Notes under the pieces: generated by a model
What the model was told of the DNA's origin: nothing
Databases searched by the model: none
The model's input: only the letters and a program-made list of their open reading frames with translations
Translations under genes and position numbers: made by a program
DNA from: Nanobdellota archaeon
Lineage (GTDB): Archaea; Nanobdellota; Nanobdellia; Pacearchaeales; GW2011-AR1
Reading direction: 5' to 3'
DNA length: 23,596 bases
Assembly: GCA_038044285.1 (NCBI GenBank)
Contig: JBBTAH010000031.1
Location: 1-23,596, forward strand
Shown here: piece after piece, positions 1 through 23,596 of the stretch
How positions within the stretch are numbered: the first letter of the stretch is position 1
Layout: every line of letters begins with the position of its first letter

Positions 1-327
1 TACTTCTTTTACTACTGACAAGAATTTTGTTTCTAATTTTTTTATATTTGACTGCGTTCGTCCATAGATTAATTGATTTCTGTAAGACATTATGTCGCTT
101 ATTGATAATTTATTAGCGTGCCACGCTTCAGGCGATGACATTATTTCAGTGTTGCCGATTTCCTGCGGCGCTAAAATTCCTGTGTAGACATTTGGATAAT
201 TCCATTTTCCTACAAAAATTTCTGGAGGTGTTGAGCCGCTGAATTGCTCTAACTTGACTGTTTTTCCTAGGAAGAATGTGTGCTTGTCGCAGTCTTCTTG
301 CCCGCAGGTCTTGCATATTTGAGGCAT
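1..327 (-). CDS. nreA: Nre-family (DUF650/DUF651-type) archaeal DNA-repair-associated protein; N-terminal 109 codons only, since the gene runs off the window at position 1
   Basis: It is absent from the ORF track because it is open at the window edge. The reverse-strand ATG at 327..325 gives MPQICKTCGQEDCDKHTFFLGKTVKLEQFSGSTPPEIFVGKWNYPNVYTGILAPQEIGNTEIMSSPEAWHANKLSISDIMSYRNQLIY. The N-terminal Cys cluster and the block STPPEIFVGxxxYPNVxTGILAP match my memory of Nre N-termini (Haloferax NreA has GSTSPSIFVGRSGYPDVSTGILSP). This is a from-memory comparison; no search was run. Confidence 0.6.
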   Translation of the reverse strand, partial: MPQICKTCGQEDCDKHTFFLGKTVKLEQFSGSTPPEIFVGKWNYPNVYTGILAPQEIGNTEIMSSPEAWHANKLSISDIMSYRNQLIYGRTQSNIKKLETKFLSVVKEV

Positions 328-348
328 TTTGATTTAATGGATGGGATG

Positions 349-356
349 TTTATAGG
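349..356 (-). promoter_or_regulatory. TATA-like element for the Nre gene
   Basis: The minus strand reads CCTATAAA, with its centre 25.5 nt upstream of the A of ATG 327. It overlaps the stop codon of the upstream gene. Confidence 0.35.
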
Positions 357-832
357 AATTGCTGTGCTATTCGCTCTAAATGTCGTAAGCTTTCTCTAAA
401 TTCTTCCTTGTCTTCTTCGGTCATTTCTTCTTCTGTTTCTGCATAAATAAGGAGGTCTTTGAAAAATTTTGATCTTAATATGGAGTGTTCTTTTTTTATT
501 TCTAGTGGTACTGCCCTTAATTCTTCTTCTAGTGCTTTTTTACATCTATTGGGGGTGTCTACCCCAAGTTCTACAAATTCAATATACTCATGAAATGCAA
601 CGTATCCTCTAAGAATTTCTGGAATGGTATCTGCTACACCAAGCACATATCCATCTCCTTTTTCTCCAGTAACCCTTACTGCGAAGTTTGGCAGAGAAGG
701 ATTTAGTTTTTGCGGGATTATAAAATATCTAAATTGTCTTCCCTCTATTTCTGCCGTTACTTCCATGCATCTTTGTTTTTGGAAATATTCTCTTGCTCCA
801 TCTATCTGGGCCTTTGTGAATTTTTTTGCCAT
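350..832 (-). CDS. hypothetical protein (160 aa), acidic C-terminal half
   Basis: Complete ATG-to-stop ORF that fits the gene packing and has a TATA-like box at the standard distance. I recognise no family motif. Confidence 0.6.
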   Translation of the reverse strand: MAKKFTKAQIDGAREYFQKQRCMEVTAEIEGRQFRYFIIPQKLNPSLPNFAVRVTGEKGDGYVLGVADTIPEILRGYVAFHEYIEFVELGVDTPNRCKKALEEELRAVPLEIKKEHSILRSKFFKDLLIYAETEEEMTEEDKEEFRESLRHLERIAQQFL

Positions 833-853
833 ATCAAAACAGAAATTTATCCC

Positions 854-861
854 TTTTTAAG
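854..861 (-). promoter_or_regulatory. TATA-like element for the 350..832 gene
   Basis: The minus strand reads CTTAAAAA, with its centre 25.5 nt upstream of ATG 832. Confidence 0.35.
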
Positions 862-862
862 T

Positions 863-1126
863 TTATTCTTCTTCGTCTTCGACTTCTTCTTTTATGCGGC
901 GGTTGTGCAGGCGGAATTCAATAACGCCGATTACTCCGAGAATTATGCCGCCGACGATCGTGGCAATGCCTATTTTTAGCATTGAAGTATTATCTTTTGA
1001 TAGCTGTATAAGTGCAAAGCCGAGGATTAGCGCCGCGAATGTTGTCCGGATATACGACAGGAGAGTTCTTTCGTTAGACATGAAAGTTCTTTCTTCTTCT
1101 AATTTTATAATCCTTGTTTTTTTCAT
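863..1126 (-). CDS. DUF202 (YidH-like) small membrane protein
   Basis: The block EEERTFMSNERTLLSYIRTTFAALILGFALI matches the DUF202 signature (ERT.LAW.RT followed by a TM helix). A second TM helix is IGIATIVGGIILGVIGVI. The C-terminal tail is acidic. Confidence 0.7.
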   Translation of the reverse strand: MKKTRIIKLEEERTFMSNERTLLSYIRTTFAALILGFALIQLSKDNTSMLKIGIATIVGGIILGVIGVIEFRLHNRRIKEEVEDEEE

Positions 1127-1147
1127 GGACTTAATAGTAGAATATTG

Positions 1148-1155
1148 TTATTAAA
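1148..1155 (-). promoter_or_regulatory. TATA box for the DUF202 gene
   Basis: The minus strand reads TTTAATAA, with its centre 25.5 nt upstream of ATG 1126. Confidence 0.45.
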
Positions 1156-1345
1156 TATTGCTTTTTGTAGTGTCGTTAAACTAACTGATGATGACATTAT
1201 GTCTTATTTACTATAATTAATGCACTATCAACAGTTTGGTGCTTAGGAAGTAGGATCTGATATTAAAGGGACTAACGAGCTATTGGTATGCATTTATACT
1301 ATTTATGAGCGTAGAATATTTTAGATATCTAATTACTTACTGGAA

Positions 1346-1543
1346 TTAGTTCTTTAAGTCAGAGATGCCGAGGAGGATGAAGAGTGCGCCTATCATGACG
1401 ACGAGCCAGAACAGGCCTCCTTTGAAGAATTCTCCTGCTGCGCTCCAGAAGTTCCATGCGCCCCAGCTTTGCGAGTAGTACGCGACTGCTATCGCGCCTA
1501 TCACTAGGATGAGGCCTACAAAAAGTTCGGACCACTTGTTCAT
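1346..1543 (-). CDS. small two-TM membrane protein (65 aa), hypothetical
   Basis: Complete ATG ORF with two hydrophobic helices (LFVGLILVIGAIAVAYY and LFWLVVMIGALFILLGI) and a canonical TATA spacing upstream. Confidence 0.55.
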   Translation of the reverse strand: MNKWSELFVGLILVIGAIAVAYYSQSWGAWNFWSAAGEFFKGGLFWLVVMIGALFILLGISDLKN

Positions 1544-1564
1544 GATTTCTTGTGTTTTGAACGG

Positions 1565-1572
1565 TATTTAAA
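1565..1572 (-). promoter_or_regulatory. TATA box for the 65-aa membrane protein gene
   Basis: The minus strand reads TTTAAATA, with its centre 25.5 nt upstream of ATG 1543. Confidence 0.45.
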
Positions 1573-1741
1573 CATTTTTGTTGTTGGTTATTAAGATGAT
1601 ACTATCGGATATTATTTTGGAAAGATATTTAAGAGACGATTAGATAATTGATTTTATGGTTCAAGGTAACTATTTATTTTGGTTTAGAAGATTCAGCTAC
1701 TTTGATTGTTTACTTCAATTGGATTTGCAGTTTTGTTGAAG

Positions 1742-1749
1742 TTTATAAA
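1742..1749 (+). promoter_or_regulatory. TATA box for the ArsR-type gene
   Basis: TTTATAAA, with its centre 25.5 nt upstream of ATG 1771. Confidence 0.5.
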
Positions 1750-1770
1750 TTACTTTTTGCTTGAATTGAT

Positions 1771-2352
1771 ATGGGTAAAAGCTCCATTAGTATTGATTTA
1801 GATGATCCGCGGACTGGACAAGTAGCTGAAGCTCTTGCGAATAAGCCGTGTGTGAAGGTGCTTGGCTTGATTGCCGAAGAAGAACTACGCGAAGTTGATA
1901 TTGCCAATAGACTGGGTTTGCCGCTGAATACTGTTGAATATAATTTAAAAAAACTGATTAATGTCGGCCTTGTGGAGAAGTCAAGCAATTTTTTTTGGAG
2001 CGTTAAGGGAAAGAAGACGCCTGTTTACAGAGTTGCTAACAAGAAAATTGTTATTTCGCCGAGAAGAGCGATTAAAGGAGTTGTGCCGGCTGTTTTGCTT
2101 TCAGGAGTTGTGGCAGTTGTTTTGAGATATTTAAGTTTGGGAAGGCTTTCTCAGAAATCTGGTTTTGTTGAGACTGCTTCTGATAGCGCTTCTGGATCTG
2201 CGTCAATTGCTGCGCGTGCACCCGAAATTTCTGCTACTGCTTCTTCTGGGATTTTTGGAGCTGTGTGGACTTGGTTTTTTATTGGAGCTTTGTTTTCACT
2301 TATTGTTTTATTTTTGTGGGACTGGTTCAATTATTGGAGGAAGAATTTCTGA
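1771..2352 (+). CDS. membrane-anchored ArsR-family winged-helix transcriptional regulator
   Basis: The N-terminal segment VAEALANKPCVKVLGLIAEEELREVDIANRLGLPLNTVEYNLKKLINVGLVEK is a typical ArsR/HTH_20 pattern. The C-terminal half has two TM helices (VVPAVLLSGVVAVVLRYL and IFGAVWTWFFIGALFSLIVLFLW) separated by a Ser/Ala-rich linker. Confidence 0.7.
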   Translation: MGKSSISIDLDDPRTGQVAEALANKPCVKVLGLIAEEELREVDIANRLGLPLNTVEYNLKKLINVGLVEKSSNFFWSVKGKKTPVYRVANKKIVISPRRAIKGVVPAVLLSGVVAVVLRYLSLGRLSQKSGFVETASDSASGSASIAARAPEISATASSGIFGAVWTWFFIGALFSLIVLFLWDWFNYWRKNF

Positions 2353-2392
2353 TTATGGTAGAGATTCAAATTTGTTTGAAGTTTAACTACGA

Positions 2393-2400
2393 TTTAAATA
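2393..2400 (+). promoter_or_regulatory. TATA box for the beta-propeller gene
   Basis: TTTAAATA, with its centre 25.5 nt upstream of ATG 2422. Confidence 0.5.
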
Positions 2401-2421
2401 CGTTGGAGATTTTACGACGAC

Positions 2422-4530
2422 ATGGATAAAGATTTAAGCGTTGTTTTATGGCTCGGAGTGGTCTTGATAGGTTTTGTAGCTGTGCTTGTTGTTTTCTCTT
2501 CTGATGGAGTTGTTGTCGGCGAGGATGTTTCTCTTGATAAGTTTAATTCTTATGATGAACTGAAGAGTTTTTTGAAAGAAAATACCCAGCAGACAGCAGG
2601 AGTTGGATTATTTGGAGGTACGACTGAAGTTGCGAGTATTACAAGTTCTGATTCAGAGGCAAGTTTAAGATCTAATTTAGAGTCTAGTTCTGCTTCTGCT
2701 GGAACTTATTCACAGACGAATATTCAAGTTGTCGGAGTTGATGAGCCGGATGTTGTTAAGAACGACGGCAAATATATTTATCAAATTGTGCAGAATAACA
2801 AAGTCGTGATTGTTGATGCTTTTCCTGCTTCTGAAATGAAGATTGTTTCTGAACTGGAATTTGATAATAATGTTGTCGGGTTGTTTGTTTACGATAATAA
2901 ATTAATTGTTATTGAAGCTGTTTATGGCTATTACAGCTATGGCAGACCTGAAATTGCTACTGATGCTGTTGCTTCTACTGCTGTTGCTGTTGACGGATTT
3001 GTTGCGCCAGTGGAGCAGACGCGGCCCGAAGTGAAAGTGCATGTTTATGATTTAACTGATATTGAGAATCTTGAATTGGAGGACACCTTTGTTTCTAAGG
3101 GTAATTATTATACTGCGCGCATGATTGATGGAGTTGTTTATGTTGTTTCTAATTATTATGCTGATACTGAAAATCCTGTTCTGCCTGTTTTTGCTTCTGA
3201 TGCTGGGACTCGCGAAGTTGCAGTTTCTGATATTTATTATCCTGTTATAGGAGACAGCTCGTTTTTGTTTACCTCTGTTTTAGGCGTTGATGTTTTGGGA
3301 TTGGAGTTTTCCGGAGATGTTTTTCTGACCGGAAACAGCGGAGTTAGTTATGTTTCTCGTGATGCACTTTACCTGACTCATCAAAAATATTTTGATTATG
3401 GAAAATTTCAGGAAGATATGATTCGCGAAGTTTTCCTTCCTTTGCTGCCTGCTGATGACAGAAGTGATGCTGAAGAAATAATTGACAGCGATGAGCCATA
3501 TTATACAAAGTCGCGAGATATGGAACAGATTTTTGCTGGATATTTCAATGAATTGACTGAGGAAGAAAAGAAGACTTTGCAGGAAGAGCTGCAGGAATCC
3601 ATGCAGGAATTTGCTTCTTCGTGGAGCAAGAAATACCAGAAGACAGCGATTCACAAGATTGAGCTTGACGGCTTGGACATTTCTTATGCTGGAAGCGGAG
3701 AGGTTCCAGGATATTTGCTTAATCAGTTTTCTCTTGATGAGGATGACGGATATTTGAGAGTTGCTACGACTATCGGCGAGGCGTGGTTTGGTGCTGGGAG
3801 TACAATGAGCGGGAATAACTTGTATGTTTTAGATGAGAATTTGGAGATTGTCGGAAGTGTTGAGGATTTGGCGCCGGGCGAGAGAATTTATTCTACTAGA
3901 TTCGTCGGAGATAAAGCTTATATGGTGACTTTTAGGCAGGTTGATCCTTTGTATGTTATTGATTTATCGGATGAAGAAAATCCTAAGGTGCTTGGATATT
4001 TGAAAGTGACTGGCTTTTCAAATTATCTTCAGCCTTACGATGACAAACATTTGATTGGAATTGGGCACGAAGCGACTTTGGAGGGCCGTCAGCAAGGCTT
4101 GAAGATTTCATTGTTTGATGTTTCTGATTTTGAAAATCCTCTTGAAGTTGACAAATATGTTTTTGAGGGCGGATGGTCGTCGTCTGAAGCTGAATATGAA
4201 CACAAAGCTGTTTTGTTTGACAAGGAAAAGAATTTACTTGTAATTCCTGTGAGTACAAACAATTATGATTACAACAGTTATTGGCAAGGAGCTTATGTTT
4301 TTGATATTGATACTCAGGGAATCGGATTGAGAGGGAAAATTTCTCATGATGAAAGTACTGACGGGAGTTATTATTATAACAGCTATGTTAGACGCTCGCT
4401 GTATTTGGATGACGTGCTATATACGATTTCTGACAAGAAGATAAAGGCGAATGATTTGAATACTTTGGATAATATTAAGTCTTTGGTGCTTCCTGTTGAA
4501 GAAATTGAAGTGCAGCCTGTTGTTTACTAA
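2422..4530 (+). CDS. secreted or membrane-anchored beta-propeller domain protein (COG4880 / Beta_propel family)
   Basis: There is an N-terminal signal anchor (VVLWLGVVLIGFVAVLVVF). The block YSQTNIQVVGVDEPDVVKNDGKYIY and later STRFVGDKAYMVTFRQVDPLYVIDLSDEENPKVLGYLKVTGFSNYLQPYDD are characteristic of this family as I recall it. Confidence 0.75.
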   Translation: MDKDLSVVLWLGVVLIGFVAVLVVFSSDGVVVGEDVSLDKFNSYDELKSFLKENTQQTAGVGLFGGTTEVASITSSDSEASLRSNLESSSASAGTYSQTNIQVVGVDEPDVVKNDGKYIYQIVQNNKVVIVDAFPASEMKIVSELEFDNNVVGLFVYDNKLIVIEAVYGYYSYGRPEIATDAVASTAVAVDGFVAPVEQTRPEVKVHVYDLTDIENLELEDTFVSKGNYYTARMIDGVVYVVSNYYADTENPVLPVFASDAGTREVAVSDIYYPVIGDSSFLFTSVLGVDVLGLEFSGDVFLTGNSGVSYVSRDALYLTHQKYFDYGKFQEDMIREVFLPLLPADDRSDAEEIIDSDEPYYTKSRDMEQIFAGYFNELTEEEKKTLQEELQESMQEFASSWSKKYQKTAIHKIELDGLDISYAGSGEVPGYLLNQFSLDEDDGYLRVATTIGEAWFGAGSTMSGNNLYVLDENLEIVGSVEDLAPGERIYSTRFVGDKAYMVTFRQVDPLYVIDLSDEENPKVLGYLKVTGFSNYLQPYDDKHLIGIGHEATLEGRQQGLKISLFDVSDFENPLEVDKYVFEGGWSSSEAEYEHKAVLFDKEKNLLVIPVSTNNYDYNSYWQGAYVFDIDTQGIGLRGKISHDESTDGSYYYNSYVRRSLYLDDVLYTISDKKIKANDLNTLDNIKSLVLPVEEIEVQPVVY

Positions 4531-4532
4531 GT

Positions 4533-4540
4533 ATTAAAAA
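4533..4540 (+). promoter_or_regulatory. TATA-like box for the DHH gene (and the co-transcribed uppS fusion)
   Basis: ATTAAAAA, with its centre 25.5 nt upstream of ATG 4562. Confidence 0.45.
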
Positions 4541-4561
4541 GCTTATTTTTCTGAGTTAGAT

Positions 4562-5605
4562 ATGCTAACTAAGAAGCAATTGTCTGAAATAAGAGAGCAT
4601 CTTGAAAGGAGCCAGAATCCGATTTTTTTGTTTGACAACGATGTTGATGGATTGTGCAGTTATGTTTTGCTTCGTAGATTTCTGGGGCGCGGGAAGGGAG
4701 TGGCTGTGAAGTCGCATCCGAATGTTGATGCGCGCTATGCGAAAAGAGTACAGGAGCTTGGAGGGGATTGCGTGTTTGTTTTAGACAGACATTCTTTAGG
4801 AAATGAATTTGTTCAGGAGATTGCAAATTTGCAGCTGCCAATTGTTTGGATTGACCATCATGACGTGGCTTTTGAGGAATATAATTATTCTTTGCTGCAT
4901 CATTATAATCCAATTAGAAATAAAAGGAAAAGCAGTGAACCAACTACTTATTTGTGCTATTCTGCCACACAGAAGATTGAAGATTCGTGGATTGCTTTGA
5001 TTGGATGCATTGCTGATCACTATATTCCTAAATTTACAGATGATTTTGAGAAGAGATACCCTGAGCTTTGGGCTAGAAAAATTACTGCGCCGTTTCAGGC
5101 GTTGTATACAACTGGAATTGGAAGACTTTCGCGGGCTTTAAGCTTTGGGATGAAGGATTCAATTACTCATGTTGTCGAATTACAAAACTTCTTAGTAAAT
5201 TGTAAAAGCCCTTTGGATTTGGAACGGGAGCTTGATGGAAACGGAGCCTTTGCTTTAAAATACAGGGAGATTTTGAAAAAGTATACTGTTCTTTTAGATG
5301 CTGCCAAGCTTTCTGTTTCTGATAAATATTTGATTTTTAATTATTCTGGGACTTTGAGTATAAGCTCTGATTTGTCTAACGAGCTGTCTTATATTTTTCC
5401 AGGAAAATATATTTGTGTTGCTTACAGCTCAGGACCGATAACTAATATTTCTTTGCGAGGAAATAATGTAAAAAATATTTTAGAACAAGTTTTGCCTAGT
5501 TTTGTAGGAGCGACTGGCGGAGGGCATAAAGATGCTGTTGGCGCGCGGATTCAGGCGAGCGAGTGGGATAGGTTTGTTGAAATGCTGAAGGAGAAATTTA
5601 CATAG
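4562..5605 (+). CDS. DHH/DHHA1 family phosphoesterase (RecJ/NrnA-like)
   Basis: The DHH motifs appear in order: FLFDNDVDG (motif I), VFVLD (II), VWIDHHD (III) and GATGGGHKDAVGARI (the DHHA1 GGGH motif). Confidence 0.75.
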   Translation: MLTKKQLSEIREHLERSQNPIFLFDNDVDGLCSYVLLRRFLGRGKGVAVKSHPNVDARYAKRVQELGGDCVFVLDRHSLGNEFVQEIANLQLPIVWIDHHDVAFEEYNYSLLHHYNPIRNKRKSSEPTTYLCYSATQKIEDSWIALIGCIADHYIPKFTDDFEKRYPELWARKITAPFQALYTTGIGRLSRALSFGMKDSITHVVELQNFLVNCKSPLDLERELDGNGAFALKYREILKKYTVLLDAAKLSVSDKYLIFNYSGTLSISSDLSNELSYIFPGKYICVAYSSGPITNISLRGNNVKNILEQVLPSFVGATGGGHKDAVGARIQASEWDRFVEMLKEKFT

Positions 5606-5613
5606 TTAGCAAA

Positions 5614-6636
5614 ATGAAAGAACTGAAAATTATTTTGAGTGGACGTGTGCAAGGCGTTAGGTTTAGGCATTTTGTCAAAGAAACTGCCGATGTACTTGAT
5701 GTGAAAGGTTACGTGCAAAATCAGCCTGACGGCTCTGTGCTTGTTGTGGCTCAGGGCAGCGAGGGAAATCTCAAAATTTTTCTTGAGCGCTTGCAAAAAG
5801 GAAATGCTCTTTCTAAGATAGATAGCTTTCATTATATTTGGCGCGAAGCATCTGAGATTTTTGAAAGCTTTGAGATTAAAATTGATAAGGCTTTTGTTGC
5901 TGACCAAACGTTAAGCCTTTTTAACTTGAGCAAGAGCTTATTTCATATGAGAACTAAATCGCCACGACATGTTGCAATAATTCCTGATGGGAATCGCAGA
6001 TGGGCGCAAGAGCGTGGAAAGCCAGGGATTGAAGGACACGCTTATGCTTCTAGATATGAGCATTTGCGCTCGCTTCTTGATGAGGCGCGAAATTTAGGAG
6101 TGGAATACGTGACTTTTTGGGCGTTTTCGACGGATAATTGGCAGCGCGAGAAGCATGAAGTTGACAGACTTTTTTCTTTAATGACTCGGGTTTTGAAAAG
6201 ATTGGAAAGAGATGCTGTTGCAAAGAAGATAAGATTCCGCCACATAGGAAGAAGAGATAGGTTACCTGGAAAATTATTACGTGCGATAGAATCTTTGGAG
6301 GGAAGAACAAAAGATTTTCAAGATTTTAATTTACAGATTGCGATTGATTATGGCGGGCGTGATGAGATTTTGCGTGCTGTGAACCGAATGCTTGCTAATG
6401 GAGATAAGTCTGTTAGCGAAGGAGATTTTATGAAATATTTAGACACGCACGAAATTCCTGATCCTGATTTGATTATCAGAACTGCCGGCGAGTATCGTTT
6501 AAGCGGGTTTATGCCTGTGCAAGGAGCTTACGCTGAATTTTATTTTACTGACAGAAAGTTTCCTGATTTTATGCCTGAGGATTTGAGAGCTGCTGTTTCG
6601 GAGTTTGTGCGGCGGAAAAGGAATTACGGGAAATAA
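5614..6636 (+). CDS. uppS: acylphosphatase domain fused to cis-prenyltransferase (undecaprenyl-diphosphate synthase, UppS)
   Basis: Residues 1-90 carry both acylphosphatase signatures (LSGRVQGVRFRHF and GYVQNQPDGSVLVVAQG). Residues about 115-340 carry UppS hallmarks (HVAIIPDGNRRWA, VTFWAFSTDNW, IRTAGEYRLSGFMPVQGAYAEFYF). There is no stop between the two domains. The gene starts 8 nt after the DHH gene stop and has no TATA of its own. Confidence 0.85.
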   Translation: MKELKIILSGRVQGVRFRHFVKETADVLDVKGYVQNQPDGSVLVVAQGSEGNLKIFLERLQKGNALSKIDSFHYIWREASEIFESFEIKIDKAFVADQTLSLFNLSKSLFHMRTKSPRHVAIIPDGNRRWAQERGKPGIEGHAYASRYEHLRSLLDEARNLGVEYVTFWAFSTDNWQREKHEVDRLFSLMTRVLKRLERDAVAKKIRFRHIGRRDRLPGKLLRAIESLEGRTKDFQDFNLQIAIDYGGRDEILRAVNRMLANGDKSVSEGDFMKYLDTHEIPDPDLIIRTAGEYRLSGFMPVQGAYAEFYFTDRKFPDFMPEDLRAAVSEFVRRKRNYGK

Positions 6637-6665
6637 TATATATCTTAATTAGCTATAGCGATTAG

Positions 6666-6673
6666 TTTTTATA
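6666..6673 (+). promoter_or_regulatory. TATA box for gatB
   Basis: TTTTTATA, with its centre 25.5 nt upstream of ATG 6695. Confidence 0.5.
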
Positions 6674-6694
6674 CATGGAATTTATTGTGCATTT

Positions 6695-8056
6695 ATGATT
6701 GGGAAAATCGGGCTTGAGATACACACGTATTTGACGACGCGGGAGAAACTCTTTTGCAGATGTAGGGCATCACGTGAACGTGGTACTAAGCCTAATAGTT
6801 TTGTTTGCCCGATTTGCACTGGACAGCCGGGCGCTAAGCCGATGAGGCCGAATGCCGACGCTGTTGTTAAGGCAGTTAAAATAGGTTTGTTGCTTGAGTG
6901 CAAGATAAATAATGTTTGCCCGTGGATGAGAAAACATTACGACTGGCCGGATTTGCCGAAAGGATATCAAACTACTTTGAGTGGGGCGCATGCTGTGCCT
7001 TTAGGAATTGACGGAAAATTTTTAGGAATTAGAATTGAGAGCATGCATCTTGAAGAAGATCCTGCGGCGTGGGATCCGAATACGGGGAAATTAGATTATA
7101 ATCGCTCTGGTTTGCCTCTTGTTGAAATTGTGACTGCACCAGATTTCAAGACTGCGCAGGAAGTTTATGATTGGGTTAGGAAATTGGTTCATGCTTTAAG
7201 CTATTTGAAGGCTGTTGATTCAAACGCTGGGATTAAGGCAGACGTTAATGTTAATTTAGTTGATGAGCGGGGAGCGAAGAAAACAGAGAGAGTTGAGGTC
7301 AAAAATGTTAATTCTGTTGAAAACATGCGGGCAGCTATTGAGCATGAGATTGAAAGGCAGATGCGCGAAGGAGGCGTGCGCGAGACTCGGAGATTTGACG
7401 AGGTTAAGGGAAAGACGATTAGAATGCGTGGAAAGGAGCAGGCTTGGGATTATAGATTTATTGCCGACCCTGATTTAGTTGTTTTACAGATTTCTAAAGA
7501 CAATGTCTTGAAGTTACAAAAAGAATTGCCTGAATTGCCTAATGTTAAACTTGAGAGATTAATAAAGAAATACAAAATTTCTTCAACAGATGCGGCTGTT
7601 CTTGCGAAGAACATTGATATTGCTTTATTTTTTGAGAAAGTCGCCGGAAGAATTGACGGGAGTTTTGCATTGCCTTGGGTGAATGTCGAGCTTTTGAGGG
7701 TTTTGAATTGGAATAAAAAATCACTTGATGAAGTTTCAATTTCTGTTGAGCATTTTGTCAAACTGCTTGAGATGGTAAAGAATAGGAAAATTACTGAACT
7801 ACAGGCAAAGCAGATTTTGAATAAATTCGTGCCTGCGAGCTTTGATCCTTCCAAAGTTGATGGAAAGATTTCTGATATTAAAGAACTTGAACCATTTGTT
7901 TTGAAAGTTATTAAAGAGAATGCGAAGGTTGTTGCGGACTATAAGTCAGGCGACGCTAAGGCTTTGAATTTTTTGCTTGGTGAAGTTATGAAAGCAACTG
8001 AACGGCGTGCTGATTTTGCTGTTGCGCGGAGATTGCTTGAGAATATCTTGAAATAA
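6695..8056 (+). CDS. gatB: aspartyl/glutamyl-tRNA amidotransferase subunit B
   Basis: The N-terminus IGLEIHTYLTTREKLFCRC...CPICTGQPGAKP and the block MHLEEDPAA fit GatB. The C-terminal tail domain is GatB/YqeY-like (ALNFLLGEVMKATERRAD). Confidence 0.85.
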   Translation: MIGKIGLEIHTYLTTREKLFCRCRASRERGTKPNSFVCPICTGQPGAKPMRPNADAVVKAVKIGLLLECKINNVCPWMRKHYDWPDLPKGYQTTLSGAHAVPLGIDGKFLGIRIESMHLEEDPAAWDPNTGKLDYNRSGLPLVEIVTAPDFKTAQEVYDWVRKLVHALSYLKAVDSNAGIKADVNVNLVDERGAKKTERVEVKNVNSVENMRAAIEHEIERQMREGGVRETRRFDEVKGKTIRMRGKEQAWDYRFIADPDLVVLQISKDNVLKLQKELPELPNVKLERLIKKYKISSTDAAVLAKNIDIALFFEKVAGRIDGSFALPWVNVELLRVLNWNKKSLDEVSISVEHFVKLLEMVKNRKITELQAKQILNKFVPASFDPSKVDGKISDIKELEPFVLKVIKENAKVVADYKSGDAKALNFLLGEVMKATERRADFAVARRLLENILK

Positions 8057-8057
8057 A

Positions 8058-8152
8058 CGGCCCTACGAGGAATTGAACCTCGGTCCTCAGGTTGCTTCAA
8101 AACTATTTTGTTTCGCCGAAGCCTGATATTCTATCCGTTAAACTATAGGGCC
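8058..8152 (-). tRNA. tRNA-Arg (anticodon UCG) with a 23-nt canonical-position intron
   Basis: The minus strand folds as GGCCCTA TA GTTT AACGGATA GAAT A TCAGG CTTCGG [intron] A CCTGA GGAC CGAGG TTCAATT CCTCG TAGGGCC G. The acceptor stem has 7 perfect pairs, the T arm is 5 bp with a TTCAATT loop, and the anticodon stem is 5 bp. U33 and G37 flank the anticodon TCG. The exons total 72 nt. No CCA is encoded. Confidence 0.85.
8093..8115 (-). other. tRNA intron (between positions 37 and 38), bulge-helix-bulge type
   Basis: The intron is CGAAACAAAATAGTTTTGAAGCA. Its GAAG pairs with the CTTC of the anticodon loop, the usual archaeal pre-tRNA arrangement at a 37/38 intron. Confidence 0.7.
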
Positions 8153-8175
8153 TTATATTGTGCGGCTAATGGTGT

Positions 8176-8183
8176 TTTTTAAA
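8176..8183 (-). promoter_or_regulatory. TATA-like box for the tRNA gene
   Basis: The minus strand reads TTTAAAAA, with its centre 27.5 nt upstream of the mature tRNA 5' end (8152). It abuts the aminopeptidase stop codon. Confidence 0.4.
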
Positions 8184-10685
8184 TTATTGCTTTTCAAGGA
8201 ACTTTTTATTTTTATTTATGAAATTTATATTCATGTTTGCAATTTCAAATGCGTTGGCTTTTGTGCGTTCGTATTGTACTTTATTTGTTTTGAGGAATTT
8301 TGATATTTTTCTGAGATATTTTTTGTTTGTTTGCGTGACGATTAGCGCGTTTAATAAGTCTTCAAAAATGTAGTGGCTGTCTTCGTATTTTTTTAAAATT
8401 GGAAAGTTTTTTTCAAACCATTTTTGGATGGTTTCTCCTGCTTGGGGGTTGGCTGGCAGATTTTGGAAAATATATCTTAAGTCCTGGAATCTTACTTTTT
8501 CTGTTAGCGCAAGATCTAGTGCTTCTTTTATTATTTTTGGCTGTTTGAACTGATATAAACCTACGAGCAATTTTATTTTAAGCTCTAGGTCTTTCTCGTT
8601 AAGATAGCTAGAGAGCATTTCTTTAAACTCAGATTCTGCGCCGTTTCTTGCTACTATGTAATATACTGCATCAGCTATATTTGTGTTTATTTCATTTTTT
8701 GCGTATTTTGCTTGTGCCTCCATGATTGTTTCTTTGTCTTCAGCAAAGCCGCAGAAGCCGATTGCCAATGAGCGCAGCATTATTGTTTCTGTGCTTTCTT
8801 CTGGTTGCTGGATCCAGCCGATTTCTTTAAGAATTTTCTTGTATGCCGGCAGAATTATAGATGTTATTTTTCTTTTTGCGTTAGGCCACCATGATTTATG
8901 AATGCAGAGCCGCTCTAGTTTTCTAATATTATTTGCTATGTCTGCCAAGATTATGAAACTATTTTCTTTGGAGTAGGAGTTTAGCAGCGAAATATACTCT
9001 TCTATTTTTTCTTGTCTGATTAAACATAATACCCATAGGTCGTTGTGTATGCCGTATCTGTCTATTGCGCTGAATTTGTTTTTTTCAATTAATTCTCCGA
9101 GGTTTCTAAGTATTTGTTTTGGATATTTGGTGCGATAGAATCCGTATTGATCATGGTTTAATTTTAGATATCTTGATTTGATCTCGTATTGTTGCGAGCT
9201 TTTTTCTAGCATTTTGTTGTAGCATATTTCATTTGTTGCGATTGAGATAGGTATGGGCCATATTTGATTAGTTTTTTTATTGCAACGTTTTTGAGTGATT
9301 GTTATTTTATCTTTTTTTTGTTTGATTTCTATTAATGGATAGCCTGGCTGGGAGATCCAAGATTTCATAATATGTTTTATTGAGTTATTTGATGTTGCTT
9401 CTGCGATTGCGTGCCAAAGGTCGTGTGCTTCAGCGTTTTCATAAGTGTGTTTTTTTAGATAGTTTGACACACCAAGCCTGAATTGCTCTTCTCCGACATA
9501 CGCCTCAAGCATTCTTAAGACGCTTCCGCCCTTTGCGTAGCTAATGTCGTCGAATATTTCCTCTATTTCATCTGGACTGTTTACTTCAATCTCTATAGGG
9601 TGAGTTGTTTTTAGAGTGTCTTTGAATAGGCCTCTGAACAATTCACTTGATATATAGTCTTCCCATGTTTTCCACTCTGGTGCGAAATGGTCAACCGCTT
9701 TGTAAGCCATGTAGTTCGCGAAGCTTTCGTTAAGCCAGAGGTCGTTCCACCATTTCATTGTTACGAGATTGCCTGACCACTGATGCCAGAGTTCGTGTGC
9801 GATTATTTCAGCGACGCGTTTTTTTATTCTTGCTGAACTTTTTTCTTCATCTATAAGGAGAACTAATTCTCTGAAGGTTATTGCACCCCAATTCTCCATT
9901 GCGCCTGATTGAAAATCGGGAACTGCAATTAAATCTAGTTTTTCTAAAGGATAAGGTATTTCTGAATATTTTTCAAAATATTCTAAATATTTTTTTGCAT
10001 GCTCCAGAGCAAATTTTCCTCTTTGGATTTTTCCAGGAGTTGTCACGACTCTTATTTTTACGTCGTTGTAATTGTCCTCAAGGAATTCAAAGTCGCCAAT
10101 GCCTATGTAGAATAGATATGTTGGCATTTTTGGAGTTGTTTTGAATTGAATTGTCTTTTTGTTGTTTTGAGTTGATTCTGTTTTTATTGGCATGTTGGAT
10201 ATGGCTTGCAATTCTTTTTCTATTTCAACTGTTAAATCAAATGTTGATTTTTTGTCTGGTTCGTCGAAGCATGGGAAGATTCTCCTTGCATAAGGGGCTT
10301 CGCATTGCGTTGTTAACATGTATTTTGCTTTGCCTTCGTACTCGTATTTGCTTCGGTAAATTCCAACTAAACTGTCTGTTATCTCTCCTGCGAAGTCTAT
10401 ATGAATTTCTACATTTTGAGGAATTATTTTATTTGCTGTTATTAGAGTTAATTGCTCTAATTTTCCGTTTATTTTTATTTTAGGTAAAAGGCATTGTGTG
10501 CCTACGCAGACCGTTGCATTTTTTATTTTAAGGTTTTTTGAGTGTAATGTAATTAAATTTGTTGGTTTTTTTATAACTGTTGTTATTTCTACACTTCCTT
10601 CATAGGTAAAATTTTTTAAGTCTGGTTTTATGGTTATTTTGTAATTTGCTGGTATTATGTCGTTTGATAATCTTTGTGAAACCAT
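8184..10685 (-). CDS. M1 family zinc aminopeptidase (aminopeptidase N / tricorn-interacting factor F3-like)
   Basis: The exopeptidase motif GAMENWG is followed by HELWHQWSGNLVTMKWWNDLWLNESFA (HExxH plus a distal E). The long helical C-terminal domain is ERAP1_C-like. Confidence 0.9.
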   Translation of the reverse strand: MVSQRLSNDIIPANYKITIKPDLKNFTYEGSVEITTVIKKPTNLITLHSKNLKIKNATVCVGTQCLLPKIKINGKLEQLTLITANKIIPQNVEIHIDFAGEITDSLVGIYRSKYEYEGKAKYMLTTQCEAPYARRIFPCFDEPDKKSTFDLTVEIEKELQAISNMPIKTESTQNNKKTIQFKTTPKMPTYLFYIGIGDFEFLEDNYNDVKIRVVTTPGKIQRGKFALEHAKKYLEYFEKYSEIPYPLEKLDLIAVPDFQSGAMENWGAITFRELVLLIDEEKSSARIKKRVAEIIAHELWHQWSGNLVTMKWWNDLWLNESFANYMAYKAVDHFAPEWKTWEDYISSELFRGLFKDTLKTTHPIEIEVNSPDEIEEIFDDISYAKGGSVLRMLEAYVGEEQFRLGVSNYLKKHTYENAEAHDLWHAIAEATSNNSIKHIMKSWISQPGYPLIEIKQKKDKITITQKRCNKKTNQIWPIPISIATNEICYNKMLEKSSQQYEIKSRYLKLNHDQYGFYRTKYPKQILRNLGELIEKNKFSAIDRYGIHNDLWVLCLIRQEKIEEYISLLNSYSKENSFIILADIANNIRKLERLCIHKSWWPNAKRKITSIILPAYKKILKEIGWIQQPEESTETIMLRSLAIGFCGFAEDKETIMEAQAKYAKNEINTNIADAVYYIVARNGAESEFKEMLSSYLNEKDLELKIKLLVGLYQFKQPKIIKEALDLALTEKVRFQDLRYIFQNLPANPQAGETIQKWFEKNFPILKKYEDSHYIFEDLLNALIVTQTNKKYLRKISKFLKTNKVQYERTKANAFEIANMNINFINKNKKFLEKQ

Positions 10686-10705
10686 GCTTGTTTTTAGAAG
10701 TAAGG

Positions 10706-10713
10706 TTTAATAA
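10706..10713. promoter_or_regulatory. single shared TATA element in the 49-bp divergent spacer between the aminopeptidase and proS
   Basis: It reads TTTAATAA on the plus strand, 25.5 nt from ATG 10735. It reads TTATTAAA on the minus strand, 24.5 nt from ATG 10685. Confidence 0.45.
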
Positions 10714-10734
10714 TGATTTCTGTTTCGTTATTTT

Positions 10735-12177
10735 ATGAAAGACACCAAGGGTTTGACTGTTAAGAAGGGCGATAATTTCTCAGAATGGTATTCAGAAGTT
10801 GTGCAGAAGGCCGAGCTTGCTGATTTGAGATATAATGTGAAAGGTTTCTTGGTTTTTCAGCCGTGGAGTGTTTTGGCGATGGAGAAGATGTATTCTGTGA
10901 TGGAAAATGCTCTGAAAGCGAAAGGGCATAATCCTTATTGGTTTCCGACGGTGATTCCTGAAAGCAATTTTAAGAAAGAGGCAAGCCATGTCAAAGGATT
11001 TACCCCCCAAGTTTTCTGGGTTACGCATGGAGGGGATAAAGAACTTGAAGAGAGACTTGCTTTGAGGCCAACTTCGGAGACCGCTTTTTACCAAATGCTT
11101 GCTCTTTGGATTCGTAGTTATAAAGATTTACCATTTAAGACTTATCAGCGAGCGCAGGTTTTTCGATACGAAACTAAGGCGACGCGGCCCTTTTTACGCG
11201 GCCGCGAGTTTCATTGGATTGAGACACATTGCGCATTTGCAACGCAGGAGGATGCTTTGAAGCAGGCTTATGAAGATATGTTAACTACAAAAGAAGTTTT
11301 GCATGATGTTTTTGCTTTGCCGTTTATGTTTTTTGAAAGGCCGGAGTGGGATAAATTTCCAGGGGCTTATCGGACTTTTGCAGCTGATGTTTTGAATCCG
11401 GATGGGAGAGTTGTGCAGCAACCGTCAACTCATTTGATAAAGCAGGATTTTGCAAAAGCTTTTGGGATTACTTACAAGGATAAAGATGGGAAAGATAAAT
11501 ATGTTTATACGACTTGCTATGGACCGGCGATTTCCAGAATTTTTGCTTCTATTGTGATTGCTCATGGCGACGACAAGGGCTTGAGGTTTCCGTGGGATAT
11601 TGCTCCAAAACAAATTGTTGTTGTGCCAATTGGAAGCAGTGAGAAAATTTTGAAAAAGGTTCATGAGCTAGCTGGAAATCTTAGAGATTTTGGTGATGTT
11701 TTTATTGATAATTCTGAAAATAGTGTTGGAGAAAAGTTGAACACTTGGGAGCTTAAGGGAGTTCCTGTTAGGATTGATGTGGGCGAGAAAGAACTGAAGG
11801 CAAAGAAACTGAGTGTTTTCAGAAGGGATTTGAACAAAAAGGAATTGATTTCTGAAAAGCATTTGATGAAATACTTAACTCGTGTGAAAAAGGAGTTTAC
11901 TTTTAATTTGATTAAAGAAGCTGATAAGCTTTTTAATAATAGAATTAAGAATGCGCGCAGTATTGTTGAAATGAAGAAACTGATTGAGTCTGGTAATATT
12001 GTGCGCTGTGGATTTTGCTCTGTTTCTGTTGAGGGAGATTCATGCGCGGAGGTTGTTGAAAAGGAAGTTGGGGCGCAAGTCCGTGGGACGAGACTTGATG
12101 GTGAAAAATTTTCTGGAAATTGTGCTGTTTGCGGGAAGAAGGCACAACATGTCGTTTATGTTGCGAGAAGCTATTGA
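10735..12177 (+). CDS. proS: prolyl-tRNA synthetase, archaeal/eukaryote-like type
   Basis: NFSEWYSEVVQKAELADLRYNVKG, LALRPTSET, FRYETKATRPFLRGREFHW and the C-terminal ...VVYVARSY align by eye with the archaeal ProRS I remember (M. jannaschii). The C-terminal domain is Cys-rich. Confidence 0.9.
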   Translation: MKDTKGLTVKKGDNFSEWYSEVVQKAELADLRYNVKGFLVFQPWSVLAMEKMYSVMENALKAKGHNPYWFPTVIPESNFKKEASHVKGFTPQVFWVTHGGDKELEERLALRPTSETAFYQMLALWIRSYKDLPFKTYQRAQVFRYETKATRPFLRGREFHWIETHCAFATQEDALKQAYEDMLTTKEVLHDVFALPFMFFERPEWDKFPGAYRTFAADVLNPDGRVVQQPSTHLIKQDFAKAFGITYKDKDGKDKYVYTTCYGPAISRIFASIVIAHGDDKGLRFPWDIAPKQIVVVPIGSSEKILKKVHELAGNLRDFGDVFIDNSENSVGEKLNTWELKGVPVRIDVGEKELKAKKLSVFRRDLNKKELISEKHLMKYLTRVKKEFTFNLIKEADKLFNNRIKNARSIVEMKKLIESGNIVRCGFCSVSVEGDSCAEVVEKEVGAQVRGTRLDGEKFSGNCAVCGKKAQHVVYVARSY

Positions 12178-12183
12178 GTAAGT

Positions 12184-12191
12184 TTTTTATA
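12184..12191 (+). promoter_or_regulatory. TATA box for gatD
   Basis: TTTTTATA, the same 8-mer as upstream of gatB, with its centre 25.5 nt upstream of ATG 12213. Confidence 0.45.
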
Positions 12192-12212
12192 TCTCGTTTT
12201 ATGATGGTGTTC

Positions 12213-13481
12213 ATGGTTGAATTAAATTTTAGGCCAGGGGATTTAGTTAAGTTTAGATTGGCGCGCGAGGAAATTGAAGCGCGCGTTTTGGAGAGTTTTG
12301 ACAAGAATGTTGTGCTTGTTAAGTTGAAGAGTGGATATAATATTGGAATTCCGAAGGAAAATATTCTTGATTGTGTTGTTATTGAAAAGTTTAAAGATGT
12401 CCAAATAAAAAAAGATATTCCTCTTGCTGCTGGAAAGCCTTCTATTGGGATGATAATTACTGGCGGGACTATTGCAGCTAAACTTGACCCTAGGACTGGT
12501 GGGGTTTCATGGCTTACTGATGTAAATGAGTTTGCAAAGTTTTACCCTCGTGTTTTTGAAAAAGCTAATGTAAAGAAAATCTCTGTCCCGTTTATGGTTG
12601 CTTCAGAAAACATGACTTATGAGCATTGGGTCACAATCGCTGAACATGTGAAAGAAATGCTTAATGATCCTGAAATTAGAGGAGTAATTGTAACACATGG
12701 CACTGATACTTTGCATTATACTGCTGCTGCTTTGAGTTTCTTTTTGAGAGATTTGAAGAAGCCGGTTGTTCTGACTTTTTCTCAGAGAAGTATTGATAGA
12801 GCTTCTTCTGACGCTGAATTGAATTTGGATTGCGCTGTTACAATGGCTTTAAGTGATTGTGCTGAAGTTGTGATTGTCGGACATGCAACTGAAGATGATG
12901 ATTATTGTTTTGCTTTGCGTGGAACTAAAGTTCGGAAAATGCACACTTCTCGACGTGACACTTTCAAGCCGGTAAATTGCTCACCTCTTGCGAAAGTTTG
13001 GCCTGATAGAATTGAGTTTTTGGATAAATATTGTGCTCGTGATTCTGGTCTTACTAAGTTGGACGCTTCTTTTGATGAAAAAGTTGCTTTGGTATATTTT
13101 TATCCTGGGCAGGACCCTTCAATTTTAGATTATTATCTTGTGCAAGGCTATCGCGGAATTGTGATTGCAATGACTGGGCTTGGACATGTTGCTATGGGAG
13201 ACGTGAAACATTCGTGGAGAGCTACTTTGAAGCGCCTCATTAAGCAAGGCATGGTTGTCTGCGCGGCGCCTCAGACTTTATATGGCCGACTTAATCCTAA
13301 AGTTTATTCTCCTGGGCGAGACTTAGAGGAGCTTGGTATAATTTATTTAGAAGATATGCTGCCTGAAACTGCTTTTGTTAAGTTAGGCTGGGTTTTGGGG
13401 CATAAGAATTGGAAAGGGCTTGTTCGAGAGAAGATGCTGGAAAATGTGGCTGGAGAGTTTAATAGTTTACTCCCTGAGTAA
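12213..13481 (+). CDS. gatD: glutamyl-tRNA(Gln) amidotransferase subunit D (asparaginase-like)
   Basis: The asparaginase-type motifs are present: MIITGGTIAAKLDPRTGGV and VIVTHGTDTLHYTAAALSF. The gene sits next to gatE. The track ORF starts at TTG 12120 inside proS. ATGs exist at 12201, 12204 and 12213, and I chose 12213 (MVELNFRPGD...) from the TATA spacing. Confidence 0.85.
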   Translation: MVELNFRPGDLVKFRLAREEIEARVLESFDKNVVLVKLKSGYNIGIPKENILDCVVIEKFKDVQIKKDIPLAAGKPSIGMIITGGTIAAKLDPRTGGVSWLTDVNEFAKFYPRVFEKANVKKISVPFMVASENMTYEHWVTIAEHVKEMLNDPEIRGVIVTHGTDTLHYTAAALSFFLRDLKKPVVLTFSQRSIDRASSDAELNLDCAVTMALSDCAEVVIVGHATEDDDYCFALRGTKVRKMHTSRRDTFKPVNCSPLAKVWPDRIEFLDKYCARDSGLTKLDASFDEKVALVYFYPGQDPSILDYYLVQGYRGIVIAMTGLGHVAMGDVKHSWRATLKRLIKQGMVVCAAPQTLYGRLNPKVYSPGRDLEELGIIYLEDMLPETAFVKLGWVLGHKNWKGLVREKMLENVAGEFNSLLPE

Positions 13482-13602
13482 GTGTTGCAATTATAAAAAG
13501 AGACCCTATGAGTTTGGAGACTCCCATACTTAACAGATATGAAATTTATGCTGGAGAGATTAGTAAATATACCGGGACTAAAACTGATCAAAGTAGATAG
13601 TA

Positions 13603-13610
13603 TTTAATAA
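13603..13610 (+). promoter_or_regulatory. TATA box for gatE
   Basis: TTTAATAA, with its centre 25.5 nt upstream of ATG 13632. Confidence 0.5.
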
Positions 13611-13631
13611 CTCCTTTTTTGTTTGACTTTC

Positions 13632-15113
13632 ATGCATGATTATTCAAAATTAGGCTTTAAAGCAGGACTTGAGATTCATCAGCAACTTGACACGCCGAAA
13701 TTATTTTCTGGGGCGCCGTCGTTTTTAAGAAATGATGAGCCTCATTATAGAATTGAAAGAAAATTGCACGCTGTTGCTGGAGAAACTGGTGTTGTGGATG
13801 AGGCTGTTGCCCACGAGGCTGCACTTGGAAAAACATTTGTTTATGGGGGTTATCGCGATTCTGTTTCTTTGGTTGAACTGGATGAAGAGCCAGCGCATGC
13901 TGTGAATAGTGAGGCGCTTGATGTTGCATTGACTGTCGCTTTATTGCTTAATTGTGAGATTTATCCTGTTACTCAAGTTATGAGGAAGACGGTTATTGAC
14001 GGCTCCAATACTTCGGGATTTCAGAGAACTGTTTTGATTGCACATGATGGATTTGTTGATACTTCATTTGGAAATGTGCGTGTTGCAACTGTGTGTTTAG
14101 AAGAAGATTCTGCGCGTTTGATATCGCGCGAGAAAAATAAATCTGTTTATCGTCTTGACAGACTTGGAATTCCTCTTGTTGAAATTGCGACTTATCCTGA
14201 TTTGCGAAATGCCGAGCAGGTTAAAGAATGCGCTTTGAAATTGGGAGAGATTTTGAGGGCTTGCCGCGTGAAGAGAGGAATTGGCACAATTAGACAGGAT
14301 GTTAATATTTCTGTTTCTGGGCATGATAGAGTTGAGATTAAAGGATTTCAGGATCCAAAAATGATGATTACTACGATTGATAAGGAAATTGAAAGACAGC
14401 TTTTGGATTTGAAAAATAAAAAATTGTCTGGAAATTCGAAAGGCGCCAGAGATTTATTGCGCGGCGATGTTAGAAACGCTTTGCCCGACGGCTCTTCGGA
14501 GTTTTTGAGGCCGATGCCAGGCGCTTCGCGAATGTATCCTGAAACAGATTTGCCTCTTTTAAGAATTGGGCTTGAAAAAGTTAATAGGATTAAGAAAAAT
14601 TTGCCCAAGCTTAAATCGGATATTCGCGATGAACTGAAAAAGAAAGGACTTACTGATGAGATGATTAAACTTGTTTTGTCTGAGAATTATTATTTTGATA
14701 GCTTTGAGAATTTGTTAAATATTTATAGCAAAGATGCTAACTTGATTGCTAAGATGGTTGTCTTGTGGCGAGAAGAGATTGCTACTAAAACTGGAAAGAC
14801 GATTGACGGCGTAATGAAAGTTTTACACGAAAGAGTTTTAGAGCAGATTCTTGAATTAGTGCGTGACGGCAAGCTGGAAAATGGCGATGTCAAATCAGTC
14901 ATGATGAAAATTGCAGAAGGTGTTAAGTTTAGCGATGCTGTTAAAATTGATAAAATTAGCGATGATGAAGTTGAGATTTATGTTAGGGAAATTGTTAAGG
15001 AAAAACCTGGAATGCGGGCGAATGCATATATGGGAATGGTGATGGCTAAATTTAAAGGCAAGATTGACGCGAAGAAAGCGATGGAAATTATAGATAGAGT
15101 TGTTGGAAAATGA
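13632..15113 (+). CDS. gatE: glutamyl-tRNA(Gln) amidotransferase subunit E, short form (493 aa)
   Basis: YSKLGFKAGLEIHQQLDT, SLVELDEEPAH, MRKTVIDGSNTSGFQRTVL, LDRLGIPLVEIAT, RGIGTIRQDVNISV and LRPMPGASRMYPETD are GatE-type blocks, and gatD lies directly upstream. The start is set at ATG 13632 rather than the track's TTG 13623, based on TATA spacing. Confidence 0.85.
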   Translation: MHDYSKLGFKAGLEIHQQLDTPKLFSGAPSFLRNDEPHYRIERKLHAVAGETGVVDEAVAHEAALGKTFVYGGYRDSVSLVELDEEPAHAVNSEALDVALTVALLLNCEIYPVTQVMRKTVIDGSNTSGFQRTVLIAHDGFVDTSFGNVRVATVCLEEDSARLISREKNKSVYRLDRLGIPLVEIATYPDLRNAEQVKECALKLGEILRACRVKRGIGTIRQDVNISVSGHDRVEIKGFQDPKMMITTIDKEIERQLLDLKNKKLSGNSKGARDLLRGDVRNALPDGSSEFLRPMPGASRMYPETDLPLLRIGLEKVNRIKKNLPKLKSDIRDELKKKGLTDEMIKLVLSENYYFDSFENLLNIYSKDANLIAKMVVLWREEIATKTGKTIDGVMKVLHERVLEQILELVRDGKLENGDVKSVMMKIAEGVKFSDAVKIDKISDDEVEIYVREIVKEKPGMRANAYMGMVMAKFKGKIDAKKAMEIIDRVVGK

Positions 15114-15185
15114 GCAAGAAAATAATGCTGTGCGGGCTGTTAGTTAGTTTTATTGTGTCACTATAGAGTTAATCTATACGAAAGG

Positions 15186-15193
15186 TTTTTAAA
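15186..15193 (+). promoter_or_regulatory. TATA box for the orphan plus-strand gene pair
   Basis: TTTTTAAA, with its centre 25.5 nt upstream of ATG 15215. Confidence 0.45.
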
Positions 15194-15214
15194 GATGGTT
15201 TTTTGTTGTTTTTA

Positions 15215-16939
15215 ATGAAAATGGATTTGGACGATGCTGAGTCGGTTGATAGTGTACAGATTATTCTTCCTATTTGGGATAAATTGAAAGTTAGAAATGC
15301 GATGAGGCATTTGGGAGAATTTATTAGAACTTCTCCTATACGGGGACGGGTTAGTATTGATGATGACGGAGGAAGTAGTTCGATTTTTTTAAAGGCGAGA
15401 GACAGGGGTGCTGGCAGGTCTTTGTTTCAAGCTCGAGATTTATTGAGAAAAGCTGTTTTAGAAATAGGAATTGATAGTGGTAATGTTATTGTTCATCCTT
15501 ACAATGACTCTTCTGGTAGAAGGACGTCTTCTAGTGGAGTTAATAGTAATGAAAAGACTTTGAGTGCTATGCAAGCCCAGATAATTGATTTGAGGGAGCA
15601 ACTTGTTGGGAAGATGAATGAGATTGGTGAACTGCAAACATATCAGGCAGATCTGGAAGCTCGCTTGGTCAGCGCTAATGCGCCAATTTCTAGAAGAGGG
15701 GATTTGCATATTTTGGAGTCTGTTAGACTGGGGAGAGTTAAAGAATTAGCTGAGACTTCAAGAGCTTATGCTGATGCTGAAAGAGATTTTAAGTATGAAG
15801 AGGGAAAGGACCATAACCAGCAGCTTATTGATGCAGCAAGAGCTTCGCGCAGTGATTTTGAGAAAACTGAATTTTATGCGCAGAATTCGAAATTAATAGA
15901 AAAAGCCAGAGAGGCAATTGTGCGGGCAGAGAATGATCCTTTTGTTAATGTTGAAAGAGCTAAGAATTTGCTTGCTGAAGTTGAGGCTAAAAAAACTGAG
16001 CACGATAATAAAAAACAAAATACTGAAAAAATCAGAGCTGCGCTTGACGGGAAGAGGGTGCTTTATCAAGTTATTTCTGAAGAAGACGGCGAGAATTACA
16101 AAATTAGTGTTGTTATGCCAATTCAATATCAAGAAGATATGAAGAATCATTCTGCTTTGGAGCTGGATTTGATTGCTCATGTGCATGATCAGTGGAATAC
16201 TCTTAGGTCCGATACTCCAATTAAAGGATTTAAACGCGAAGGAAGACTTGGAGTTGTTGCTTATAATTATTTTATACCTCGCACAGGTATGTCTCCTGAA
16301 AAAATCAGAGCTGTTGAAGATAAAATAGTTAATGCACTATTTAATTCTCAGAGAGATTATGCTTTTGGAGCCTTTGGCTTGAGAGTTGATTTGGAAAAAA
16401 TTACGAGCACTGCCGGACAAAGATTAGAAGGCGAGGTTTATTCTTCAGAACCTCGGGCTGTTGCTGATGATGCTCCGAAGAAAAGAGAGAGAACTTCTGC
16501 AGAAAAAGCAACGATAACAAGACCAGAAGGAATGAAATTTGGAGGAACAACTTCACTTGAGTATGGTGGGGGGATAACTGCTGAGCAAGTTGATGTCAGG
16601 GTTTCAGAGTCTTTAGCAGCAATAGATAGAAATGTAAATTATCAGGGCTTGCCAAATATTAGTGGTTGGGGAAGAAGTACGAGATCACAAGCTTTAGTTA
16701 TGGGGGCTATTCGGATTTTGGCGGAAAGCGGAAGAACATTCTCATCTCAAGAATTGTTGGAAGCTTTAAAAAAAGTGATTCCAGAATTGGACAATTATTT
16801 AGGCAATGAGGTAGCCAACAATAATTTGAGAATTGGTTTGATTCACTTTAATAAGAAATTTGGGATGCTTGAATTTATAAAAGATCCCGCGACAAGAAGA
16901 GTTAGCTATAAAATAAAGGAGCAATACAGAAGACAATGA
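15215..16939 (+). CDS. hypothetical protein (574 aa): N-terminal globular domain, Ser-rich linker, long predicted coiled coil, central domain, possible C-terminal winged-helix
   Basis: A long uninterrupted ORF. The start is set at ATG 15215 (the track uses TTG 15203). Residues roughly 120-290 are heptad-like and charged (LSAMQAQIIDLREQLVGKMNEIGELQTYQADLEARL ... AKNLLAEVEAKKTEHDNKKQNTEKIRAAL). The last 85 or so residues (SQALVMGAIRILAESGRTFSSQELLEALKK...RRVSYKIKE) look wHTH-like to me, but this is a weak call. I recognise no family. Confidence 0.7.
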   Translation: MKMDLDDAESVDSVQIILPIWDKLKVRNAMRHLGEFIRTSPIRGRVSIDDDGGSSSIFLKARDRGAGRSLFQARDLLRKAVLEIGIDSGNVIVHPYNDSSGRRTSSSGVNSNEKTLSAMQAQIIDLREQLVGKMNEIGELQTYQADLEARLVSANAPISRRGDLHILESVRLGRVKELAETSRAYADAERDFKYEEGKDHNQQLIDAARASRSDFEKTEFYAQNSKLIEKAREAIVRAENDPFVNVERAKNLLAEVEAKKTEHDNKKQNTEKIRAALDGKRVLYQVISEEDGENYKISVVMPIQYQEDMKNHSALELDLIAHVHDQWNTLRSDTPIKGFKREGRLGVVAYNYFIPRTGMSPEKIRAVEDKIVNALFNSQRDYAFGAFGLRVDLEKITSTAGQRLEGEVYSSEPRAVADDAPKKRERTSAEKATITRPEGMKFGGTTSLEYGGGITAEQVDVRVSESLAAIDRNVNYQGLPNISGWGRSTRSQALVMGAIRILAESGRTFSSQELLEALKKVIPELDNYLGNEVANNNLRIGLIHFNKKFGMLEFIKDPATRRVSYKIKEQYRRQ

Positions 16940-18489
16940 CGGAGAAAACAGAAAAAAAAGAACGAAGCGAAGGAACATTAACAGCGAGGCAACTTATTAA
17001 GGACAGGAGTTTGGAAAGTTATACTGATGAGGTTTTTAGAGTTATTCATGATAGGGGCATGAACTCGCGAAGATTATACTCTGGAGATATTGAACTTATT
17101 TTAGGATATGTTACAGGAGATAGAAAGAGAAAATCAGCTGATTTAGCTGATGAATCTGAACCTGTTCAGATGCCTACAACTGACAGCTCAAAGCTGATTT
17201 TGAAAGTAAGAGATCCGGTTAGAAAAGTAACTAGATATATGTTTGCCGGCGATTTGGAGAATCTTGACTCTGATTCTGACAGAGAAGATGTTTTCCTTCA
17301 GGATTTTGTTTCTAGACTTGAAATGTCTTTAGATTATAGGCCGCCGAGTAAGCGTGGAGGCGGCGGAGGAGGAGGAGGAGGCGGTGGCGGCGGAGGTAAA
17401 AAACGAGAAGAAGTCAGAATTGCTGGGAGAGTTGCCGCTTATTTGTTAGATCATAGAGATGACCAAGGACTGGTTTCTTTGTTATATGGAGAACCAAGAA
17501 ATGATTCTGTTAATTTAACGAACAGTACAGCGCTTTTAGAAGGAATTGCTTCTAGTAGAGTTATTGATCTTTTGAGAAGTAGAGGGCTTGAGATTGAAGC
17601 ATTGACTCCTGAAGGACTAATGAATTTAGCGAAGAAAGAGAAGGCGCGAAGGTTTGCGAGAGATGTTGCCAATTATTTCCATGAAGGAAATGGTCAGTTC
17701 ATTAAGATTGGAGAGAATGGTTTTAGAATAGAATGGGACAGGGCAGACGATGCAAAAGATATTATCCGATGGCTTGAGCAGAATATAGAATTTTCTGAGA
17801 AGGGATTGCCATTTTATATGAATTGTGTTAAGGCGAAGTTAGAGGGCCAGCTTTCTGCACGCCATGGGCCTGTGAATGTGAGAACGTTGTTTAAGCATTG
17901 GACAATGGCTTCTTCCCATTATGAATTTGTGAGAGCCCATAGCTACACTAGGCCGATGCTTAGAGAGAATGCGCGGAAAATTGACTTTGATGATTTGGCT
18001 GCAAGAATAGTTAAAGATTTTACAGGGAATCCAAAATATAATGAAGGAGATGCTAGAAGATTTATCGGAGGATTGTTTGTTGCTGGAAAAATAAATCTTT
18101 CTGATAGAACAGACGGCGCCCGTACAGATTTTGAGACATCTGAAAGAACGGGGAACTATGCTGATTATGTTATTGTAAAATATAATGAAATTGGAGAGCT
18201 TGTACAAAGAACAATGGGGAGAATTGTAGCCGGGAAAGCAAAAAAGAGCGTTAATCCTGCTGACGCTTCACTTTATTCATCGGTGAAAGAAGGAAGATTG
18301 GAAATAAAAGACAGAGCAGATGCAAGACATTTAGCCAGAACATTAAGGGCGCAGTTAACTGACACTGAAAGGAAGAAAATTACTGATAGAGTAGTTGCTA
18401 ATAGAGTATTATCTGACCAAGGAGTCGATAAAATATTTGCTTTGTATGTTTGGAATGAACGTGATAATCTTGTAAAGAGATATTCTTAA
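16936..18489 (+). CDS. hypothetical protein (517 aa) with an internal poly-glycine linker
   Basis: Its ATG overlaps the stop of the upstream gene (ATGA at 16936..16939), implying translational coupling. A 14-codon Gly run flanked by basic residues (PPSKR-G14-KKREE) separates a 140-aa N-terminal region from a 360-aa C-terminal region. I recognise no family. Confidence 0.7.
   Translation: MTEKTEKKERSEGTLTARQLIKDRSLESYTDEVFRVIHDRGMNSRRLYSGDIELILGYVTGDRKRKSADLADESEPVQMPTTDSSKLILKVRDPVRKVTRYMFAGDLENLDSDSDREDVFLQDFVSRLEMSLDYRPPSKRGGGGGGGGGGGGGGKKREEVRIAGRVAAYLLDHRDDQGLVSLLYGEPRNDSVNLTNSTALLEGIASSRVIDLLRSRGLEIEALTPEGLMNLAKKEKARRFARDVANYFHEGNGQFIKIGENGFRIEWDRADDAKDIIRWLEQNIEFSEKGLPFYMNCVKAKLEGQLSARHGPVNVRTLFKHWTMASSHYEFVRAHSYTRPMLRENARKIDFDDLAARIVKDFTGNPKYNEGDARRFIGGLFVAGKINLSDRTDGARTDFETSERTGNYADYVIVKYNEIGELVQRTMGRIVAGKAKKSVNPADASLYSSVKEGRLEIKDRADARHLARTLRAQLTDTERKKITDRVVANRVLSDQGVDKIFALYVWNERDNLVKRYS
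17356..17397 (+). repeat. GGN microsatellite (14 consecutive glycine codons)
   Basis: It reads gga ggc ggc gga gga gga gga gga ggc ggt ggc ggc gga ggt in frame. This is the most GC-rich 42 nt I noticed in the window. Confidence 0.95.
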
Positions 18490-18579
18490 TGACTTTTGAT
18501 TTATTAAATTATTTATTATTGTTAATACAGAATAATTGGGCTCTTTTTGGTTCGTAAATATATCAATTATTTATTTTTA

Positions 18580-19020
18580 TTATTTTTCTTCGTGCCAATT
18601 TTCCGGCTCTTTGATGATGCCGTAGCCAACATATAATTCATCTATGCCGTCTTCTTTGTCAGGAGTGAATCTTTCTTTTACTCTGTAACGCACATCTTCG
18701 ACTTGGTCTTCTAATTTTACTGTGAAAGGAACTTCAATTACTCCGCTTCTGTTTCTAATAGCTGAATCATGTATTGAAGTTGTAAAAATCGGTTGTTCTG
18801 GGTTGCCGCGCCGTACGTCTCCAGCTTTTTGAAACATACTTAGAGTTGCTTTTTCTTTATCTGCATCTACAAAATATCCTATAATTCTTTCTGTTCCTTC
18901 GTATAATGCGGGATTTCCTGGCTGATATTCAACGTAAACTGCCGGAAAAACAATTTCTATTAAATCTTGAGGCTTCGCATCGCTCATTATTTCTCTTAAT
19001 GGTTTATATGCTTCGCTCAT
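18580..19020 (-). CDS. hypothetical protein (146 aa)
   Basis: Complete ATG ORF whose start overlaps the stop of the upstream gene (ATGA at 19020..19017). I recognise no motif, and the sequence looks mostly beta-strand-like. Confidence 0.65.
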   Translation of the reverse strand: MSEAYKPLREIMSDAKPQDLIEIVFPAVYVEYQPGNPALYEGTERIIGYFVDADKEKATLSMFQKAGDVRRGNPEQPIFTTSIHDSAIRNRSGVIEVPFTVKLEDQVEDVRYRVKERFTPDKEDGIDELYVGYGIIKEPENWHEEK

Positions 19021-19499
19021 GCTCTTACAGCTTTGAAATAAGCAATTCTGTTTGCAGGACTACCCTTTGGAATTTCATCAACAATTTGGAGACCTTGTCT
19101 GGCGTAATCTATTGCTTTTGGGGTGAAGTATAGTCCATTTTCACCGACTCTTGCGCCTGCTAGCTGACCGAAACCAAATTTTTCACAGATTGCTTTAGGA
19201 CCTAAGTCTTCACTGCCTGCAACTATTTTCCTTAAAGTTATTAGGCCTGTTTTTCCGTCGGCATGAGCTGTAATTACGGGAATATTTCCTCTTCTGCTTG
19301 AGAAAACTCCGATTGAACCTGGAGCTAGGGAAAACAATTCACTGTCTGTGTCTCTTATTGCTGCGTCCCATGCGTCGACTTCTGTTAAAACACCCGAATA
19401 AGCATTACTTGCTGAACTATAATTAAAAACTCCGCTAAACATTAAATCTCTTGCAACTTGTTTAGAATTTCTATTCCAAAAATCTTTGTCAAATGTCAT
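19017..19499 (-). CDS. possible 3-methyladenine DNA glycosylase (AAG/Mpg, PF02245)-like protein; the start is uncertain (ATG 19499 gives 160 aa, TTG 19697 gives 226 aa)
   Basis: By eye the sequence follows the AAG pattern. FWNRNSKQVARDLMFSGVF compares with FF..PA..LAR.LLG..LV. GVLTEVDAW compares with G.IVETEAY. LFSLAPGSIGVFSS...GLITLRKIVA compares with MF..PG..YVY..YG....VLIRA.EP. LGPKAICEKFGFGQLAGARVGENGLYF compares with SGPgKL..ALgI....G.dl.....l.i. This similarity starts right at Met 19499, which also has a TTTATAAA box at the standard 25.5-nt spacing. The track ORF extends 66 codons further, to a TTG that overlaps the upstream gene. Confidence 0.4.
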   Translation of the reverse strand: MTFDKDFWNRNSKQVARDLMFSGVFNYSSASNAYSGVLTEVDAWDAAIRDTDSELFSLAPGSIGVFSSRRGNIPVITAHADGKTGLITLRKIVAGSEDLGPKAICEKFGFGQLAGARVGENGLYFTPKAIDYARQGLQIVDEIPKGSPANRIAYFKAVRA

Positions 19500-19520
19500 A
19501 ACTTTGTAATTAATACAGGC

Positions 19521-19528
19521 TTTATAAA
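19521..19528 (-). promoter_or_regulatory. TATA box upstream of ATG 19499
   Basis: TTTATAAA, a palindromic 8-mer, with its centre 25.5 nt from the A of ATG 19499. The spacing is identical to that of the other promoters in the window. Confidence 0.45.
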
Positions 19529-19559
19529 TTTTGTGGTTACTCCTTATTTTTACAATATG

Positions 19560-19608
19560 TCGAAGTGCTTCTTGATAACTCCAGCCTTTAGGCTGGAGAG
19601 CACTTCGA
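19560..19608. repeat. GC-rich compound inverted repeat (stem-loop with 10-bp and 8-bp stems)
   Basis: The plus strand reads tcgaagtgct-(tcttgataa)-ctccagcc-ttta-ggctggag-agcacttcga. The outer arms 19560..19569 and 19599..19608 and the inner arms 19579..19586 and 19591..19598 are perfectly complementary. The loop is 4 nt and there is a one-sided 9-nt bulge. Confidence 0.9.
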
Positions 19609-19689
19609 GCATCCAAAAATCGAGCACCAATCAAACCACATCTTTTAAGGTGTGGTGGTGCATCGATTTTTTGATTATCGTGCGCTTTT

Positions 19690-21081
19690 TTATTCAATAA
19701 CTATCAGGCTCTTGACCATTCCTTTAACTTGACCTACTTTTTTTCTAAGCCTGAAATGCTCCAATGTTTGGCTTAAGAGTTTTCTTTCTACTTCATTTGT
19801 TTCTTCGTCTTTTTCTTTTTCAATTTCTAATATTGTTGCATTCTGGTCTTTTACAAATTGCTCTTCATATAATGCTCTTTTTTTTGTCAACAAAATTGTT
19901 GCTATAACATCGCTTTGCGCGAAAACTACTGGGTTTATTGCTGTACAAATATCTTTCAAGCATCTTTTTGCGTCGTAGTTTACTGCGTTGTTTGCCCTTG
20001 GAATCCTGCAACTGCCGAGATATCTACCCAAAGACCTTTTTCTTTTTGTCATATCTTTTAAAAGTTCCCTGTCTTTTTCATTTAAAGTTGACAATCTTGA
20101 TGCAAGCAGAAGGTCGCTTCCGTCTATTCCTTCGTCCTGCATTAATGCAAGATATCCGAACATATTTTCCTGCACGAGTTTTTCAACAAATCTTATTCTA
20201 TCTTCTTCTCTTATTCCTTTTTTCCCCACTTCTTCGTCTAAAGTTACAGCTCTTGATTTTATTGGATCTTCTAGAAGCTCAAAGAAGAAATCTCTCCATC
20301 TGACTCCGTGCCTTTCTTTTAGTCTTCTTAACATTGGCCGGTATTGGCCCCCGATTCTTTTTTTGGCAAATGCGTTATCTTTTATGTCAAATCTGTCAAG
20401 AAATCTTTCAATGCCTCTTTTGTAATTGGCATCGTCTCTGTAAGTTTCGTACGCTTTTAGGAATTCAGATGCCGCTTCTCTTGCTAGGATTCTATCTTCT
20501 AAAATATCAACGACTCTTTTTTTGGCTTTATCGCTTAATGTTTCTAAGACCAGGCCGGTAATTAATTCTGGATTTGAGACTATTACGCTTAGAATTCCGT
20601 ATCTGTTGAATCCGTCGACACCTTCCATATATTTAAGCGCTTCAAGGTATTCGTGATTTTTCAGCTCTTTTGTTCTCTCAAGGTGCTCTATTACTCCGTT
20701 TAATAAAGGAGAATATGTTCCGACGCTGTTCCCATTTACTAAGGTTTTGTCGTGAGCGTTCCAAGATAGCAGGAAATTATCTAAGGTGAATCTAGGGTCA
20801 TATCTTAGAACTTCATAATTTGCTAAGAAATCGTCGACTGCATGCGGCAGTCCGTTTGTTGCGCAATTTAATGCGCAGTAATCTAAGATTAGATTTCTTT
20901 GCTCTTCATTCAGGCCTGATTCTCTAAGAGCATCCAACATGTCTGGGTGCGGTTCAAAAATTTCGCCTTGAAGATAATCATTAAAGTATCTTCTAAACCT
21001 GCTGACTACTGCTATTCCTTCTTCACTTAAGCTTGAATATCTTTCATTTGCTCTTGCCTCTAAACTTTTTATTTCACTCAT
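19690..21081 (-). CDS. hypothetical protein (463 aa), mostly alpha-helical in appearance
   Basis: Complete ATG ORF that starts 1 nt after the stop of the SNF2-methyltransferase gene (TAAAATG). A G8 run lies 8-15 nt upstream of the ATG. I recognise no family. Confidence 0.7.
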   Translation of the reverse strand: MSEIKSLEARANERYSSLSEEGIAVVSRFRRYFNDYLQGEIFEPHPDMLDALRESGLNEEQRNLILDYCALNCATNGLPHAVDDFLANYEVLRYDPRFTLDNFLLSWNAHDKTLVNGNSVGTYSPLLNGVIEHLERTKELKNHEYLEALKYMEGVDGFNRYGILSVIVSNPELITGLVLETLSDKAKKRVVDILEDRILAREAASEFLKAYETYRDDANYKRGIERFLDRFDIKDNAFAKKRIGGQYRPMLRRLKERHGVRWRDFFFELLEDPIKSRAVTLDEEVGKKGIREEDRIRFVEKLVQENMFGYLALMQDEGIDGSDLLLASRLSTLNEKDRELLKDMTKRKRSLGRYLGSCRIPRANNAVNYDAKRCLKDICTAINPVVFAQSDVIATILLTKKRALYEEQFVKDQNATILEIEKEKDEETNEVERKLLSQTLEHFRLRKKVGQVKGMVKSLIVIE

Positions 21082-21082
21082 T

Positions 21083-23596
21083 TTATTTCCCCCCCCTTCT
21101 TCTTGTCATGAATCCTTCTATTATTGAGACAATTTCTTCAGGAGTTCTTACTGTCTTTTGTGCAGGTTCTATTGAGGGCCTTTGTGCTTTTCTTGAACTT
21201 ATGACTGCTCCGTTATTAACGAATTGGAATTGGGTGCATAGCTCTTCACGATATCCTTGAGGGCTGTTTTTTCCTGATTCTCTTATATCGCCGTTTCCAG
21301 GATTTGAGTATAATGATTCTGAGCTTAAAATAAAAAATCTGTCTAACGAACGGTCTTTGTACGAGGCGGGCGGATTGTCGTGGGTTTTTTTGACTACAGT
21401 GACATAAACTTCATATTTATCTGATAGTCCGTCAATTGCTTTTACGACGCCTGTTCTTTCTGGGACTGGCTCGAGACCAATTCTTCTTAATCCTTCCTGC
21501 AATAACTCGCTTCCTGTTTCTTCTACAAGCTTTGACGGGAGAGTTATAATTCCGTATCCTCCTGGTCTGATTATTCTGCTTGTTTCTAATGCCATTCTTT
21601 TTCTTCCGCCGTTTTCACTATTTCCGTAATGAAGAACTAACGAAAGAACTGCTAAGTCATATTCACGTGATTTTACTTCTTTTGATAAATCTTCTATGTC
21701 TGCGACCAGTGTTTCAACTCCTATTCCGAGAGCTTCCGCCTCCCTTTTTCCTATTTTTAACTGATGGGGATTAATATCAACGCACAAACTTGGCCTTCTT
21801 AATTTTCTTGAAACTGTCGCCGGAGAGCCGAGGTCAATTATTTTTTCTAATTTGCTTCCTTCTTTTCCTTCTATTTCACGAACAAGACCTTCAATTAATC
21901 TTGCTGTGTGGGCAGAGTACGAGCTTTCCCATTTAAAGTTGTAAGCCTGCGCATAAATCTGCGCATGGTCTCCTTCTGCAAGATAAGTTCTATTTTTTTC
22001 TGACCCTTTGTTCAACATATGGCCGCTCATCATTCTTATTTGTGAGCGTGCGTTCATCATGTATCTTTTAATAGGTGTTTGTGCGACAATTGGTTTTTTC
22101 TTGGCAAGCGCTTCTTTTTGCTCTTCTGATAATTCGCGGCCGCCTTCTGCCTCTTCTATTCCTGCTCTTTTTATTTCTTCTGTGTCTTCGTATATTCCTT
22201 GCTCAACTGTTCCGCCCATTATTAATGTGTGCACATTTACTTCTTTTTGCTGTCCTCTTCGTGCAATTCTACCAATTGCCTGGTCATTCAAGCCAGGAGA
22301 GAAATCTCTCATGATGAACACGCAGTTGTTTGCTGCGTGCAAGTCCTGTCCTTCTCTGATTGAATCAATGCTTGCGACCAGGACTCTTTTGTCTGGGTTT
22401 GTCTGGAATTCAAGTCTTCTTTTGTCTCTTTCACTGTATCTCTCTTTTCCAGGATCTGAGCTTACTGTTCCGTCTATTCTTATTGAGCCGTGTTCTGCGT
22501 ATCTTTGTTCTAATCTTTCTGTGATTCCATTTCTTAATTTTGTCCAAATTACTATTTTCTCTCCTTTTTCCACTGCTTCTTTTACTAGTTTATCCAGCTC
22601 TTTGTATTTTGTTGAGTCTATTCTTTTTGTGGCTTCCAGCAAACCAGGATTTGCTTGGAAAAATTCTTCCATTTTTCTTCTTGATTTTCCTTCGTGATTT
22701 TCCGGCAAAAGAAGAGTCCCGTCTGTTGCTGCTAATCTTGTTAGGACGAATTTTCTTCCCATTCCAAATTCTTTGTGGTCTAATACACTCCAGTATAATC
22801 TTTCTTCGTCTGGACTCATGCTCAAATATGTCGGAGGATTGATATTTACTTTAGGAACTCCTGGAAGATTTCTGAATGTTGTAACTGGCTCTTTGCTGAA
22901 CCTTCTTAAGAAGAGACGTATTAATCTTGGATTGCCTTCGTATGCTGTTTTGAAATTTTCTGCTGTTGGGAAATTTTCAGGGTCAAGCAAAGAAGCTAAT
23001 TCTCCGATGTCATCTAAATTGTCTGGAAACGGATTTCCTGTCATGGCGTAGAACCTGTCTGCACCTAGAGCGAGCTTTCTTACTGCTTTTGAGCGAAGAG
23101 CTTCTGGATTTTTTGCGTTGTGCGATTCGTCTAAGCATAACATCATCTGTTCTTGTGATGTTTCTACTGCCGAAAGAATTCTGTCTGCGAGAGTTACCTG
23201 ATCGTCTGTTATTCTTGGCTCTTCTCTTCTTAATCTTGCTATTTCGTGAGCTATATCGTCGGGGGTTTTGTTGTCAACTGTTCTGAAAAGTGCGTCGTAA
23301 CTTATTAATGTCCAGCCCAAAGTTCCATCTGCGATTCCTTTTTCAAATTTTTCTATTGCTTCTTTTCTGCTTCCACTTGTTATTGTTAAGACTTCCTGCC
23401 TGTCTTCAAGATATTCTCTTAATTTTGCTTCCCAGCTACTCAAGACAAAATTAGGACAAACTATTATAGGATTAATTTTTTCTCCGTCTAAGACTAATTG
23501 CTCTAACGCGAGTTTTGCTTTTATTACTGGTGCTGTTTTTCCTGCGCCTGCGCCGTCACGTATTAATAAGCGGCCGCGCTCTAACATTTGTGTTGT
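21083..23596 (-). CDS. SNF2-family ATPase/translocase fused to a C-terminal class-I (Methyltransf_11/25-like) methyltransferase-fold domain; 5' end probably beyond the window
   Basis: The SNF2 motifs are present: I DGAGAGKT, II LDESHNAKN (23120..23131 encodes DESH), III AMTGNPFPDNLDDIGELASLL, and V-VI SIREGQDLHAANNCVFIMRDFSPGLNDQAIGRIARRGQQKEV. The C-terminal region (about 21383..21970) follows the Rossmann methyltransferase order: KIIDLGSPATV (atypical motif I), LCVDINP, LVADIEDL, YDLAVLSLVLHY, RIIRPGGYGIITLP. The frame stays open from Met 23587 to the window edge, and only 10 residues precede motif I, so the N-terminus is likely truncated. Confidence 0.85.
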   Translation of the reverse strand, partial: TTQMLERGRLLIRDGAGAGKTAPVIKAKLALEQLVLDGEKINPIIVCPNFVLSSWEAKLREYLEDRQEVLTITSGSRKEAIEKFEKGIADGTLGWTLISYDALFRTVDNKTPDDIAHEIARLRREEPRITDDQVTLADRILSAVETSQEQMMLCLDESHNAKNPEALRSKAVRKLALGADRFYAMTGNPFPDNLDDIGELASLLDPENFPTAENFKTAYEGNPRLIRLFLRRFSKEPVTTFRNLPGVPKVNINPPTYLSMSPDEERLYWSVLDHKEFGMGRKFVLTRLAATDGTLLLPENHEGKSRRKMEEFFQANPGLLEATKRIDSTKYKELDKLVKEAVEKGEKIVIWTKLRNGITERLEQRYAEHGSIRIDGTVSSDPGKERYSERDKRRLEFQTNPDKRVLVASIDSIREGQDLHAANNCVFIMRDFSPGLNDQAIGRIARRGQQKEVNVHTLIMGGTVEQGIYEDTEEIKRAGIEEAEGGRELSEEQKEALAKKKPIVAQTPIKRYMMNARSQIRMMSGHMLNKGSEKNRTYLAEGDHAQIYAQAYNFKWESSYSAHTARLIEGLVREIEGKEGSKLEKIIDLGSPATVSRKLRRPSLCVDINPHQLKIGKREAEALGIGVETLVADIEDLSKEVKSREYDLAVLSLVLHYGNSENGGRKRMALETSRIIRPGGYGIITLPSKLVEETGSELLQEGLRRIGLEPVPERTGVVKAIDGLSDKYEVYVTVVKKTHDNPPASYKDRSLDRFFILSSESLYSNPGNGDIRESGKNSPQGYREELCTQFQFVNNGAVISSRKAQRPSIEPAQKTVRTPEEIVSIIEGFMTRRRGGK

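What the first reader, a model, noticed from the sequence alone, without database searches (positions are those of the whole stretch)
15186..23596. Six-gene block of orphan proteins around an SNF2-methyltransferase fusion: candidate undescribed nucleic-acid modification or surveillance module
Everything left of 15113 is readily recognisable. From 15186 to the window edge, six consecutive ORFs (574, 517, 146, 160-226, 463 and more than 837 aa) contain only one confidently identifiable enzyme core, the SNF2 ATPase. The block has three units. Unit A is on the plus strand (15215..18489) and consists of two genes sharing ATGA. Unit B is on the minus strand and consists of the SNF2-MTase gene and the 463-aa gene, separated by 1 nt. 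Unit C is also on the minus strand and consists of the AAG-like gene and the 146-aa gene sharing ATGA, apparently with its own TATA. Units A and C converge across a 90-bp spacer. A DNA translocase, a methyltransferase fold, a putative base-excision glycosylase and tightly coupled orphans resemble the composition of modification-based defence systems, since DISARM and BREX both pair helicase/ATPase proteins with a methyltransferase. SNF2 plus methyltransferase combinations also occur in the polyvalent proteins of mobile elements. The block fits none of the architectures I know. It has no PLD nuclease or DUF1998 partner (DISARM), no PglZ, BrxC or Lon-like protein (BREX), no recognisable restriction nuclease fold, and no integrase or transposase. 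The units use the same TATA-to-ATG spacing as the housekeeping genes, so the block looks natively expressed rather than freshly acquired.
Basis: partly seen in the sequence, partly recalled or inferred. Interest (0 to 1): 0.85.

Follow-up and report, generated by a model that had tools for sequence, protein, structure and literature searches.

The report
DPANN five-gene SNF2-methyltransferase module
The block is a real, rare gene module found only in tiny DPANN archaea: a DNA-motor/methyltransferase fusion always travels with four protein families that have no annotated relatives, one of them resembling a DNA-repair glycosylase, and its function is still unknown.

Summary
The window is from a groundwater Nanoarchaeota (DPANN) MAG. 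Five of the six genes form a conserved module. These are the SNF2-class I methyltransferase fusion, the 463-aa protein, the 160-aa protein, the 517-aa protein and the 574-aa coiled-coil protein. They recur together in at least 10 independent, deeply diverged DPANN lineages (fusion identity 25-51%), each time with different flanking genes. The 146-aa gene occurs only in the window's lineage.

The 463-aa family has only 30 representatives among 1.84 billion proteins. In every context I could read, it sits next to an SNF2 gene. I found no member in GTDB species genomes, IMG/VR or phage records. PADLOC, Pfam, NCBIfam, PHROGs and PDB recognise only the SNF2 and methyltransferase domains.

The 160-aa protein is probably a very derived AAG/MPG fold. 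Its Pfam hits are consistent but below threshold, and hhalign against human AAG gives 72%. The catalytic Glu is not conserved and the intercalating hairpin is missing. The methyltransferase looks like generic class I enzymes, not known DNA methyltransferases.

The best guess (about 0.4) is an accessory, defence-like DNA modification or surveillance complex. No known architecture fits. The window's own copy shows erosion: nonsense codons in the N-terminal domain and a deletion in SAM-binding motif I.

The parts
15186..15193 (+). TATA-like box (tttttaaa) at -29..-22 from the ATG of the 574-aa gene
   Evidence: Upstream sequence printed. The spacing is the same as for the 160-aa gene. Promoter function is inferred, not tested.
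15215..16939 (+). 574-aa coiled-coil protein (family A). It has an N-terminal alpha/beta region, a coiled coil at about residues 100-290, a conserved central domain at about 290-400, and a possible winged-helix C-terminus.
   Evidence: Homologues lie next to the module in L004, L005 and L008. Its central domain matches the 1003-1432-aa coiled-coil proteins at the same position in L015, L017 and L018 (hhalign 93.7%, E 2e-7). The PDB profile search returns only coiled-coil noise.
16936..18489 (+). 517-aa protein (family B), sharing an ATGA overlap with the 574-aa gene. It contains a 14-residue poly-Gly linker where homologues have Lys/Glu-rich linkers.
   Evidence: Homologues occur in L004, L008, L010, L015, L017 and L018. 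In L005 it is truncated to 88 aa. No Pfam or PDB match.
18490..18579 (.). 90-bp spacer between the convergent units
   Evidence: Coordinates.
18580..19020 (-). 146-aa orphan, specific to this lineage and not part of the conserved module. It shares an ATGA overlap with the 160-aa gene.
   Evidence: Found only in contigs of the same population (L001, L002). It is absent from all other loci. No family hits.
19017..19499 (-). 160-aa AAG/MPG-like protein (family E), a very derived Pur_DNA_glyco-like fold
   Evidence: PF02245 is the only recurrent Pfam hit: 8 of 13 family members, E 7e-4 to 0.17, all below the 27-bit cutoff. The L015 member covers profile positions 2-148 of 181. hhalign of the family against human AAG gives probability 72%, E 3.4e-5, over 130 colinear columns. 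AF2 failed with pLDDT 33.
19521..19528 (-). TATA-like box (tttataaa) at -29..-22 from the ATG of the 160-aa gene, inside the 190-bp spacer 19500-19689
   Evidence: This supports the 160-aa start rather than the 226-aa ORF.
19690..21081 (-). 463-aa all-alpha protein (family D), the obligate partner of the SNF2-MTase. It contains an internal duplication of a module of about 85 aa (residues 46-131 and 171-255).
   Evidence: It lies directly downstream of the SNF2-MTase in every locus read. Self-hhalign gives 93%, E 4e-7. There are only 30 representatives among 1.84e9 proteins. The AF2 model has pLDDT 61.5 and is all helical, with no Foldseek match in PDB or BFVD. No consistent Pfam hit across 27 members.
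21083..23587 (-). 834-aa SNF2 ATPase - class I SAM methyltransferase fusion (family C)
   Evidence: Pfam hits. Seven homologues at 42-51% identity. More distant homologues of 25-30% identity in L015, L017, L018 and L021. The alignment shows intact helicase motifs: GAGKT, DESH, REGQD and QAIGRxxRxGQ.
22130..23578 (-). SNF2-type ATPase core (residues 4-486)
   Evidence: PF00176 and PF00271. phrog_62, a large phage DNA helicase family, E 1.9e-45. PADLOC DrmD, ZorD and DpdE models match this region only.
21368..21865 (-). Class I SAM-dependent methyltransferase domain (about residues 575-740), Methyltransf_11/25 type
   Evidence: Motif I reads DLGS-PAT here, against DLGSGPAT in all seven homologues.

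Best explanation
The block is one copy of a conserved, DPANN-restricted, five-protein module built around an SNF2 translocase fused to a class I SAM-dependent methyltransferase.

**Shown.**
- The fusion is always followed by the 463-aa helical repeat protein, with stop and start overlapping or 1-40 nt apart.
- An AAG/MPG-like protein of 160-260 aa nearly always follows that.
- A second, translationally coupled pair accompanies them: a long coiled-coil protein and the 517-aa protein.
- The set keeps together while its genomic neighbourhood changes.
- It is very rare.

**Inferred mechanism.**
- The coiled-coil and 517-aa pair, which carry putative HTH or winged-helix ends, tethers or scaffolds the complex on DNA.
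- The SNF2 motor tracks along duplex DNA and carries the methyltransferase, which deposits a non-canonical methyl mark on a base.
- The AAG-fold protein flips and reads that base, or in the window's clade (which keeps an Asp at the catalytic position) possibly excises it.
- The 463-aa repeat protein acts as the adaptor between motor and reader.

The rarity, the movement as a unit and the occasional toxin-antitoxin or Abi neighbours suggest an accessory self/non-self (defence-like) DNA modification or surveillance system, not a housekeeping function.
For: **Co-occurrence of the core.** The order SNF2-MTase, then 463-like, then AAG-like is found in the window, L004, L005, L008, L014, L015, L017 and L021. 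In L018 and L013 the AAG-like gene is adjacent but inverted.

**Co-occurrence of the second pair.** The 517-aa family is in the window, L004, L008, L010, L015, L017 and L018. The coiled-coil family is in the window, L004, L005 and L008, with expanded homologues in L015, L017 and L018.

**Depth of divergence.** Even the weakest member of the 463-aa family (P0054, E 2e-4) lies between an SNF2-MTase and an AAG-like gene. An Aenigmatarchaeota protein with four copies of the 463-aa repeat sits next to an SNF2 gene.

**Rarity.** There are 30 representatives among 1.84e9 proteins. There are no matches in GTDB species genomes for two pattern sets.

**Taxonomy.** Named sources are all DPANN: Nanoarchaeota, Woesearchaeota and Aenigmatarchaeota.

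**Flanks.** They differ in every genome. L005 sits among ParE, HicAB, an IS element, SLFN and NYN genes. L017 is next to a Polbeta nucleotidyltransferase. L020 is next to AbiEi.

**Protein features.** The SNF2 motifs are intact.

**Background.** DPANN archaea are poor in R-M and CRISPR systems (PMC12988326).
Against: - No nuclease or other recognisable effector is present, and PADLOC finds nothing beyond the generic SNF2 domain.
- The methyltransferase resembles generic small-molecule or RNA class I enzymes. The best PDB match is 3sm3 at 5e-6, with weak hits to Rrp8 and cap-N7 methyltransferases. It has no (D/N/S)PP(Y/F) motif, so its substrate could be RNA, a protein or a small molecule.
- The position equivalent to the AAG catalytic Glu125 is Asp in the window's clade, Lys or Arg in clade 2, and Cys in L021. 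The Tyr162 hairpin is deleted. Glycosylase activity is therefore doubtful.
- The AAG assignment itself never reaches Pfam's threshold, and the AF2 model failed.
- In most genomes the module sits among housekeeping genes, and its GC content matches the surroundings.
- There are no experimental data.
Confidence: 0.4

Rival explanations
1. The module organises chromatin or the nucleoid and has no defence role. An SNF2 remodeller is fused to a methyltransferase that modifies a chromatin protein or DNA. It works with DNA-bridging coiled-coil and HTH scaffold proteins to shape or partition the small DPANN chromosome.
For: - Long coiled-coil proteins of 574-1432 aa, with weak winged-helix hints at their C-termini (MarR and Penicillinase_R hits, E 0.016-0.42), are translationally coupled to the 517-aa protein.
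- The methyltransferase is of the type that includes protein and RNA methyltransferases.
- The module is usually embedded among housekeeping genes and has native GC content.
Against: - The module is extremely rare and patchy: 30 representatives, and none in GTDB species genomes.
- Genes are lost or eroded in some copies. The 517-aa gene is truncated in L005, and the window's fusion has lost its N-terminal domain.
- A housekeeping chromatin role does not explain the AAG-like partner.
Confidence: 0.2
2. The module repairs DNA alkylation damage. The SNF2 motor, working like CSB, Mfd or RapA, clears or finds stalled complexes. The AAG-like protein removes alkylated purines. The other proteins are accessory.
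For: - The 160-aa family resembles AAG/MPG.
- SNF2 relatives such as RapA and HelZ-like helicases appear among the distant hits.
Against: - The catalytic carboxylate is not conserved and the intercalating hairpin is missing.
- A SAM-dependent methyltransferase has no obvious role in removing methyl lesions.
- Rarity argues against a core repair pathway.
Confidence: 0.1
3. The module acts on RNA or RNA-protein complexes. The methyltransferase modifies rRNA, tRNA or transcripts. The AAG-fold protein, which shares its fold with the tRNA-binding C-terminal domain of formyltransferase, binds RNA. The SNF2 domain acts on RNA polymerase or on RNA-protein complexes.
For: - The methyltransferase gives weak hits to Rrp8 (PF05148, E 1.6e-5 in L015), to cap guanine-N7 methyltransferase and to UbiE-type models.
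- No DNA methyltransferase motif is present.
Against: - SNF2 ATPases are duplex-DNA translocases (established knowledge of the family).
- The methyltransferase hits are generic to the class I fold.
- PF02245 itself is known only as a DNA glycosylase family.
Confidence: 0.1
4. The block is a fragment of an integrated virus, plasmid or other mobile element, in the manner of a polyvalent-protein cargo.
For: - The best profile match for the SNF2 core is a large phage helicase family (phrog_62, E 1.9e-45).
- SNF2-plus-methyltransferase fusions are typical of the polyvalent proteins of mobile elements (my own knowledge of Iyer et al. 2017).
- The module changes its genomic context between genomes.
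Against: - No integrase, capsid, terminase or replication genes lie next to any copy.
- IMG/VR has no relatives for three different queries.
- No phage record matches the 463-aa protein, and BFVD gives no structural match.
- No flanking direct repeats were found.
- Copies lie on contigs of 162-383 kb with housekeeping genes.
Confidence: 0.05

Closest known systems
DISARM class 1 (DrmD SNF2 helicase plus DrmMI methyltransferase, DrmA, DrmB, DrmC)
   Same: Both combine an SNF2-family ATPase with a methyltransferase in a multigene accessory locus. DrmD is the top PADLOC hit (E 8e-18).
   Different: - The hit covers only the generic helicase C-lobe. NCBIfam DrmD scores 41.5 bits against a 610-bit cutoff.
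- There is no DrmA, no DrmB (DUF1998) and no DrmC (PLD).
- The methyltransferase is fused to the SNF2 domain and is not an N6A or C5 DNA methyltransferase.
- The four partner families are unrelated to DISARM proteins.
BREX, Hma, Dpd and Zorya type I (other defence systems that contain SNF2 or helicase components)
   Same: A helicase or SNF2 component is paired with modification or effector genes. ZorD, DpdE, HmaA and BrxH models give partial hits on the SNF2 core.
   Different: None of the defining partners is detected: PglZ, BrxC and PglX; HmaB and HmaC; the DpdA TGT-like protein; ZorA and ZorB.
Polyvalent proteins of phages and conjugative elements (SNF2 plus methyltransferase modules)
   Same: The SNF2 and methyltransferase domains are fused in one polypeptide. 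The SNF2 core is most similar to a large phage helicase family (phrog_62).
   Different: - The protein is 834-1080 aa with only two enzymatic domains.
- It is chromosomal in DPANN archaea and was not found on viral contigs.
- It is always accompanied by four dedicated partner genes.
AAG/MPG alkyladenine DNA glycosylase (Pfam PF02245; human AAG, PDB 1F4R and 1EWN)
   Same: Several family motifs match in the same order: FF..VA..LLG, G.I.E.EAY aligned with TEVDAY, PG.lYVY aligned with PGSIGVF, and GPsKLcqAl aligned with LGPKAICEKF.
   Different: - All hits fall below Pfam's threshold.
- The protein is about 40 residues shorter.
- The hairpin carrying the intercalating Tyr162 and Asn169 is absent.
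- The Glu125 position is Asp, Lys, Arg or Cys depending on the clade.

Membership tests
SNF2-family ATPase | SNF2_N and Helicase_C domains above the Pfam gathering scores, with intact helicase motifs I, II and VI | tested here: met
   PF00176 scores 52 bits (cutoff 24.9) and PF00271 scores 34.6 bits (cutoff 23.5). The motifs GAGKT, DESH and QAIGRxxRxGQ are conserved in all 8 sequences.
Class I SAM-dependent methyltransferase (Methyltransf_11/25) | Rossmann-like methyltransferase domain above the gathering score, with motif I (D/E)xGxGxG | tested here: met
   PF13649 scores 29.5 bits (cutoff 27) and PF08241 scores 28.5 bits (cutoff 21.2). Homologues carry DLGSGPAT. The window copy has a one-residue deletion, DLGS-PAT.
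DNA amino- or C5-methyltransferases (R-M, DISARM or BREX type) | N6_Mtase, N6_N4_Mtase, MethyltransfD12 or DNA_methylase domains; a (D/N/S)PP(Y/F) or PC/ENV catalytic motif | tested here: not met
   No such Pfam or PADLOC hit. No such motif in the alignment. The closest solved relatives are generic small-molecule methyltransferases.
DISARM | DrmA helicase, DrmB (DUF1998) and DrmC (PLD) alongside DrmD and DrmMI | tested here: not met
   PADLOC and Pfam find only partial DrmD-like hits on the SNF2 core. NCBIfam DrmD scores 41.5 bits against a cutoff of 610.
BREX | PglZ phosphatase, BrxC ATPase, PglX methyltransferase and BrxL/Lon | tested here: not met
   None was detected in any of the six proteins.
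Zorya type I, Dpd, Hma | ZorA and ZorB; DpdA (TGT-like) and partners; HmaB and HmaC | tested here: not met
   Only the SNF2 core matches the ZorD, DpdE and HmaA models, and only partially. NCBIfam scores are far below the cutoffs.
AAG/MPG DNA glycosylase (PF02245) | Domain score above the Pfam gathering threshold (27 bits) | tested here: not met
   The best scores are 19.4 and 19.1 bits. Eight of 13 members hit at E 7e-4 to 0.17. The profile search against PDB does not recover AAG.
AAG/MPG DNA glycosylase (PF02245) | Overall fold homology to AAG | tested here: inconclusive
   hhalign of the family against human AAG gives probability 72%, E 3.4e-5, over 130 colinear columns. The AF2 model was unusable at pLDDT 33.
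AAG/MPG DNA glycosylase (PF02245) | Catalytic Glu (human E125, in ETEAY) and intercalating Tyr162 | tested here: not met
   The position is Asp in the window's clade, Lys or Arg in L015, L017 and L018, and Cys in L021. The segment containing Tyr162 is deleted. 1EWN (E125Q) confirms which residue is catalytic.
Polyvalent proteins of mobile elements | Giant multidomain protein encoded on a phage, plasmid or conjugative element | tested here: not met
   The protein has 834-1080 aa and two enzymatic domains. No viral contigs or phage records carry the partner genes. It lies on chromosomal contigs of up to 383 kb.

The most novel reading that the evidence does not exclude
The module is a new class of DNA-modification-based immunity or epigenetic self-marking that is specific to DPANN archaea. 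A translocating SNF2 motor carries a non-canonical class I methyltransferase that writes an unusual, lesion-like purine methylation. A stripped-down AAG-fold protein reads or excises that base. Two new scaffold families and a new helical-repeat adaptor organise the complex. This would be a writer, motor and base-flipping reader system with no nuclease.
Probability: 0.2. Interest if true: 0.85.

Novelty: new variant of a known kind. Interest (0 to 1): 0.62.

Why it matters
DPANN archaea have few recognisable R-M, CRISPR or other defence systems (PMC12988326). Much of their small genomes is unannotated.

This module is a concrete target for experiments. It has five genes and is kept together across very deep divergence. 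Its motor-methyltransferase fusion is unusual, and four of its protein families have no annotated relatives.

Working out its substrate could reveal one of three things:
- a new way of marking or policing DNA;
- a new use of the AAG fold;
- a chromatin system specific to ultrasmall archaea.

Even without a function, it defines four new protein families and a clear genomic signature for annotation.

Tried and rejected
- **Family libraries.** Pfam, PADLOC, NCBIfam and PHROGs on all six proteins gave only SNF2 and methyltransferase hits.
- **Profile searches against PDB.** The four orphan families returned nothing meaningful.
- **AF2 of the 160-aa protein.** With 5 sequences it failed at pLDDT 33.
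- **Concatenated alignment.** I queried the large protein database with a concatenated 463-aa plus 160-aa alignment. It returned only 3 proteins and wasted one search.
- **Pattern scans.** GTDB genomes (two scans) and IMG/VR (three scans) gave no relatives. The metagenome scan added only one duplicate locus.
- **Pfam scan of 27 members of the 463-aa family.** No recurrent family appeared. The DUF1599 and Rtt106_N hits are isolated.
- **TAA recoding.** I considered it as an explanation for the three in-frame TAA codons upstream of the SNF2 ATG. I rejected it because TAA terminates 9 of the 16 genes in the window.
- **Flanking att-like repeats.** None was found around four copies of the module.
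- **Literature searches.** None turned up a description of this gene set.
Full report
**Source and observation.**

The window comes from an archaeon. It encodes GatD/GatE, archaeal-type ProRS and an intron-containing tRNA. NCBI labels the SNF2 protein 'MAG: SNF2-related protein, partial [Nanoarchaeota archaeon]'. Identical genes occur on contigs from 0.1-micrometre filter fractions of Hainich groundwater.

- The 574-aa and 517-aa genes share ATGA.
- The 160-aa and 146-aa genes share ATGA.
- One nucleotide separates the SNF2-MTase gene from the 463-aa gene.
- The convergent spacer is 90 bp.
- TATA-like boxes lie at -29..-22 from the ATGs of the 574-aa and 160-aa genes.

Only the SNF2 ATPase and a Methyltransf_11/25 class I methyltransferase domain pass curated thresholds. 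PADLOC, NCBIfam and PHROGs find nothing for the other five proteins.

**Conserved co-occurrence.**

A search of 5.8 billion proteins found only seven close homologues of the fusion, at 42-51% identity and 900-943 aa. I read their contigs and compared them by BLAST, HMM and jackhmmer.
- The 463-aa family lies directly downstream of the fusion in every case.
- The 160-aa family follows it in the window, L004, L005, L008 and L014. In L013 it is on the opposite strand.
- The 517-aa and 574-aa families lie alongside in L004 and L008, as in the window.
- In L005 the 574-aa family is present and the 517-aa gene is cut down to 88 aa.
- In L010 the 517-aa homologue lies upstream of the fusion.
- The 146-aa gene is found only in the window's own population.

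An exhaustive HMMER search with the 463-aa profile found only 30 representatives at E<=1e-3 among 1.84 billion proteins. They include a second clade of shorter proteins (370-450 aa). I read their contexts in L015 (Woesearchaeota), L017, L018 and L021. Each again has an SNF2-MTase fusion of 1014-1080 aa, at 25-30% identity to the window's. Each also has the 463-like protein and a 209-259-aa protein of the 160-aa family. L015, L017 and L018 additionally carry a 516-610-aa homologue of the 517-aa protein. Just before that gene they carry a 1003-1432-aa coiled-coil protein. Its central domain matches the 574-aa family (hhalign 93.7%, E 2e-7).

In an Aenigmatarchaeota contig, a 705-aa protein with four copies of the 463-aa repeat sits next to an SNF2 gene.

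The real unit is therefore a five-gene module. It has been kept together across very deep divergence. Every source that names an organism assigns it to DPANN archaea.

**Mobile or accessory character.**

The flanking genes differ in every genome. They include GatE, an aminotransferase, TBP, GlnRS, a HAD hydrolase and NUDIX. One copy (L005) sits in an island with an IS element, ParE, HicAB, SLFN and NYN genes. Others lie next to a Polbeta nucleotidyltransferase or AbiEi.

I found no integrase, capsid or replication genes, and no flanking direct repeats. IMG/VR gave no relatives for three queries. No phage record matched the 463-aa protein, and BFVD gave no structural match. Two pattern scans of 185,579 GTDB species genomes found nothing. 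GC content does not differ from the rest of the window.

The module is rare, patchy and portable, but chromosomal.

**The proteins.**

*SNF2-MTase fusion.*
- All helicase motifs are intact.
- The SNF2 core's best profile match is a large phage helicase family (phrog_62, E 1.9e-45).
- The DrmD, ZorD, DpdE and HmaA models match only this generic core, and far below NCBIfam's cutoffs.
- The methyltransferase has motif I DLGSGPAT, post-I CVDIN and a VLHYG motif IV region.
- Its nearest solved relatives are generic class I enzymes: 3sm3 at 5e-6, then Rv0560c, MitM and arsenite methyltransferase, with weak hits to cap-N7 methyltransferase and Rrp8.
- Pfam adds UbiE and Methyltransf_8 hits in homologues.
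- Nothing marks it as a DNA methyltransferase.
- Homologues have an N-terminal domain of about 80 aa with a faint HNH_repeat hit (E 0.21).

*463-aa protein.* It is predicted to be all-helical (pLDDT 61.5). It contains an internal duplication, residues 46-131 against 171-255. It has no structural or Pfam relatives.

*574-aa protein.* It has a central coiled coil, a conserved alpha/beta domain and weak winged-helix hints at its C-terminus.

*517-aa protein.* It has a conserved N-terminal module of about 55 aa, which is the only part retained in L005. A low-complexity linker and a C-terminal domain of about 270 aa follow.

**The AAG-like protein.**

PF02245 is the only Pfam family that recurs. 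Eight of 13 members hit it, always colinear from the N-terminus. In L015 the hit covers profile positions 2-148 of 181. Every hit is below the 27-bit threshold.

I verified the human AAG sequence against PDB. hhalign of the family against it gave probability 72%, E 3.4e-5, over 130 colinear columns. The alignment lines up several AAG motifs.

Several features argue against a canonical glycosylase:
- The family is about 40 residues shorter than AAG.
- The hairpin carrying Tyr162 and Asn169 is missing.
- The position of the catalytic Glu125 is Asp in the window's clade, Lys or Arg in clade 2, and Cys in L021.

I conclude that this is probably an AAG-derived fold. It could be a non-canonical glycosylase in some clades. 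In the others it may only flip and read bases. AF2 could not confirm the fold.

**Interpretation.**

It is shown that this is a conserved, rare, portable five-component module restricted to DPANN archaea. The rest is inferred.

My best guess, at about 0.4, is an accessory DNA-directed system. In it the SNF2 motor carries the methyltransferase along DNA. The AAG-fold protein reads or excises a base. The 463-aa protein acts as an adaptor, and the coiled-coil and 517-aa pair as a DNA-bound scaffold. This resembles the modification-based defence theme of DISARM, BREX and Hma. It meets none of their membership criteria.

The rivals are a chromatin-organising complex (0.2), an alkylation-repair module (0.1), an RNA-directed system (0.1) and a mobile-element fragment (0.05).

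I rate it a new variant of a known kind: helicase-plus-methyltransferase accessory systems. There is a real possibility, about 0.2, that it is mechanistically new.

**State of the window's own copy.**

L001 is 100% identical to the window over the fusion gene. It shows that the region upstream of the ATG still aligns with the N-terminal domain of homologues. That region is interrupted by three in-frame TAA codons, and TAA is the normal stop codon here.

Motif I of the methyltransferase has lost one glycine. This deletion is seen in three independent assemblies.

This copy may be partly eroded, so homologues are better choices for experiments.

Noticed in passing
L001:1-155 (upstream of window 23587, beyond the window edge): The sequence upstream of the SNF2-MTase ATG still aligns in frame with the N-terminal domain of about 80 aa in homologues. 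It is interrupted by three TAA codons at positions where homologues have Tyr, Asp/Glu and Glu. The N-terminal domain appears to have been lost through nonsense mutations without any frameshift. This was seen in a single assembly at 3.8x coverage.
   Followed up: partly
window 21800-21830 (- strand; methyltransferase motif I, about residues 586-592): The window's methyltransferase has a one-residue deletion in the SAM-binding motif I. It reads DLGS-PAT, against DLGSGPAT in all seven homologues. The same sequence appears in three independent assemblies. SAM binding may be impaired in this copy.
   Followed up: partly
window 8058-8152 (- strand): Rfam finds a 95-nt tRNA (55 bits) that ARAGORN misses. 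It probably contains an archaeal intron. It lies between the gatB-like gene and the M1 aminopeptidase gene.
   Followed up: no
window 5614-6636 (+ strand): An acylphosphatase domain is fused to the N-terminus of a cis-prenyltransferase (UPP synthase-like). This is an unusual fusion.
   Followed up: no
window 17350-17400 (+ strand; 517-aa protein, about residues 141-154): The linker of the 517-aa protein contains a run of 14 consecutive glycine codons. Homologues have Lys/Glu-rich low-complexity linkers at the same place.
   Followed up: no
L005:14527-14793: In this marine lineage the 517-aa gene is reduced to an 88-aa ORF that keeps only the conserved N-terminal module of about 55 aa. The other four module genes are intact. 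That N-terminal piece may be the part that contacts the coiled-coil partner.
   Followed up: partly
L020:1295-3412 (Aenigmatarchaeota MAG GCA_042215745.1): A 705-aa protein carries four tandem copies of the helical module of about 100 aa that is duplicated in the 463-aa protein. It also has N-terminal HTH-like segments. It lies directly upstream of an SNF2 helicase gene and next to an AbiEi-like gene. P0052 (772 aa) and P0047 (500 aa) have similar multi-repeat architectures.
   Followed up: partly
L004:12841-12869 and 16794-16822: The promoter regions of the AAG-like gene and of the coiled-coil gene in L004 share an inverted 29-nt similarity, AGAAAGATTTTTAAA. It is probably just a common BRE/TATA element, but it could reflect co-regulation of the two units.
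   Followed up: no
window 6695-8056 and 13623-15113 (+ strand): A GatB-type protein and a GatE-type protein are both encoded within 7 kb, together with GatD. This organism therefore seems to keep parts of both tRNA-dependent amidotransferase systems.
   Followed up: no

Follow-up and report, generated by a model that had tools for sequence, protein, structure and literature searches.

Defence systems such as DISARM (DrmD with DrmMI/II), Hma and Druantia II encode an SNF2-type motor, a methyltransferase and accessory proteins together, the motor and the methyltransferase being separate proteins. A different logic is found in DarT/DarG, where one enzyme writes a replication-blocking modification on DNA bases and its partner removes it. 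In the PabI restriction-modification systems a restriction glycosylase gene is regularly paired with a methyltransferase gene, and these provide a precedent for a methyltransferase and a DNA glycosylase acting as an immune system (PMC10273834). In the 23,596-nucleotide stretch of DNA analysed here (hereafter the window) we found a module that resembles each of these in part. Like DISARM, Hma and Druantia II it encodes an SNF2-type motor and a methyltransferase alongside accessory proteins, but here the two are joined in one polypeptide, DrmA, DrmB, DrmC and other signature genes are absent, and an AAG-like protein is encoded instead; unlike in the DISARM-type systems, the methyltransferase matches Methyltransf_11/25 and carries no DPPY or PCQ motif. 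The write-and-remove logic of DarT/DarG may be shared by the module, although there the modification is ADP-ribosylation and not methylation, the folds are unrelated and no translocase is involved. As in the PabI systems, glycosylase-like and methyltransferase genes occur together, and the effector step could be the removal of a base instead of a cut in the phosphodiester backbone; however, R.PabI has the HALFPIPE fold whereas the gene X product has an AAG fold and not a HALFPIPE, M.PabI is a conventional DNA methylase, and the PabI systems have no motor protein (PMC10273834). The fusion recurs beside a glycosylase of DNA-repair-like type and up to three proteins without a recognised function, and together they suggest a machine, not described before, that marks or defends DNA.

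The fusion gene, gene A, encodes an SNF2 motor (dsDNA translocase) and a C-terminal class-I SAM methyltransferase in a single polypeptide. Its features in the window are:

21083..23596, minus strand: gene A, the SNF2-methyltransferase fusion ORF (ATG at 23587, TAA at 21083-21085)
22937..23566, minus strand: SNF2 N-terminal lobe, residues 11-220 (Pfam PF00176, motifs, alignment with 1z63)
22250..22609, minus strand: C-terminal helicase lobe (residues 330-449), which holds motif VI (Pfam PF00271, motifs)
21377..21979, minus strand: class-I SAM methyltransferase domain with an N-terminal helical cap, residues ~540-740 (Pfam, AF2 model, Foldseek, profile comparison with the PDB)
21815..21835, minus strand: methyltransferase motif I, DLGSPAT, residues 588-594 (alignment with the family consensus DLGSGPAT)
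21086..21376, minus strand: C-terminal tail, residues 741-837 (alignment of homologues, AF2 model)

From ATG to TAA gene A spans 21083..23587 on the minus strand (834 codons). Its frame runs on without a stop for 837 codons to the window end at 23596, which means that the gene is cut at its 5′ end and that the N-terminal domain of ~85 aa found in homologues falls outside the window; the identical 837-aa NCBI entry is named 'SNF2-related protein, partial [Nanoarchaeota archaeon]'. Both lobes of an SNF2 family ATPase scored above the curated Pfam cut-offs (SNF2-rel_dom PF00176, 52 bits against 24.9; Helicase_C PF00271, 34.6 bits against 23.5), and motifs I, II, III and VI are all intact (GAGKT at 17-21, the Walker A motif; DESH at 156-159; TGNP at 186-189; QAIGRIARRGQ at 439-449). 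The best solved sequence relative of the motor is the SNF2/Rad54-like helicase 1z63 of Sulfolobus solfataricus (E 2.8e-17 over residues 137-469), which is of low identity and, unlike gene A, has no methyltransferase domain. The tail comprises a disordered linker, a beta-hairpin that is conserved (E785, F792; 'ELCTQFQFV..GAVI') and, at its end, an amphipathic helix finishing in the basic RRRGGK.

A preliminary description of this DNA, made from the letters alone, had read gene A as an SNF2 translocase fused to a methyltransferase fold of non-DNA, UbiE/SmtA-like type, and our searches bear out both parts of that reading. The C-terminal domain scored above the Pfam cut-offs for Methyltransf_25 (PF13649, 29.5 bits against 27) and Methyltransf_11 (PF08241, 28.5 against 21.2); the alignments start only at profile position 19-25, so that the motif-I part of the profiles is unmatched. 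An AlphaFold (AF2) model of residues 504-837 has the standard class-I methyltransferase fold, a seven-strand Rossmann fold (mean pLDDT 82.6), and a Foldseek search of the PDB with the domain model returned 907 matches at E<=0.001. Among the best 50 of the 907 there is no DNA methyltransferase: they are methyltransferases that act on RNA, small molecules or proteins, and related enzymes of the class-I SAM fold such as a spermidine synthase and the cyclase SpnF. The agreement of motifs, profiles and fold goes far beyond what chance would give. The motif-IV signature [DNS]PP[YFWH] and the PC[QH] and ENV motifs are absent from all 837 residues, and Pfam N6_Mtase, N6_N4_Mtase and PF00145 gave no match to the protein. 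Judged by these motifs and profiles, the domain is not of the N6A, N4C or C5 DNA-methylase type. All peptides quoted in the preliminary description were located (DLGSPAT at 588-594, CVDINP at 605-610, ADIEDL at 632-637, YDLAVLSLVLHY at 646-657, RPGGYGIITLP at 677-687 and RRRGGK at 832-837), and D607, the acidic residue that follows strand 2, is kept together with the other conserved methyltransferase positions.

In the Foldseek ranking the first structure was 2zfu (nucleomethylin/RRP8), followed by NodS, RsmG and UbiG. The solved relatives of the domain include RRP8, RsmG, RlmA, a cap methyltransferase, PKMT2 and KMT9, and the closest of them, with about equal scores, act on rRNA, the mRNA cap, small molecules or protein lysines. 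The best-characterised relative is Rrp8/nucleomethylin (PF05148, Methyltransf_8), the rRNA m1A methyltransferase, which was the top structural match (E 1e-8, TM 0.72 on the target) and, among the profile matches (E 0.0038 and 1.8e-11), the one of longest coverage, extending through the C-terminal '...GF..' segment; several uncharacterised Methyltransf_11-type proteins tied with it in the profile searches. The layout around strand 4 is similar in the two (DLAV.SL.LHYGN in Rrp8, DVAVFCLSLMGTN in gene A). PF05148 itself matched 14 of 43 family members and did not match the window protein at E<=0.1. Rrp8 carries no helicase fusion and modifies rRNA, whereas the methyltransferase of gene A is fused to SNF2.

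An exhaustive HMMER protein search with the methyltransferase-domain profile retrieved 803 cluster representatives, while a word-indexed search with the same profile had found two proteins. SNF2 was also present in 42 of the 43 representatives sampled, and the named members come from Woesearchaeota or Nanoarchaeota. The SNF2-methyltransferase fusion thus forms a large family that is common in DPANN archaea and has been found so far there. The preliminary description had called the arrangement one that could not be placed in a described system; this holds in so far as the protein does not belong to DISARM, Zorya, Dpd or BREX, to which only its SNF2 core gave partial matches far below the NCBIfam cut-offs, and our literature searches found no published description of the fusion or of the five-gene module, but with 803 representatives the arrangement is not rare. 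A scan of metagenome contigs with the methyltransferase domain gave one locus (L088). A scan of genome contigs by full-length alignment, using patterns from the helicase motifs, gave only generic bacterial SNF2 helicases among the matches listed and has no bearing on the distribution of the family; in phage genomes, tblastn with the SNF2 core found only generic helicases, at ~24% identity, and none of the IMG/VR contigs encoded the methyltransferase domain.

Gene A is followed by two genes on the same strand and faced by a convergent pair, and a short ORF lies between the two groups:

19690..21081, minus strand: gene B, 463 aa, no known domain; starts 1 nt past the gene A stop
19017..19499, minus strand: gene X, 160 aa from the Met at 19499 (AF2 model, Foldseek, weak PF02245 and NCBIfam 3mg matches)
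18580..19020, minus strand: ORF of 146 aa; its start overlaps the gene X stop by 4 nt
16936..18489, plus strand: gene D, 517 aa, no domain recognised; encodes a stretch of 14 Gly (17356-17397) and is convergent with the A-B-X operon
15203..16939, plus strand: gene E, 578 aa, with a coiled coil, a core that is conserved and, at the C-terminus, a possible winged helix

Gene B adjoins gene A in 7 loci, and in three loci besides the window the two share 4 nt; by this spacing they are predicted to be translationally coupled. The start of gene D overlaps the stop of gene E by 4 nt. The 146-aa ORF is confined to the clade of the window (it occurs also in L093), and its membership in the module is uncertain. 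For genes B, D and E, no reliable relative came out of sequence and profile searches of PDB, Pfam, PHROGs, PADLOC and NCBIfam; the possible winged helix of gene E is marked by a weak MarR match in one family member. Genes B, X, D and E had no match in PADLOC or PHROG. No nuclease or AP-lyase gene was found within the module. The 226-aa ORF from a TTG at 19697 is an over-extension of gene X, the homologues being ~160 aa long. The conserved partners, chiefly the glycosylase-like gene X with its AAG/MPG fold, had been overlooked in the preliminary description.

The AF2 model of the gene X product (pLDDT 92.1) had as its only significant Foldseek matches in the PDB nine entries of human AAG (E 2e-7 to 8.5e-6, TMq 0.65-0.76), and the next match had E>0.1. 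Based on this model, the product has the AAG/MPG fold and appears alkylpurine-DNA-glycosylase-like. Profiles were in weak agreement: PF02245 matched three of four gene X members (best E 0.0011) and the NCBIfam 3mg models eight of 14 (best E 2.3e-4), with no match of either to the window copy. Compared with human AAG/MPG and the bacterial 3-methyladenine glycosylase (PF02245, TIGR00567), with which it shares the fold (TMq up to 0.76), the gene X product keeps the AAG-type N-terminal segment 'F..R....VA..L', the PG turn, the Arg in 'TLRK' and an acidic-x-aromatic motif at the position of AAG Glu125/Tyr127. It differs in its length of ~160 aa, lacking two AAG insertions that include the His136 segment, in having Asp where AAG has Glu, and in having Arg-Arg-Gly in place of the intercalating Tyr162-Gly. 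The position of the catalytic Glu125 was set with a human AAG guide sequence that we assume to be correct; with this guide, each of the 14 close homologues, which form the subfamily of the window copy, has Asp or Glu there. More distant X-like proteins have R, G or S in place of the acidic residue, and therefore excision may not be the common function of all X-like proteins.

The five-gene arrangement A-B-X / E-D was found in the window and in L004, L005, L007 and L089, with flanks that differ from locus to locus, and its sizes recur: the fusion, B of ~460 aa, X of ~160 aa and the convergent E-D pair of ~580 and ~517 aa. In L095, from a subfamily ~31% identical, hhalign again placed three partners beside the fusion gene, in another order (B with probability 99.5, X with 98.8, D with 97.1), while the comparison of gene E with a 1003-aa L095 protein gave a probability of 17%. 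X-like genes also adjoin the fusion in L088 (94) and, more weakly, in L094 (68-78); in P0007/L091 the fusion is present with no clear X. The AAG-like gene thus stays beside the fusion across subfamilies that are 25-30% identical, despite changes in gene order. A toxin-antitoxin/transposase island is found in L005 only, and the other module loci, the window included, have housekeeping flanks. Recent horizontal acquisition or a provirus found no support, as G+C is uniform along the window (0.35-0.43), the window contains no tRNA and no IMG/VR contig carries the methyltransferase domain. Given these flanks and this composition, a housekeeping function in the lineage fits as well as defence does.

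We tentatively propose, at somewhat less than an even chance, that the module couples motor-driven methylation of purines with reading or excision of methylpurines on DNA. Gene A would be the enzymatic core, an ATP-driven SNF2 dsDNA translocase with a C-terminal class-I methyltransferase. The motor would track along duplex DNA or distort it, exposing bases, and the fused methyltransferase would methylate a purine ring nitrogen (N1 of A, N3 of A or N7 of G) and not an exocyclic amine. The gene X product would then recognise the resulting methylpurine, or its absence, and either excise or shield it. The net result would be a system of modification and base excision by which DNA is marked, policed or disabled, most likely for telling own from foreign DNA, by a logic akin to that of the restriction-glycosylase restriction-modification systems or DarT/DarG. 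A more specific form of the proposal, which we regard as unlikely, is a 'methylate-and-excise' immunity found so far in DPANN archaea, which would be a class of DNA-conflict or epigenetic system not recognised before: a non-canonical, Rrp8-like methyltransferase delivered by the SNF2 motor would write a methylpurine of lesion type (m1A, m3A or m7G) on duplex DNA, the AAG-fold glycosylase would make abasic sites on foreign DNA or erase the marks on self, and the products of genes B, D and E, as new folds, would see to targeting and control. In the DPANN archaea, which are abundant and whose reduced genomes are mostly unannotated, the module offers a concrete, testable entry point: the five-gene set holds exactly two recognisable activities plus an AAG-like protein that would read or erase alkylated purines, and very divergent members have it. 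If DNA is the substrate of the methyltransferase, enzymatic DNA methylation would gain a new kind of chemistry, motor-coupled and on a ring nitrogen, and the 'restriction glycosylases' would gain a second fold unrelated to the first; if the substrate is instead a chromatin protein or RNA, gene A would encode the first SNF2 remodeller from a prokaryote to contain its own writer domain.

The latter outcome is a possibility that we rate as improbable but serious. Here SNF2 would remodel archaeal chromatin or an RNP, the methyltransferase would modify a protein (for example a chromatin lysine) or an rRNA or tRNA base as Rrp8 does, and X would be an ordinary repair glycosylase that shares the operon. 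The Methyltransf_11/25 type of the domain, with solved relatives that act on RNA, small molecules and proteins, agrees with such a role, and so do the missing DNA-methylase motif, the housekeeping flanks with uniform composition and the wide spread of the family inside one lineage. Against this, all SNF2 ATPases studied so far are, to our knowledge, dsDNA translocases, the persistence of the AAG-like gene at 25-30% identity and through changes of order is hard to explain by chance, and B and D are co-conserved as well. That gene A is instead a divergent member of a described helicase-methylase defence system (DISARM, Hma, Druantia II, BREX, Dpd or Zorya) seems to us extremely improbable. PADLOC did give partial matches of the SNF2 core to DrmD (8e-18), ZorD, DpdE, HmaA and BrxH, and of the methyltransferase domain to mad2 (2.4e-7), but the matches to the core span only the generic helicase lobes. 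NCBIfam scores of 28-50 bits fall far below cut-offs of 500-1500 (DISARM_DrmD 41.7 against 610, ZorD 39.5 against 1500, DpdE 28.5 against 500), the four neighbouring genes have no PADLOC match, none of the defining partners ZorAB, DpdA-K or PglZ/BrxC occurs in the window or in related loci, and the methyltransferase is not an N6A or C5 DNA methylase.

Motif I bears on two further explanations, in which the methyltransferase domain or the whole gene has lost its function. The canonical loop D/E-x-G-x-G is not present in gene A: its DLGSPAT is DLGSGPAT without the second Gly, by an in-frame deletion of one codon (3 nt), whereas its relatives have the ordinary D-x-[GA]-[SC]-G-P loop. An assembly artefact is ruled out as its source, the motif being identical in three independent Hainich groundwater assemblies and DLGSPA occurring also in the sister contig L092 (78% identical). 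Two other family branches, with P0096 and P0097, show the same deletion, and a few further members have Ala in place of this Gly. The atypical SAM-binding loop of the preliminary description is real in the window protein and shared with L092, P0096 and P0097, but it is not a feature of the family. Were the domain dead, the deletion would block SAM binding or leave a SAM/SAH sensor or a structural module, and the protein would be a translocase only; the Gly that is lost is indeed the second one in the G-x-G loop that binds SAM, the Pfam methyltransferase profiles skip motif I, and stops in L001 and L092 hint at relaxed constraint in the clade. Between the window and L092, both with the deletion, the methyltransferase core nevertheless has dN 0.075 and dS 1.03 (dN/dS ~0.07), a ratio that indicates strong purifying selection. 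With this ratio, the recurrence of the deletion on other branches, the Gly-to-Ala exchanges and the intact D607 and other conserved positions, the domain is probably not dead, and we consider a translocase-only protein distinctly unlikely, as we do the non-catalytic reader suggested earlier. The loss of the Gly is probably a tolerated variant of the SAM loop that does not inactivate the domain, and its occurrence on three branches under purifying selection is a natural experiment on the shortening of class-I SAM loops. Still less probable, in our estimate very much so, is that gene A is a decaying remnant without current function in its host. Besides the motif-I deletion, such decay could account for the upstream stops in L001 and for gene D being degraded in L005, but the 834-codon ORF is uninterrupted and identical in three assemblies, purifying selection is strong, all ATPase motifs are kept and the downstream genes are intact and appear translationally coupled.

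The stops themselves are three in-frame TAA codons in the N-terminal domain of the same gene in L001, upstream of the part seen in the window, and one in-frame stop directly ahead of motif I in L092. Recoding of these TAAs was considered and ruled out, as TAA serves as the stop codon of gene A and, with it, of 10 of the window's 16 long ORFs.

The main new result is the module context of the SNF2-methyltransferase fusion protein, encoded by gene A. Together with genes B and X it forms an operon, towards which a second gene pair, E and D, is oriented:

21083..23587, minus strand: gene A, ATG to TAA, 834 aa
19690-21081, minus strand: gene B, 463 aa, start codon 1 nt past the stop of A
19017-19499, minus strand: gene X, downstream of A and B on the same strand
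18580-19020, minus strand: 146-aa ORF, clade-specific, start overlapping the X stop by 4 nt
15203-16939, plus strand: gene E, convergent to A-B-X, 4-nt overlap with D
16936-18489, plus strand: gene D, convergent to A-B-X, 4-nt overlap with E

The A-B-X / E-D set recurs around fusion homologues on contigs L004, L005 (with D degraded), L007 and L089, and A-B is seen up to the contig end in L090. The flanking genes are different at every locus, and three of the module loci other than the window have a 4-nt overlap between A and B. That A is coupled to B, and E to D, is established, and the coupling looks stoichiometric. In L095, whose fusion protein shares only about 31% identity, B, X and D (probabilities of 99.5%, 98.8% and 97.1% by hhalign, together with hmmsearch) adjoin the fusion gene in an order and orientation differing from those of the window. 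An X-like gene also adjoins the fusion in L088 (94%), and two weaker copies lie beside it in L094 (68-78%); none was recognisable in L091 (P0007). Persistent linkage of the fusion to a protein with the fold of alkyladenine DNA glycosylase (AAG), the product of X, is established across deep divergence.

Searches of B, D and E against Pfam, PHROGs, PADLOC, NCBIfam and PDB sequences gave no reliable match; coiled-coil matches were obtained for E and, in one member, a weak MarR-type winged-helix match. No nuclease was found in the module. Four of the five full-module loci lie among housekeeping genes and not in defence islands; the sole exception is L005, whose surroundings contain ParE/HicAB toxin-antitoxin genes, a transposase and proteins with NYN and SLFN/AlbA_2 domains. 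The other ORFs of the window (38% G+C), named from their translations by eye, are presumably archaeal housekeeping genes, including prolyl-tRNA synthetase, an M1 aminopeptidase, and GatD and GatE, which together make up archaeal Glu-tRNA(Gln) amidotransferase. The 146-aa ORF has a 147-aa counterpart in L093, a sister-lineage contig, is absent from the module in L004, L005, L007 and L089, and had no family match.

We regard it as established that the gene A product joins an intact SNF2 motor to a class-I methyltransferase (MT) under selection. Above curated cut-offs, Pfam reports SNF2-rel_dom (residues 11-220), Helicase_C (330-448) and Methyltransf_25/11 (about 601-683); none of the ATPase motifs (GAGKT, DESH, TGNP and QAIGRIARRGQ) is disrupted, and all peptides cited in the preliminary description were found at their positions. 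As the frame has no stop up to the last window base (837 codons), the gene is truncated at its 5′ end, and NCBI lists the identical 837-aa protein as 'MAG: SNF2-related protein, partial [Nanoarchaeota archaeon]'. Positions 1-146 of L001, a contig of the same population, are the 146 nt directly upstream of window position 23596. There the gene A frame is homologous to the N-terminal domain of about 85 aa in relatives and carries three in-frame TAA stops (REIP*CSALLE*IEQVFGYLQDFY*RF versus NEVPYWRTLLESVKSESGSLDIFYSTRI in the family protein P0003), TAA being a genuine stop codon in the window lineage. The N-terminal domain appears to have been lost in this lineage, and translation probably begins with the ATG at 23587.

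Residues 504-837 were modelled with AlphaFold2 from nine family sequences (mean pLDDT 82.6). The model has a helical cap followed by a standard seven-strand Rossmann methyltransferase core; beyond it lie a disordered linker, then a short beta-hairpin that is conserved (around E785 and F792), and a terminal helix running to RRRGGK. Foldseek returned 907 PDB matches at E<=0.001, led by the nucleomethylin/RRP8 methyltransferase domain (2zfu; E 1e-8, target TM 0.72) and followed by NodS, RsmG, UbiG, Coq5 and a cap-guanine-N7 MT; no DNA methylase was among the 50 matches listed. A seven-sequence MT profile matched 3sm3 (6.6e-6) and 2zfu (0.0038), and a 28-sequence profile of the wider family matched PH0226, 3dlc, 3sm3 and 2zfu, each at about 1e-11, the longest stretch being that of 2zfu. 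The (D/N/S)PP(Y/F/W), PCQ and ENV motifs were not found in the protein. From these structural and profile matches the domain is predicted to be a Methyltransf_11/25-type enzyme. The model, Foldseek and the profiles all bear out the class-I Rossmann fold proposed in the preliminary description, whose assignment to a 'non-DNA type' is also correct. Rrp8, which makes m1A in rRNA, is the best-characterised relative, not clearly separated from other clan members. Known relatives act on RNA, small molecules and proteins, and homology cannot reveal the substrate.

The Pfam MT profiles align to gene A only from profile position 19-25, so motif I is not covered by them. Six full-length homologues, 29-51% identical across the aligned region, have D-[LI]-[GAC]-S-G-P as motif I, an ordinary D-x-G-x-G, and nearly all of about 150 family representatives have D-x-[GA]-[SC]-G-P; the atypical loop noticed earlier is therefore real in the window protein, where exactly the second Gly is absent (DLGS-PAT), but is not a property of the family. 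Three groundwater contigs that were assembled independently (L001-L003) carry the identical sequence, and the same deletion is carried by L092, a sister-lineage contig 78% identical to the window in nucleotides and 85% in protein. Between these two, omega is about 0.07 in the MT core (dN 0.075, dS 1.03) and about 0.21 in the C-terminal tail. The same single-residue gap occurs in P0096 (DIAS-PG) and P0097 (DICS-PA), on different branches of a rough NJ tree. Taken together, these comparisons argue that the shortened SAM loop is a tolerated variant, present on two other branches as well. At codon 29 of L092 (1534 nt, 2x coverage) an in-frame TAA replaces the Lys of 'GSKLEKIIDLGSPA', right before motif I; a sequencing error at low coverage or a recent nonsense mutation may explain it.

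A word-indexed protein search gave six fused homologues only. When 1.84 billion cluster representatives were searched exhaustively by HMMER with the MT-domain profile, 803 proteins matched at E<=1e-3, 324 of them at <=1e-10 and 59 at <=1e-30. The top 150 are mostly of 700-1800 aa and have the MT domain close to the C-terminus; about one in three is shorter and fragment-like. Among 43 sampled members, SNF2-rel_dom was found in 42, Methyltransf_11 in 37 and Methyltransf_8 in 14; the few named ones are 'Candidatus Woesearchaeota' or 'Nanoarchaeota'. None of the IMG/VR viral contigs encodes the MT domain, and we found no description of the family in the literature.

The AlphaFold2 model of X (pLDDT 92.1) has as its sole significant PDB matches nine human AAG entries (E 2e-7 to 8.5e-6, TMq 0.65-0.76), the next match having E>0.1. 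PF02245 weakly matches X in three of four members (best E 0.0011), NCBIfam 3-methyladenine-glycosylase models weakly match eight of 14 homologues (best E 2.3e-4), and NCBI annotates one homologue as 3-methyladenine glycosylase. In an alignment to human AAG, which serves as a guide only, X retains the N-terminal 'F..R....VA..L', an acidic-x-aromatic motif where AAG has Glu125/Tyr127, the PG turn and the 'LLRA' Arg, but lacks two AAG insertions, one being the His136 segment, and has S-R-R-G in place of the intercalating Tyr162-Gly. At the Glu125 position all 14 close homologues have Asp or Glu, whereas distant X-like proteins have R, G or S; catalysis would therefore be plausible for the subfamily of the window and doubtful for the others.

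To our knowledge, the AAG fold has no established role other than to flip and excise DNA purines that have been alkylated or deaminated, and enzymes of the SNF2 family translocate along dsDNA; a DNA-directed machine is therefore the most economical reading. The motor would give the methyltransferase access to bases, the methyltransferase, which has no amino-methylase motif and is related to ring-nitrogen RNA methylases, would write a methylpurine, and X would read, remove or guard this mark. We infer every step after DNA binding, and give the whole somewhat less than an even chance. DarT/DarG is one of two precedents for such logic. The other is the restriction-glycosylase kind of R-M system, in which a methyltransferase is paired with a DNA glycosylase (PMC10273834). 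That the module is a categorically new 'methylate-and-excise' system is unlikely.

The main rival, in which a remodeller carries a writer for chromatin proteins or RNA and X is a co-located repair protein, is possible though rather improbable; known relatives of the MT domain include enzymes for RNA and proteins, and the AAG-fold partner persists beside the fusion. The missing Gly could mean that the MT domain is dead, which we think quite improbable given the low omega of its core between two sequences that both carry the deletion; for the same reason, and with the gap seen on other branches, the non-catalytic reader suggested earlier is possible and not favoured. A decaying gene is very improbable. 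Least probable is membership of a known defence system, since NCBIfam gives scores of 28-50 bits where the cut-offs are 500-1500, and the signature partners are absent. The individual domains, and helicase-plus-methylase systems as a kind, are already known. Three features appear undescribed: the union of SNF2 and a Methyltransf_11/Rrp8-like domain in one polypeptide, the AAG-fold partner of this polypeptide, which looks obligate, and a trio of conserved module proteins without detectable homology. The module is well defined, widespread and testable, in a lineage of poorly understood archaea.

A 226-aa ORF for X from the TTG at 19697 was rejected as an over-extension, its 66 N-terminal codons (19500-19697, minus strand) being conserved in no homologue; in fourteen homologues the protein has about 160 aa and begins with a Met corresponding to 19499. 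The B-X spacer (B stop at 19690-19692) is therefore 190 nt, unusually long against 37-57 nt at other loci. It contains an imperfect palindrome of about 50 nt at 19627-19676, AATCAAAAAATCGATGCACCACCACACCTTAAAAGATGTGGTTTGATTGG (as RNA, -18.8 kcal/mol, z = -3.1), with a 90%-identical copy in L093 (71-120) reversed relative to X. Its exact 32-nt core was in no other fetched locus except the same-population L001-L003; the palindrome may represent a hairpin of terminator type or else an inverted element. Gene D has 14 consecutive glycine codons at 17356-17397 (plus strand), then KKREE, where its homologues have a variable Lys/Gly-rich linker. At the distant L094 locus (Nanoarchaeota, 1234-aa fusion protein) the two weakly AAG-like genes (13702-14259 and 18681-19334) are separated by five more short unannotated ORFs, with a Holliday-junction resolvase (Hjc) gene downstream, and the locus may be an expanded version of the module.
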